The notes under the pieces are model-generated. The model saw only the letters and a program-made list of their open reading frames with translations. It was not told where the DNA came from and did no database searches. This document shows positions 1 to 59,121 of a stretch of 59,121 bases of DNA, piece after piece. How positions within the stretch are numbered: the stretch's first letter is position 1; the number at the start of each line of letters is the position of its first letter. Made by a program: the position numbers and the translations under genes. Source of the stretch: Euryarchaeota archaeon UBA346 (GTDB taxonomy: Archaea; Thermoplasmatota; E2; DHVEG-1); NCBI GenBank assembly GCA_002496355.1, contig DAJP01000050.1, positions 1,810 to 60,930 of the forward strand, in the 5' to 3' direction.

Positions 1-2628
1 GAACAGATTTATCGGACGACCTTTGAGGTTTGTCCTGTTGCGATTCTCATCCTTGACACACAACAACGGATCGTCTCCTGGAACACCTACACGGAATCTT
101 TTTTAAACAAAACAAAAGACCAGCTATCGGGACAAAAAATCAGAACCCTGCACACACCAGAGGAATGGGTGAAAATCAAACAGAAACTCGATGCCCAAAA
201 AGAATCTGAACATCGCATAGAAACAAAAATTCTCATAAACAATACCACACCAGTTGATGTCACAATCCTGTCTTTGTCACTCAAGGATAGTAGCGGAAAA
301 GACCTCGGTTCTTTATACATAATTAAAAACATCATTAAACAAGTTCGACTCGAACACCAGTTCGATTCCCTCATTCAATATACCGATGATGACATCTCCT
401 TGTTAGACACCAATTGCCAGTATCTCATGGTCAATCATCAGCTCTTATCAAACCTCGGACGATCCCGTGATGAGGTACTAGGAAAAACATTTTCTGATTT
501 CCATTCCTATGAAGAAACCAAGGATTTTACGCAGAAACTCAGCCGGGTCGTTGATACCGGGACGCCCCTGAAGGATGTTCAGTGGATCAACCACCGATGG
601 TATCTACGAACATTCAACCCAGTCAAGGATCAAACAACGGCTCAGACAACCTCGGTTCTCGTCATTTCAACTGAAATTACTGACAAAAAAATAACCGAGG
701 AGCTCGTCGTAGAAAAAGAAAAAAAATATCGAGCGTTGTTCGACATCGCACCACAAACCACCATGCTTATTGATACAAACGGTACCATCATCGATGTCAA
801 TGAACGGATCACGGAGTGGATCGGGTACTCCTCAGATGAAATCCTGCAGAAAAATCTTTTTGACTTATCCATGTTCACAAACGAATCAAGAAAATCACTG
901 AAAAAGATAGTTTCAAAGAGATACACAAACAAGAAGATCCCCGCCTTCCAAATCGAAGCACGCACAAAACATGGGGAAAAACGCACTGGAGTGGTCACTG
1001 CGACGCCCTTGCGGGATGAGCCGGGCGAGGGGAACACTTACTTGGTTATCATCTCAGATGCACCAAAACAGAGACACCGAGATGACGTCCTCCGAATTAA
1101 AGACAAAACCATAGCACTCTCAAACATCAGCACTGATGAACGAGAAAAAAGATTCCAAGTGGTGCTGGAAAACTCCCTTGACATGATCTACCAGCTGAAT
1201 CTCAAGAAAGAGACCTATGACTATATCAGTCCTTCCTCAGTAAAAATCATCGGATACACTTCTGAAGAGTTAATGTCTTTCACCCTGAAAAACATCACTG
1301 AGTACATCCATCCGGATGATATTGCCCAATGGAGCCAGCATATTCAGATGATCACAAACCATCATCAAAAAAACAACACGATTCAATCGATCGAATATCG
1401 CTTTAAACATAAATCACGAGGATACCGCTGGATCCGTGATACCTGTACGGTGCTCTTCGACCAAGAAAATGAACCTACCTCAATCATTGGTACGATAGAA
1501 GATATCACCGATCGTAGAAAAGTCTGGGAAGAACTCGTCAAATCCGAAGAGAAATATCGTATCCTTGCAGAAACATCCGCAGATGGTGTGTTTACCACAG
1601 ACTCGCTAGGAAGGCTTACCTATGTGAATCCATCGTTTGAAAAATTATGCGGACGACGAAAGAGCCAGATCCTTGCCACACCCTTCAGGAATTACCTGCT
1701 GGAAGATTCTATCTACTTCTTCCAACAAATCTTCATTGATGTCCGAAAGAAGAACGATAAAATAGAAAACGTCGAATTAGAACTCGTCTCTGGAACTGGT
1801 GATATCACTCCTATAGAGGCGAACATCGCACCATTGACCAAACAAACAGAATTTGGTGGTGTCATCTGCACCGTTCGAGACATCACCCAACGCAGAGAAA
1901 TCGAGGATGAATTGAAGAAAAACGAGCGATTGAAAACAGAGTTTATGAACATCGCTGCTCATGAATTACGATCCCCGGTCACACCCATCAAAGGATACCT
2001 GGACCTCATCATCCATGACAATGAAAGCAATCAGAAAATAAAGAATTGGGCAAAAATCAGTCTCCGGAACGCAGAGCGCTTGCTCAAACTCGTCAACGAC
2101 ATCTTAGATGTCGCACGCCTAGACAGCGATACCATGCGATTCGATATGGAGAAAATAGATCTGGTCGAATTCCTCAATGAAATCGTCGAGGACATGCGGC
2201 CAGCAATCGTGAATAAAAAACTTGAATTTCATGTGAATGTTCCCTCGCCTCTCCCTCACATTATCGGTGATAAGAACCGCTTGTCACAAGTAATGAAGAA
2301 CCTCATCGGCAATTCCCTGAAATTCACTGATTGCGGATACATCGGCTTAACGGTTGAGAAGAAAGACAATCACGTTCTCATTGCGGTCGAGGACACCGGA
2401 ATCGGGATATCAAAAGATGAGATCCGTAAAATTTTCACAAAATTCTACCAGGCATACACCGGTGAAGACAGAAACAACGAAGGCACCGGTCTAGGCTTGT
2501 TCATATCAAAAGAAATAGTAAAAAAACATAACGGAGAAATCTGGGCTGAAAGTGAAATCGGCAAAGGAAGCCGATTCATCATCCAGATCCCGTATGTCTA
2601 CAAAATGATTGTAGATTTCAAAACCTGA
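1..2628 (+). CDS. Multi-PAS sensor histidine kinase (5' end outside window)
   Basis: Frame 1 is open from base 1 (EQIYRTTFEVCPVAILILDTQQRIVSWN..., PAS-like), so the GTG at 169 in the ORF track is internal. Several PAS-like blocks are present. H-box FMNIAAHELRSPVTPIKGYLDL. HATPase_c G-boxes EDTGIGI and GTGLGLFISKEIVKKHNGEIW. Confidence 0.9.
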   Translation, partial: EQIYRTTFEVCPVAILILDTQQRIVSWNTYTESFLNKTKDQLSGQKIRTLHTPEEWVKIKQKLDAQKESEHRIETKILINNTTPVDVTILSLSLKDSSGKDLGSLYIIKNIIKQVRLEHQFDSLIQYTDDDISLLDTNCQYLMVNHQLLSNLGRSRDEVLGKTFSDFHSYEETKDFTQKLSRVVDTGTPLKDVQWINHRWYLRTFNPVKDQTTAQTTSVLVISTEITDKKITEELVVEKEKKYRALFDIAPQTTMLIDTNGTIIDVNERITEWIGYSSDEILQKNLFDLSMFTNESRKSLKKIVSKRYTNKKIPAFQIEARTKHGEKRTGVVTATPLRDEPGEGNTYLVIISDAPKQRHRDDVLRIKDKTIALSNISTDEREKRFQVVLENSLDMIYQLNLKKETYDYISPSSVKIIGYTSEELMSFTLKNITEYIHPDDIAQWSQHIQMITNHHQKNNTIQSIEYRFKHKSRGYRWIRDTCTVLFDQENEPTSIIGTIEDITDRRKVWEELVKSEEKYRILAETSADGVFTTDSLGRLTYVNPSFEKLCGRRKSQILATPFRNYLLEDSIYFFQQIFIDVRKKNDKIENVELELVSGTGDITPIEANIAPLTKQTEFGGVICTVRDITQRREIEDELKKNERLKTEFMNIAAHELRSPVTPIKGYLDLIIHDNESNQKIKNWAKISLRNAERLLKLVNDILDVARLDSDTMRFDMEKIDLVEFLNEIVEDMRPAIVNKKLEFHVNVPSPLPHIIGDKNRLSQVMKNLIGNSLKFTDCGYIGLTVEKKDNHVLIAVEDTGIGISKDEIRKIFTKFYQAYTGEDRNNEGTGLGLFISKEIVKKHNGEIWAESEIGKGSRFIIQIPYVYKMIVDFKT

Positions 2629-2634
2629 GGAACT

Positions 2635-3534
2635 ATGACCGAAATAAAAAACTCAGAAGTCATTGGTGGCATCTTACGTACCTTATACATGGTCGCAAGC
2701 AGACGAACATCACAGACCTTCGCTGCGACCGTCATCGGCGCAATCATAAAAACCCTTGAACAAAACTATGATTTTTTGCGGTATATTAACATTGAAAACC
2801 CCGAGTACACCAATTCGGAGATCGTCATCAACATCTCCAACGAAATTGACACGGTTGAGCCAACAAGAATTGGTACCGCTGTCGAGGCGATCATCAGAAT
2901 CGTCTACATGGATCTGGTCGGAAAAACAGGGTTATTCTTCATGAAAGAGTTAAAACAGCAGGCAGGGGACCAAATTATCTCAGAGCTACGAAACTATGGT
3001 GTCAACCTTGCCCTCCTCCAAACCGAACAACGCTACATGCATCGACAACATCGAAAGAAAAAACAACAGGCACAGATCAAGAGGATGGGTGAAGGTGAAC
3101 ACCGTGATGATGTCAGCCTATTGGGGTATAGTTGGAAAAACGTCGGGTCCTGGAAATATGATCCCTTGCAGAAAACCTGTGTACTCTACAGCAAAGAAGG
3201 AAAAGAACTGGACCGGCTCAATCTTGATACCATCATTGAAAGTTATGTCACGAACCTTACTGATGAATACGAGGATCCCTCGAGTGAATATGAGGAAGAA
3301 GTCCTGCTCACCGAAAAGGAAATCGAACTGCTTCGGATGCTCCATACCCGGGATATGGATGCTGAGCTTGCCTCTGTGGTCCTGCACGTCTCAAAGATTG
3401 AATTCGAGAATATTGTAAAAAAATTACTGCAAAACGAGCTGCTTCATTATGTCTCCTATAATGAGATAGAGTTGACCGAGGAGGGCATCCGTTTTCTCTC
3501 TGAAACGGAAAATGCAATACAACAAAGCACTTGA
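2635..3534 (+). CDS. Hypothetical protein with probable C-terminal winged-helix domain, co-transcribed with the histidine kinase
   Basis: ATG lies 6 nt after the kinase stop. 299 aa with no family I recognise in the N-terminal 200 aa. An acidic linker (DEYEDPSSEYEEE) is followed by a wHTH-like segment, LTEKEIELLRMLHTRDMDAELASVVLHVSKIEFENIVKKLLQNELL. Confidence 0.6.
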   Translation: MTEIKNSEVIGGILRTLYMVASRRTSQTFAATVIGAIIKTLEQNYDFLRYINIENPEYTNSEIVINISNEIDTVEPTRIGTAVEAIIRIVYMDLVGKTGLFFMKELKQQAGDQIISELRNYGVNLALLQTEQRYMHRQHRKKKQQAQIKRMGEGEHRDDVSLLGYSWKNVGSWKYDPLQKTCVLYSKEGKELDRLNLDTIIESYVTNLTDEYEDPSSEYEEEVLLTEKEIELLRMLHTRDMDAELASVVLHVSKIEFENIVKKLLQNELLHYVSYNEIELTEEGIRFLSETENAIQQST

Positions 3535-6500
3535 TCACGAGTGTTTTCCTTTCGTCAGGTTAAAAATAAAAAACTCCATTTGTCCGCTCGTCGCACTGTT
3601 CCCATCTTGGTCGTACACCTTTGTTTCAAGGGTATGTTTCATAAATGCTTGTTCGTTCCACTGCCAAAACACTGGAAATGAGGACACCTCGTCTTTCAAT
3701 GTTCCATCGACATAGAATTCTGCTTTGCTAAGATTCTCATGAGGGATCTTTATACTCACTGGTCCGACGATCACTGATTTGAAGAAGGGGAGTATCTTCT
3801 TATTCTGGATGTAGATGAAACCATCGATTGAGACGTTTTTTACCCTAAAAAGAATCAACAAGCCTCCGATTCCTCCTAGCAACACCCCCACAAAAATCGC
3901 AAGCCCAAATGTCTCTAATAAACTCTTTTGTGGCGGGGGAAGATAGGAAAAGTAAAGATAAATGACCGATGATGAAAGCGATCCTTTCCCTTGCAACGCC
4001 TGCGCATCAATATCAAAGGTGTAGGTCCCATTTTCAAGATACCCTGGCGGTGTGTAAAAATAGCTTTTCTCATCGAGCTGGATGAGCTGGGATGCGGCAT
4101 CCACCGGACCGAAGGTTGCAGACAGGATCGTCACCGGTACATTATAAATGATTTTTATGGAAGGGTGATCACTGTTGATGATCCCCCCATCAGTTGGTGT
4201 AAACGTTGCAGCTACCACTGGAAATATATTGTAAAATGAAAACTGATAGGTGACCTCTGGGTCATCAAAGACATAGATTTTGTCATTTTCCCTCCAGAAT
4301 TTATCCATGGATATTGTTCTGCCCACCGTCGTGATGATAAGCTCTGCATCAGGGTATTGATCATTGATTTCAAAATAAATCCAATGACCTTTGCTGACCG
4401 AGACAAACACCTGTGCTTGTTCGTTGACCACATCCACGATCTTGTCCTGTATGATACCAATGCTATAGGAGATCGGGTAAATAAGATCCGTCGTCGTGTT
4501 CCAGAAAAACTCTGGGATAGCATCGGAGTCAATAGAGATAAGGAACAGGATATTGTTGTTGAAATTCACTGGCTGACCATGAACCGCGGTGAGGTGATGA
4601 CCTGGGTCGACGAATGTATCTGCGATACCGTTGCCATCCGTGTCATAGCAAAAAAACTGCTCGGTGAGCTCCATCTGATATCTCATATTAATGTAGTTCA
4701 GTTGGTCCGCAGGGACCAGATGCTTATCGAGAGAAATGATCGTGACGTTCGTACTGCTTCTCCCAGTTAATCCTTGATCATCGGTGACTGTTAATGTTGC
4801 TTTATAGGTCCCGTTCGAATGATACACATGCGAAATGATGCTACCATTCCCCGTCGTTCCATCACCGAAATCCCAGAGATACTGGGAAATCGAGCCATCA
4901 AGATCAAAGCTCCTGGATCCATTAAACAAGAGGTCCTCCAGCACATAACCCTGGTAGGGTCCCCCACAATACGAGAATGGGTTTTTCGAGTTATTGGTAT
5001 TGCCTGCGATATCGGTCGCGTTGATAATACAATAGACCCTACCTGGTTTTTCCTCGATGAGGATCACTTTTTCATAGTAATTATTGCCCTTTTGGTCCAT
5101 CGTACTTTTCATTCTGTTACTCCCGTTAAACCAATATTCTAGAGAAACAGTTGATACGATAGAATCATCGGTGATTGTCGCTCCAAATGTATAGCTATTG
5201 GGTAAATCCGAAAAGGAGGACCCATATCGGCTGATCCGTATCACCGGTCGTTCGGTGTCGACGATTTTGACTTTTTTGTTCTCGGTGACCGCGTGATTAC
5301 CCCACGTGTCACACACATAGAAATGATACGTGAGATTCTGAATACTATGGGCAAGGAGAATTGTACCAACAAAATAATTACCTCGTGACAGGACCATTGT
5401 CGAATTGTTCCCTGATGTCCCATGGCTCCAAACCACATAGACCTTTAGGTCCGCTGCGGTAGCCTCAGAGGATGTCACTGTCGTGTTAAAGGTAAACGTT
5501 TTTGAGGGTTTACCGGTCGATGGTGAATTATCCTTTATAGTAGGTGGATTACCTGGTCGGATTGTAAAACTCTGATTGAGGGAATGATTCCAATTCCGAG
5601 GGTCCTTTGCAACAACGAAAAATGTGAAGTTCCCGGTTGGTGAAAATTTTTTGTTACAAAAATATGTATCCCCTGTTTTATTTTGGGTGATACTGAAATT
5701 CGAGAATTGTCCTGTGGGTGAAATGACGTTGAGATAGACTTCCTTTATCTTTGTGTTGTCTATGATGACAACAGAGAGGTTCGTTGTTTTTCCCACCGTC
5801 TGTATTAAGGGTGATACCTGTGGTGTTCCAAACTGTGGAGGGAGCGTATCAAGGAGTGGTCCTCCATCAAGATTCAATGCATAGATGGAGTAGGGTGCAT
5901 CTGCGATTCCGTCCAGGTCAGCATCTACTGCACCTTCACTTGTTTCATCGAAGTCATCCCAATAATTCCCGCAGATGGTTGTCCCCTGGATGATGTTGAT
6001 TCCGTTTGTCTCTTGGATGTTCCATTGGTTGCGCTCGATGCTCTTATCCAATGCATTATGAAGGTTGTCAGAAAAATAGTTGTTGTAAATCATATTATCT
6101 TTAGTAAAAAAATCCAGGTACATCCCATATTGGTCGTTTGAGCAGATTTGATTGTTTCGTATGACATCATTGGTTGAGTTATACATCCTGACCCCTGAGA
6201 GGGTGTTGTCATGGATGATATTATCGTAGACGGTGTTGTTATCATCAGCGGAGAGGTAGACGCCGTCTTTTTTGTTGTATGTTATGGTATTATCGTTGAT
6301 GTTGTTCGTCGATCCGATGATCATTAAACCATAATTGATATTTCCACTCACGATATTGTTGTTTATATTAAAGTTCATACTGCAGTTTTCCAGGACAATC
6401 CCTGAGTTATTATTATGGTATACACTATTGAACACAATGGTCTGATAATCACTATAATCATTGAGATAGATCCCATGGTTGCCATTATCCGAAACGTTGT

Positions 6501-7215
6501 TCATTCGTATGATGTTGTTCTGGCAGGTGCTGTTTAGGAAGATACCGCTTTGGTTGTTGTTTTGAATGTCGTTGTTATAGATGTTGATCCCATCGGATGC
6601 ATAGAGGTACACGCCGTTTTCGTTCCCCGTTACGGTATTAAAACTGATATTTGCGTTATTGTGTGATTGGTACAGTCGGATTCCATCGCCAGCGTTGTTC
6701 CTGATGATGTTATCATAGATTAGATGGTTATCCGTGTAATACAGATGAATCCCGTTGTATCCGGAAGAGATGATATTATCGGTGATAATGGAGTTCTCAC
6801 CATTGACTTGGATGATGCTGGTGCCTTCTAGGGGATTGGTGTTTGTTATCGTGAAATGACTGATATTGACGTTATCCGCATTCACCGTTATCACGGTTGT
6901 TCTATTCCCAGTTAAGATGGTATTACCTCGGTCTTCGCCGAAGAGGTCGATTCGATGATTAATGATCAGATTCTCCTCATACGTACCATTGTAGACGAAG
7001 ATCCTGTACCCATCGATGGCGTTATTCAACGCATCTTGAATATGAAGAAATGTCTCTCCTTTTCCGACATAGAGCGTTGGGGGAGAGTCAGCTTGACAAT
7101 ACTGATTAGAACCTAAAAAGCATACGCAGTTTGTGATTTGAAATATCACAATTATCACTATGAGAAACTTAGTAAGTTTCATCCCATCCGTATGCATATG
7201 TACTTGCACATGCAT
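3535..7215 (-). CDS. Large surface protein: signal peptide, right-handed beta-helix (PbH1/NosD-like) repeats, PKD domain, late TM helix
   Basis: The likely true start is the ATG at 7182 (MKLTKFLIVIIVIFQ..., signal-like). More than 10 tandem ~22-aa N/G-rich repeats of the type NNIISGNxxYGIxL. PKD signature WDFGDGTTGNGSIISHVYHSNGTYKATLTVTDDQG. One TM (LAIFVGVLLGGIGGLLILF) about 120 aa before the C-terminus. Many N-x-S/T sequons. Confidence 0.8.
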   Translation of the reverse strand: MHVQVHMHTDGMKLTKFLIVIIVIFQITNCVCFLGSNQYCQADSPPTLYVGKGETFLHIQDALNNAIDGYRIFVYNGTYEENLIINHRIDLFGEDRGNTILTGNRTTVITVNADNVNISHFTITNTNPLEGTSIIQVNGENSIITDNIISSGYNGIHLYYTDNHLIYDNIIRNNAGDGIRLYQSHNNANISFNTVTGNENGVYLYASDGINIYNNDIQNNNQSGIFLNSTCQNNIIRMNNVSDNGNHGIYLNDYSDYQTIVFNSVYHNNNSGIVLENCSMNFNINNNIVSGNINYGLMIIGSTNNINDNTITYNKKDGVYLSADDNNTVYDNIIHDNTLSGVRMYNSTNDVIRNNQICSNDQYGMYLDFFTKDNMIYNNYFSDNLHNALDKSIERNQWNIQETNGINIIQGTTICGNYWDDFDETSEGAVDADLDGIADAPYSIYALNLDGGPLLDTLPPQFGTPQVSPLIQTVGKTTNLSVVIIDNTKIKEVYLNVISPTGQFSNFSITQNKTGDTYFCNKKFSPTGNFTFFVVAKDPRNWNHSLNQSFTIRPGNPPTIKDNSPSTGKPSKTFTFNTTVTSSEATAADLKVYVVWSHGTSGNNSTMVLSRGNYFVGTILLAHSIQNLTYHFYVCDTWGNHAVTENKKVKIVDTERPVIRISRYGSSFSDLPNSYTFGATITDDSIVSTVSLEYWFNGSNRMKSTMDQKGNNYYEKVILIEEKPGRVYCIINATDIAGNTNNSKNPFSYCGGPYQGYVLEDLLFNGSRSFDLDGSISQYLWDFGDGTTGNGSIISHVYHSNGTYKATLTVTDDQGLTGRSSTNVTIISLDKHLVPADQLNYINMRYQMELTEQFFCYDTDGNGIADTFVDPGHHLTAVHGQPVNFNNNILFLISIDSDAIPEFFWNTTTDLIYPISYSIGIIQDKIVDVVNEQAQVFVSVSKGHWIYFEINDQYPDAELIITTVGRTISMDKFWRENDKIYVFDDPEVTYQFSFYNIFPVVAATFTPTDGGIINSDHPSIKIIYNVPVTILSATFGPVDAASQLIQLDEKSYFYTPPGYLENGTYTFDIDAQALQGKGSLSSSVIYLYFSYLPPPQKSLLETFGLAIFVGVLLGGIGGLLILFRVKNVSIDGFIYIQNKKILPFFKSVIVGPVSIKIPHENLSKAEFYVDGTLKDEVSSFPVFWQWNEQAFMKHTLETKVYDQDGNSATSGQMEFFIFNLTKGKHS

Positions 7216-7271
7216 ATCTGCTTATATCATAAAAATATTCCTATGAACACCGTCAGGAAACTCAGATTCTT

Positions 7272-8630
7272 TTAGCGTTCCCAGCTCATGCGCTGGTCGA
7301 GATATAACGTCCAAAATGCTCGGAGGTGTTCCCTGAGTAACTCATTCGTATCGACCACTGTTAAGTCTTTTAAAATGTCAACATCGATGTTTTTTCCAAG
7401 GCTTACTTTCTTCACTTGATCTTCTAATAAGATCCGGATGTTTGTGAACTCCCGTTCTATCTCGACGTACCAACGTTTGTCTTTTTCATAGGGTTTTGTC
7501 ACAGTCCTTGAGTTATCAATCCATTTTTTTAGGAAATCATCTGCATTTTTTTTCAATGTCGCAGGCGGACCTGAATGCACGACCGTTTTTGAAATCGTCA
7601 TTGTCTGTGGTTCAAGGATGATGTATACCTCATCCTTTTCGACAGTAAAAGTTGCATTGAGTATCGGAAATCCGTATTGTTCGCAGAGTTCCCGGATGGA
7701 ACGAACAGATTTTCTGATCTGCGGGTACAGGTTCTCCGGGATGATAATGGGTTTCGGGAACTTCACACCGATGAACTCTCTTGAGCCAATTTGTTTTTTG
7801 ATTTCCTGCAGCGTCCATGGTTGGAGGGTGTTTGGGAAAAAGAAGCTGAGGCGTGGTTTCTTTTTGTAATCCTGACATGCCTTGATCAACAGATTGAATT
7901 TTTCAAGGGAAACTGCTGAGGCGACATTCCTCTCGGGGTCAACCGGGTCGATAAAGATTAACGGAGTCGTAAAATCAGCAGGAATTCTTTTGTCAAGTGC
8001 TAGTTTCTCACCATAATTCCACTGGCAAACCTGTTCAATGAGCTGTTGGAACGTCCCGTATTTGAGGACGATGATCTCGCAGAGGTATCCAGAGAATCCT
8101 TCGATTTCCGCTTCTGCCCCGTAGCAGCCGATCCCTTTTAGGAATTGTTTGAAGAGTCGTACTTCTTTTTTCTGCGTTTCTTTCAGATGCTGTTCGATGT
8201 AGCGTGTATGAAGTGGTGTGCGATCGACCGCAGAGAGCTTCTGCGAGGCATCCTGTATCTTATAGCATGGGACCAGTTCTGTCTTATAGTCTTTGAATAT
8301 TCCACGGACATATGGGTGTTCCGCGAAGCATTCCTCTTGATGCTCCAGGATCGCTCTTCCAATCGCAAGTCCAGTCTTTTCTAGGGTTTCTCGTGGAACC
8401 GTTGGCGGGAAGCAGAGGAAAAGGTCAATGTCAACCGCGTTACGTATGAAGGTGTCTTTTGCGATAGAACCGACCAGTTCGATTTCGATGGGTATCCTGG
8501 TTTTGTTGATCTGCTTCTGTACCTCTTCTTTGAGGGAGGCGATGACGTCCTCCAGGTGTTTTTTTTCCTCAAGAGTAGGTGTTATCTTCTGGAGAACAAT
8601 GGTCTCTATCTCTTCTGAGCCGTGGATCAT
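7272..8630 (-). CDS. cca: CCA-adding enzyme (archaeal class I tRNA nucleotidyltransferase)
   Basis: 452 aa. Class I nucleotidyltransferase core LVGSIAKDTFIRNAVDIDLFLCFP and overall archaeal CCA layout. The ATG directly abuts the stop of the upstream gene (TAGATG). Confidence 0.9.
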   Translation of the reverse strand: MIHGSEEIETIVLQKITPTLEEKKHLEDVIASLKEEVQKQINKTRIPIEIELVGSIAKDTFIRNAVDIDLFLCFPPTVPRETLEKTGLAIGRAILEHQEECFAEHPYVRGIFKDYKTELVPCYKIQDASQKLSAVDRTPLHTRYIEQHLKETQKKEVRLFKQFLKGIGCYGAEAEIEGFSGYLCEIIVLKYGTFQQLIEQVCQWNYGEKLALDKRIPADFTTPLIFIDPVDPERNVASAVSLEKFNLLIKACQDYKKKPRLSFFFPNTLQPWTLQEIKKQIGSREFIGVKFPKPIIIPENLYPQIRKSVRSIRELCEQYGFPILNATFTVEKDEVYIILEPQTMTISKTVVHSGPPATLKKNADDFLKKWIDNSRTVTKPYEKDKRWYVEIEREFTNIRILLEDQVKKVSLGKNIDVDILKDLTVVDTNELLREHLRAFWTLYLDQRMSWER

Positions 8631-9377
8631 CTAGGGTTCCTTCATGAAATGTTTGACGATGGAGAACATTCCTAACGCTAGGAGAATTCCACCGATGACG
8701 TCAGTTATCCAATGAATAGCTAAATAGATAACTGCGCAGATCACACAGATGGCGCAGAAGTATGTTAGGTACAAGAATCTTTTGTTGTTGGTCCGAGAAA
8801 CTGTTTTTACAAGCAGCAAGGACATTGCGACATGAAGCGAAGGGAAGCAATTGTTGCTTGTGGTGGTCGTATAAAAGAATTGTTCTATGCTAGGGATGAC
8901 CAAGTTTAACGCTGAGGCAGATCCGTAATAATGATAGACATTGGTGATGGGGACAAAAAGATAAAATGGTAATGCAATCGCGTAGATTCCAACCAAAGAA
9001 TATGCGAATGTTTTCATCGCCTTTTTCTCGTCAACAATGATGAAATAGAGAAGAGAGAACCAGAGCAGAAACGGATACAACCCGATGTAGATAAAGACAA
9101 AAAAATAGACAAGAATCGGTGTCCAGAATTGAGTGAACCAATGGACAATCCCATCCTCGAACCCTTGGATGCTTTGAGTAAAGTTGGCATGAATCATGTT
9201 TGTGGTGATGGTATCAAGGATGTTTACCTCAAGAAGGTGAAGGATGACTACCATAAGAATAAGACAAAGTGAGATGGATTGATATCTCAGAGTCAATGTG
9301 TACTGAGTGAGTGGTTTTTTCCAGTTGTCTTTTGGAATGAGAAAGATTAGACAAATCACAAAGAGAAGGAGATTCAA
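8631..9377 (-). CDS. PAP2-superfamily integral membrane (lipid) phosphatase/phosphotransferase
   Basis: About 6 predicted TM helices. PAP2-like catalytic motifs CFPSLHVAMS and HWITDVIGG near the C-terminus. Confidence 0.6.
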   Translation of the reverse strand: MNLLLFVICLIFLIPKDNWKKPLTQYTLTLRYQSISLCLILMVVILHLLEVNILDTITTNMIHANFTQSIQGFEDGIVHWFTQFWTPILVYFFVFIYIGLYPFLLWFSLLYFIIVDEKKAMKTFAYSLVGIYAIALPFYLFVPITNVYHYYGSASALNLVIPSIEQFFYTTTTSNNCFPSLHVAMSLLLVKTVSRTNNKRFLYLTYFCAICVICAVIYLAIHWITDVIGGILLALGMFSIVKHFMKEP

Positions 9378-9420
9378 AAATGCTAAAATAATGAACCAGG
9401 TTTCTATGGTTTCACCACCG

Positions 9421-9975
9421 TCATATGTGGATTTCTCGCAAGGTAGTGTAGATCGGTCCGTTCGGTGTCAGCTCGCTTTTCTTCAATGCAATGGCGTGTA
9501 CTTCCTGGGTTGTGAATTCTGCATCCTGGTGGTGTTCTAAGGTGGTGAGGAGTTTCTCTTTATTTCTCGCTGTTCTTACTCGACCAATCGTCAAATGCGC
9601 AGAGAATCCTCTTGTTTCCTTTTTGAACCCAAGGGATGCTAAACTGGAATCAAGAGTATGTGCGATTGGTCCAATCTGGCCGTTGTCAAGGATTCCTATC
9701 CAGATGACTTTCATATAATTCTTGTTAGGGAACACCCCAGTACCTCGGAGCGTGACTGGAAATGATTTGATGGTTTTAACTGATTCTTTCATACTCTGTT
9801 CTATCGCGTCAATGAATTTTTCTTCGGTATCCCCAAGAAACTTGAGGGTGATGTGGATGTTTTCTGGTTCAACGAGTTTCACATCAGCACCTGTTTTTTT
9901 TATCTCGTTTTCAAATGCAAGTATCTGAGATGTTGAAGAGATGTCGATTGCGATGAATCCTCGAAAGAGTGTCAT
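9421..9975 (-). CDS. thpR: RNA 2',3'-cyclic phosphodiesterase (2H family, ThpR/LigT)
   Basis: 184 aa with the two H-x-T/S-x motifs of 2H phosphoesterases (HITLKFLG and HLTIGRV) at the expected spacing. Confidence 0.85.
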   Translation of the reverse strand: MTLFRGFIAIDISSTSQILAFENEIKKTGADVKLVEPENIHITLKFLGDTEEKFIDAIEQSMKESVKTIKSFPVTLRGTGVFPNKNYMKVIWIGILDNGQIGPIAHTLDSSLASLGFKKETRGFSAHLTIGRVRTARNKEKLLTTLEHHQDAEFTTQEVHAIALKKSELTPNGPIYTTLREIHI

Positions 9976-10044
9976 GGTGTCCTCCGATTGAAATCAAGAA
10001 ACAATTTCCCTCTATATAGCAGTATTTCATACTTGCGAAAAGCG

Positions 10045-10878
10045 CTATTCTTCCAAATCGATGTGGTAGGTATTTTTTGGGTTTTCTACATGAATCACAT
10101 GTGCATGTTTTTCCGATAAAAGGTTTTCCTGCAGAAGATTTTTTGTCAGTTTCGGGACTGTTCTTGGAGCAAGGACCGCACCCGGTCGTCGTAAATCGTC
10201 TATGTAATCAGTCTCCATTAAAAATCGAGTTCCTTTCTGCAATGCAGCAACGATATTTTTTCGCGAGGAAAGCACTGAGGGCATCAGACCAAAATTCTCC
10301 TCAGGTGTGATAAGGGGTGGGGCGAAGTGTTTAACGATTCTTTCGGGGTTTAAACCAACTTTTCTGCCCATTTCAACAAATTCTTCGCACAGCTTTGGTG
10401 TCGTACTTTCTGTGTGCAACACGACCGGTACTCCAGCATCTTTTGCTTGTGCCATACCATAGGCCAACAAATCGTTTGAATCCTGTATGATTTGTTGATC
10501 GACAGGAAAATGTGGTCGTCCTATCTCACCAATAGCGATGCAGAGATGTTCCCTGCAGAGATTTGCTGCCTCATCCATTCCTTTTCTCATAATCGACAGA
10601 GCGGTCTGACGTCCGAATCTCTCTTGAAGCGGAAGAAGGTCCACCGGATAGGGGCCCACGACGACAAACACACCGATATCAAGAGTAGATCGAATCTCTT
10701 CTGCCATGTGGATCGTCTCTTGATAGCAGGTCTGATAGCTTTTTTCTTTCAAGACGGTCTCAGGCATGGGATACTGACAGAGGATGAAATGGGTACCACC
10801 TGCGGCTTTGAACTCTTTGACTGCCTCAAGAAATCTCCCGTCCCGTCGGAGATGAAGATGATTATCGAAACAGATCAT
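10045..10878 (-). CDS. TatD-related metal-dependent hydrolase (TIM-barrel amidohydrolase fold)
   Basis: N-terminal metal motif MICFDNHLHLRRDG plus a later HTES motif. Length of 277 aa is typical of archaeal TatD-like proteins. Confidence 0.65.
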   Translation of the reverse strand: MICFDNHLHLRRDGRFLEAVKEFKAAGGTHFILCQYPMPETVLKEKSYQTCYQETIHMAEEIRSTLDIGVFVVVGPYPVDLLPLQERFGRQTALSIMRKGMDEAANLCREHLCIAIGEIGRPHFPVDQQIIQDSNDLLAYGMAQAKDAGVPVVLHTESTTPKLCEEFVEMGRKVGLNPERIVKHFAPPLITPEENFGLMPSVLSSRKNIVAALQKGTRFLMETDYIDDLRRPGAVLAPRTVPKLTKNLLQENLLSEKHAHVIHVENPKNTYHIDLEE

Positions 10879-10943
10879 AGTCTCAGGTCCTATAAAAGAG
10901 AATAAAAAAGAAAGATATAAAGAGGTGGAGTGCGCGATATCAC

Positions 10944-11495
10944 CTATGTTTCCAGCTCAGCATCATTATGCGTGTTTTTCTTCCCAGCCACGATATCTAG
11001 GACGTCCTGCGCAAGGATCCAACCAAGATACCCCATGAAAAACGTGAAGAACCCCATGATGCTGTAGATGATTATGTTCTTTAATGGTTCGGTCCCGTCT
11101 TGAACCATGATGACAACTGTGCCAATGGCCAAGTAAACCAAAATGAGCAGCAGAATCCAGCGTAATGCGTTCATCGTACCATGAAAACTCAGAATAGGTT
11201 TAATGGTAAGTGCTTTTTTTTCTGCTGATTTTTTCACGTTTTTTCCTGGTGTCCTAGCCACTTTTTCGACAGTACATTGAAAAGTCGATGAAGCGAACTG
11301 TTTTACTTTTGCCTCATGCTTCTCTTGTTTCTGTATCGATTTATTCAGACGATATCGTTTATGGAACGGTGCTAGTGGAAGCACACGCAATGGTACTTTT
11401 CGTGTTTTAAGATTTCGCGAGAGACTTTTATTACTAATTTTTCTTATTGACACCGTTCTTCCTCCTAGTGAAGAATATTTTTTGAGTGATCCCAA
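10944..11495 (-). CDS. Hypothetical membrane protein (basic N-terminal half, two C-terminal TM helices)
   Basis: Long ORF with a K/R-rich N-terminus and hydrophobic segments WILLLILVYLAIGTVVIMV and IIIYSIMGFFTFFMGYLGWIL. No recognisable family. Confidence 0.45.
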   Translation of the reverse strand: MGSLKKYSSLGGRTVSIRKISNKSLSRNLKTRKVPLRVLPLAPFHKRYRLNKSIQKQEKHEAKVKQFASSTFQCTVEKVARTPGKNVKKSAEKKALTIKPILSFHGTMNALRWILLLILVYLAIGTVVIMVQDGTEPLKNIIIYSIMGFFTFFMGYLGWILAQDVLDIVAGKKNTHNDAELET

Positions 11496-11622
11496 AAAAG
11501 CAACAAATGGGACCTATAAAAGGCTGTTTTGTAGATACCTATGCATCTACAAGGCAGCTCGTTATCCCTTTACGGTGCAACCTTGTATGCACCTACATGT
11601 CCGACAAGATATCCTCAGGGTC

Positions 11623-12816
11623 TCAAATATCTGCGATGATGCTGATGATGTCCCCGTCTTTTAACTGATGGTCCGCACCGATAATGCGATGAGAGCGTGC
11701 ATCAATACCTCTGATAAAATGATCACCTAGGTCCGTATGAACCTTATATGCGAGGTCTTTTGCAGTGGATCCCCGGGGGATTAAGTGTGCATCGGGCAGG
11801 ACGCGACCTTCTTTGTCCGTGAGACGATGCTCATCCTGCACTGGGTACACAACGATCAGGTCAAGCATCCGGACTGCTTCATCGATACATTTCTGAACAC
11901 CGGTCGATCCGTATTTCTGAAGGACATGTTCTCGGATATATTCCAATGCCTTGATCTGTTTTTCAGAGAGTCCCTCTTTTTTAAGGATGGTGAAATCATT
12001 GCCGCCCGGTGTATAGGAGATGATTCCTTTCTCTGCTGCGTTACTTAATGCAAGTTCACTTTCCGCGCTGCAGGGGATGACGATGTATTTTGTCAGTTCT
12101 TTTCTTTTTTCCATGAGGTTCTCTGGTGCTTTATCGCTTTTGTTAAAGGCGATGATGATTGGTTTACTGATGGCACGAACGTAATCGGTGAGTTTGAAGA
12201 TCTGGTCGTCTTTCCAGTGTGATGGTTTGGAAATATCGAGGTTGATTTTTCGTATCGCTCCAGAGATATGCTCTTCGCGGATCCCCAGGCCGGTGAGCTG
12301 CTCTGTTAGCATCTTTTCTATTTTTTTGTTTTCAAGCTCGCATTTTCTTGCAATGATTTCCCAGCTTTTTTTGATGATACCAAATAACCAGTAGTTGATT
12401 TCTTTTTCAAGAAATTCGATGTCGAGGAGTGGGTCATGGGAGCCCAGTTCACAGGGGTTTCCTTCCGCATCCGTGCTTCCGGATGCATCGACGATGTGGA
12501 TTAGGGCGTGGGCTTGTCGCAGATCATCAAGGAATTTATTTCCCAGTCCTTTCCCTTTGTGGGCATCGGGGACGAGGCCTGCGACATCGATTGCTTCGAT
12601 GGGGACGAACCTGATTCCATCGATACATCGAGAATTATGTGGTGTGCAGGTGACATGGGCATCTTTGCAGGGACAGGGTTTGCGGATGTACATGACCCCC
12701 CGGTTTGCCTCGATGGTCGTAAATGGGTAGTTTGCAACCTCTGCATGGGCTTTTGTGGCAGCGTTGAAGAACGTGGATTTTCCGACGTTTGGTTTTCCAA
12801 CAATACCTAACTGCAT
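11623..12816 (-). CDS. ychF: YchF/OLA1-type P-loop GTPase/ATPase with C-terminal TGS domain
   Basis: G1 motif MQLGIVGKPNVGKSTFFNAAT and DVAGLVPDAHKGKGLGNKFLDDLR. C-terminal TGS-like LKDGDIISI. Confidence 0.85.
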   Translation of the reverse strand: MQLGIVGKPNVGKSTFFNAATKAHAEVANYPFTTIEANRGVMYIRKPCPCKDAHVTCTPHNSRCIDGIRFVPIEAIDVAGLVPDAHKGKGLGNKFLDDLRQAHALIHIVDASGSTDAEGNPCELGSHDPLLDIEFLEKEINYWLFGIIKKSWEIIARKCELENKKIEKMLTEQLTGLGIREEHISGAIRKINLDISKPSHWKDDQIFKLTDYVRAISKPIIIAFNKSDKAPENLMEKRKELTKYIVIPCSAESELALSNAAEKGIISYTPGGNDFTILKKEGLSEKQIKALEYIREHVLQKYGSTGVQKCIDEAVRMLDLIVVYPVQDEHRLTDKEGRVLPDAHLIPRGSTAKDLAYKVHTDLGDHFIRGIDARSHRIIGADHQLKDGDIISIIADI

Positions 12817-12821
12817 TGTTC

Positions 12822-13745
12822 CTACTCCAAGAGTTCTTTTACTTCATCGGCGACATCGACATCGTTTTCAAAGCGTTTAACCTTTTCAGTGGCTTGTTCT
12901 TTTAAGCTATCGACAAAGGACACGCCTTTTTTGGCATGGAATGTCCCCTGTATCGAGGCTGTTTTTGACAGGGAGATTTCCTCAGCGGAGATGTTCCCGA
13001 CGATGTCTGCTTGTTCTGTGATATTGACGATGCCAAGTGATGTGATGTTCCCATGGATTTTTACTTTTTTACCAACGTAGATGTTTCCGGTTGCTTTCAA
13101 GGTGCCGAAGATTTCTGATTTCTCTTCTATGGAGATGTTGCCTTGTACATCATAGTTGCCCAACAGTTTACATTCTTTGCCAACCTGGAGATTTCCTTCC
13201 ACTTTTGAGTTGGAGATGCTTATAATGGAGTTGTTTGGTAGGAAGAGGAACGATTCTGATATCGGGATGGTGTCCCCATCGTTTTGTTCGAGTTCCTCAA
13301 GGATGCGTTCGATTTCTTCGCTTCGTCCCATTTTCAACAACTGTAAAAGATATACAAAGATATATATCACCATGGGGACCGGGTTCCTGATATTAATCCA
13401 ACCCTTCGCCTCAAAACCCTTCTCAATCTCAACACTATCCCCAACATCCAGATCGCCTCGGAGAGATAACGCTCCTTTAATCTTTGTCTTCTCCCCAAGA
13501 TACACGTTCCCTCCGCTTTGGACATTCCCCCCAATTGAAGAAAAAATATCCACTCGGACATCCTGAGGAGAATTAAGATTCCCATCAATGATCGCATGTT
13601 CACCAACAAAAATCCGACCATCGGTATGAACACTAAAACGAACAAGGGAACGATCACCAATCACGACATCGCCCTTGGTCATTATTAAAGCTTCATCAAA
13701 CAAGGTCTTATCTGGAATAACCAGTGTTTTTCTATCGAAAGCCAT
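12822..13745 (-). CDS. Bactofilin-like (polymer-forming cytoskeletal, DUF583-type) protein with two beta-helical halves and a central hydrophobic helix
   Basis: Repetitive G-x-V/I pattern (VVIGDRSLVRF..., GNVQSGGNVYLGEKTKIKGALSLRGDLDVGDSVEIEKG, and again GNLQVGKECKLLGNYDVQGNISIEEKSEIFGTLKATGNIYVGKKVKIHGNI). Central segment NPVPMVIYIFVYLLQLLKM. Its stop lies 5 nt upstream of the ychF start. Confidence 0.55.
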   Translation of the reverse strand: MAFDRKTLVIPDKTLFDEALIMTKGDVVIGDRSLVRFSVHTDGRIFVGEHAIIDGNLNSPQDVRVDIFSSIGGNVQSGGNVYLGEKTKIKGALSLRGDLDVGDSVEIEKGFEAKGWINIRNPVPMVIYIFVYLLQLLKMGRSEEIERILEELEQNDGDTIPISESFLFLPNNSIISISNSKVEGNLQVGKECKLLGNYDVQGNISIEEKSEIFGTLKATGNIYVGKKVKIHGNITSLGIVNITEQADIVGNISAEEISLSKTASIQGTFHAKKGVSFVDSLKEQATEKVKRFENDVDVADEVKELLE

Positions 13746-13878
13746 TGTCCACAGATATGAACTAACGCATTATAAAACCAACGGCAGAGGTATTCTCCCC
13801 CAAAGAAAAAAATTGATATATGAAATGCGTATATGTCGGTGAATCTCAAACATGAACGTCTCATCATAGTCGTATTGA

Positions 13879-15921
13879 GTGGAAGTTTTAACCATGACAA
13901 CAAAACAAACAGATACACCATCAGAACAAAATGAACAGAACGTAGAGGAATTACCTCCAATAGATGTCTGGATTCAGAACATCAAATTCACGACTACCGA
14001 GGATATCAAAGTCCCAGAAAATCTCTTAGATCAGGTCATTGGACAAGATCAAACCGTCGCAATCGTCAAAAAAGCAGCAGAACAGAAACGGCACGTCATG
14101 CTTATCGGAGACCCAGGGACTGGAAAATCCATGGTCGCACGCGCTATGACCGAGTTTCTACCAAAAGGAGAACTCGAAGACATCATCGTCTACCCCAACA
14201 ACGAGGACACCAACACCCCAACCATCCGAGTCGTTCCCGCTGGAAAAGCACATGAAATCATACGAATGCAGCGAGAGGAAGCAAAGCGGAAAGCCGAACA
14301 ACAAAACAGCATGATCCTGGGAATCGTTTTATTGATCGTTACACTCTCCTTAATCGGGGCAATGGTCACCGGTCATCTCGAATACGCGATTTTTGGTGTC
14401 ATTGCCGCCGTCATGGTCTACCTCATTGTCGCACGAGGGGGATTCTCCCAGAGACGAGAACTCCAGATGATCCCAAAACTCTTAGTATCCCATGAGAAAA
14501 ACGACGTCCCACCATTCATTGATGCAACCGCTGCACATTCTGGAGCACTCCTTGGTGACGTACGACACGATCCGTTCCAATCAGCCGGACTGGAAACACC
14601 TCCCCACCAACTCGTTGAAGCAGGTGCTATTCACCGAGCACACAAGGGCGTATTGTACATCGATGAGATCAACACCTTAAGTTTACCGTCACAGCAGCAT
14701 TTACTCACCGCTATCCAGGAGAAAAAATTTCAGATTACCGGACAGTCCGAACGAAGCTTTGGTGCAATGGTAAAAACAGAACCAGCACCCTGCGACTTCA
14801 TCTTAGTCTCTGCAGGAAACCTCGATGCGTTAAACGGCATGCATCCCGCGTTACGCTCTCGTATCAGAGGATATGGATACGAAAGCTATCTTCTCAGCGT
14901 CATGGATGATACCCAGGCGAATCGAGAAAAACTCATCCGATTCGTTGCTCAGGAAGTAAAGAAAGATGGTAAAATACATCATTTCAACAAAGAAGCTGTC
15001 GCCGAAGTCATCCATGAGGCACAACGAAGAGCCGGACGAAAAGGAAAACTCTCCTTGCGATTACGAGAACTTGGTGGTTTGATCCGGGTTGCTGGAGATA
15101 TCGCTTATGAGAAAGGAGATAAAATCATCACACAACAGCATGTCATTGAAGCGAAACGTATCGCGCGATCATTAGAACAGCAAGTCTCAGACCGTGCATT
15201 AGAATCACAAAAGAGTTATCGATCCTTCAGAACCTTAGGTGAAGAAGTCGGCGTCGTCAATGGACTAGCGGTGCATTCTGCGGATCCATCGATGAGCGAG
15301 TTCTCTGGGTTAGTACTCCCAATAGTCGCGGAGGTAACACCTGCTGGGTCACAGTCCGAAGGAAAGGTAATTGCCACGGGAAAACTTGGGGATATCGCGA
15401 AAGAATCAGTTCAAAATATCTCTGCGATTATTAAAAAATATATGGGACGAGATATCTCGAAACATGATATCCACATCCAGTTCATCGGTACCTATGAAGG
15501 TGTCGAGGGCGACTCCGCAAGCATCTCGTTGATCACCGCAGTCATCTCCGCCATGGAGAACGTCCCGGTTCGACAGGATGTTGCAATGACCGGTTCGATA
15601 AGCATCAGAGGAACAGTGCTCCCCATCGGTGGAGTCACCGCAAAAATCGAGGCAGCTGCTGAGGCAGGGATGAAGACCGTAATCATTCCAAAAGCGAATC
15701 TCAATGATGTATTAATCGAAGATAAATACAAGAAAATCATCGAAATCATCCCTGTTGAGACCTTAACAGATGTTCTCCAAACCGCGCTCGTCGGTAACGG
15801 GAAAGAAGAGCTCTTACGAAAATTAAAAGAGATGCGCCCTCCAAAAATCATCGGCAAAGTCGAACTGGAATCTGAACGAAAGAAACCAACCTCTCTCCAT
15901 CCTGAAGAACCAAGAAAGTAA
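13879..15921 (+). CDS. lonB: Archaeal membrane-anchored Lon protease (LonB)
   Basis: Walker [14 protein letters not shown] two-helix TM insertion inside the AAA+ module ([18 protein letters not shown]..., [14 protein letters not shown]). C-terminal Lon protease domain with GDSASISL. The ATG at 13894 is the more likely start than the GTG at 13879. Confidence 0.92.
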
Positions 15922-15983
15922 ATATGTCATCCGTTCTTATCATTCAATAGAGAAAAAAATCGTAGGATAGAAGATTTCGTAGG

Positions 15984-16490
15984 TTGACTATGAAAGCGTT
16001 GTTTATTGGGCGTTTTCAACCCTTCCACATGGGCCATCTCTTATTGTTACAACGACTGTCGAAACAGTATGAAGAGATTATCATTGGCATCGGGTCTTCT
16101 CAATATCATGACACCGCGGATAATCCTTTTTCAGAGGCAGAACGATATCAGATGATCATACGTTCACTTACGGCTGATTATATCCAGAACTACCGCATTG
16201 TCTCCATCCCTGATATCCATAATCCTCCGAAATGGGTCGATCATGTCTGCTCCATCGTCTCTGATTTTGATGTGGTCATCTCGAACAATCCAGTGACCCG
16301 AACATTATTCTCAAAGAAAGGATTTATGGTGAAGGGAACAGCCTATTTTGATAGAAAACGATACTCTGGAAAGGAGATACGCAGGCGTATCCTTCAAGAT
16401 GAACCCTGGGGGGATTTGGTGCCTCCTGCGGTCTACGATTTTATTAACACCATCGAGGGAGTACCTCGTCTTAAAAGAATAGCACCATAA
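15984..16490 (+). CDS. nadM: Nicotinamide-nucleotide adenylyltransferase (archaeal NMNAT)
   Basis: MKALFIGRFQPFHMGHL (nucleotidyltransferase H-x-G-H motif) and an archaeal NMNAT size of about 166 aa. The likely start is the ATG at 15990. Confidence 0.85.
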   Translation: MTMKALFIGRFQPFHMGHLLLLQRLSKQYEEIIIGIGSSQYHDTADNPFSEAERYQMIIRSLTADYIQNYRIVSIPDIHNPPKWVDHVCSIVSDFDVVISNNPVTRTLFSKKGFMVKGTAYFDRKRYSGKEIRRRILQDEPWGDLVPPAVYDFINTIEGVPRLKRIAP

Positions 16491-16509
16491 TGTATTAAAA
16501 AAGGATTTT

Positions 16510-17478
16510 TTGATAAGAACCGTACAGATATATTTATATAAAATAACAGAGAACCGTATCAGTATGAGTGGTTCTGGTGAGGATATAGGATCTAAGATAG
16601 GTGTCTATCTGAAACTTCTACGACCATTTACCCTTCTCGCACCCCTGATTGTCTCCAGTAGCGTCATCATCGCAAGTCTGGTGGAATCTCATATCACAGA
16701 TCAAATTGGTATTTCCCTTCTTCTCACAATACTTACCGCAAGTTTTTGCTTCGCCTTACTCAATGGAGCATCCAATGTCTTAAATCAAGCAACAGACTGG
16801 AAAGAAGATGCCATATCAAAACCCTATCGACCGATACCAAATGGAATCGTCACCTCAAAGGAAGCATACCAGCTTTCCTGTATGCTCTATGTAGGAGCAT
16901 TCCTCCTGTCCTTCGCCGTCCATGCCCTCTTTAGTTTCTTCATCACCCTGATTGCTGTATTCTCCATTACCTATTCCCTCACACCACGCATGAAAAGATT
17001 CCTTTTTTTCAACCAGCTATGGGTCGCAATCCCAAGAGGATTCTTTGCCATTCTTGCTTCCTGGAGTGTGTTTGGAAACCCTTTTAAGCCACTCCCGTTA
17101 GCTATCGGGTGCGTTGCCGCTCTGTTTCTTTTCGGCGGAACCACCACAAAAGACATACTTGATGCAGAGGCAGATCGGGTTGTGGGAACAAAAACACTCG
17201 TCAACGTCTATGGTGTGAAAATAGCTGCTGTTCTCTCATTGATCTTCATGGTGAGCGCATTTTGTTTGATCATTCCCCTCGTATATCTTCAGGTTCTACC
17301 AACGGTTGTTTTTCCTCTCTCATTTCTAAGTTTCCTTAGCGTCATTATCGGATGGCTCATGATCCACAAACACAAAAATTCAAAATGGGAGAACACCTCA
17401 GCTTGGACCGTGATGTACGCAACTTATTTTCTTTTTGCATTCAGTTTTGCGATTATCACGATTTTTTCTTCTGCGTAA
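16510..17478 (+). CDS. UbiA-family prenyltransferase, ChlG/BchG- or DGGGPS-like, variant first motif NQxxDxxxD
   Basis: About 8-9 TM helices. Motif 1 is LNQATDWKEDAISKPYRPIPNG and motif 2 is KDILDAEADRVVGTKTL. The probable start is the ATG at 16564 (MSGSGEDIG...). It is a paralogue of 20784..21800. Confidence 0.8.
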   Translation: MIRTVQIYLYKITENRISMSGSGEDIGSKIGVYLKLLRPFTLLAPLIVSSSVIIASLVESHITDQIGISLLLTILTASFCFALLNGASNVLNQATDWKEDAISKPYRPIPNGIVTSKEAYQLSCMLYVGAFLLSFAVHALFSFFITLIAVFSITYSLTPRMKRFLFFNQLWVAIPRGFFAILASWSVFGNPFKPLPLAIGCVAALFLFGGTTTKDILDAEADRVVGTKTLVNVYGVKIAAVLSLIFMVSAFCLIIPLVYLQVLPTVVFPLSFLSFLSVIIGWLMIHKHKNSKWENTSAWTVMYATYFLFAFSFAIITIFSSA

Positions 17479-20400
17479 TCCTCGTTTTCACATCCAAGAT
17501 GATCGCTACTGCTGCAACGATGACTGCGAGACAGACGGCATAGAATCCCGTACTAAAGCCCCAGTTCGAATGCAGGATGATCTCTTCGAAACCCATTGAT
17601 ACCGACAGCATCTCTTCCCCTTGGACCGAGCCAAGGCTTGTTTCGATTAATCGCGTCGTCCCAACGATAAAAGCAGCTAGCAGGATTCCCAGCAGAATCA
17701 CCCCGATGACACTGAACGCAAATCCATAATTTTTTTTCTTCGTCCTTCTCAAAATGATTCCTATCGTGATACTCGCACAAGCAAGGAACATGATCGGTAC
17801 TATCCAACCTAGAAACAGAAGGAACATATCAGGCATTTCCGCCAATGTCAAGGATACCTCCCCATAATAGGTTTTTGTCTCAATCATCATCCCTGGATTA
17901 ATGTACAACGAGGTAGTTTTTTCTGCAGGGAGCGTCGAACTAACTCCCGTAAATAACCACCAGGGTTGGAAGAACGATAAGATGACAAGGAGGATTGCCA
18001 GGGATTTCAATAACGAGGACACTGAAAATTTTCTTAGGATTGTCAGTATCACAAAAAATCCAAAAAGCATATAAAAAACCAATGATAGAAACAGCGGGAA
18101 TAATGATTCTATCATCGTCACAAACGTCAAATGCTTATCATTGAAGAGATCCACAGGTTTTACTCCAATGAGCTCATTGTCCAAATAAGCGTTGATTGAA
18201 TAATGCGCGGGTGGGAGCACAATGGTTTTTTCCTTTGTTCTTTCTATCGTTTGATTGTTTCGAAAGATGACAAATTCTACCTCGTCATTGACCAACGTGT
18301 TTCCCTTGGAATCAAAAAGATCAATAACGACATTAAAGCGAGCTGAAAACTTCATCTGAACAGCGTCCCCTGAATTGGGGATTGTCACATGGACATCATC
18401 AAGGAACTCACCAAAACTGATCTGCAGATGGTAATCACCAACTGGGACCCTTTCAAAGACAAAGGATCCTTTTCCATTATTTTTGGGTGTTATCTGAACC
18501 GTTGTATTTCCATTTGAAGTGACTAGAATGGGTGTCAACTCGATTCCTGGTGGAAGATAAAGAGCATCCGTTATGACTACCGGAAGGTCATAAAGACCCA
18601 AAGTAATCTCCTTACTTAATTTTTTTATTGTTTTTTGTAGTTGCTGATCGTAGATAATCATATCCTTGTACTCTGCTTTCAGGACATAGGGGTCCTGTGG
18701 ATCGAACGGGGCTTTGACAACTAATTCTCCGTTCCCCTGTGTGATATTTTCATCGTACAGCACCCCGTTTTTATTCATCAGCCAACCATGGATCCCTGCT
18801 ATCCCCACTCCATTTTGATCAAGAAATGAATATTTTATAGTCCGCTCCCAAGTGCAGAAAACATTTATTCGTTTGTCTTTGTTCAAATGAAGAACGTTTG
18901 ACCCGGTGAAAATCTTCCTATTGCCCCATTTAAAGAATATTTTAACAAGATAGTCGCCCTCCAGGACATCAGTAAAGGTTTTTTTCGCTCGTATGAACAG
19001 CGATCGATTGGCTGCCCCGTCAAAGATGACGCGACCATTTTGATCAAGCTCAATCCACATCACCGGAAAGACATTACCAACCAGGTTCGACAACCAAGGA
19101 TGAGCGAGATGTGTTCTCCCTAAACGAGCGATGATGGTGACATTATATCGTTTGAGTTCTCTTTCAAAGGGGATGTCACCAGAGTAACTGCGAGATTTCT
19201 GTAACTCCTTATAAAAATATGATTCCTGTTGCACGCTTTCATATCCGCCGGTTTCAGATGCAAAGACTTCTGCATCGAATTGGACAATAAGATCTGAAGG
19301 GATAGTGACATCATGACTATGCCCAGGTTGAAACGAATGTCTCCCAAAATTAATGGAGACGTAATCTACCTCAGTTCCCAGGAAGTTGACATACTCCTTT
19401 TCCGCGACTTTTAATTGGGTGCCGTCCTGTTCATCGGTTCCTGAGATTACAAGACCTTTCTCCGATGCAAAGAGAACCGCATTAGCAAATCCCTTTTTCC
19501 CATCTCCATAGCACAACCATGCTTCGGATCCTAGCGTTGCATCGTTCTGATAGGAGATGACCCATTCTCGTTCTTTCGTGGAAGGATTTTGGTTCAATTG
19601 GTATTGTTCGATCTTCTCTTTGTCGCTGTAAAAGTTCAGATAAGGATAGATTTTCCCAAAGTTTAGGGAATCCACTGCAGCACTTCGTGATTTAAACGAA
19701 ATCAGGGAACCAAATCTTCCATCGACATTATCAATACCCTGTACGGTAGCATCTTTTAACATCTCATGTTTCACATGAACATTAAGACGTTTTTCTTCAG
19801 TTGGACAATAATAGTATCGATAAATCACAGTGGTCTGGACATCCTTCAATTTTGACTCACTAAATATCCCGAATTCCACCATTAGATTCCCATCAATGAA
19901 CACTTTTTTATCAATGAACACCTGATCGGAGGAACTCTCATCTTTCTCTTTGTCCCCATAATAATAGGAAAACGCAAAAGAAACGATTTGATCAGAGTCA
20001 ATGATATCAAACTCCTTACACTCTTTCTTCTGCTTCACAACCACCTGAGCACAGGAACGGTCCAAGAGTGTTCCTTCTTGTCCAACTCCGTAGACACAGT
20101 ATCCGTCTTCTTCTATGCCATAGAATTTTGCGACGGCAGATATCTCAGGTAACGGTGAGGAGGTATAGTTCAAATCCTCGATAATCACATGGTCCTTGTA
20201 ATTTGGTTGTATCGTTTCTGCATCATCGTAGTAGATGAAATACTGTTCAGTTCCATCTGCAAAATCAGGGATTAAAAAAATGACGGTGCATTCACTGATA
20301 TAACCTGTTTCTCCCGGTGTCTTTTCAAGAGAATAAATCTGGGATTCCAAATCATGCCAATGGTCCTGATGCCAGCAGGACACCCGTATGGATGTCTGAT

Positions 20401-20710
20401 TTACATCCTCTGTCCAACAAGGGTGTTCGAACCGGAAACGCAGGTCAATTGGTTGATAATGGGAAAGAAAATCATTTGTTTGAATCGGAAGAGATATCTC
20501 CTGTCGATACGCCCATTCTTTATACCCCGGGTCCCAAGAAGGAGCTCCCTCATCTTGAGCGGAGCCTGACAAACCTATCGCTGGTAGAATCAACAGAAGA
20601 AGTATTCCAACTATGATGATATTGGACCTTCGCATAGGTCTCCTTTCTTTATATTTATTTAAACGTTCTATATAAAATAGTTGTTTTATACGTATAAGAA
20701 CCTTTTTCAT
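17456..20710 (-). CDS. Large membrane protein: N-terminal signal/anchor, ~800-aa extracytoplasmic region, polytopic C-terminus
   Basis: The probable start is the ATG at 20635 (MRRSNIIIVGILLLLILPAIGLSG). The segment after the anchor (EWAYRQEISLPIQTNDFLSHYQPIDLRFRF) resembles a DUF2341-type domain. There are about 5-6 hydrophobic helices in the last 250 aa. No catalytic motif recognised. Confidence 0.7.
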   Translation of the reverse strand: MKKVLIRIKQLFYIERLNKYKERRPMRRSNIIIVGILLLLILPAIGLSGSAQDEGAPSWDPGYKEWAYRQEISLPIQTNDFLSHYQPIDLRFRFEHPCWTEDVNQTSIRVSCWHQDHWHDLESQIYSLEKTPGETGYISECTVIFLIPDFADGTEQYFIYYDDAETIQPNYKDHVIIEDLNYTSSPLPEISAVAKFYGIEEDGYCVYGVGQEGTLLDRSCAQVVVKQKKECKEFDIIDSDQIVSFAFSYYYGDKEKDESSSDQVFIDKKVFIDGNLMVEFGIFSESKLKDVQTTVIYRYYYCPTEEKRLNVHVKHEMLKDATVQGIDNVDGRFGSLISFKSRSAAVDSLNFGKIYPYLNFYSDKEKIEQYQLNQNPSTKEREWVISYQNDATLGSEAWLCYGDGKKGFANAVLFASEKGLVISGTDEQDGTQLKVAEKEYVNFLGTEVDYVSINFGRHSFQPGHSHDVTIPSDLIVQFDAEVFASETGGYESVQQESYFYKELQKSRSYSGDIPFERELKRYNVTIIARLGRTHLAHPWLSNLVGNVFPVMWIELDQNGRVIFDGAANRSLFIRAKKTFTDVLEGDYLVKIFFKWGNRKIFTGSNVLHLNKDKRINVFCTWERTIKYSFLDQNGVGIAGIHGWLMNKNGVLYDENITQGNGELVVKAPFDPQDPYVLKAEYKDMIIYDQQLQKTIKKLSKEITLGLYDLPVVITDALYLPPGIELTPILVTSNGNTTVQITPKNNGKGSFVFERVPVGDYHLQISFGEFLDDVHVTIPNSGDAVQMKFSARFNVVIDLFDSKGNTLVNDEVEFVIFRNNQTIERTKEKTIVLPPAHYSINAYLDNELIGVKPVDLFNDKHLTFVTMIESLFPLFLSLVFYMLFGFFVILTILRKFSVSSLLKSLAILLVILSFFQPWWLFTGVSSTLPAEKTTSLYINPGMMIETKTYYGEVSLTLAEMPDMFLLFLGWIVPIMFLACASITIGIILRRTKKKNYGFAFSVIGVILLGILLAAFIVGTTRLIETSLGSVQGEEMLSVSMGFEEIILHSNWGFSTGFYAVCLAVIVAAVAIILDVKTRITQKKKS

Positions 20711-28382: not shown

Positions 28383-29297
28383 GTGCCCTATCGCAGTAAC
28401 CTGGAAAAACGTCTTTCAGAAGGACATTTCGTCGTCACCGCAGAAATTGGACCCCCCAAAAGCGCTGATCCTCTCAAGATACGTGATAAAGCACTCTTAC
28501 TAGAGGGCTGTGCTGATGCGTTTAACGTCACTGATAATCAAACCGCTGTCGTGCGGATGTCTAGCTTTGCTGGTTCAGTACTCATTCTCCAGATGGAGAT
28601 GGAGCCTATCATGCAGATGACCTGTCGGGATAGAAATCGCATCAGCCTACAAAGCGATGTACTTGGTGCCACAGCACTTGGTGTCCGGAACATCCTCTGT
28701 CTTACGGGGGATCATCAGTCCTTTGGGAATCATCCTGCAGCAAAAGGTGTGTTTGATGTCGATTCTCTTCAACTCCTTCAGATCATTCAAAAAATGAGAG
28801 ATGAAGGGATTTTTCAAAGCGGTGACTCGTTGCTGGGGATACGGCCCTGTGTGTTTCTTGGTGCTGCAGCAAACCCCTATGCTGACCCTTTTGAAATTCA
28901 GGTGGATCGTGTACGGAAAAAAATTGATGCAGGGGCGCAATTTATTCAGACGCAAAGCGTGTATAATATTGAGAAGTTCTCTGCATGGATGGATGACGTC
29001 TGTTCGCAGGGGCTTGATAAAAAGGTCCATATCATTGCTGGTGTCACTCCTCTGAAATCTGTGAAAATGGCGGAGCGAATGAAATTTCACGTCCCCGGTA
29101 CTGATGTCCCGGATTTTGTATACGAGCGGATGAAGAATGCCTCTGACCCTGCTAAAGAAGGGTATCAGATAGCGCTCAAAACAATCCGGGAACTCAAACA
29201 ACTCAAAGGGATTCATGGCATCCACATCACCGCGTTATTCTGGGAGGAGATTATTCCTTCCCTTGTAAAAGAATCAGGCCTTCAAAGCCCACGGTGA
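28383..29297 (+). CDS. metF: 5,10-methylenetetrahydrofolate reductase (MetF)
   Basis: GTG start 1 nt after the metV stop. Family blocks VTAEIGPPKSAD, AFNVTDNQTAVVRMSS, CLTGDH and GAQFIQTQSVY. Confidence 0.85.
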   Translation: MPYRSNLEKRLSEGHFVVTAEIGPPKSADPLKIRDKALLLEGCADAFNVTDNQTAVVRMSSFAGSVLILQMEMEPIMQMTCRDRNRISLQSDVLGATALGVRNILCLTGDHQSFGNHPAAKGVFDVDSLQLLQIIQKMRDEGIFQSGDSLLGIRPCVFLGAAANPYADPFEIQVDRVRKKIDAGAQFIQTQSVYNIEKFSAWMDDVCSQGLDKKVHIIAGVTPLKSVKMAERMKFHVPGTDVPDFVYERMKNASDPAKEGYQIALKTIRELKQLKGIHGIHITALFWEEIIPSLVKESGLQSPR

Positions 29298-29509
29298 TAT
29301 CTATGGATTTCACTCTTACTTTTTTAATATTACATCGTTTTCGCTGCCCATGTCATTTCTTCAGAAACAGGTGACATAGTCGAACAACATTTCTCATAAC
29401 AATATTAATATATTTAGAATTTAATATAATGAGCTCATCCATTTGAATGAACCAACTAGTGAGTATCTATCCAAAAAAATGAATATTTTGTAAGAAAAGG
29501 GAACGAGTA

Positions 29510-32500
29510 ATGAGCATGTTAGACAAGCTGGGACGAATCATAGAAAAAAAACCATGGCTCGTTGTGGGAATCATCCTGATAATAACCATCGGTTTTTCCT
29601 TATTCATTCCCTCGCTGAAGTTTAACACAAATTTTGAAGATTTTGCCCCGGACAGTGAGGAGGTAAAGGCCAACGAACGCATCGCTGATTATTTTGACAT
29701 GAGCTCACAATCCATCATCCTGTACATACAAAAAGAACAAGCAGACAGCATCATCGACATCCAGGCAATCCGGGATCAATACAAGTTGGAGAAAGAACTC
29801 ATCGCGATGCCAGAGATTAGAGGTATGGTTTCCATTTTTACGTTCCTTGACCCAGTATGCCAGATGGAGTTTAACAGCACCGTTGAGAACTGCAGCGATG
29901 AACAGCTGACGACCGCGCTGAATGATCTTCTCAATGAACCAGCGTCTGGGAATATGACCATCTTTCCAACCGACGATCCTAACGAACCAATCGATTATCA
30001 GCGATCATTCCTCCGCTCTAGTGGAAAAGCAGTGGACAGTGCTGATATCAAAAACTGCTACATAGTAAAAGACAACAAAACACTCACGTTTTCCTTCGAA
30101 GTCTACTCTCTCTCCGATTTTTCTTCAAAAATAAAACCACCGTTCTCAAAAGTCAGTACCATGGAATGGTACCTTGAATTCAAAAACTCCTTGCTCCCTG
30201 TTGAATACGACATCGGCTATCAGATTGCTGCACGCATTGAACCAGCAGTCCCACGCTGGGAGATAGGAAACGGGATTCTAAGTAATATCAAACAGTTTAT
30301 ACAAACAATCAGGAACCACGGACTGACCACATATAAAACCACCGCATATCTCTGGCTCCGCCCACCGGGGCAGGAGATGTTTTTCCCGTTACCACTGAAG
30401 ACAGGAAACGTGACCTTTGATGCGCAATCAAATCTGATACATGTCATTGTCTCTCGTAAAGAACTCAGCGGGTACGGTATCGCACTCCAATTTGGATCGT
30501 TTGAGCTTCCCACAAAACTGACGAATTTCTCTGCAGGAGTACGCTATTTTCAATCCCCTGTACTCCATCGACCTGGTGGACGTATCGCCATTAATACAAG
30601 TTATTTGTTCGAACATCTCCAGCGCCTCCAATCCCGACCCATCCTGGGTAAGCTTCTCTCACGAACTCTCCAGAGATTCGATATCAATTTAGATGATCTC
30701 TCAGGGTTTTCCGAGGATATGAACCAGAATGAATTTCTTTCATCCACCTATACGTTAGCAGCCTTCCAAACACTATGGGTTCAAGCGGATCGAGCACCAG
30801 ATAATGGAGTTTCCTCGACCATCTATCCTTTGATCCCGCAACTGTTCACTGAGTTACGAGTCAACGCTTTATCATTCATCTCCACCGAGTACGCACAGAC
30901 AAAAACACCACATGCAAGTCTCTGTATCGTCCAATTGAACCTACAGAGTGGTGATTCTGAGGAACTGGCAAACGTAAACCGCGACATTATCGATAAAATC
31001 AACACGCTTGATACGACATTTACCAGCATCTCTATCAAGGCAACCGGTGAAGGCATCGTCAGCACCGAAATCAGTGATGTCGCTATGGATGCGATGATGA
31101 TCATCGGGCCAGCTATTTTTATCATCATTCTCTCCATCTTGTTTCTCGCTTTTCGAAAACCATCTTATTTCCTCCTCCCCATCATCGTTTTTGTTTTTTC
31201 CTGCATCTGGCTCTTTGGTACGATGGCTCTGCTAGGGGTCTCCTTTAACATCATCGCAGTCGCTCTCCTTCCCCTCAATATCGGTTTAGGGGTTGAGTAC
31301 TCCGTGAACCTCTTGTTCAACTATCGAACAGAGATAAACAGAGGACGAACACCAGCTGAGGCGATCCGACTATCTGTAAAAGAAGTCGGTATCGCGATTT
31401 TTTTAGCTTGGTTTACAACATTCGTCGCGTTTCTCTCCTTCCTCAGCGCGACGCTCCCACCCATAAGAGATTTTGGTGTTTTTCTTGCGATCGGTATTAC
31501 CTATACCTTCATCATCACCTTAACCCTCCTGGTAGCCCTCCGTTACATCATCGATAGGAAAAAACCAGCGATGCAGATGGCATCCAAGTCACAAATTTCT
31601 ACAATCACGGTCGTCATGAGTCGGGTCGCACGCGCTCTCCTCCACCACGAGAAAAAAGTGTTCCTCATCACCATCCTCATCTGTCTGATCATGGGGACTG
31701 CTGTCTCTCAATTGAAATCCGGGTTTAGCATGAACCAGTTCATCCCACAGGACAATCCTGCGCTTCAGCTCTTCTCCCAGATCGGTAAGGACTTCCCCTT
31801 TTCTAGTCAAGACCAGGAATATATCCTTATCGAAGGAAAGGTAGCAAGTGTCCAAACACTGCAAGGTCTTCAGTCCACACATGAAAAGATGGATGACGAT
31901 CGTTATGTCGCTCGAAGACCAGATGGGAGCACAAAAACAGAAAGCATTTATACGATTATTCAGCAAGTGGTGGCAAATAACAATTCCCTTGTCGAGCTGT
32001 TCCATGTCGATCAAACAACAGGTTTACCAGGGAGCGATGCTGACGTCAAATGCGCGTATGATTATTTGCTTGGCAGCTCAGAATATGAAATGCAGGTCTC
32101 CCAGCTGCTTCATAAGCAGGGAGATGAGTATACGGCTACGATTCTTCGTGTCTATGTCGATCTTGGTTCCAGCAGCGATGACATGACACAGCAGTTCGAG
32201 CAATTAAAACAGGAGTTAAATGATGACCTCTCTGATTATGGGGAGACGACGTCTATTATCACTGGTCAACTGCTGATCACGCTTTCGATTTTGAAGAACA
32301 TGACGGAAAGCCAGATTCTGTCCACCGTGATTTGTTTTGTGCTCGCAGCAATCATGCTTTCCCTGATTTATCGGAATCCAGTGCTTGGATTGATCGCGAT
32401 GATTCCAGTCACTGTTTCTATCGTGTGGGTCCTGGGAACTATGTATTTCATCGGGTATACCTTGAACATTTTGACGATTACCGTCACCTGCATCACGATC

Positions 32501-32872
32501 GGGGTTGGTATTGATTATGCCTGTTATATCACGGAACGGTTCCGTTTGGTCGTTGACCAAACCGGTGATGTGACAAAAGCGGTTATTGAAACGGTCTCAC
32601 GGACGGGGAGTGCTGTCCTCATCGCTGCGCTCTCCTCCATTTTTGGATTTGGTGTGCTTGCCTTCGCTCCTATCCCCCCTGAGCAGCAATTTGGGATCAT
32701 CACCGCAATTACCCTAGTCTATGCGTTTATCACCTCTATTTTGGTGCTCCCCTTGGTGCTAGCCCGATGGGCGAATTGGAGGAAAAAACGAAAAGGATAT
32801 ATCATCAGACCTGGACCCCCGAAACAATTAGATGGTATCAAAACTGATTTTGAGTATAAGGGAGAACAATAA
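29510..32872 (+). CDS. RND-superfamily exporter of the MMPL/HpnN-like (COG1033) type
   Basis: 1120 aa with a 1+5 / 1+5 TM arrangement (TM1 WLVVGIILIITIGFSLF; clusters at about aa 530-700 and 900-1080). N-terminal phrase PSLKFNTNFEDFAP is typical of the family. The first extracytoplasmic loop is about 500 aa. Confidence 0.75.
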   Translation: MSMLDKLGRIIEKKPWLVVGIILIITIGFSLFIPSLKFNTNFEDFAPDSEEVKANERIADYFDMSSQSIILYIQKEQADSIIDIQAIRDQYKLEKELIAMPEIRGMVSIFTFLDPVCQMEFNSTVENCSDEQLTTALNDLLNEPASGNMTIFPTDDPNEPIDYQRSFLRSSGKAVDSADIKNCYIVKDNKTLTFSFEVYSLSDFSSKIKPPFSKVSTMEWYLEFKNSLLPVEYDIGYQIAARIEPAVPRWEIGNGILSNIKQFIQTIRNHGLTTYKTTAYLWLRPPGQEMFFPLPLKTGNVTFDAQSNLIHVIVSRKELSGYGIALQFGSFELPTKLTNFSAGVRYFQSPVLHRPGGRIAINTSYLFEHLQRLQSRPILGKLLSRTLQRFDINLDDLSGFSEDMNQNEFLSSTYTLAAFQTLWVQADRAPDNGVSSTIYPLIPQLFTELRVNALSFISTEYAQTKTPHASLCIVQLNLQSGDSEELANVNRDIIDKINTLDTTFTSISIKATGEGIVSTEISDVAMDAMMIIGPAIFIIILSILFLAFRKPSYFLLPIIVFVFSCIWLFGTMALLGVSFNIIAVALLPLNIGLGVEYSVNLLFNYRTEINRGRTPAEAIRLSVKEVGIAIFLAWFTTFVAFLSFLSATLPPIRDFGVFLAIGITYTFIITLTLLVALRYIIDRKKPAMQMASKSQISTITVVMSRVARALLHHEKKVFLITILICLIMGTAVSQLKSGFSMNQFIPQDNPALQLFSQIGKDFPFSSQDQEYILIEGKVASVQTLQGLQSTHEKMDDDRYVARRPDGSTKTESIYTIIQQVVANNNSLVELFHVDQTTGLPGSDADVKCAYDYLLGSSEYEMQVSQLLHKQGDEYTATILRVYVDLGSSSDDMTQQFEQLKQELNDDLSDYGETTSIITGQLLITLSILKNMTESQILSTVICFVLAAIMLSLIYRNPVLGLIAMIPVTVSIVWVLGTMYFIGYTLNILTITVTCITIGVGIDYACYITERFRLVVDQTGDVTKAVIETVSRTGSAVLIAALSSIFGFGVLAFAPIPPEQQFGIITAITLVYAFITSILVLPLVLARWANWRKKRKGYIIRPGPPKQLDGIKTDFEYKGEQ

Positions 32873-32951
32873 AGTATCTATAGTTATATATGATTGAGCA
32901 AATACAGACTGATACTACAGTTGCAGATTAAAAAGATGGAGAGAAGTTATT

Positions 32952-33530
32952 ATGGTAGAACCTGGGTCAGAAAATGATGAAAAGGTCTGGAAAAAATTCT
33001 TACGAAAACATTGGACAATTGTAATCGTCTTAATCGTAGGAGCAATCATGGTGGTCGCTGGGGCTCTCTACGTCTTCCTCTGGTTTGTCAAGGATGCCCA
33101 AACGACAGGTCTGGTACCGGTCACACTAGGACTATGGGCTATGAATCATCTTTTGTGGTTCCTTATCTATCTGATTCTTTGGGAGATACTCCTCGTCGGC
33201 ATTCCGGTTATCATCGCGGTTGCACTCGTGTATTTCTTGTGGTGGAAACGGTTACCATCTGAAGAAAAGGAAGACTATAGAGGTCATCATCTGTTCGGTA
33301 AACGCTCACGACGCTCGGACGGGGGTAATGCGTTTTCATTCTTGATCTTCATCGGTTTCGTTATCAAAATCTATGTGGATGGAAACTGGAATAAACCATT
33401 CGAGACATGGACATTCAATTATCTTACGTCTTCCTTAGTTTGGGTACTGATTTGGCTCCTCATTATTTTCGGGATTCCCATGGCCATCGGAGGCAGCTTG
33501 TGGCTTCGCCATGAGATGAAAAAGAAATAA
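32952..33530 (+). CDS. Hypothetical membrane protein (about 5 TM helices, W-rich)
   Basis: 192-aa ORF with clear hydrophobic helices. No family recognised. Confidence 0.45.
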   Translation: MVEPGSENDEKVWKKFLRKHWTIVIVLIVGAIMVVAGALYVFLWFVKDAQTTGLVPVTLGLWAMNHLLWFLIYLILWEILLVGIPVIIAVALVYFLWWKRLPSEEKEDYRGHHLFGKRSRRSDGGNAFSFLIFIGFVIKIYVDGNWNKPFETWTFNYLTSSLVWVLIWLLIIFGIPMAIGGSLWLRHEMKKK

Positions 33531-33738
33531 TAAATCAGTTTTGTCAGTTGTTTCGCACAAAAACATTAGTAATTATCTATAGAGCTTGAAAATAAGGTCC
33601 GTAGGCGTGGGTAAAGGTATGGATTTTTTCTAAACAACAGGAGTAATCAATTATCGGTTGTATAGATGAAATTTCAGGAAAATACTTATAGGAAATAATG
33701 ATACCAGTCAAAGAAAACACCTTGGGGGTTACATAAGT

Positions 33739-34725
33739 ATGGCACAAGAACGTATGAAAAAAATTTTAGTAACCGGCGCTGTCGGGCAGATTGGTTCAGA
33801 GCTTACGATGCTGCTTCGGAAGAAATTTGGAAACGACAATGTGCTTGCGACTGGTCGAAAAACCAAACCGAGTGGCATACTTCTCAACTCTGGTCCTTTT
33901 GAATACATTGATATCGGTAAAAGAGAAACCATTGAGAAAGTCGTCAACGAGTATGATATCGACACTATCTATAACATGGCTGCGATTCTTTCAGCGGTTG
34001 GCGAAGAAAAACCTTTACTTGCCTGGGATGTCAATATCAATGGGTTGTATAATTGTTTAGAGGTTGCTCGGGAACATAGTATGGTGCGTGTGTTTGTCCC
34101 CAGCTCCATAGCCGTCTTTGGCCCAGAAACGCCTCGAGATAACACGCCTCAGGAGACAGTCCTACGGCCAAAAACGATGTATGGGGTCACGAAGGTCGCT
34201 GGGGAACTGCTTGGTGATTATTACGTCAAACGATTCAATCTTGATGTCCGCGGGATCCGATATCCAGGTATCATCAGCAGTGAGACATTACCCGGTGGTG
34301 GGACCACGGATTATGCTGTTGAGATATTCTATAAAGCTATCCAGGAGAAGAAATACACCTGTTTCTTACGAGCAGATACCACACTTCCGATGATGTATAT
34401 GCCTGATTGTCTGAAGGGAACCCTTGATTTGATGGATGCTGATGTGACCAAATTGAAGCATCACTGTGATTTCAATTTTGCTTCTATGAGTTTTTCTGCT
34501 GAGGAGCTCGCCAATGAGATTAAGCAGCATATCCCTGAGTTCGCCTGCGATTATAAACCTGATTTCCGGCAGGCGATCGCGGATTCCTGGCCTCGCTCCA
34601 TTGATGATAGTGCATCGCGGAAAGAATGGGGCTGGAAACCGAAATATAAGCTTTCCGATATGACAAAGGATATGTTAAAGAAGCTCAGTAAACGATTTGA
34701 AGAGGGCAACCTCCTCGTTTCGTAA
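33739..34725 (+). CDS. tdh: NAD-dependent epimerase/dehydratase-fold enzyme, most like SDR-type L-threonine 3-dehydrogenase
   Basis: Rossmann motif ILVTGAVGQIGSEL, catalytic YGVTK (YxxxK), and GIRYPGIISSETLPGGGTTDYAVEIF, a block I associate with GalE-like threonine dehydrogenases. Confidence 0.6.
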   Translation: MAQERMKKILVTGAVGQIGSELTMLLRKKFGNDNVLATGRKTKPSGILLNSGPFEYIDIGKRETIEKVVNEYDIDTIYNMAAILSAVGEEKPLLAWDVNINGLYNCLEVAREHSMVRVFVPSSIAVFGPETPRDNTPQETVLRPKTMYGVTKVAGELLGDYYVKRFNLDVRGIRYPGIISSETLPGGGTTDYAVEIFYKAIQEKKYTCFLRADTTLPMMYMPDCLKGTLDLMDADVTKLKHHCDFNFASMSFSAEELANEIKQHIPEFACDYKPDFRQAIADSWPRSIDDSASRKEWGWKPKYKLSDMTKDMLKKLSKRFEEGNLLVS

Positions 34726-34815
34726 TTTTTTCTTTTCTTTTTTATATTTTTTTTCTCCGTAGAAAGTTTTATGTGCTAACCGATATTTCCATGTGTATCG
34801 TGAGGTGAACCACTC

Positions 34816-35922
34816 TTGTCACAATATGAGGAAGTTGGAGTAAATATGAGAGGAAATATTGATTCTATTCGAGGGTATTTAGGTGCTGATGCCGATTATC
34901 TGCTGAAACACACCTGCATGAAAATCAAAAAGGATTCATTGCATCTCCCGGGACCGGATTATCTTGATCAGACGTTTCTTGATACGGACCGGTCGACCCC
35001 GGTGATTCGTAACTTGCAGTCCTTGTTTTCTCATGGTCGGTTAGGGGGGACTGGGTATCTGTCCATCTTGCCGGTCGACCAGGGGATTGAGCATTCTGCT
35101 GCCGCGTCTTTTGCGCCGAACCCCCTGTATTTTGACCCAGAAAATATCGTGAAACTCGCCATTGAGGGCGGATGTAACGGTGTGGCTTCTACGCTTGGTG
35201 TCCTGGGCGCAGTCGCCCGGAAGTATGCTCATAAGATTCCATTCATTGTCAAGATAAATCATAATGAGCTGCTCACGTATCCGAATAAGTTTGATCAGAT
35301 CATGTTCGCTGGTGTTGAGCAAGCTTGGGAGATGGGTGCTGCCGCGGTCGGGTGCACCATTTATTTTGGTTCTGATGAATCCACACGTCAAATCCAGGAG
35401 GTCAGTCAAGCCTTCAAGTATGCCCATGAGCTGGGGCTGGCGACGATCCTGTGGTGTTACCTCCGGAATCCAGCGTTCAAAGTGGAAGGAAAGGATTACC
35501 ATGCTGCTGCGGATCTCACGGGGCAGGCGAATCATCTTGGAGTGACGATTGAGGCAGATATCATCAAACAGAAACTACCTGATGTGACCGGTGGATATCT
35601 GGCGTTGAATCGTGGTGGCGTGAAGTACGGGAAGATGGATGAGAAGGCGTATACAGAGCTTTCCTCCGATCATCCGATTGATCTGGCTCGGTATCAGGTC
35701 GCTCATTGTTACATGGGACGTATTGGTTTGATCAACTCGGGTGGAGCATCAGGAAAGGATGATTTCGGTCAGGCGGTCCGTACCGCGGTCATTAACAAAC
35801 GAGCGGGTGGTACGGGTCTTATCTCTGGGAGAAAAGCGTTCCAGAAACCATTCGAAGATGGCATAAGACTCCTGCATTCTATCCAGGATGTGTACCTGTG
35901 TAAGGATGTGACGGTCGCCTAA
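34816..35922 (+). CDS. fbaB: Class I fructose-bisphosphate aldolase, FbaB/DhnA type
   Basis: Long colinear resemblance to E. coli FbaB as I recall it ([54 protein letters not shown]). The likely start is the ATG at 34846 ([22 protein letters not shown]...). Confidence 0.88.
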
Positions 35923-35925
35923 AGG

Positions 35926-35951
35926 AAAAAAATATTTTTTTTTTTTTTTTT
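35926..35951. terminator. Bidirectional oligo-T terminator between convergent genes
   Basis: A T17 run at 35935..35951 lies 13 nt after the fbaB stop. An A7 run at 35926..35932 reads as T7 on the minus strand, downstream of the ACT-regulator gene. Archaeal termination at oligo-T tracts is well established. Confidence 0.6.
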
Positions 35952-36531
35952 AATATATAAGGACTGCTTTTACCCCTTTGGCGTTTCTGATGGTTGTCAG
36001 GAGCGTTCCTGGTATTTGTTTTTCGGTGATGATGAAGACCCGTGGTTCTTCTGTGAATTCAAAGTCGTCGACGATGGCTTGTCTGATGCTGATGTTGTTG
36101 GAAGCGATGATGGTTGCGACTTCTGCAAGGATTCCTGGCATGCTAGGGTCGACCGGAATGATTTCGATGACGCCCCAGTGCATGTGTGGGGCGACGTCTT
36201 TCAGATGACAGGTCGGGGTAAGGTTTGAGAAGATTTTGAGAAGCTCAGGTTCTTTTTTGATGACGTCCCTTGTTGCGGTGACCGCTCGCCGGTCGACTTG
36301 GAATGCTCTTGCTATCTTTGAATCAGATAGTTCGATAAGGCCGCAGCGGAAGGAATTATTATGGATTTGAATGCCGTATTCCATCATTTTTTGTGCGATT
36401 TTTTTTCGTTGAGGGTACGCATTGAAGTAATGTTCAATTTGTTTCCACATAGTACAGAATTGTACGTTTGTTGAGTATAAATACCCTTTGTCCTGGGTAT
36501 TTTTCATCCTATAATGTATAATACTATACAT
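35950..36531 (-). CDS. ACT-domain putative regulator of amino-acid metabolism (COG2150-like)
   Basis: The likely start is the ATG at 36450 (MWKQIEHYFNAYPQRKKIAQKMMEYGIQI...). The N-terminal HTH-like part is followed by an ACT-like part, VIEIIPVDPSMPGILAEVATIIASNNISIRQAIV. Confidence 0.65.
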   Translation of the reverse strand: MYSIIHYRMKNTQDKGYLYSTNVQFCTMWKQIEHYFNAYPQRKKIAQKMMEYGIQIHNNSFRCGLIELSDSKIARAFQVDRRAVTATRDVIKKEPELLKIFSNLTPTCHLKDVAPHMHWGVIEIIPVDPSMPGILAEVATIIASNNISIRQAIVDDFEFTEEPRVFIITEKQIPGTLLTTIRNAKGVKAVLIY

Positions 36532-36583
36532 TGAGGTACAATTTTAGAAACATTAATAAAGGCACTATCCAATAATTAACCTC

Positions 36584-37912
36584 ATGAAACGAACAAAAAT
36601 CACACTTGATGAAAATGACATCCCCAAACAATGGTACAACATCCAAGCAGACCTCAAAACACCCCTAGATCCTCCCTTACACCCACAAACAAGACAACCC
36701 ATCACTCCAGACGACCTCAAAGCAATCTTCCCCTTTGGCCTCATCAAACAAGAGGCAAGCACCGACCGCCACATCCGAATACCTACCGAGGTCCGAGAGA
36801 TCTACCGCATATGGAGACCCAGCCCGCTCTACCGAGCCAGACGCCTCGAAGCAGCACTCAAAACCCCCGCAGAAATCTACTACAAATGGGAGGGAGGCAG
36901 CCCCGCGGGAAGCCATAAACCAAACTCCGCAGTCGCTCAAGCCTACTACAACAAACAAGAAGGAATCGAACGACTTGTCACCGAAACCGGAGCCGGACAA
37001 TGGGGCTCTGCCCTAGCATTTTCCACACAACTCTTCGGCCTCGCCTGCCGGGTATACATGGTCAAATGCAGCTACGACCAAAAACCATACCGACGGATCC
37101 TCATGCAAACCTGGGGTGCTGAAGTCTACCCCAGCCCCACCACACTGACCAATGCCGGACGAGAAATCCTCAAAAAAGACCCAGATACCACAGGAAGCCT
37201 CGGCATCTCCATCAGCGAAGCAGTCGAAGATGCAGCGACCCACGACAACACCAACTACGCACTCGGTTCCGTACTCAACCATGTTGTATTACATCAAACC
37301 GTCATCGGCCTCGAACTCAAAAAACAATTCGAATTACTAGAAAAATATCCAGACATCATCTGTGGATGTGTCGGTGGTGGAAGCAATTTTTCAGGAACAG
37401 CATTTCCCTTTATACGGGATAAGATTCAAGACAAAAAACCAGATCTGAAAGTCGTATCAGTCGAACCACTCGCCTGCCCCACCCTGACCAAAGGGGAATA
37501 CCGATACGACTACGGTGACACCGCTGGTCTAACACCTCTCTTAAAGATGTACACCCTCGGCCATGATTTTATCCCCTCTGCGATCCATGCTGGAGGACTC
37601 CGCTACCATGGAGACTCACCCCTGCTCTCAAAACTCACAAAAGACGGCTACATGGACGCCCTAGCCTATACACAACAAGAAATCTTCGAAGCAGCCATGC
37701 TCTTTACGCGGACCGAAGGACTCATCCCTGCACCAGAATCAGCACATGCCATCCGAGCAGCCATCGATTTCGCAAAGATAGCAAAAAAGAAAAACGAAAA
37801 GAAAATCATCGTCTTCACCAACAGCGGCCATGGCCATTTCGACCTTGGAGCATACGATGATTACCTGCATAAAAAAATCCCCAATGGGGAGTACCACAAA
37901 ATCAATCCCTAA
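36584..37912 (+). CDS. trpB2: TrpB-like PLP-dependent enzyme (tryptophan synthase beta chain 2, TrpB2)
   Basis: 442 aa. The characteristic TrpB2 N-terminal extension [23 protein letters not shown]. Blocks [31 protein letters not shown] and [11 protein letters not shown]. Confidence 0.88.
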
Positions 37913-37930
37913 GCATCCAGAACTCCCCTC

Positions 37931-37949
37931 TTTTTTCCTTTTTTTTTTT
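37931..37949 (+). terminator. Oligo-T terminator after trpB2
   Basis: TTTTTTCCTTTTTTTTTTT begins 19 nt after the trpB2 stop. Confidence 0.5.
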
Positions 37950-38024
37950 CCTAAATTTATTCCTACCAACTAATGTCACACAACAATATCTTTATCTACC
38001 ACCATACCACTTAATAAAGGGTAT

Positions 38025-39062
38025 TTGATATCCCCCTTTGACCTAAATGGGGTAGGGCCTATGAAGGAATTAGACATCACCACATTGCGACACGGAACCG
38101 ACCTTGTAAAAAGAGGTTTTTCAAAAATGCAAAAAGGCGGGGTCATCATGGATGTCACCACCGTAGAACAAGCAAAAATCGCAGAGAAAAGTGGTGCCGT
38201 TGCAGTGATGGCTCTCGAACGAGTTCCTGCTGATATCCGTGCCCATGGTGGCGTCGCACGAATGGCAGATCCCACCATCATAAAGGAGATTCTTAACACC
38301 GTCAGCATCCCGGTCATGGCCAAAGCACGTATCGGCCATTTCGTCGAAGCACAAGCCCTCGAGGCACTCGGCGTCGATATGATTGATGAATCAGAAGTGC
38401 TTACTCCAGCAGATCCGTTTTACCATATCGATAAACGTTGTTTCACCATCCCGTTCGTCTGCGGTTGCCGCAACCTCGGCGAGGCGACACGACGCATCTG
38501 GGAAGGAGCAGCAATGATACGAACTAAAGGAGAAGCAGGGACTGGAAATATCATTGAGGCTGTTCGACATCAGCGCATGGTAACACGCATGATTAGCACT
38601 CTTAAAACAATGCCCACCGTAAAAATACAAAAAGTAGCTGATGCGTATTGTCAAAGTTATATTACCTCATATAAAACATTGACTGATCAAAACGTTGATG
38701 ATAAAACCATTGTGTTCAGCTCATCAACCTATGGGGTCTTGAAAAAGGAAGTCTATGACATCTTAAAAGAAATCAAGCAACTGCAGCGACTCCCTGTCGT
38801 CAATTTCGCGGCAGGCGGAGTAGCAACCCCTGCAGATGCAGCACTCATGATGCAGATTGGAAGCGATGGAGTCTTCGTTGGATCGGGTATCTTCAAATCA
38901 AAGAACCCCGAGAAAAGAGCAAAAGCTATCGTAGAGGCGGTCGCTCATTTCGATGAACCAGAGACGATTGCTGACGTCAGTAAAAACCTTGGGGATGCCA
39001 TGCTGGGAATCGAAATTAGCTCGATACCAAAAGATCAACTTCTACAGGAACGAGGCTGGTAG
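38025..39062 (+). CDS. pdxS: Pyridoxal 5'-phosphate synthase lyase subunit PdxS
   Basis: [55 protein letters not shown] and [19 protein letters not shown]. The likely start is the ATG at 38061 (MKELDITTL...). An insertion of about 40 aa lies after the [10 protein letters not shown] block. Confidence 0.92.
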
Positions 39063-39064
39063 AA

Positions 39065-39655
39065 ATAGTCACCATAGGGGTCTTATCACTTCAAGGAGCG
39101 GTATCTGAGCATCTCACCTCCATGAACCGTGTTTTTCAAGAAGATAAAAAAAAAGGGAAAGCTATCCTAGTGCGTCAATCAAAAGATATTGATTCCTGTG
39201 ATGCATTGATCATCCCCGGGGGAGAAAGCACCACTATCTCCCGTATTTTGGTCAACTCCGGGATGTATGATGTGATCCGCGAACGGATGAACAACCAGGA
39301 CATCGCCCTGATGGGAACCTGCGCGGGATGCGTCCTACTTGCCAAGGAACTCACCGATACAAAGGCGGATGTCAAACTCCTAGAAGCAATCGACATGCTG
39401 GTGGAGCGCAATGCTTTTGGTAGGCAAAAAGAATCATTTGAACAATCAGTCCAGATAAAAGGATTGACCAACTCCTATCATGCCGTGTTTATCCGAGCGC
39501 CGATTATAACAAAAACATGGGGGGATTGTGAGATACTTTCAAAAGCTGGAAAAGAAATAGTCATGGCCAGGCAGAAAAGCTACCTGGCGCTATCGTTTCA
39601 TCCTGAATTGACTGATGACCTCAGGATTCATCGATTTTTTTTAGAGATGCTATAG
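39065..39655 (+). CDS. pdxT: Pyridoxal 5'-phosphate synthase glutaminase subunit PdxT (non-canonical start)
   Basis: The ORF track starts at the ATG at 39122, but the frame is open upstream and encodes IVTIGVLSLQGAVSEHLTS. This aligns with the PdxT N-terminus (B. subtilis MLTIGVLGLQGAVREH as I recall it). The only candidate starts are ATA at 39065 and CTG at 39056. Catalytic GTCAGC and FHPE are present. Confidence 0.85.
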   Translation: MVTIGVLSLQGAVSEHLTSMNRVFQEDKKKGKAILVRQSKDIDSCDALIIPGGESTTISRILVNSGMYDVIRERMNNQDIALMGTCAGCVLLAKELTDTKADVKLLEAIDMLVERNAFGRQKESFEQSVQIKGLTNSYHAVFIRAPIITKTWGDCEILSKAGKEIVMARQKSYLALSFHPELTDDLRIHRFFLEML

Positions 39656-39970
39656 CTATGCTTTCATGATAGCAAGCAGGAAGATGCCAAGAGCGATCAG
39701 CGCTCCAACAACAGCACCGATAACTGCGATGATCCCATTCACTATCGTCCCTGAAAAGTTCAACAGGTCTATTGGTGCACCCATGAAACCTAACAGGTTC
39801 GCGCCCCAAAGGAAGATGACTCCAACGATAAGGCCGATAATGATTAAAATCGCTCCAACTGCTCTGCTTTTACCAGAGCCGAAATAAGCGGTAAAAATTC
39901 CTGCGATTACACTTGCTATTGCAAACACCAGCGTCATCATGCTTAGAAAATATTGTACTAATCCTTCCAT
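39656..39970 (-). CDS. Small hypothetical membrane protein (3-4 TM helices, G/A/I-rich)
   Basis: 104-aa, highly hydrophobic ORF. Its stop abuts the convergent pdxT stop. No family recognised. Confidence 0.45.
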   Translation of the reverse strand: MEGLVQYFLSMMTLVFAIASVIAGIFTAYFGSGKSRAVGAILIIIGLIVGVIFLWGANLLGFMGAPIDLLNFSGTIVNGIIAVIGAVVGALIALGIFLLAIMKA

Positions 39971-39983
39971 TTTTTTTCACTCC

Positions 39984-40217
39984 TTAAAACTTCGTTCCCG
40001 TTAGCGTTTTTGTATCGATTACCCCTTCGATGGTTCTGATTTTGTTTACCACAATGTCTCCGAGGCTTTCGAAGTCATCCGCTTCTATTTTCGCGATGAG
40101 ATCGTATTCTCCAAATAACGGATGGAGTTCTATAATCTGTGGTACCTTTGAGAGTTTGTTGTAGACCTCATGTTCATGTGCGGGAGCGGCACTTATCAGG
40201 ACAAACCCAATTGCCAT
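39984..40217 (-). CDS. Stand-alone Lrp/AsnC-type ligand-binding (RAM) domain protein
   Basis: 77 aa. MAIGFVLISAAPAHEHEVYNKLSKVPQIIELHPLFGEYDLIAKIEADDFESLGDIV matches the AsnC C-terminal domain pattern with no HTH. Confidence 0.8.
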   Translation of the reverse strand: MAIGFVLISAAPAHEHEVYNKLSKVPQIIELHPLFGEYDLIAKIEADDFESLGDIVVNKIRTIEGVIDTKTLTGTKF

Positions 40218-40367
40218 AGATTTTACCTTCCTCGCTCACCGTTATAATGTCATTGGATATAAGTCTTACGTTATGTATTAATTCGCTTCTATCTTAAAAA
40301 AGGTGTTTTCCTTTTGCAGCATCTCGGTTGTTTTCAAGTGAGATTTGTTGAGCGGTATGTGTTCCTC

Positions 40368-40571
40368 TTACCTGTTTTTACTTTGAGACATCTGAATGAA
40401 ATTCTCTCTGCTGCGGTCATAGGTCCGTTCAACAGTATCGGAAAAGAAACATGCGGGCAGTTCGTCTCTATTTCGATGATAGTTGAGACAGTCACAACAT
40501 ATCCCCTTCCTACTGCAAGGATAGCTACAATTGCATACGTTTTTGTTTTTTTGTACTTTGCATTCAGTCAT
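40368..40571 (-). CDS. Small Cys-rich protein (DUF6485-like)
   Basis: 67 aa with [29 protein letters not shown]. The start lies 2 nt after the ligA stop on the same strand. Confidence 0.55.
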
Positions 40572-40573
40572 AG

Positions 40574-44279
<3,706 letters not shown>

Positions 44280-44295
44280 AGCACCTCATCTCTGT

Positions 44296-44940
44296 TCATT
44301 GAAGATGGACGATTATTTCAACGGCATCGCCATCATGCAACCCTAGCGTCTGACGTAAGTTATCCGGGGAGATACATTCTAGGATTGTCGCATAATGGCT
44401 CCGTTTCGGTAGCACGATCGCCCCTTTCCTTCCACTGATGGTCGCTTTAAAGCAGATCACACCACCGAATGTTCGATTCTCCGCCTGGAACTCCTCTATT
44501 TCGATGCCGCCATAGCTGCGCAGCAAACGTATCTTGTTTCGTTCAATGTATTCGATCTCCACATTCAAGGTTCCCGGGTAGGCGACAAATCCGAGTCGTT
44601 TCTCAAACTGATCCGCGTACCCTTTGTGCCCCGTGTAATATTTTCCCTCACCCATCCCGGACACCAGCTTGCCTTTGAAGACGACTTTGTTCGTCAAATC
44701 AAAGATCTGTTTATACGAAAGGTATTCGGCTTCCAATGCTTCTGACCCATGGCCTGTAATCTGAATCAACTGTTTTTTCACCCCAAGCTCCCGGGTGATC
44801 ATCTCCTGCGTGTCTAATTCAAGGAGGTACCGCGAAGCGGTCTGCTGGCTGGTCTGTAACTGATCTGCCAGCTCATGGGAGGATAACTCTATCTTGTTAT
44901 GGACTGCCCCAAGCAACGCAAGTTCCTTGAGAGTCTGCAT
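44296..44940 (-). CDS. ribK: wHTH-fused CTP-dependent riboflavin kinase (RbkR-type archaeal RibK)
   Basis: The likely start is the ATG at 44940 (MQTLKELALLGAV...). N-terminal wHTH (SSHELADQLQTSQQTASRYLLELD). The C-terminal archaeal riboflavin kinase core has GKLVSGMGEGKYY, PGTLNVEI and GGVICF. The upstream 74 codons of the listed ORF overlap the next gene and look non-coding. Confidence 0.8.
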   Translation of the reverse strand: MQTLKELALLGAVHNKIELSSHELADQLQTSQQTASRYLLELDTQEMITRELGVKKQLIQITGHGSEALEAEYLSYKQIFDLTNKVVFKGKLVSGMGEGKYYTGHKGYADQFEKRLGFVAYPGTLNVEIEYIERNKIRLLRSYGGIEIEEFQAENRTFGGVICFKATISGRKGAIVLPKRSHYATILECISPDNLRQTLGLHDGDAVEIIVHLQ

Positions 44941-44980
44941 CAAATAGGGTTTCAACGGGTTTTTTTCTGTCCCCGGTCGT

Positions 44981-45208
44981 TTATTTTCCGATTGTTTCAA
45001 CAAGTTTTTTCCCTTCATCCGTAAAAACGTATGTGTTCCCTTTCTTCTCAACAATACCTCCGGTGATAAACTCATCGATGATGCGTTGAGCCACTCGGGG
45101 AATGATACGATTTTTTTTGGCAATGCGGGAAAGATTGGTTTCCCCTGCGACGAGCTCATCAAAGATTACTCGTCTGAACTTATTTGCAAGTATGAATCCT
45201 TCATCCAT
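44981..45208 (-). CDS. Small winged-helix DNA-binding protein
   Basis: 75 aa. NKFRRVIFDELVAGETNLSRIAKKNRIIPRVAQRIIDEFITGGIVEKKGNTYVFTDEGKKL is a typical compact archaeal wHTH. Confidence 0.6.
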   Translation of the reverse strand: MDEGFILANKFRRVIFDELVAGETNLSRIAKKNRIIPRVAQRIIDEFITGGIVEKKGNTYVFTDEGKKLVETIGK

Positions 45209-45258
45209 TCGTATCCAACAGCTTAATTTAGAGGTATCACATAAACCTTTTCAAACTT

Positions 45259-46218
45259 ATGTTTAGAAACATCCCACCAATACTCAATGCAAAACAGCTC
45301 TTAGACCAGTCGATTCGTCGAACAAAAAAAATCCAGATTCATGATCGCGATAAACGTTATGAAATAAAAAAAATTGTGATCGCACGCACTGAAGCATTCA
45401 TTAACGATCTTCTCGTCCACCTAGAGTCTTATGTGAAAAACTTTCCATCGTTAGATAGATTGCCCTTGTTTTATCAGGAGATCATAGACATTAAGATTGA
45501 TACAAATAAACTGAAGAAATCATTAGGTGCGATTGACTGGGCTCGAAAAACAGTAGAAATGGTCTACCAGACACAGAGCAGTTCTTTGACCAAATCAGGC
45601 AATGTCGAGTTCCTGAAACAAAAACAAAAAGAAATCTATGGTCGTGTATCATCTATCGTTAAGCAAGTAGATAAAAATCTTGTTTTCCTCGCCAATGCAC
45701 AAAAAATCTTACGAGCATTTCCCGATATTGAGGATGTCCCAACAGTGGTGATCGCTGGGTATCCTAACGTGGGAAAATCTTCACTCATCAGACAACTCTC
45801 CGCTGCAAAACCCGAGGTTGCACAATACCCGTTTACGACAAAACAAATTTTCGTCGGCCATATGGAAAAAAAGATACGATATGAAAAAAAACGATATCAG
45901 ATTATTGACACCCCCGGTCTGCTGGACCGTCCTCTTTCAGAGCGGAATAATATCGAGCGACAGGCGATAGCCGCATTACGTCATCTTGCTGACCTTGTCG
46001 TTTTTATCTTCGACCCGTCGGAGACCAGTGGATATCAGATGACTGAGCAGCAGCTTATGCTTGTAAACATCCAGAAGCTGTTCAACGATATCCCCTTCCT
46101 CATCGTCGAAAACAAAGTCGACATAAAAGACACTGGTTCAGCCAATCGGAAGATATCCTGTATGACTGGAGCGGGAATTGAGGAACTGCGAAAAGAAATC
46201 TTCTCCCTTCTTAATTAA
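45259..46218 (+). CDS. NOG1-family GTPase (archaeal COG1084 type)
   Basis: NOG1-like N-terminal helical domain. G1 is IAGYPNVGKSSLI, G2 is YPFTT, G3 is IDTPGLLDR and G4 is ENKVD. Confidence 0.85.
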   Translation: MFRNIPPILNAKQLLDQSIRRTKKIQIHDRDKRYEIKKIVIARTEAFINDLLVHLESYVKNFPSLDRLPLFYQEIIDIKIDTNKLKKSLGAIDWARKTVEMVYQTQSSSLTKSGNVEFLKQKQKEIYGRVSSIVKQVDKNLVFLANAQKILRAFPDIEDVPTVVIAGYPNVGKSSLIRQLSAAKPEVAQYPFTTKQIFVGHMEKKIRYEKKRYQIIDTPGLLDRPLSERNNIERQAIAALRHLADLVVFIFDPSETSGYQMTEQQLMLVNIQKLFNDIPFLIVENKVDIKDTGSANRKISCMTGAGIEELRKEIFSLLN

Positions 46219-46439
46219 AAGGATTCTTTCGTAGGTGCATATCCTTGTACATGTTCATCTGCGAAAAATGCTCATAAAAAGACCATGTGATATCCTTTCC
46301 AACGACAATTAGGAAAGGAAGATCTTAGATTTTTTATACCCTCTTTTCCCCCCTCTATTCTTCCTTCCTATTGTTAGTTTTTTAAAAAAATTTTCTCATG
46401 AACATCGAAAAGACAAATTTAAAAGAATTATTATGATGG

Positions 46440-46775
46440 TTATCGTCGGGTCTTCATGGTCTGGATGATTTCCTTACCAAAATCAGTGACTCCGTAGAGC
46501 CGAACGTTCTTCCCACCGGATCGCTCTTCGACCATATTCAAACCAATGAGACTTTCTTCCTCACGATACCGTGTTTCGATCCCGCGTAACGCCCCAATGA
46601 CATTTGAAGACGTCGCACCAATACTATACGCAATTTCAGAGGTATAACTGCAGTTCGGGCTGATCTCAACAAGGTATTCTGTCACTTTGCGTCGAATGTT
46701 GCTGCGTCGAAGTGCCCGTATCGCAACCGATCGTTTAATCTCGATAGAGCGGTCTATCGTTGTTTGTTCTAGCAT
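46440..46775 (-). CDS. Hypothetical winged-helix DNA-binding protein
   Basis: 111 aa. RRKVTEYLVEISPNCSYTSEIAYSIGATSSNVIGALRG followed by a beta-wing-like LNMVEERSGGKNVRLYGVTDFGKE. Confidence 0.5.
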   Translation of the reverse strand: MLEQTTIDRSIEIKRSVAIRALRRSNIRRKVTEYLVEISPNCSYTSEIAYSIGATSSNVIGALRGIETRYREEESLIGLNMVEERSGGKNVRLYGVTDFGKEIIQTMKTRR

Positions 46776-47223
46776 CCCATCGTACCCACTAAAAAAACGA
46801 ATAGGACCTCTTTTAATAAAGTATTCGCTACCGGATACCTCGCTACATATGCACTTGCACTACTGCTTGCATCATCACCTCAGCATCCCGGTATTTATGC
46901 AGGTGCTCGGTAATGGAAAAAAATAACGACTGTTTCAGGTGGACTTTCTTCGGGAGAAAAACAAATGATTTTCTTCATTGGATAAAATCAAAAAAAACCT
47001 CTCGCAAATGAAATAATGTCGTATTTATAGGAGATGCACGATTATAATCATGAATAAGAAATCAAATCAAAAAAAATATGTCTGTTTCATCATAAGTACC
47101 ATATTAATAATAACAATCCTCTCAGAGATGGCCCAGAGCCGTAAGAGCTGTTGAAACAAAAAATACCGGTGTCTCACAAACATTTAAATAAGTAAGGAGA
47201 ATTAATTTTGATATAGGGGAATC

Positions 47224-48798
47224 ATGTTGATCCGGAACGGATTCGCAATCGGTATTATCCTACTGTATATTATTTCCACGGTCACTCCGATAATCGCAGA
47301 AAAACAAGGTACTGGAGCATTTCCAAACGTCCCCGCTCTCAATACATACGAAAATAGCGCAACAGAACCAGGTCTCATTCTTTATACTCCTATGCTATCG
47401 ACAAATACCTATCTTGTAAACCGAGATGGGACCGTGCTTACTAATTGGCAGAGCAATTATTTCCCAGGATTGTCCGCGTATCTTCTCCCGAATGGAAACC
47501 TTCTCAGACCAAAGAGACTGAATTTCGAACCAGGCGCCAGCGGTGGGATACAAGAATTCTCCCCGGATGGTACCCTCATCTGGGATTACACGTACTATTC
47601 CTATGGAGAATACATGACACATCATGATGTCAAACCCTTACCAAACGGAAACGTACTAGCTTTATCCCATATTTCTCTGTCTTATTCAGAGCTTGTGACA
47701 TTCGGGCGGAACCCCAGTAACGTTCTTCCTGGAGGAATGAAACTAGAAAAAATACTAGAAATCAAACCAACTGGACCTACAAGCGGTGATATCGTCTGGG
47801 AGTGGTGTTCAGCAGATCATCTCATACAAGATTTTGATCCGACCAAATTAAACTACGGGGTAGTCGGAGACCATCCTGAGTTAATCGATATTAATTACTA
47901 TGACGGGTTAGACGAGGACCTCTTCCATTGTAACTCCATTGACTACAATCAGGAACTCGACAAAATCCTAATCAGTTGCAGGAACTTCAATGAACTATGG
48001 ATCATCAACCATTCCACGGGAGATCTCATCTATCGATGGGGAAACCCAGAAACATACCGTGCAGACGGGGAACAAGAGCTGTTCTGGCAGCATGATGCGA
48101 CCTGGATAAAACCTGATTATCCTGGTGCGGGTCATTTATTGGTCTTCAATAACGGGGTCGGTAGAGGGTTTTCGTCTGTCGATGAAATAGACACCTCGGT
48201 AGGAACTATCGTTTGGAGTTATACACATCAAAATTTCCTGTCAGCCATGTACTGTGGAGCAGCTCGACTCCAATCAGGAAACACTCTCATTTGTGATAGC
48301 GATTATGGCACTTTCTTTGAAGTAACCCCTGATGGAACAACCGTCTGGCAATACCAGGCCCAAGATTACAATGGAAAAGTCTTCAAAATTGATTACATAC
48401 TACCAAATGAAAATCAAGTCGATTGCATCGGTTCTCTATCATGGAATGATATTGAACCGAATTCTACCGTCACTGGTTCTTTCATCATACGCAATAAAGG
48501 ACAAACACCACTCGTATGGAATATCTCAGAATACCCTGAATGGGGAACCTGGGGGTTTAGTGCCTCCGGTGGTATCGTTGGAGAAGAAGTCAACATAACC
48601 GTTACCGTGGTCGTTCCAACCCAGGAGGACGCTGAATTTGAAGGTTTCATAAAAGTGATAAGCCACGACAACCAAGAGGATTATGATATCGTTCCAATTT
48701 ATTTACAAACACCACTGAAAATACAAAGTGAACCATCTACCGTGGTTATTAAATCACACATCCCTTACTTTATTTTGAGAAATAAGATCTGCCGATAA
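47224..48798 (+). CDS. Secreted arylsulfotransferase-like (ASST family) beta-propeller protein with C-terminal Ig-like domain
   Basis: Signal/anchor GFAIGIILLYIISTVTPIIA. Family-like blocks HHDVKPLPNGNVLAL, HCNSIDYNQELDKILISCRNFNELWIINH and LVFNNG. Confidence 0.6.
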   Translation: MLIRNGFAIGIILLYIISTVTPIIAEKQGTGAFPNVPALNTYENSATEPGLILYTPMLSTNTYLVNRDGTVLTNWQSNYFPGLSAYLLPNGNLLRPKRLNFEPGASGGIQEFSPDGTLIWDYTYYSYGEYMTHHDVKPLPNGNVLALSHISLSYSELVTFGRNPSNVLPGGMKLEKILEIKPTGPTSGDIVWEWCSADHLIQDFDPTKLNYGVVGDHPELIDINYYDGLDEDLFHCNSIDYNQELDKILISCRNFNELWIINHSTGDLIYRWGNPETYRADGEQELFWQHDATWIKPDYPGAGHLLVFNNGVGRGFSSVDEIDTSVGTIVWSYTHQNFLSAMYCGAARLQSGNTLICDSDYGTFFEVTPDGTTVWQYQAQDYNGKVFKIDYILPNENQVDCIGSLSWNDIEPNSTVTGSFIIRNKGQTPLVWNISEYPEWGTWGFSASGGIVGEEVNITVTVVVPTQEDAEFEGFIKVISHDNQEDYDIVPIYLQTPLKIQSEPSTVVIKSHIPYFILRNKICR

Positions 48799-48827
48799 CT
48801 ATTCAAACCAGCCATACTGATGGTGAG

Positions 48828-48900
48828 TGCGGGCGCCGGGATTTGAACCCGAGTTTTAAGCTTGGCAAGCTTAAGTGATACCAGACTACACTACACCCGC
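48828..48900 (-). tRNA. tRNA-Gly (anticodon GCC)
   Basis: The reverse complement GCGGGTGTAGTGTAGTCTGGTATCACTTAAGCTTGCCAAGCTTAAAACTCGGGTTCAAATCCCGGCGCCCGCA folds as a cloverleaf. The 7-bp acceptor is GCGGGTG/CGCCCGC with one G-U pair. The anticodon stem is TAAGC/GCTTA with loop TTGCCAA. The T-loop is GGGTTCAAATCCC. There is no intron and CCA is not encoded. Confidence 0.9.
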
Positions 48901-49026
48901 GTATCCTGATAGTCGAGACACAGAAGCAATCATCCCTTAAAAAGTATTACGCTGGATTACCCATCATTACAATCCCCATTTTTTCCAGCATAATCTATAA
49001 ATATTGGAGAAACTATATAATTACTG

Positions 49027-50082
49027 TTGGTGAATGGAATAATGGCACCTAGGAAACGAATGATCAGTGTTCTTTCGGTTGTTCTCTTCTGTACGATTTT
49101 ATCATCCCTATCCGCAAACGGGTCTCTTTTGACACTTCACCATCAGACGTCATCCATTGATGACATCACCTTACATGATGACGCGTTCCATGGCCGAGGC
49201 AATCTTCCATTCATTGAATGGTGGTATTTTGATGCAAAACTTGACAACGGTTACTCACTTGTTCTTGGTGTACAAGTCCTCAATATCTTTGCAAGGGGGA
49301 TTGTCACCACCAGACTCACCCTGTATGATAAAGAATCAGTCTTACTCAAAAACTATGAGAAATATTTTCTCAGGGATTTATCTGCTTCCTCTGACATCCC
49401 CTCGGTGTACATCGAAGGTAACCAAGTCATTCTTGGTTCTTATGATGCTGTAAATGATCGCTTTGTCTATAACGTAAACATACAGAACCCAGAAAGTTCC
49501 GTTTCTTTACAATTTGTTGGATGTACAAAAGGCTGGAAACGACAGCAGCAAACAGGCGACTGGTGGGCGGTAATCCTCCCCCGAGCAAACGTGACCGGGA
49601 CTATCACCATTAATAACACAACCATGAATGTAAATGGAACCGGGTATCATGATCACAACTGGGGGATCGGTGCAAGGGTCGCCATGCATTTCGGATGGTT
49701 CTGGGGAACCTGCAGCTCAACGAACTACACGGTCACCTGGGCTGAGATACAAACAACACGGTTGACACAGATTCCAATAATGGTCCTGAACACAAAAAAT
49801 GGTGGTTATCTTGAAATACCCTCAGACACCATATGGTTCTCAACAGAAAATATCTCCTTTGATCATTTCAGACGCGTCCCCTGGTTCTTCAGCATAGAGA
49901 CGGTCACCGAGCATGTTTTCCTGATCATCGATATGGAGGTCATCAGCGTCGATCATACCGATATGTTCGGATTCATCAAATACTGGCGGTACCATGTCCG
50001 ATGCTCAGGGACAATCGTCGTCGATGGTCATATGGAGACCGTGGATGGGATCTCCATCATGGAGTATCTGAGGTTCCGATAG
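49027..50082 (+). CDS. Secreted CrtC/AttH-superfamily (carotenoid 1,2-hydratase-like) protein
   Basis: Signal-like MISVLSVVLFCTILSSLSA. LPFIEWWYFDAKLDNGYSLVLG and GTGYHDHNWG resemble the hydroxyneurosporene-synthase/AttH lipocalin-like family. Confidence 0.5.
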   Translation: MVNGIMAPRKRMISVLSVVLFCTILSSLSANGSLLTLHHQTSSIDDITLHDDAFHGRGNLPFIEWWYFDAKLDNGYSLVLGVQVLNIFARGIVTTRLTLYDKESVLLKNYEKYFLRDLSASSDIPSVYIEGNQVILGSYDAVNDRFVYNVNIQNPESSVSLQFVGCTKGWKRQQQTGDWWAVILPRANVTGTITINNTTMNVNGTGYHDHNWGIGARVAMHFGWFWGTCSSTNYTVTWAEIQTTRLTQIPIMVLNTKNGGYLEIPSDTIWFSTENISFDHFRRVPWFFSIETVTEHVFLIIDMEVISVDHTDMFGFIKYWRYHVRCSGTIVVDGHMETVDGISIMEYLRFR

Positions 50083-51415
50083 CAGCGACTGCGGATTGTT
50101 TCATCATCCGTTTCAGAGGTTTACTGAGATGTCGACGGGCGCAGATAGGGACTTCATAGAAACCCGGTGTGATCGAACGTTTTTTTTCCTGCAGGACTGG
50201 CTCTGAACTACTCGTCCCACAATTTCTACATTTGTAGCCTTGATTGGTCCCTTTTGATTTCATATGTTTGCCGCAAGTCGGACACACTGGATTTTCTACC
50301 TTTATGGTCAATGGCACGAGTTGTTTGACATTGATTTTTTCAAGATTGATAGTGAGCGGATGCTCACGGACGCCTCCATAGGCTTCTACAATGTCTCCCT
50401 CGGAAAGCTTTCGAATACTCTTTCGGAATCCTTTTGTTGGTTCATATGCAGCACAATCGATTATCCCGGTTCTATCCTGGATCCTGAAGAGGACATGACC
50501 GCCTTGAATCGTGAACGGAGGTTCAACAACGGTTCCCTGGACGATGACGGATTCATATGGTTTAATCTGATCGATGGATTTTCTCTGCAGATGATCATCG
50601 GTCCCTTGATTCGTCACAAACACCAGCCAACTCTCAATCGGCTCAGATTTCACCTGTTCTGATGCCATCACCAGCTCGTCTGGACTATCCCCTCGTATCC
50701 CATAGAGGATCGGGCAGGGTGACGCTGGGACGATACGATTATGATGATTCTCAATATCATAGTTATCAAACGTGTTTGGGTATTTCGCATCCATGTGTTG
50801 GACAGAACGTGCATCAACATGTCGCTTCGTACCCCATCGTTGTCGCGGCCGATACGTGATCAACTCATAGGTCCAATCCCCGGGTTCCCAGCAGATCGCC
50901 GCGGTCGCCCCAATCAAGCCGCGCTTGTTTTTGTATCCTTCATAGACCGCGCGATGTTTGTGTAGAAGGTTGATGACCTCATCAAGATTTACGACCGTTG
51001 TCACCACTTTCCAATAAAAATCAAGTGGTGGCTTTTCTTGAAGAAGAACATACCCTGGATTTGTGTTCTCATCATCAACCCGGGCTTGTGTTTCAACGGT
51101 CTCCTTCACAATCCTAGCAAGATTCTCCTGCTGACTTTCTGAAAGCTCCAATGACCGATCAGGGGAACAGGATATCTCTTGACCATCAATCATTCCGATT
51201 TTCTGTCTTTTGTTCCCACGGGTTTTCCCAACCTGAAGACACAATGCTCCATTCCCCCGGGTCTTCCAAGGGACATTGGGGTTCAAACGAACAAGCCGTG
51301 GATAACCGATGATCGCATAGTCATCCATGATCTTCTCAATGATAGTCCGTGCTACATACGTGGTGCACCCACCATTCACTGAGTCTGTGTCGTCAATACC
51401 TATCCAGATGAATAT
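50057..51415 (-). CDS. tiaS: tRNA(Ile2) 2-agmatinylcytidine synthetase TiaS (non-canonical start)
   Basis: The ORF track starts at the GTG at 51379. The frame is open for 12 more codons back to an in-frame TGA and encodes IFIWIGIDDTDS, the conserved TiaS N-terminal motif. That stretch contains only ATA/ATC/ATA/ATT codons and no ATG/GTG/TTG. The C-terminal zinc ribbon CPTCGKHMKSKGTNQGYKCRNCG is typical of TiaS. Confidence 0.8.
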   Translation of the reverse strand: MFIWIGIDDTDSVNGGCTTYVARTIIEKIMDDYAIIGYPRLVRLNPNVPWKTRGNGALCLQVGKTRGNKRQKIGMIDGQEISCSPDRSLELSESQQENLARIVKETVETQARVDDENTNPGYVLLQEKPPLDFYWKVVTTVVNLDEVINLLHKHRAVYEGYKNKRGLIGATAAICWEPGDWTYELITYRPRQRWGTKRHVDARSVQHMDAKYPNTFDNYDIENHHNRIVPASPCPILYGIRGDSPDELVMASEQVKSEPIESWLVFVTNQGTDDHLQRKSIDQIKPYESVIVQGTVVEPPFTIQGGHVLFRIQDRTGIIDCAAYEPTKGFRKSIRKLSEGDIVEAYGGVREHPLTINLEKINVKQLVPLTIKVENPVCPTCGKHMKSKGTNQGYKCRNCGTSSSEPVLQEKKRSITPGFYEVPICARRHLSKPLKRMMKQSAVAAIGTSDTP

Positions 51416-51462
51416 TCACCAAAAACGTTATTAGAGAGGTCGTACTTTAAGCTTCATTACCT

Positions 51463-52422
51463 ATGGATAGAACCGACTTACTCACAAACATCAGAGAGTT
51501 TTTAGGGGACGCGGGTTTTTCCGTCTCTGACCCATGTACGTTACGTCTCCCAGGTTTCGACCTCGTGGCTCGACGAGGGGAAACCCTGCTCATTCTTAAA
51601 GTACTGTCAAACATCGATGGTCTCTCAGAGGATGTTGCCCAAGAACTCCGAGCGGTAGCGTATCTGCTCAAAGCAACTCCCTTGCTCATCGGTGAAAAGA
51701 ACGGGGTAAACAACCTTGAGGATGATGTGGTGTATTTCCGGTTTGGCATCCAGACAGTCACGACAGCTACATTGCAGAACCATCTACTTGAGGAAATCCC
51801 GGTACGTGCCTATGCAGCCCCCGGTGGGTTATACGTCAACCTTGACCAGGAAAAAATACGACGATTACGCCAGGAGAAAAACATCTCGCTGGGTAACTTT
51901 GCGCGTCATGTTCGCGTCTCAAGACGCACCGTCCGGATGTATGAGGATGGTATGAGCGCACGCATCGACATCGCGGACCGCATCGAAGAGATGTTTGAAC
52001 AGGCCGTGACAACACCAATTGACCTGCTCAAGCCGTTGCTCATGGAAACCAAACAATTACCGTTCTACAAAAAAAACCAGGGGGACGCCAAAGAACTCCA
52101 ATCCGAGATATTCACCCTGCTTCAGAACATCGGCTATCGCGTCATCCCCATGGATCGCTGCCCCTTTGAAGCTCTGAGCAAAGAAAAGGAAAAAATCCTT
52201 CTTACCTGTGTACAACAATACAATAAGAAACTCGCAGAAAAAGCCCATTTCATCAGCAGTATCGCAAAGATCACTGAGAAACATGCCGTGGTCTTTACTG
52301 ATAAGGATATCGAGAAAAAGAACCTTGAAGGAACCCCGATTATCGGGAAAAAAGAACTACGGAAAATCCGTGATCCTGAGGATGTCTTTACATTAATTCT
52401 CGAGAGAATCACCTCTGATTGA
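51463..52422 (+). CDS. Archaeal putative transcriptional regulator with XRE-type HTH (COG1395-like)
   Basis: 319 aa. The N-terminal domain is followed by RRLRQEKNISLGNFARHVRVSRRTVRMYEDG (HTH_XRE) and a C-terminal domain, the layout of the conserved archaeal COG1395 family. Confidence 0.65.
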   Translation: MDRTDLLTNIREFLGDAGFSVSDPCTLRLPGFDLVARRGETLLILKVLSNIDGLSEDVAQELRAVAYLLKATPLLIGEKNGVNNLEDDVVYFRFGIQTVTTATLQNHLLEEIPVRAYAAPGGLYVNLDQEKIRRLRQEKNISLGNFARHVRVSRRTVRMYEDGMSARIDIADRIEEMFEQAVTTPIDLLKPLLMETKQLPFYKKNQGDAKELQSEIFTLLQNIGYRVIPMDRCPFEALSKEKEKILLTCVQQYNKKLAEKAHFISSIAKITEKHAVVFTDKDIEKKNLEGTPIIGKKELRKIRDPEDVFTLILERITSD

Positions 52423-52445
52423 CTATTATTACTATGACACAAACT

Positions 52446-52453
52446 TTTATAAA
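52446..52453 (+). promoter_or_regulatory. TATA-box-like element upstream of the L1-P0-P1 operon
   Basis: TTTATAAA lies within CTTTTATAAATAAG, 74 nt upstream of the rpl1 ATG. It resembles the archaeal TATA consensus TTTAWATA. Confidence 0.35.
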
Positions 52454-52526
52454 TAAGATTCTTATTCCCGAGAACTACGTTACCCTCTGGAGTAACAAAT
52501 AACCCTTAGAGCGTCGATGATGAATC

Positions 52527-53171
52527 ATGGCAGACAGTAAAACTGTAGAAGCAGTTCAAAAAGCAATTGAGGAATCAAAAAAACTCGAGCGGAAATTCAA
52601 ACAATCGGTAGACGTCGTCATAAACCTAAAAAACATCGATATGAACGATGCGAAGAACCGTGTCGAAGATGAAGTGATGCTTCCCCATGGCAGGGGAACC
52701 GAAGCGAAAATTGCTCTCTTTGCCAGTGGGGATCTTGCGCTCAAATCAAAATCTCATGTTGACTTATTAATAAAACCTGAGGAAATCGAGGAACTCGCCA
52801 AAGATAAGAAAAAATTCAAAAAGATCGCAGACGAGTATGATTTCTTCATCGCCGAGGCACCCTTGATGCCCACGATTGGTAAAACACTCGGTATCATCCT
52901 TGGTCCTCGAGGAAAAATGCCAAAACCCGTGCCACCAACCATCGATATCACCAGTATTGCGAAGAACCTACGGAAAACCGTGAAGGTTCGATCAAAGACT
53001 ACAAAAACCATCCATGCAACGGTCGGCAGAGAAGAGATGAGCACGGAACAGATTGCAGAGAACATTGACGCTATCTTGAAACGACTTGAAGGAAAACTTG
53101 AACGCGGAAAATTGAATATCGGCTCGGTGTACGTGAAAACAAGCATGGGGCCACCAATGCGAATAGGTTAA
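52527..53171 (+). CDS. rpl1: 50S ribosomal protein L1
   Basis: 214 aa. Blocks FKQSVDVVINLK, PHGRG, FFIAEAPLMPTIGKTLG and LGPRGKMP. Confidence 0.92.
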   Translation: MADSKTVEAVQKAIEESKKLERKFKQSVDVVINLKNIDMNDAKNRVEDEVMLPHGRGTEAKIALFASGDLALKSKSHVDLLIKPEEIEELAKDKKKFKKIADEYDFFIAEAPLMPTIGKTLGIILGPRGKMPKPVPPTIDITSIAKNLRKTVKVRSKTTKTIHATVGREEMSTEQIAENIDAILKRLEGKLERGKLNIGSVYVKTSMGPPMRIG

Positions 53172-53183
53172 AGGTGTTAGGTT

Positions 53184-54062
53184 ATGGCGCATGTCGCATC
53201 ATGGAAACACGGGGAGGTCTCAGAGATTACATCTCTGGTGACTCACCATAAAATCATCGGAATCCTTGATATCGGAGGTATTCCTGCTCCACAGCTTCAG
53301 CAGATGCGAGGTGGTATCCGAGCGAAAGCTCAGATCCGTGCATCGAAGAACACACTGATTTTAAAAGCATTAGACGAAGCGGAATCTCAGGTGAAAGGAA
53401 TCGGTGCCCTGAAAGATGAGGTGCACGGTCAAGCCGCTATCATCGCGACCGATATGAACCCGTTCGCATTATATCGAGAGATAAAAGCAACACGGAAGAT
53501 GGCCCCAGCAAAAGGAGGCGAAATCGCATCCCATGATATTGAGGTTCTCGCGGGGGACACTCCCTTCAAACCTGGTCCGATCGTCGGAGAACTTCAAAAA
53601 GTAGGGATCCCAGCCGCTATTTCGGAAGGAAAAGTCGTCATTAAGAGCGACAAAGTCCTTGTCGAAGCAGGACAGAAGATTTCACGGGAACTTGCTCAAA
53701 TGCTTTCTCGTCTCGATATTTTCCCTATTGAACTTGGATTGAAATTAAACGCCGTGTATGAACTCGGCGATATTTACCGACCAGACGTCCTTGATATTGA
53801 CATGGATCGGTTCATGGGCCAGTTACGAACAGCATCATTTACTGCATTAGGCCTCGCGATGGAGACCGGCTGGGCAAATCCCCAGACGATTCGTCCTCTG
53901 TTAGCAAAGGCATATCTGAGCGCACATACTCTTGCGGTGGAAAAGAACATTTACACCAAGGATACTATGAAGACGCTACTTGCCAAGGCACAACGTTCGA
54001 TGCTGTCTGTTTCATCACAGGTTAAACCTGTTAGTAAAGAGGGCGAAAAAACCCCAACCTAG
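53184..54062 (+). CDS. rplP0: 50S ribosomal protein L10 / acidic ribosomal protein P0
   Basis: 292 aa. The N-terminus (WKHGEVSEITSLVTHHKIIGILDIGGIPAPQLQQMRGGIR) is typical of archaeal P0. It lies between L1 and P1. Confidence 0.9.
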   Translation: MAHVASWKHGEVSEITSLVTHHKIIGILDIGGIPAPQLQQMRGGIRAKAQIRASKNTLILKALDEAESQVKGIGALKDEVHGQAAIIATDMNPFALYREIKATRKMAPAKGGEIASHDIEVLAGDTPFKPGPIVGELQKVGIPAAISEGKVVIKSDKVLVEAGQKISRELAQMLSRLDIFPIELGLKLNAVYELGDIYRPDVLDIDMDRFMGQLRTASFTALGLAMETGWANPQTIRPLLAKAYLSAHTLAVEKNIYTKDTMKTLLAKAQRSMLSVSSQVKPVSKEGEKTPT

Positions 54063-54077
54063 TAGGAGGACAAAGCT

Positions 54078-54377
54078 ATGGAGTATGTATATAGTGCGAT
54101 GCTTCTGCATTCCGCAGGCCAACCTATTAACGAAGAGAATGTAAAGAAAGTTCTCACTGCCGCTGGTGTAAAAACTGATGCCGCACGAGTAAAAGCACTT
54201 GTTGCTTCACTCGAGGGTGTCAATATTGACGAGGCGATAAAAGCAGCCGCCGTCCCAGTCGCAGCGCCTGCCGCAGCCGCAGCACCTGCTGAAAAGAAAG
54301 AGAAAAAGAAAGAAGAAAAGAAAGAAGAAGTTACTCAAGACGAAGCAGCAGCTGGACTTAGCGCGTTATTTGATTAA
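54078..54377 (+). CDS. rpl12: 50S ribosomal protein L12 / P1 stalk protein
   Basis: 99 aa. [26 protein letters not shown], an Ala/Pro hinge, a KEEKK-rich tail and the conserved C-terminal GLSALFD. Confidence 0.92.
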
Positions 54378-54384
54378 AGATGCA

Positions 54385-54423
54385 GAGGTTGTCATCACAC
54401 AACCCTCTTCTTTTTGTTTTTTT
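54385..54423 (+). terminator. Hairpin plus oligo-T terminator after rpl12
   Basis: GAGGTTGT (54385-54392) pairs with ACAACCCTC (54399-54407) with one bulged C. TTCTTTTTGTTTTTTTCT follows. Confidence 0.5.
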
Positions 54424-54508
54424 CTCATCATATTTTTTCTAAAGAGCCCTCGTGATAGATTTTTCATACGACCATCATTTATAATGATTTTAAAAAAAAC
54501 AATGAAAG

Positions 54509-54639
54509 GTGGGGGACGGGATGCATTGGATGGGAGGAAAATGCCTTTAGTGGAAAGCAGATATCTAAAGATACCTCCCCAATGTCTATTGTGTCCCCCA
54601 ACAACAAATAATCATGGAAAATAAATAGTTTTCCCCCAC
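54509..54639. ncRNA. Candidate structured RNA (nested helices) in the rpl12/C25 convergent spacer
   Basis: The outer 8-bp helix is GTGGGGGA (54509-16) with TCCCCCAC (54632-39). The inner helices are GGGAGG (54532-37) with CCTCCC (54574-79), and CTTTAG (54545-50) with CTAAAG (54565-70). All pairs are Watson-Crick, so the strand is undetermined. No family recognised. Confidence 0.25.
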
Positions 54640-54725
54640 TGTTCCTTCTCCTGTTGATTTTTTGTATGCTTGAAGTGTCTGATAGGCCTCGCACAAGAGA
54701 TGAAAACAAGGGTTGTTATCCCTGT

Positions 54726-56633
54726 CTATTGGTAGCCTCCGGTCATCAGACTTGGGTCGCCAAGGAGCATGAATTCTTCAATTGTGAAATAATCTGGTCC
54801 GACGTTTTGGATATACGCATTTTGTGAGCTGGTCAACATCTGGCCAATGGTGATTCCGTCGGTATAGGCGTCGAAGAAATGCACATTCAGGTAACCAGCA
54901 CCGCCATACACACCATTGGAATCAACCCAGGTATATGCCGTTCGTGTCGATCCGATCGTCGCAATCGCTCCACCTTGCTCGTTTGCCAGAAAACTCCAGG
55001 CGAAACATTGGTAAAAATCATGGGGATCTGATGAGAGGCTGAAGATTCTGACCAAGGTATTAGTCATTTTTGGGTAATAGTTCCGCAGATCAGTGATATT
55101 GAAATCCAGTTTTGCCGTCAGACAGGCATCAAAGAAGATAATGGGTAGTTTATAGCCGTTTTTCAACCCTTTTAAATACGGGGTGTAATAGTAGATTTTA
55201 GCTTTTGTTATCGCGTTAGGTCGGGACGTCCCCCATCCATGTTCAAACCCGTGACCTGAATAGCTAACAAACCCAGCACCTTTATTGATTGCCCAGTTGA
55301 AATTAATGCGATGAAGATTGAATTTTGAGGTCCAAAGGAATGTCTGTTGGAAATCAGGCATCGTCTGAGCCACCTTGATATTCGTAATCTCTCCTTCGTA
55401 GACAAAGGGTGGAGCACCCATGCTCACGGGGAAGGTATCTCCCCCTGCAAGAATAAGGCGTTTGAACCAGATCTGATTTGAGGTCTCCTGCTCATAGACA
55501 ATGATTTTACTGACGACCGTTTGGACTTCTGTGACATCTGCGCAGGCGAGCCTTCCGATATGCACGTCCGCGTACAAATCAACACCGTCGAGATCGTAAC
55601 CGTCTTCATCGATCTCACCGAACCGATCATTCCCGTTTGCATCCCAGCTGCAGAAATCTCCATTCGCATCAAAAACGTCTCCATAGTAAAGATCTGATAG
55701 GAGGTCTTGTTCCCACCAAGATGCGTAGGTGAAACGGATCGGAAGTTTCTTCATGTCACCGACTAGCAGGACATACTTGGTATCCCACTCCTCGGCTGCT
55801 TCCTTGATGAAGTATTTGATCCGTTCAGCGTCATCTCGTCCATAATGCGAGCCGTAAATCTCCTCAAGTGGGACAAGGATGGTGGAGACACCATAGCTGT
55901 TCTTGTGGTTAATAAGCGGCTGCAACGACTCAGAAAATTCAGTAGGGGAGATGATCACTAAGGAGTACGGTTCTGAGGAAGCAGGAGCAGGAGCCCCCTC
56001 CGTATAGCTGATTTCAATGGTGAAATGAGTGCTATAGAGCAGCGTATCAGAATTTGGTGCATAACGAACGGGATTGATCTGGACGGTAACAAAGAGAGTA
56101 TGGTCATTGTCACTGTTTAACCCAGCCCCAGAGTTGACCGTGTACCATGATGTAGGGTACAATTGATCATTGCCATAGACATCCTCATTGAACACACCAT
56201 CCACTGGGACGAGTTGATCACCAATCTTTTGTTTGGTCGGAACCGGTCGAATGAGCTTTTCCACAATCATGGTCTGCATCGTCGATGGCTCAACATCAAC
56301 AGAGATGATCCTGGTTCCAAGAGGAAACTCAAAGGTTTTTGAGAACGTCGGCAACATGGGGCATCCTTCTACGGTGAGCACCCCGGTCGCCATATTGACA
56401 ATGATTTCACCAAGGTTATCCTTGACATTCAGAACCGGAACTGAGAAAGCAACCTGATCCACGAGAACTTCCTGTTCGACAGTATCCCTTTGAGCAATCG
56501 CAGGCATAACGTTAGCAATCAGTAAAAGAAGTAGTATTCCACCTATGATGAAAGTATGTATCTGCGTGTTCTTCATATAATATCCCCTTGGAAAGAGCGA
56601 ATCAAATAGTCCTATATTAATCTTGATTCTCAA
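54726..56633 (-). CDS. Secreted peptidase C25 (gingipain-like) family cysteine protease
   Basis: The likely start is the ATG at 56576 (MKNTQIHTFIIGGILLLLLIANVMPAIA, signal-like). KYVLLVGDMKKLPIRF. Catalytic His context FVSYSGHGFEHGW and Cys context LPIIFFDACLTA. Confidence 0.7.
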   Translation of the reverse strand: MRIKINIGLFDSLFPRGYYMKNTQIHTFIIGGILLLLLIANVMPAIAQRDTVEQEVLVDQVAFSVPVLNVKDNLGEIIVNMATGVLTVEGCPMLPTFSKTFEFPLGTRIISVDVEPSTMQTMIVEKLIRPVPTKQKIGDQLVPVDGVFNEDVYGNDQLYPTSWYTVNSGAGLNSDNDHTLFVTVQINPVRYAPNSDTLLYSTHFTIEISYTEGAPAPASSEPYSLVIISPTEFSESLQPLINHKNSYGVSTILVPLEEIYGSHYGRDDAERIKYFIKEAAEEWDTKYVLLVGDMKKLPIRFTYASWWEQDLLSDLYYGDVFDANGDFCSWDANGNDRFGEIDEDGYDLDGVDLYADVHIGRLACADVTEVQTVVSKIIVYEQETSNQIWFKRLILAGGDTFPVSMGAPPFVYEGEITNIKVAQTMPDFQQTFLWTSKFNLHRINFNWAINKGAGFVSYSGHGFEHGWGTSRPNAITKAKIYYYTPYLKGLKNGYKLPIIFFDACLTAKLDFNITDLRNYYPKMTNTLVRIFSLSSDPHDFYQCFAWSFLANEQGGAIATIGSTRTAYTWVDSNGVYGGAGYLNVHFFDAYTDGITIGQMLTSSQNAYIQNVGPDYFTIEEFMLLGDPSLMTGGYQ

Positions 56634-56736
56634 ATCAATTTAACGAGGCTATTGTATTTAAGATTTGTTATAATAAAATTGGTCAAACACCAAGCGATTC
56701 TCACCCCATAAAAACCAGAGTTCTTGGAGAAGAGAC

Positions 56737-56744
56737 TTTAAATA
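56737..56744 (+). promoter_or_regulatory. TATA-box-like element upstream of the S12-S7-EF2 operon
   Basis: TTTAAATA is preceded by purine-rich GAGAAGAGAC (BRE-like), 49 nt upstream of the rps12 ATG. An SD-like GGTGA sits 4 nt before the ATG. Confidence 0.45.
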
Positions 56745-56792
56745 TTAAAAGCCGTATACTGCCTCACTTCCATCAGATAAAACAGGTGAACT

Positions 56793-57224
56793 ATGGGCAA
56801 AGGAATAAACGCCGCACGCCAACTAAAAAAAGCACGAAAGAACCAATTGTGGAACGACCGGTACTACAAAAAACGAATCCTTCATCTCAAAGAAAAAGCA
56901 GATCCACTCGGAGGCGTACCACAAGCGCGAGGCATCGTTATCGAAAAGGTTGGTATCGAGGCAAAACAGCCCAACTCAGCAATCCGGAAATGCGTCAAAA
57001 TCCAACTTATAAAAAACGGTCGGCAGATCACCGCGTTTGCCCCAGGCAACCATGCGATTGGATTCATCGATGAACACGACGAAGTCGTCGTCGAAGGCAT
57101 CGGTGGTCGGATGGGGCGAAGTTATGGTGATATCCCTGGCGTCCGTTTCAAAGTCATCAAAGTCAATGATGTCTCTTTAGACCAACTGGTAAAAGGAAAA
57201 ATTGAGAAACCAATGAGACGGTAA
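56793..57224 (+). CDS. rps12: 30S ribosomal protein S12
   Basis: 143 aa. [45 protein letters not shown] is near-universal S12 sequence. Confidence 0.95.
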
Positions 57225-57226
57225 CT

Positions 57227-57820
57227 ATGAGTGAAAAGAAAGACCCACAACCCAGTGCAGCATTCTTCCCGATGTTCTTAAAATACGACCTTAGCACAAT
57301 AAAAATCGAAGACCTAGGTCTGCAACGGTACATCAACCTCGAAAACAAGGATTTCTTCCTTGGTGCACCACATGCGAACAAGATGTTCGGGAAAGCAAAT
57401 GTCCCGATTATCGAACGACTCATCAACATCCTGATGAAAACCGAGATGTACACCGGGCAGAAGACCAAGGCATATACCGCGGTCCGCAAAGCATTTGAAA
57501 TCATCGATAAACGCACCAAAACGAACCCAGTCCAAGTCCTCATCGATGCGTTACAAAACGCAGCACCAAAAGAGGAAACAACCCGGTTACGGTTTGGTGG
57601 CATCATGGTTCCAAAAGCGGTGGATATCTCACCGCAACGCAGACTGGACATCGCGTTACGTAACATTTGCACGGGTTCCATGACTGCGAGTCATAAAAAT
57701 AAGAAGAGAATCGAGGCATGTCTTGCTGATGAGCTCTTCAAGGCTAGCAAGAATGATCCTGCATCTTTTGCGGTTGCAAAGAAAAATGATCTTGAACGGG
57801 TCGCCAAAGCAGCTCGATAA
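57227..57820 (+). CDS. rps7: 30S ribosomal protein S7
   Basis: 197 aa, 2 nt after the rps12 stop. Blocks NILMKTEMYTGQKTKAYTAVRKAFEII and ALQNAAPKEETTRLRFGGI. Confidence 0.92.
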   Translation: MSEKKDPQPSAAFFPMFLKYDLSTIKIEDLGLQRYINLENKDFFLGAPHANKMFGKANVPIIERLINILMKTEMYTGQKTKAYTAVRKAFEIIDKRTKTNPVQVLIDALQNAAPKEETTRLRFGGIMVPKAVDISPQRRLDIALRNICTGSMTASHKNKKRIEACLADELFKASKNDPASFAVAKKNDLERVAKAAR

Positions 57821-57856
57821 AAAAATAAGATATGGATTTTTGAAGGTGTATAACAC

Positions 57857-59121
57857 ATGGGGCGAAAAGAAGAGAATATTCAAAAAGCAACAGCGCTGAT
57901 GAATAAATTAGATCATATTCGAAACATTGGGATTGCTGCACATATTGATCATGGGAAAACCACGTTTTCAGATAACCTCATCGCAGGTTGCGGGATGATG
58001 AGCGAGGAGCTTGCTGGGAAACAACTGGTCTTAGATTACGATGAGCAGGAGCAGGCTCGTGGGATTACGATTAACGCGGCATCAGCATCCATGGTTCACA
58101 ACGTTGAGGGACAAGATTACCTGATTAACTTAATTGATACACCCGGTCATGTCGACTTTGGTGGTGATGTTACCCGTGCGATGCGAGCAGTAGATGGTTG
58201 CATCATTGTCGTCTGTGCCGTAGAAGGTGCGATGCCACAGACGGAAACGGTGATTCGTCAAGCGATTCGTGAAAAAGTAAAACCAGTATTATTCATCAAC
58301 AAGGTAGACCGACTTATTAATGAACTTCGAGTCACACCAGAAGAGATGCAAAATCGATTCATTAAAATCATCAACAGGTTCAACGAACTTCTCGATCGTG
58401 TTGTCCCTGATGAGTTCAAAGGGAAATGGAACGTGAAAGTCGATAACGGAACTGTTGCGTTTGGTTCCGCGTTCCATAACTGGGCGGTCTCCGTTCCCCG
58501 TATGAAAAAAACTAACTTAGGATTCAAAGATGTCTATAACTACTGTAAGGACAATGATCAGAAAACCTTAGCGAAACGATCCCCTATCCATGAAGTTGTT
58601 TTAGACATGGTTATTGGTCATCTCCCGTCACCGAATGTTGCACAAAAATATAGGATTCCGCATATCTGGAGAGGGGATTTGACTACCGCTCTTGGGAAAA
58701 GCATGGTCGAGTGTAATGAGAATGGACCGTTAGCGTTGATGGTTACGAAGATTATCCTTGATCCGCATGCCGGCGAGGTGGCGATTGGTCGGATGTTCAG
58801 TGGAAAGATCCAGCGTGGTCAGGAATTATATGTCATTGGCATGCCGAACAAGAATCGTGTCCAGCAGGTCAACGTCATGGTTGGACCCGACCGTATCCCC
58901 ATTGAGTATGTGAGTGCAGGAAATATTGTTGCCGCAACTGGTATCCGTGATGCGATCGCAGGATGTACCGTGACCGATAACCCTGAGGCTGAACCCTTTG
59001 AGCGTATCGTACATGTCTCCGAGCCGGTCGTCACAGTCGCTGTCGAGGCGAAAAATACAAAGGATCTTCCAAAACTCGTTGAGGTACTTCGATTAATCTC
59101 CAAGGCAGACCCCAGTATCCA
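57857..59121 (+). CDS. fusA: Elongation factor 2 (aEF-2), 3' end outside window
   Basis: Absent from the ORF track because no stop is reached. The ATG at 57857 gives [42 protein letters not shown]...[21 protein letters not shown]...NKVDRL. The frame stays open to the window end. Confidence 0.9.

Follow-up and report, generated by a model that had tools for sequence, protein, structure and literature searches.

Probable near-cognate initiation of pdxT at the pdxS-pdxT junction of a Thermoplasmatota archaeon

The window analyzed here is a stretch of 59,121 nucleotides from the Euryarchaeota archaeon UBA346 (contig DAJP01000050.1), in which the adjacent genes pdxS and pdxT encode the two subunits of PLP synthase. 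The end of pdxS and the beginning of the pdxT reading frame are separated by a few nucleotides or overlap, depending on where pdxT starts. The following features define the junction.

38061-39062, + strand: pdxS, PLP synthase subunit, with an ATG start, a TAG stop at 39060-39062 and the C-terminus ...QERGW (Pfam SOR_SNZ, E 2.6e-96)
39017-39019, + strand: in-frame TAG, the closest upstream stop for pdxT, whose frame is open from 39020 (ORF 39020-39655)
39052-39055, + strand: GAGG, a Shine-Dalgarno (SD)-like core within the final pdxS codons; ATA 39065 follows after 9 nt and CTG 39056 after 0 nt
39056-39058, + strand: CTG, rival candidate for the pdxT start at the ancestral start-codon position, overlapping pdxS (CTGGTAG); outgroups have ATG here
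39062-39064, + strand: triplet separating the pdxS stop from the ATA; it reads GAA here and is hypervariable in a comparison of 36 junctions
39065-39067, + strand: ATA, favoured candidate for the pdxT start codon, 2 nt past the pdxS stop
39065-39655, + strand: pdxT coding sequence in its favoured version, 196 aa (199 aa from CTG 39056), with the stop TAG at 39653-39655
39122-39124, + strand: ATG, the earliest canonical start in the pdxT frame and the one taken by Prodigal-type callers, giving a truncated product of 177 aa

The 3' end of pdxS reads ...GAA CGA GGC TGG TAG, and the pdxT frame reads CTG (39056) GTA GAA ATA (39065) GTC ACC ATA GGG GTC TTA TCA CTT CAA GGA GCG GTA TCT GAG CAT. An initial annotation of this DNA had placed the pdxS stop at 39060-39062 and the GAGG at 9 nt before the ATA, and inspection of the sequence agrees on both points and on the pdxT reading frame. 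It had also reported the absence of earlier canonical starts, and the sequence and the list of open reading frames indeed contain no ATG, GTG or TTG in the pdxT frame between the in-frame stop at 39017 and the ATG at 39122. The same annotation took the frame to be open back to a TAA at 38981; that codon is in frame, but it lies further upstream than the TAG at 39017-39019. The misplaced stop leaves the main point of that annotation unchanged. The conserved PdxT N-terminus, TIGVLSLQGAVSEH, is encoded from 39071, upstream of the first canonical start. Initiation at the ATA would give the N-terminal peptide (M)VTIGVLSLQGAVSEHLTSMNR and initiation at the CTG (M)VEIVTIGVL..., whereas a protein started at ATG 39122 would begin MNRVFQ... 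and be devoid of the upstream peptide TIGVLSLQGAVSEHLTS.

Profile searches identify the product as PdxT, with 206 bits for the TIGR03800 PdxT equivalog (cut-off 105.6; profile positions 2-184 of 184) and an E-value of 3.7e-58 for PF01174 (SNO; profile positions 1-185 of 188). Both profiles begin at 39071-39080, within the part that lacks a start codon: in the translation from 39056, position 1 of Pfam SNO falls on residue 9 and position 2 of TIGR03800 on residue 7. The catalytic motifs are present as MGTCAGCVLL (GTCAG, Cys) and SFHPELT (HPE, His-x-Glu), aligned to the solved chains 2ywd, 2iss and 1q7r, and pdxS lies directly upstream, which is the gene neighbour expected of a PLP synthase glutaminase. 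The same pdxS-pdxT arrangement was found in 20 genomes of the genus and on another 16 metagenome contigs, with wetland and sediment samples (JGI Ga0102851, Ga0209253, Ga0316616 and others) among the sources, so it reflects neither chance nor a G-to-A sequencing error. Among 36 distinct in-genus sequences, positions 39071-39121 show the 3-periodic substitutions typical of translated sequence; between genome G000 and its congener G018, the differences in the pre-ATG stretch number 3, 1 and 15 at the three codon positions. A comparison of related junctions, which had been proposed as a check, finds the N-terminus and the start region recurring in 36 assemblies, and clear protein-level selection on the N-terminus in that many independent assemblies argues against both sequencing error and a pseudogene. 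Judged from these alignments, pdxT is a functional PLP-synthase glutaminase gene that has lost its canonical start codon.

Some explanations would dispense with a near-cognate start. Translation might begin only at ATG 39122, or the gene might be a decaying pseudogene, the upstream similarity being a relic in either case. This ATG is kept in 36/36 sequences, and the majority of public gene calls carry the 177-aa product. However, the 19-22 codons upstream of it are under strong purifying selection, with variation almost only at third positions, and none of the 36 sequences, which range down to 65% protein identity, has a stop or an indel in the stretch. Strand β1 and the LQGAVSEH motif are encoded here and have counterparts in the Pfam and TIGRFAM profiles as well as in solved PdxT structures, and the Met at 39122 aligns as an internal residue like any other; we consider this explanation very improbable. 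Recoding appears the least probable of all, whether by a -1 frameshift that yields a PdxS-PdxT fusion, by reassignment of AUA to Met or by A-to-I editing (AUA to AUI). Relative to pdxS, pdxT lies in the -1 frame, which stays open over the 13 codons that precede the pdxS stop, as a fusion would allow, but no slippery heptamer (X XXY YYZ) occurs within 39020-39062, and one genome (G012) has a TGA just before ACG AGG CTG that reduces the open overlap to only 2 codons. Editing cannot account for the ATC, ATT and CTG cases described below. Reassignment had already been dismissed in the initial annotation, rightly by the present data: in pdxS and pdxT, where 31 Ile columns are conserved, ATA alternates with ATC and ATT at such columns, and tiaS is present in this genome. 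The tiaS enzyme enables the decoding of AUA as Ile by tRNA-Ile2. A UAU-anticodon tRNA was not found, and only two CAU tRNAs were, a count that in this 80%-complete genome is uninformative for a special initiator tRNA. An essential N-terminus that no ATG, GTG or TTG precedes implies a weak codon beside the pdxS stop; the start of pdxT must, on this reasoning, be a near-cognate codon, most likely the ATA and otherwise the CTG. The earlier proposal of near-cognate initiation, at AUA or at CTG 39056, is thereby supported, the conserved N-terminus being out of reach of any canonical start.

Between the two codons, we lean toward ATA 39065 over CTG 39056. The codon at 39065 is ATA in 30 and ATC in 6 of the 36 in-genus junctions (ATT in 0), and the isoleucine is invariant. 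ATA accounts for only ~15% of Ile codons and dominates only 2/31 conserved Ile columns of pdxS and pdxT; T168 of pdxT is another such column, which makes the 39065 column unusual, not unique. The nearest outgroups have Thr or Lys aligned with this ATA, and the sole in-genus genome that retains ATG at 39056 (G007) is also without the conserved ATA-GTC. The GAGG is invariant at 36/36 junctions, including the 4-fold degenerate A at 39053. Position 39064 (-1 to the ATA) is A in 34/36 junctions, and 39063, a second codon position in the pdxT frame, nevertheless has an entropy of 1.74 bits across the 36 junctions. Constraint at the nucleotide level spans 39050-39070, where GAA, CGA and GAGG do not vary and the GTC codon ends in C in 35/36; past 39070, third-base variation returns to normal. 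We read this constraint as the trace left by an SD together with a start codon, but synonymous constraint in early codons would also be expected after a CTG start. The 3' end of the 16S rRNA, ...GGATCACCTCCT, confirms the anti-SD sequence, and the spacing from GAGG to the start peaks at 7-10 nt among 537 confident canonical starts of this genome, a range that includes the 9 nt of the ATA. ATA or ATC at 39065 is a one-base variant of ATG that is kept in 36/36 in-genus sequences, with an SD at working distance. An NCBI nr entry corresponds exactly to the ATA-start PdxT protein, by automated annotation and not by experiment. The claim that the ATA sits exactly at the initiator Met position of the family holds relative to Met1 of B. 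subtilis PdxT, whereas in the nearest outgroups the initiator ATG aligns with CTG 39056. A single-sequence fold predicts the GAGG and the ATA to be unpaired and the CTG to be paired; since the junction does not fold better than shuffled sequence (MFE -23.2 vs -21.9 ± 3.7), the unpaired ATA is weak evidence, and no conserved RNA structure was found at the pdxS-pdxT junction (alifold -6.5 kcal/mol).

CUG 39056 is the less likely competitor: ribosomes that terminate pdxS would reinitiate at this decayed ancestral start, 4 nt ahead of the stop, leaving the ATA to encode Ile4. The initiator ATG of 8 outgroup genomes, all from the same family and order, is homologous to position 39056, and a CUG start would overlap pdxS by 7 nt (CTGGTAG), as at the ancestral ATGGTAA; such a -7 overlap falls among the distances taken to predict reinitiation (PMC10666635). 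Within the genus the codon is CTG in 31, TTG in 4 and ATG in 1, leaving a canonical start in 5 congeners. CTG also seems to act as a start elsewhere in the family, replacing the GTG, TTG or ATG of relatives in a radical SAM gene of this genome and in the SMC and PyrD-like genes of G023, where an ABC-permease gene has AGGAGG followed after 9 nt by CTG. Furthermore, the near-cognate codons of the FlaJ-like gene, tiaS and the geranylgeranyl reductase (GGR) gene lie exactly at the old ATG position, which by analogy favours the CTG for pdxT. Against it, the GAGG abuts the CTG with 0 nt of spacing and leaves it without SD support, whereas the other near-cognate starts of this genome mostly stand behind a well-spaced SD. 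The third codon of a CTG-started gene (39062-39064) varies at its second base (E/G/V/A/T/R/K) but hardly at its third, while outgroups that start at the equivalent ATG hold K/R there, and Ile4 is invariant in the ATG-less clade only. Among public protein records, no source annotates the CTG-start protein. The C at 39056, a 4-fold site, is fairly conserved (0.68 bits); an argument from this synonymous site was discarded, since GGC-dominated Gly columns are not rare (4/35) and the C may reflect inertia, so that the argument carries no weight. Reinitiating ribosomes could also sample both CUG and AUA and produce a major and a minor PdxT proteoform, 3 N-terminal residues apart, an outcome that we regard as improbable. 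The two codons are each only a few nucleotides from the stop, each is partly conserved, and both codon types look usable in the family; however, a dual start is less parsimonious, and no conserved sequence is apparent in the 3 additional residues.

The distance from the pdxS stop to the pdxT start is +2 nt for the preferred ATA and -7 nt for the CTG, in co-directional genes, and is in both cases within the -8 to +10 nt that are treated as predictive of termination-reinitiation (Huber et al. 2023, PMC10666635). The same study reported that heteromeric complexes are overrepresented among such pairs (Huber et al. 2023, PMC10666635). A possible role of termination-reinitiation after pdxS, as raised in the initial annotation, would fit our findings. 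As in the pairs described previously (Huber et al. 2019, PMC6728339; Huber et al. 2023, PMC10666635), the genes share a strand, encode two subunits of one complex and lie at a distance within the -8 to +10 window; in the outgroups, pdxS and pdxT have the overlap ATGGTAA. Unlike those pairs, for which the experiments concerned native canonical starts, pdxT would restart at a non-canonical codon, and the coupling is predicted from sequence. We propose that AUA 39065 is the most likely initiation codon, decoded as Met by the initiator tRNA. The invariant GAGG at 39052-39055 would pair with the 16S 3' end and position the 30S subunit on the AUA 9 nt downstream, and ribosomes fresh from termination at the pdxS UAG (39060-39062), 2 nt away, would probably contribute. 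The resulting translational coupling would join two subunits of one complex. In the genus, the ancestral ATG that overlapped the pdxS stop (ATGGTAA) has turned into CTG. Which codon is used, and what reinitiation contributes, are the parts of this model that we infer.

That such starts might be used systematically in this lineage had been raised in the initial annotation, which also suggested a genome-wide scan. Stop-to-stop ORFs of G000 and G018, aligned as proteins and then examined with a codon-position likelihood test, gave a handful of real cases; G023 served as a more distant comparator, for which the first 800 kb were covered. The plain alignment alone had "extended" 215 genes by at least 5 codons and fails because upstream non-coding DNA is too conserved within the genus. 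Scoring the codon usage of pre-start stretches from the genome alone was too weak for short stretches, pdxT reaching only 3.1. A tally of codons aligned to the first canonical start of the other genome gave 6 ATG-to-ATA against 3 ATG-to-ACG changes, no clear excess, and is noisy since true starts often differ from the first canonical codon. Genome-wide comparison revealed that at least 9 genes of this genome lack a canonical start and use ATA, ATC, ATT or CTG, mostly behind a good SD, in line with the suggested systematic use. They amount to roughly 1-3% of assessable genes and include the following.

FlaJ/TadC-like gene: ATA in place of the outgroup ATG
C40 gene: GGAGGGG, then ATA after 5 nt
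ribB: GGTGA, then ATT after 6 nt
tiaS: ATC
Geranylgeranyl reductase (GGR) gene: ATA
orc1/cdc6: GAGGAGG, then ATT after 8 nt
Radical SAM gene: CTG, with GTG, TTG or ATG in relatives

The SD-spaced near-cognate codons of the FlaJ/TadC-like, C40, ribB, tiaS, GGR and orc1/cdc6 genes are conserved across the genus. In the sister genus, a further and different set of genes is without a canonical start, including three apparent CTG-start genes in G023; because different genes are affected in different genera, ATG starts may have been lost repeatedly and weak codons long kept. Loss or obvious change of aIF1 was considered and rejected, as aIF1 occurs in 40/41 genomes with no striking lineage-specific change. 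We tentatively suggest that near-cognate initiation, at AUA, AUC, AUU or CUG behind an SD or beside an upstream stop, may be a regular and evolutionarily stable trait of the family, affecting ~1-3% of genes, among them orc1/cdc6, tiaS, pdxT, ribB and smc. If so, start-codon stringency would be below that of model organisms, perhaps as a means of keeping expression low, and N-termini would be systematically truncated across public annotations. To our knowledge, such a rate, drawn here from within-family comparisons, would be elevated relative to other archaea. A literature search found no papers on near-cognate starts in Thermoplasmatota.

Near-cognate bacterial starts are listed in NCBI table 11 as ATT, ATC, ATA and CTG, an example being AUU in E. 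coli infC and pcnB. Like those two genes, pdxT is a conserved housekeeping gene without ATG, GTG or TTG, with a one-base variant of AUG behind an SD; its codon is conserved among relatives and overlooked by ab initio gene finders. In contrast, the host is an archaeon with aIF1/aIF2 instead of IF3, pdxT has no known autoregulatory role and two near-cognate codons compete 9 nt apart, and where E. coli has 2-3 such genes, this 1.66-Mb genome has at least 9. The ATC start of tiaS, in the same window, resembles pdxT in that an SD is followed by a near-cognate codon at the ATG site of relatives and callers truncate the protein, but in pdxT the codon with the best SD spacing is not the one at the old ATG position. 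Near-cognate starts are already known as a type (for bacteria, Hecht et al. 2017, as cited in PMC10666635), and pdxT would add another instance.

The pdxS-pdxT junction provides a compact natural test case for the acceptance of AUA or CUG by archaeal ribosomes that restart after termination, and it may reveal whether an SD within the last codons of the upstream gene picks AUA or CUG. Public annotations already differ at this locus: JGI/IMG, Logan and NCBI submitter records carry the 177-aa form of PdxT, and the ATA start appears only in the NCBI evidence-based call. The majority of public calls therefore drop the first 19-22 PdxT residues, which comprise a core β-strand (β1) and the PdxS-contact motif LQGAVSEH. 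With at least 9 conserved genes here that have no canonical start and a different set in the sister genus, gene finders that accept only ATG, GTG and TTG will truncate or miss a percent-level share of the proteins encoded by such uncultured archaea.

The junction of pdxS (PLP synthase subunit) and pdxT (glutaminase) lies in a 1.66-Mb metagenome-assembled genome (G000, 80% complete), of which the window is C89:1810-60930.

38061-39062, plus strand: pdxS (Pfam SOR_SNZ, E 2.6e-96), 3' end GAA CGA GGC TGG TAG
CTG 39056 or ATA 39065 to the stop at 39653-39655: pdxT, in the -1 frame relative to pdxS

From CTG 39056, the pdxT frame reads CTG GTA GAA ATA GTC ACC ATA GGG GTC TTA TCA CTT CAA GGA GCG GTA TCT GAG CAT. 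It is bounded by an in-frame TAG at 39017-39019, is open from 39020, and contains no canonical start (ATG, GTG, or TTG) from there up to ATG 39122. The initial annotation was right about this lack of a canonical start but placed the nearest upstream stop at TAA 38981, which is the next one further up. The product scores 206 bits with the TIGR03800 PdxT equivalog (cut-off 105.6), and the first residues matched by this profile and by Pfam SNO are TIGVL/GVL (39071-39080), the same point at which alignments with solved PdxT structures begin, with the catalytic GTCAG and HPE motifs in common. As had been proposed, the PdxT N-terminus is thus encoded upstream of the first canonical start.

The JGI, Logan, and submitter annotations all place the start at ATG 39122, giving a 177-aa product; such a start would cost PdxT strand beta-1 and the LQGAVSEH motif. 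We compared 36 junctions, from 20 congeneric genomes and 16 further distinct metagenome contigs (65-90% protein identity to the window). The pdxT frame is open in all 36 and ATG is absent from the junction in 35, and this recurrence across independent assemblies rules out sequencing error, which the initial annotation had named as a possible refutation. From 39071 on, per-site base counts place nearly all substitutions at codon position 3 (entropy 1-1.8 bits vs ~0 at positions 1 and 2), and the pre-ATG stretch differs between G000 and the congener G018 at 3, 1, and 15 sites of codon positions 1, 2, and 3, respectively. Both patterns indicate that the 19-22 N-terminal codons are translated and under purifying selection. 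No canonical start gives this selected N-terminus, so the earlier proposal of near-cognate initiation, at ATA or CTG, holds in substance. By these comparisons, the pdxT start is judged to be real, well conserved, and non-canonical, in a housekeeping gene.

Translation of pdxT probably, though far from certainly, starts at ATA 39065. This codon is ATA in 30 of the 36 junctions, ATC in 6, and ATT in none; ATA makes up ~15% of the Ile codons of G000 and dominates in only 2 of the 31 Ile columns conserved in pdxS and pdxT. Throughout the ATG-less clade this residue does not vary, whereas the nearest outgroups have Thr or Lys. In the preceding triplet (39062-39064), the second base is hypervariable (1.74 bits, encoding E/G/V/A/T/R/K) and the third is A in 34/36, which is not how coding sequence varies; outgroups starting at the upstream ATG keep K/R there. 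Constraint at the nucleotide level covers 39050-39070: the 4-fold degenerate A of CGA, which creates GAGG, is found in 36/36 junctions, and the third-base C of the GTC after ATA in 35/36. No conserved RNA structure that we looked for at the junction accounts for this block. The 16S rRNA 3' end is ...GGATCACCTCCT, and upstream of 537 confident canonical starts GAGG peaks at 7-10 nt, a range that includes the 9 nt noted earlier between GAGG and ATA 39065.

GAGG directly adjoins CTG 39056 (0 nt spacing), which argues against the rather unlikely alternative that this codon is the start, in spite of its ancestry. In genomes of the family and order that fall outside the genus, the last codons of pdxS are GGA TGG TAA, and the embedded ATG starts pdxT (ATGGTAA, 7-nt overlap), with the N-terminus M-V-K-(x-x-x-)I-G-V. 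CTG 39056 is homologous to this ancestral ATG; the genus has CTG in 31, TTG in 4, and ATG in 1 of 36 junctions, the ATG being that of its most divergent member (G007). A near-cognate codon also stayed at the old ATG position in three other genes, CTG evidently serves as a start elsewhere in the family, and constraint on early codons would also be expected downstream of a CTG start. The claim that ATA occupies the family Met position therefore stands for distant homologues and fails for the nearest relatives, whose Met corresponds to CTG 39056: Met1 of B. subtilis PdxT (2nv0) aligns with the ATA 39065 residue, and that of M. jannaschii PdxT one residue beyond it. Use of both codons is very improbable. 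In another genus of the family (g4), pdxS and pdxT share one reading frame with only a stop between them (L022, G024:C9:64597-66378), and the TTG start abuts the TAG directly (GGC TGG TAG TTG ACG ACC).

PdxS and PdxT are subunits of one complex. The distance from the pdxS stop is +2 nt for ATA 39065 and -7 nt for CTG 39056, and translational coupling of pdxT to pdxS is plausible. Huber et al. treated gene distances spanning both values as predictive of termination-reinitiation, and reported that subunits of heteromeric complexes are overrepresented among such gene pairs (PMC10666635).

A genome-wide scan, in which stop-to-stop ORFs of G000 (1335 likely genes called) were aligned to 1.5 Mb of G018 and the pre-start stretch was scored by codon position of the differences, found clear coding sequence preceding the first canonical start in at least 9 of ~850 assessable genes, pdxT included, in line with the earlier suggestion that such starts may be systematic.

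Genes of G000 other than pdxT with likely near-cognate starts (SD-like motif, spacing, codon)
C25, 575-1477, minus: FlaJ/TadC-like membrane protein; no canonical start for 78 codons, likely ATA
C40, 7343-8188, minus: coiled-coil protein; GGAGGGG, 5 nt, ATA
C113, 19084-19779, minus: ribB; GGTGA, 4-6 nt, ATT/ATA (in G000 ATT at 6 nt)
Window, start codon 51407-51409, minus: tiaS; GGTGA, 6 nt, ATC
Window, start codon 24486-24488, minus: geranylgeranyl reductase; AGGGGA, 6 nt, ATA
C5: second geranylgeranyl reductase-like gene; likely ATC
C119, ~10017-11279, minus: orc1/cdc6 (replication initiator); GAGGAGG, 8 nt, ATT
C7, 6613-7746, plus: radical SAM gene; GGTGA, 6 nt, CTG

The FlaJ/TadC-like ATA forms an ATAA overlap with the upstream stop and is invariant in 21/21 congeners and in two other genera (G022, G024); G023 (sister genus in the same family) and G030 read ATGA there, so a single G-to-A substitution converted ATG/TGA to ATA/TAA. 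The coiled-coil ATA is shared by each of the 17 matching congeners and is ATT in G024. Outgroups start ribB 4-5 codons upstream, reading ATG-GGT-GAA, so the formerly coding GGTGA probably now acts as Shine-Dalgarno sequence. The tiaS ATC recurs in G018 and G023, and the ATA of the reductase in the window aligns with the ATG of a homologue in G018. Orc1/cdc6 appears to start at ATT, which G018 keeps, while the first canonical codons differ (G018 has CTG at the position of the TTG of G000). The radical SAM CTG is replaced by TTG or ATG in other congeners and by GTG in outgroups; two codons before it, genomes with CTG carry ATG, TTG, ATA, or AAG, so a second start position may compete with this one, much as in pdxT. 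NCBI nr has near-cognate-start versions of PdxT (ATA), RibB (ATT), and the C5 protein (ATC), and lacks those inferred for the other six proteins.

Reassignment of AUA to Met, which the initial annotation had also dismissed, is rejected because ATA, ATC, and ATT interchange at conserved Ile columns and tiaS is present. A search for a tRNA with a UAU anticodon found none in the 80% complete G000. We likewise rejected a PdxS-PdxT frameshift fusion, as a slippery site is absent and in the congener G012 a stop lies two codons upstream of CTG, and an altered aIF1, as aIF1 is present and unremarkable.

The first 800 kb of G023 (L289-L328; 259 gene pairs with G000) contain a further set of genes without canonical starts, two examples being the ORFs on the minus strand at offsets 617068-617998 and 382918-384316 of the reverse complement. 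In a secreted protein gene, ATA stands in place of the ATG of G000, SMC and PyrD-like genes have CTG where G000 reads GTG, and an ABC permease gene has CTG 9 nt after AGGAGG; tiaS and orc1 are also among them. This separate set indicates that near-cognate starts are family-wide and that the affected genes turn over between genera. From these sequence comparisons, pdxT is assigned to a percent-level class of near-cognate-start genes in this archaeal family, a rate that is probably higher than in other prokaryotes; E. coli, for example, has two or three such genes. In the MetF-like gene of G023, with no ATH or CTG available, AGG stands where G000 reads GTG.

What the first reader, a model, noticed from the sequence alone, without database searches (positions are those of the whole stretch)
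51380..51420. tiaS can only include its conserved N-terminus by initiating at ATA/ATC, with no canonical start available
Seen in sequence (minus strand): TGA ATA TTC ATC TGG ATA GGT ATT GAC GAC ACA GAC TCA GTG... encodes I-F-I-W-I-G-I-D-D-T-D-S-V. The first ATG/GTG/TTG is the GTG at 51379, after the DDTDS block. An in-frame TGA (51418-51416) closes the frame 12 codons upstream. An SD-like GGTGA (51420-51416) lies 6 nt before the ATC at 51409 and abuts the ATA at 51415. Established: TiaS proteins begin approximately M-x-x-W-(I/V)-G-I-D-D-T-D-S, and this region belongs to the catalytic kinase-like domain. Inference: translation starts at a near-cognate AUA or AUC codon. TiaS is the enzyme that lets the cell decode AUA as Ile, which hints at possible autoregulation. 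The same pattern recurs at the reductase gene and at pdxT in this window.
Basis: partly seen in the sequence, partly recalled or inferred. Interest (0 to 1): 0.7.

Follow-up and report, generated by a model that had tools for sequence, protein, structure and literature searches.

The report
tiaS starts at a conserved AUC
The archaeal tRNA-modifying gene tiaS in this window has no ATG/GTG/TTG start and almost certainly starts at an ATC codon, which about 40 related genomes have kept at the position where more distant relatives have ATG; gene callers miss it and truncate the protein.

Summary
On the minus strand the sequence reads TGA(51418-16) ATA TTC ATC(51409-07) TGG ATA GGT ATT GAC GAC ACA GAC TCA GTG(51379). 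The Pfam TiaS kinase-domain profile starts at the Trp right after the ATC.

Relatives settle which codon is the start. In 50 full-length GTDB genome loci, the codon before the conserved Trp is ATC in 39, ATT in 1, ATG in 9 (8 outgroup loci plus the nested L035) and ACG in 1. The ATC sits 4-6 nt downstream of a conserved SD-like GGTGA or GGGAGTGA. The spacer varies freely. The third base of the ATC changed at most twice on a tree where 112 synonymous sites changed 6-20 times (median 13).

The ATA at 51415 is not conserved and directly abuts the SD. The start is therefore AUC, and the AUA-based autoregulation idea loses its basis.

The lineage is Thermoprofundales (MBG-D). All 120 closest database protein clusters are mis-called: 89 lack the DDTD motif and the rest are extended from upstream.

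Two other genes in the window also use near-cognate starts. The geranylgeranyl reductase uses ATA. pdxT uses CTG (not ATA/ATC), overlapping the pdxS stop.

This is a new example of a known kind of feature. It has not been confirmed experimentally.

The parts
50057..51409 (-). tiaS coding sequence as re-defined here. It starts at ATC 51409-51407, has its stop codon at 50059-50057, and encodes 450 aa beginning (M)WIGIDDTDS.
   Evidence: Translation. Four TiaS Pfam domains. PDB TiaS match. The start is placed by homology to the ATG of outgroup orthologs.
51407..51409 (-). ATC, the inferred initiation codon of tiaS.
   Evidence: ATC in 39 of 50 loci, ATT in 1, ATG in 9 (8 outgroup loci plus the nested L035) and ACG in 1, all at the same position. 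Two third-base changes against a median of 13 at synonymous sites. In 8 of the 12 close-clade loci (window included) that carry the in-frame TGA, it is the only near-cognate codon between the TGA and the Trp.
51416..51420 (-). SD-like GGTGA. Its last three bases form the in-frame TGA at 51418-51416.
   Evidence: Conserved as GTTTTTGGTGA or TATCGGGAGTGA, 4-6 nt upstream of the ATC across the clade. TTTGGTG lies 5 nt upstream of the ATG in outgroups L036, L040 and L057. SD 5-mers are enriched upstream of canonical starts in the window: 8/35 against 2/35 in the control.
51410..51415 (-). Spacer ATATTC between the SD and the start.
   Evidence: It varies freely among close relatives (acaatc, attatc, aacagc, aatgtt, aaaact, ccaacc, aaaacc) while both flanks are invariant. 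This is the pattern of untranslated spacer.
51380..51406 (-). Codons for WIGIDDTDS, the conserved start of the TiaS kinase (TCKD) domain. They lie upstream of the first canonical start.
   Evidence: Pfam profile position 1 aligns here. The stretch aligns to A. fulgidus TiaS residues 4-12. Differences among relatives are almost all synonymous.
51377..51379 (-). GTG, the first canonical start codon in the frame. It is not the real start.
   Evidence: Not conserved: relatives have GTA, ATC, ACC or ACG. No SD upstream. Starting here would delete the DDTD motif.
51443..51457 (-). Putative BRE/TATA (ATGAAG CTTAAAGTA) driving tiaS. This is an inference. The predicted transcription start is near 51420-51424, giving a 5' UTR of about 11-15 nt.
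   Evidence: Near-invariant in the close clade and retained as CTTAAAGTA in the L010 group. The spacing argument uses general archaeal promoter geometry from my own knowledge. No transcription-start data are available.
51428..51433 (+). TTATTA, putative TATA box of the divergent regulator gene, about 29 nt upstream of its ATG. This is an inference.
   Evidence: Conserved in the clade. Position read.
51463..52422 (+). Divergently transcribed PRK04140-type HTH transcriptional regulator with a canonical ATG. It shares the 53-nt intergenic region with tiaS.
   Evidence: NCBIfam NF003162 scores 305.8 bits against a cutoff of 263. Pfam HTH_3. Its CAT (ATG on the other strand) is visible upstream of tiaS in most relatives.
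23274..24488 (-). Geranylgeranyl reductase family gene with an ATA start at 24488-24486. AGGGGA at 24500-24495 lies 6 nt upstream.
   Evidence: The first canonical start is codon 55, after the GxGxxG motif. FAD_binding_3 profile position 1 aligns at residue 7. Relatives start MKYDV/MDYDV at this position. ATA is present in 8 independent assemblies of the same sequence and in 2 other species, with a variable spacer.
39056..39655 (+). pdxT with a CTG start at 39056-39058, overlapping the pdxS stop (CTGGTAG).
   Evidence: At the site AGG [NTG] GTA, 51 sequences (the window plus related loci) carry CTG in 30, TTG in 11 and ATG in 10. SNO profile position 1 aligns at residue 21 of the stop-to-stop frame, and the first ATG is at codon 35. 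TIGR03800 PdxT scores 206 bits.
8631..9407 (-). PAP2-family membrane protein gene. It may start at ATA 9407-9405 (GGTGGTGA 4 nt upstream) or at ATT 9392-9390. This is unresolved because a TTG at 9377 is also available.
   Evidence: Relatives start at M/V aligned to the ATT, or at M aligned to the ATA (P0276, P0300).

Best explanation
tiaS (tRNA-Ile2 agmatidine synthetase) in this Thermoprofundales (MBG-D) genome is translated from the AUC at 51409-51407.

Shown:
- The frame is closed by TGA three codons upstream.
- The conserved WIGIDDTDS N-terminus lies before any ATG, GTG or TTG.
- The ATC occupies exactly the position of the ATG of outgroup orthologs (ATG TGG ATT GGT...).
- It sits 4-6 nt downstream of a conserved SD-like GGTGA or GGGAGTGA, and outgroups carry the same element before their ATG.
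- The spacer is unconstrained.
- The C of the ATC is under nucleotide-level purifying selection across about 40 species genomes.

Inferred:
- A short-leadered mRNA binds the 30S subunit through the SD. Initiator Met-tRNA reads AUC with a third-position mismatch, so the protein begins Met-Trp-Ile-Gly.
- Initiation is much weaker than at AUG. In E. coli, AUC gives about 1-2% of AUG and inserts Met.
- Reversion to ATG or drift to ATT/ATA is almost never seen, although synonymous sites are saturated. The weak AUC is therefore probably selected, most simply to hold this tRNA-modifying enzyme at a low level, as with the AUU start of E. coli pcnB.
- The same window has an ATA-start reductase and a CTG-start pdxT, so the lineage appears generally tolerant of near-cognate starts.
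For: - Sequence and frame.
- The domain starts at the Trp.
- Codon counts: 39 ATC, 1 ATT, 9 ATG and 1 ACG in 50 loci. Other conserved Ile columns vary freely, and ATC makes up 24% of Ile codons.
- Anchored upstream alignment shows SD, variable spacer and ATC, with the same TTTGGTG-N5-ATG layout in outgroups. The ATC clade is essentially monophyletic.
- Parsimony: 2 changes against a median of 13 and a minimum of 6 at 112 synonymous sites.
- In 8 of the 12 close-clade loci (window included) that carry the TGA, the ATC is the only near-cognate codon between the TGA and the Trp.
- Among the 120 closest protein clusters, none has Met before the Trp. 89 lack the motif, and 30 of the other 31 have Ile there.
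- An independent assembly is identical.
- The window uses GGAGG- and GGTGA-type SDs.
- Near-cognate starts in the reductase and pdxT are verified by relatives.
- E. coli AUC initiation level and N-terminal Met: bioRxiv 10.1101/063800.
Against: - There is no direct evidence: no N-terminal peptide, ribosome profiling or transcription-start map.
- In S. solfataricus, aIF1 discriminates against AUU (PMC4705826), so efficient AUH initiation in archaea is not expected by default.
- The anti-SD sequence of this organism is not in the window and is assumed from the general archaeal consensus.
- The 'kept weak on purpose' step is inference only. The data do not explain why C is preferred over T or A.
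- Part of the GTTTTTGG conservation may belong to the divergent gene's promoter rather than to the SD.
Confidence: 0.8

Rival explanations
1. Leaderless variant. Transcription starts at or within a few nt of the ATC, driven by the TAATAA / TATATAATAAT box about 16-18 nt upstream. The 5'-terminal AUC is used without an SD, and the GGTGA / GGGAGTGA conservation belongs to the bidirectional promoter.
For: A TATA-like box lies 16-18 nt upstream of the ATC in both sub-clades. Only 8 of 35 canonical-start genes in the window have a 5-mer SD, so many genes are probably leaderless.
Against: The GTGA core is conserved across sub-clades whose adjacent promoter-like sequence differs (GTTTTTGGTGA against TATCGGGAGTGA). 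It keeps an SD-like distance of 4-6 nt, and ATG outgroups have TTTGGTG at the same spacing. The TAATAA box is about 29 nt from the divergent gene's ATG and fits that gene better. From my own knowledge, leaderless initiation is reported to depend strongly on a cognate AUG.
Confidence: 0.1
2. Neutral tolerance. The lineage's initiation machinery accepts near-cognate codons well enough that ATC is simply an adequate start. It was fixed once by drift, is not selected for weakness, and has no regulatory role.
For: Three different near-cognate starts (ATC, ATA, CTG) occur in about 48 genes of one window, with a possible fourth. The pdxT start drifts ATG, TTG, CTG among relatives.
Against: Under neutrality the third base should drift to T or A, or return to G, as often as synonymous sites change (median 13 changes). 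Only 2 changes are seen. pdxT is a coupled reinitiation case, and the reductase is second in an operon, so neither shows that de novo initiation is relaxed.
Confidence: 0.25
3. Initiation is at AUA (51415), or otherwise depends on the AUA-decoding tRNA-Ile2 that TiaS modifies, which would create a feedback loop.
For: The window has an ATA at 51415. Codon 3 of the gene (after the Trp) is ATA in 28 of 41 tips, and its third base changed only 6 times, the lowest value among the synonymous sites.
Against: The ATA at 51415 is not conserved (ACA, ATT, AAC, AAT, AAA, CCA) and abuts the SD with zero spacing. The conserved start, AUC, is read in elongation by tRNA-Ile1, not by the TiaS substrate. An early AUA sense codon would give positive rather than homeostatic feedback. 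ATA is in any case a common Ile codon in these genes (478 of 1625).
Confidence: 0.05
4. Translation starts at the first canonical codon (GTG 51379, or ATG at codon 30 as the databases annotate). This would give a protein without the DDTD motif, and the upstream codons would be relics.
For: Gene callers choose these starts. The 100%-identical cluster is annotated as 423 aa beginning MDDYAIIG.
Against: The nine codons WIGIDDTDS are kept under purifying selection, with almost only synonymous differences, across 40 genomes. They match profile positions 1-9 of the TCKD domain and the A. fulgidus N-terminus. Neither the GTG nor the ATG is conserved in relatives, and the GTG has no SD.
Confidence: 0.03
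5. A sequencing or assembly error turned ATG into ATC.
For: None beyond the general possibility in a metagenome assembly.
Against: An independent assembly has the identical sequence (L127). ATC is present in 38 other species genomes. All 120 nearest protein clusters lack Met at that position.
Confidence: 0.01

Closest known systems
E. coli pcnB (poly(A) polymerase I), AUU start codon
   Same: Both are RNA-modifying enzymes whose genes lack a canonical start and use an AUH near-cognate codon behind an SD. From my own knowledge, the accepted reading for pcnB is that the weak start limits the level of an enzyme that is harmful in excess. pcnB is listed as one of only two confirmed non-canonical starts in E. 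coli in bioRxiv 10.1101/063800.
   Different: pcnB is bacterial (IF3-controlled) and uses AUU, not AUC. No toxicity of excess TiaS is known. Here the codon is conserved across a deep archaeal clade.
Bacterial infC (IF3), AUU start with autoregulation
   Same: Both have an evolutionarily conserved AUH start maintained by selection rather than by accident (PMC4705826).
   Different: IF3 is itself the factor that discriminates against AUU, and this closes the feedback loop. TiaS has no known role in start-codon discrimination, and the conserved codon (AUC) is not the one TiaS enables.
Canonical TiaS genes such as Archaeoglobus fulgidus AF2259 (PDB 3AMT, 3AMU, 4RVZ) and Thermoplasmatota outgroup orthologs
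   Same: They share the four-domain architecture and the N-terminus (M)xxW(I/V)GIDDTDS. The outgroup loci L036, L040 and L057 have the same SD-like TTTGGTG and spacing.
   Different: Those genes start with ATG. The Thermoprofundales clade has ATC at the homologous position.
Archaeal start-codon usage as usually described (AUG, GUG and UUG only, with aIF1 rejecting AUU in Sulfolobus)
   Same: SD-led initiation on a short-leadered mRNA.
   Different: Use of AUC, AUA and CUG is outside the set that reviews ascribe to archaea (PMC4705826) and outside what the gene callers evidently picked in these databases.
Termination-reinitiation coupling with overlapping stop and start (ATGA or NTGnTAG type)
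   Same: The pdxT CTG overlaps the pdxS TAG (CTGGTAG). The L048 tiaS has CTG overlapping the upstream TGA.
   Different: This does not apply to the window's tiaS. It is the first gene downstream of a divergent promoter, with no upstream ORF to couple to.

Membership tests
TiaS (tRNA-Ile2 2-agmatinylcytidine synthetase) | Four-domain architecture: TCKD kinase domain, FLD, OB fold and C-terminal zinc ribbon. | tested here: met
   PF22641 scores 153.7 bits, PF08489 139.6, PF01336 33.5 and PF23783 60.1. All are above their gathering scores.
TiaS (tRNA-Ile2 2-agmatinylcytidine synthetase) | N-terminal W-(I/V)-G-(I/V)-D-D-T-D-S motif and the following GxCTTY segment of the kinase domain. | tested here: met
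   The motif is encoded at 51406-51380 and downstream. It aligns to A. fulgidus TiaS residues 3-61. It is only part of the protein if translation starts at the ATC. The catalytic role of the Asp residues and of Thr18 is from my own knowledge of the 2011 TiaS structure papers, and I could not verify it in the held library.
TiaS (tRNA-Ile2 2-agmatinylcytidine synthetase) | Passes NCBIfam equivalog model NF040849. | tested here: not met
   421.4 bits against a cutoff of 600. The PDB TiaS match has E about 2e-107 over nearly the full length, so this looks like divergence from the model's seed set rather than a different family.
TiaS (tRNA-Ile2 2-agmatinylcytidine synthetase) | Agmatidine formation on tRNA-Ile2 (CAU). 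| not testable with these tools
   This is a biochemical assay. No tRNA-Ile2 gene lies in the window; the only tRNA is tRNA-Gly.
Genes with a conserved near-cognate (non-AUG/GUG/UUG) start codon | No canonical start can include conserved, essential N-terminal residues. | tested here: met
   An in-frame TGA lies 3 codons upstream, and the first canonical codon comes after the DDTDS motif.
Genes with a conserved near-cognate (non-AUG/GUG/UUG) start codon | The near-cognate codon sits at the position of the canonical start in orthologs. | tested here: met
   ATC TGG in 39 loci against ATG TGG in 9 loci, in the same register relative to the SD.
Genes with a conserved near-cognate (non-AUG/GUG/UUG) start codon | Nucleotide-level conservation of the codon beyond amino-acid constraint. 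| tested here: met
   2 changes against a median of 13 and a minimum of 6 at 112 synonymous sites.
Genes with a conserved near-cognate (non-AUG/GUG/UUG) start codon | A ribosome-binding signal at functional spacing. | tested here: met
   GGTGA lies 6 nt upstream, and 4-6 nt across the clade. The organism's own anti-SD is not in the window, so the pairing is assumed.
Genes with a conserved near-cognate (non-AUG/GUG/UUG) start codon | Direct demonstration of initiation at that codon (N-terminal peptide, ribosome profiling or toeprint). | not testable with these tools
   The lineage is uncultured and no such data are held.
infC-type autoregulated non-canonical start | The gene product controls discrimination or decoding of its own start codon. 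| tested here: not met
   The conserved start is AUC. TiaS enables AUA decoding in elongation. The AUA at 51415 is not conserved. This is a sequence-level test only.

The most novel reading that the evidence does not exclude
Thermoprofundales (MBG-D) archaea may have a lineage-specific relaxation or retuning of start-codon selection, for example through altered aIF1, aIF2 or initiator tRNA. Under this reading AUC, AUA and CUG would serve as working start codons for several percent of genes. Within that regime, the tiaS AUC would be a selected expression-setting or regulatory device that has been held for the whole history of the order. It would be the first deeply conserved AUH start described in Archaea.
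Probability: 0.25. Interest if true: 0.7.

Novelty: new member of a known kind. Interest (0 to 1): 0.5.

Why it matters
1. Annotation. All 120 nearest TiaS protein clusters in public databases are mis-called. 89 are truncated and lack the N-terminal DDTD motif, and many also lack the CTTY segment. The other 31 are extended through promoter sequence. Metabolic or tRNA-modification inferences for MBG-D genomes that rely on these models start from a wrong protein. The same applies to the reductase and pdxT here.

2. Biology. Reviews describe archaeal initiation as limited to AUG, GUG and UUG, with aIF1 rejecting AUU. An AUC held under purifying selection across about 40 species, together with ATA and CTG starts nearby, gives concrete and testable cases for studying start-codon stringency with the archaeal (eukaryote-like) factor set.

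3. Method. Gene finders used on archaeal MAGs should allow homology-guided near-cognate starts.

Tried and rejected
- Upstream extension or readthrough. Rejected because TGA and two TAA codons lie in frame, and the upstream 8-codon ATG ORF ends at those TAAs.
- ATA at 51415 as the start. Rejected for lack of conservation and zero SD spacing.
- GTG at 51379 or the ATG at codon 30 as the start. Rejected for lack of conservation, absence of an SD, and loss of the selected motif.
- A conserved RNA hairpin that might assist near-cognate initiation. MFE folds of -14..+76 from 19 loci show no shared structure.
- An inverted repeat, CTATCCA ... TGGATAG, flanking the intergenic region. It is present only in the close clade and not in the L010 group, so I dropped it.
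- An out-of-frame CTG created by ATC+TGG. That frame stops after 4-5 codons, so I rejected it.
- Literature searches for a tiaS start-codon report, for near-cognate starts in archaea, and for the TiaS catalytic residues. They found no report of this feature and no open-access source for the Asp8/9/11 and Thr18 roles.
- A Pfam scan of all other long ORFs, translated stop-to-stop, to look for more hidden starts. It found only the reductase and pdxT, plus the ambiguous PAP2 gene.
- The sigma-70 promoter scanner. I did not use it because the organism is an archaeon.
Full report
**Observation.** The minus strand at 51440-51377 reads ...CTCTAATAACGTTTTTGG TGA ATA TTC ATC TGG ATA GGT ATT GAC GAC ACA GAC TCA GTG. 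Translation gives *IFIWIGIDDTDSV.... The stop-to-stop frame has its first ATG/GTG/TTG at codon 13 (GTG, 51379) and its first ATG at codon 30. Two more in-frame TAA codons lie just upstream, so the frame cannot be extended.

**Identity.** The product carries all four TiaS domains (TCKD, FLD, OB, Zn ribbon) above Pfam gathering scores. Position 1 of the TCKD profile aligns to the Trp encoded at 51406-51404. A. fulgidus TiaS (PDB 4rvz/3amt) matches at E about 1e-107, and its residues 3-61 (VWVGIDDTDSSRGMCTTY...) align to residues 3-60 here. The NCBIfam equivalog model scores 421 bits against a cutoff of 600. This indicates divergence from the model but the same family.

**Database picture.** Among the 120 closest protein clusters (58-100% identity), 89 start after the WIGIDDTDS motif, for example MGGCTTYV..., VARTIIQ... 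or MDDYAIIG.... The other 31 reach the motif only through a fortuitous upstream start. In 30 of these the residue before Trp is Ile and in 1 it is Leu. None has Met there. The 100%-identical cluster is annotated as 423 aa in JGI, NCBI and Logan. This is therefore a clade-wide property that gene callers cannot handle.

**Which codon.** I fetched 59 loci from GTDB species-representative genomes and read the codons upstream of the conserved Trp.
- In 50 full-length genes, the codon immediately before TGG is ATC in 39, ATT in 1 (L033), ATG in 9 and ACG in 1 (a distant GC-rich genome).
- On a neighbour-joining tree the ATC genomes form one clade, with a single nested ATG (L035). The remaining ATG genomes fall outside it.
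- An alignment anchored on this codon shows two upstream patterns: GTTTTTGGTGA-N4-6-ATC and TATCGGGAGTGA-N4-ATC.
- ATG outgroups L036, L040 and L057 have TTTGGTG-N5-ATG. The ATC therefore sits in the same register to the SD-like element as the ancestral ATG.
- In the window's own sub-clade, the 45 nt upstream are nearly invariant and the ATC is invariant. The 6-nt spacer between them differs in almost every genome (atattc, acaatc, attatc, aacagc, aatgtt, aaaact, ccaacc, aaaacc).
- This spacer includes the ATA at 51415, which is therefore neither conserved nor correctly spaced, since it abuts the GGTGA.
- In 8 of the 12 sequences of this sub-clade (window included) that carry the in-frame TGA, the conserved ATC is the only near-cognate codon between the TGA and the Trp.

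**More than chance.** If the ATC were an ordinary Ile codon it should vary synonymously.
- Eight other Ile columns conserved in the same 40 genes use ATT, ATA and ATC freely. ATC makes up 24% of all Ile codons in these genes.
- By Fitch parsimony on the 41-tip clade, third positions of 112 conserved codons changed 6-20 times (median 13). The third base of the start codon changed twice, once to T and once to G.
- The neighbouring synonymous sites GGN and ACN changed 12 and 17 times, so the constraint is local to this codon.

**Rejected alternatives.**
- The GTG at 51379 is GTA, ATC, ACC or ACG in relatives and has no SD.
- An independent assembly (L127) is identical through the region, so a sequencing error is excluded.
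- No shared RNA structure surrounds the start.

**Mechanism.**
- Shown: the architecture is SD, free spacer, then ATC at the ortholog ATG position, with purifying selection on the ATC.
- Supporting: the window uses GGAGG- and GGTGA-type SDs. Five-mers of AGGAGGTGATC occur upstream of 8 of 35 canonical starts against 2 of 35 control windows.
- Inferred: tiaS is the first gene of a unit transcribed divergently from a PRK04140-type regulator (ATG at 51463).
- Inferred: by general archaeal promoter geometry, CTTAAAGTA (51451-51443), preceded by the purine-rich ATGAAG, would start the mRNA near 51420-51424. This would put the GGTGA at the 5' end of a short leader. TTATTA (51428-51433, plus strand) would serve the regulator gene.
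- Inferred: initiator Met-tRNA would read AUC with a third-position mismatch. In E. coli, AUC gives about 1-2% of AUG and inserts Met (10.1101/063800). In Sulfolobus, aIF1 discriminates against AUU (PMC4705826).
- Inferred: ATG has returned only once and ATT appeared only once on a tree saturated at synonymous sites. A weak AUC therefore seems to be favoured. The simplest reading is dosage limitation of a tRNA-modifying enzyme, by analogy with pcnB. Why C rather than T or A is unexplained.

**The autoregulation idea.** It depended on an AUA start. The conserved start is AUC, which is not the codon TiaS enables, so there is no sequence support. One residual oddity remains. Codon 3 (after Trp) is ATA in 28 of 41 tips, and its third base changed only 6 times, the lowest value among the synonymous sites. 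An early AUA sense codon would give positive rather than homeostatic feedback, and ATA is a common codon in these genes, so I give this little weight.

**The other genes.** I translated every long ORF from stop to stop and scanned them against Pfam.
- Geranylgeranyl reductase (23274-24488, minus strand). The first canonical start is at codon 55, after the GAGPAG Rossmann motif. Relatives begin MKYDV or MDYDV exactly at the window's ATA at 24488-24486. The ATA, preceded by AGGGG(A/G) and a variable 6-7 nt spacer, is present in 8 independent assemblies of this sequence and in two other species at 86% and 74% identity.
- pdxT (39056-39655). At the site AGG [NTG] GTA, the window and 29 related loci have CTG, 11 have TTG and 10 have ATG. 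The first base of this codon is the third base of a Gly codon in pdxS, and the CTG overlaps the pdxS stop (CTGGTAG). This suggests termination-reinitiation coupling.
- A PAP2-family gene (8631-9407). It may use ATA (GGTGGTGA 4 nt upstream) or ATT, but a TTG is also available, so this case stays unresolved.
- Overall, about 3 of 48 genes use three different near-cognate starts. This hints at lineage-level tolerance. Only tiaS is a de novo, uncoupled case with deep conservation.

**Lineage.** L006 is MAG 3300003432D and L033 is SG8-52-3. Both are listed as Thermoprofundales (MBG-D) in PMC6461988, which does not mention start codons. Literature searches found no report of a non-canonical tiaS start or of AUH starts in this group.

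**Verdict.** This is a new and unusually well-conserved example of a known phenomenon. It has a practical annotation consequence and offers a testable handle on archaeal start-codon stringency. Direct experimental proof is lacking.

Noticed in passing
window 39056-39062 (+); loci L060-L112: The pdxT start codon overlaps the pdxS stop (CTGGTAG). Across the window and 50 related loci it is ATG in 10, TTG in 11 and CTG in 30. Each change is a synonymous change of the pdxS Gly codon (GGA, GGT, GGC). This looks like translational coupling that tolerates a CTG start.
   Followed up: yes
window 24486-24500 (-); L116-L126: The geranylgeranyl reductase family gene starts at ATA where about 60 relatives have ATG. 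The ATA is conserved in two other species, with AGGGG(A/G) and a variable spacer upstream. Databases annotate the protein as 355 aa, without its FAD-binding GxGxxG motif.
   Followed up: yes
window 9377-9423 (-): The PAP2-family (inositol phosphorylceramide synthase-like) gene has GGTGGTGA directly after the upstream gene's stop, then ATA 4 nt downstream. Relatives start with Met at the position of that ATA, or of an ATT five codons later. A TTG is also available. This is a possible fourth non-canonical start.
   Followed up: partly
L048 2995-3015: In a distant GC-rich Thermoplasmatota genome, tiaS has no Met before F-V-G-V-DDTDS. A CTG overlapping the upstream gene's TGA (GGGCTGACC ACG TTC) looks like a coupled CTG start. 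The gene caller instead extended the ORF 55 codons upstream into the neighbouring gene.
   Followed up: partly
window 51416-51462; L001-L009, L021, L044, L056: The 45-50 nt between tiaS and the divergent PRK04140 regulator gene are almost identical in genomes whose TiaS proteins are only 70-76% identical. This is probably a compact bidirectional promoter with two interleaved BRE/TATA elements. The gene pair is syntenic across the whole clade.
   Followed up: partly
window 51401-51403 (-): The third codon of tiaS (Ile after Trp) is ATA in 28 of 41 genomes. Its third base changed only 6 times, against a median of 13. AUA is the codon that needs the TiaS product. The significance is unknown.
   Followed up: partly
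L035 and L033 (tiaS start): There are two exceptions inside the ATC clade. L035 has ATG with a rearranged upstream region that lacks the GGTGA element. L033 (SG8-52-3) has ATT.
   Followed up: no
window 40574-44279 (-): A bacterial-type NAD-dependent DNA ligase (LigA, with BRCT and HhH domains) lies next to a PolX-PHP polymerase in this archaeal genome.
   Followed up: no
window 20784-27298 (-): A cluster of four UbiA-family prenyltransferase genes lies with the reductase, an amine-oxidase or phytoene-desaturase-like flavoprotein and a carotenoid-synthesis-like protein. It appears to be an isoprenoid lipid or pigment operon.
   Followed up: no
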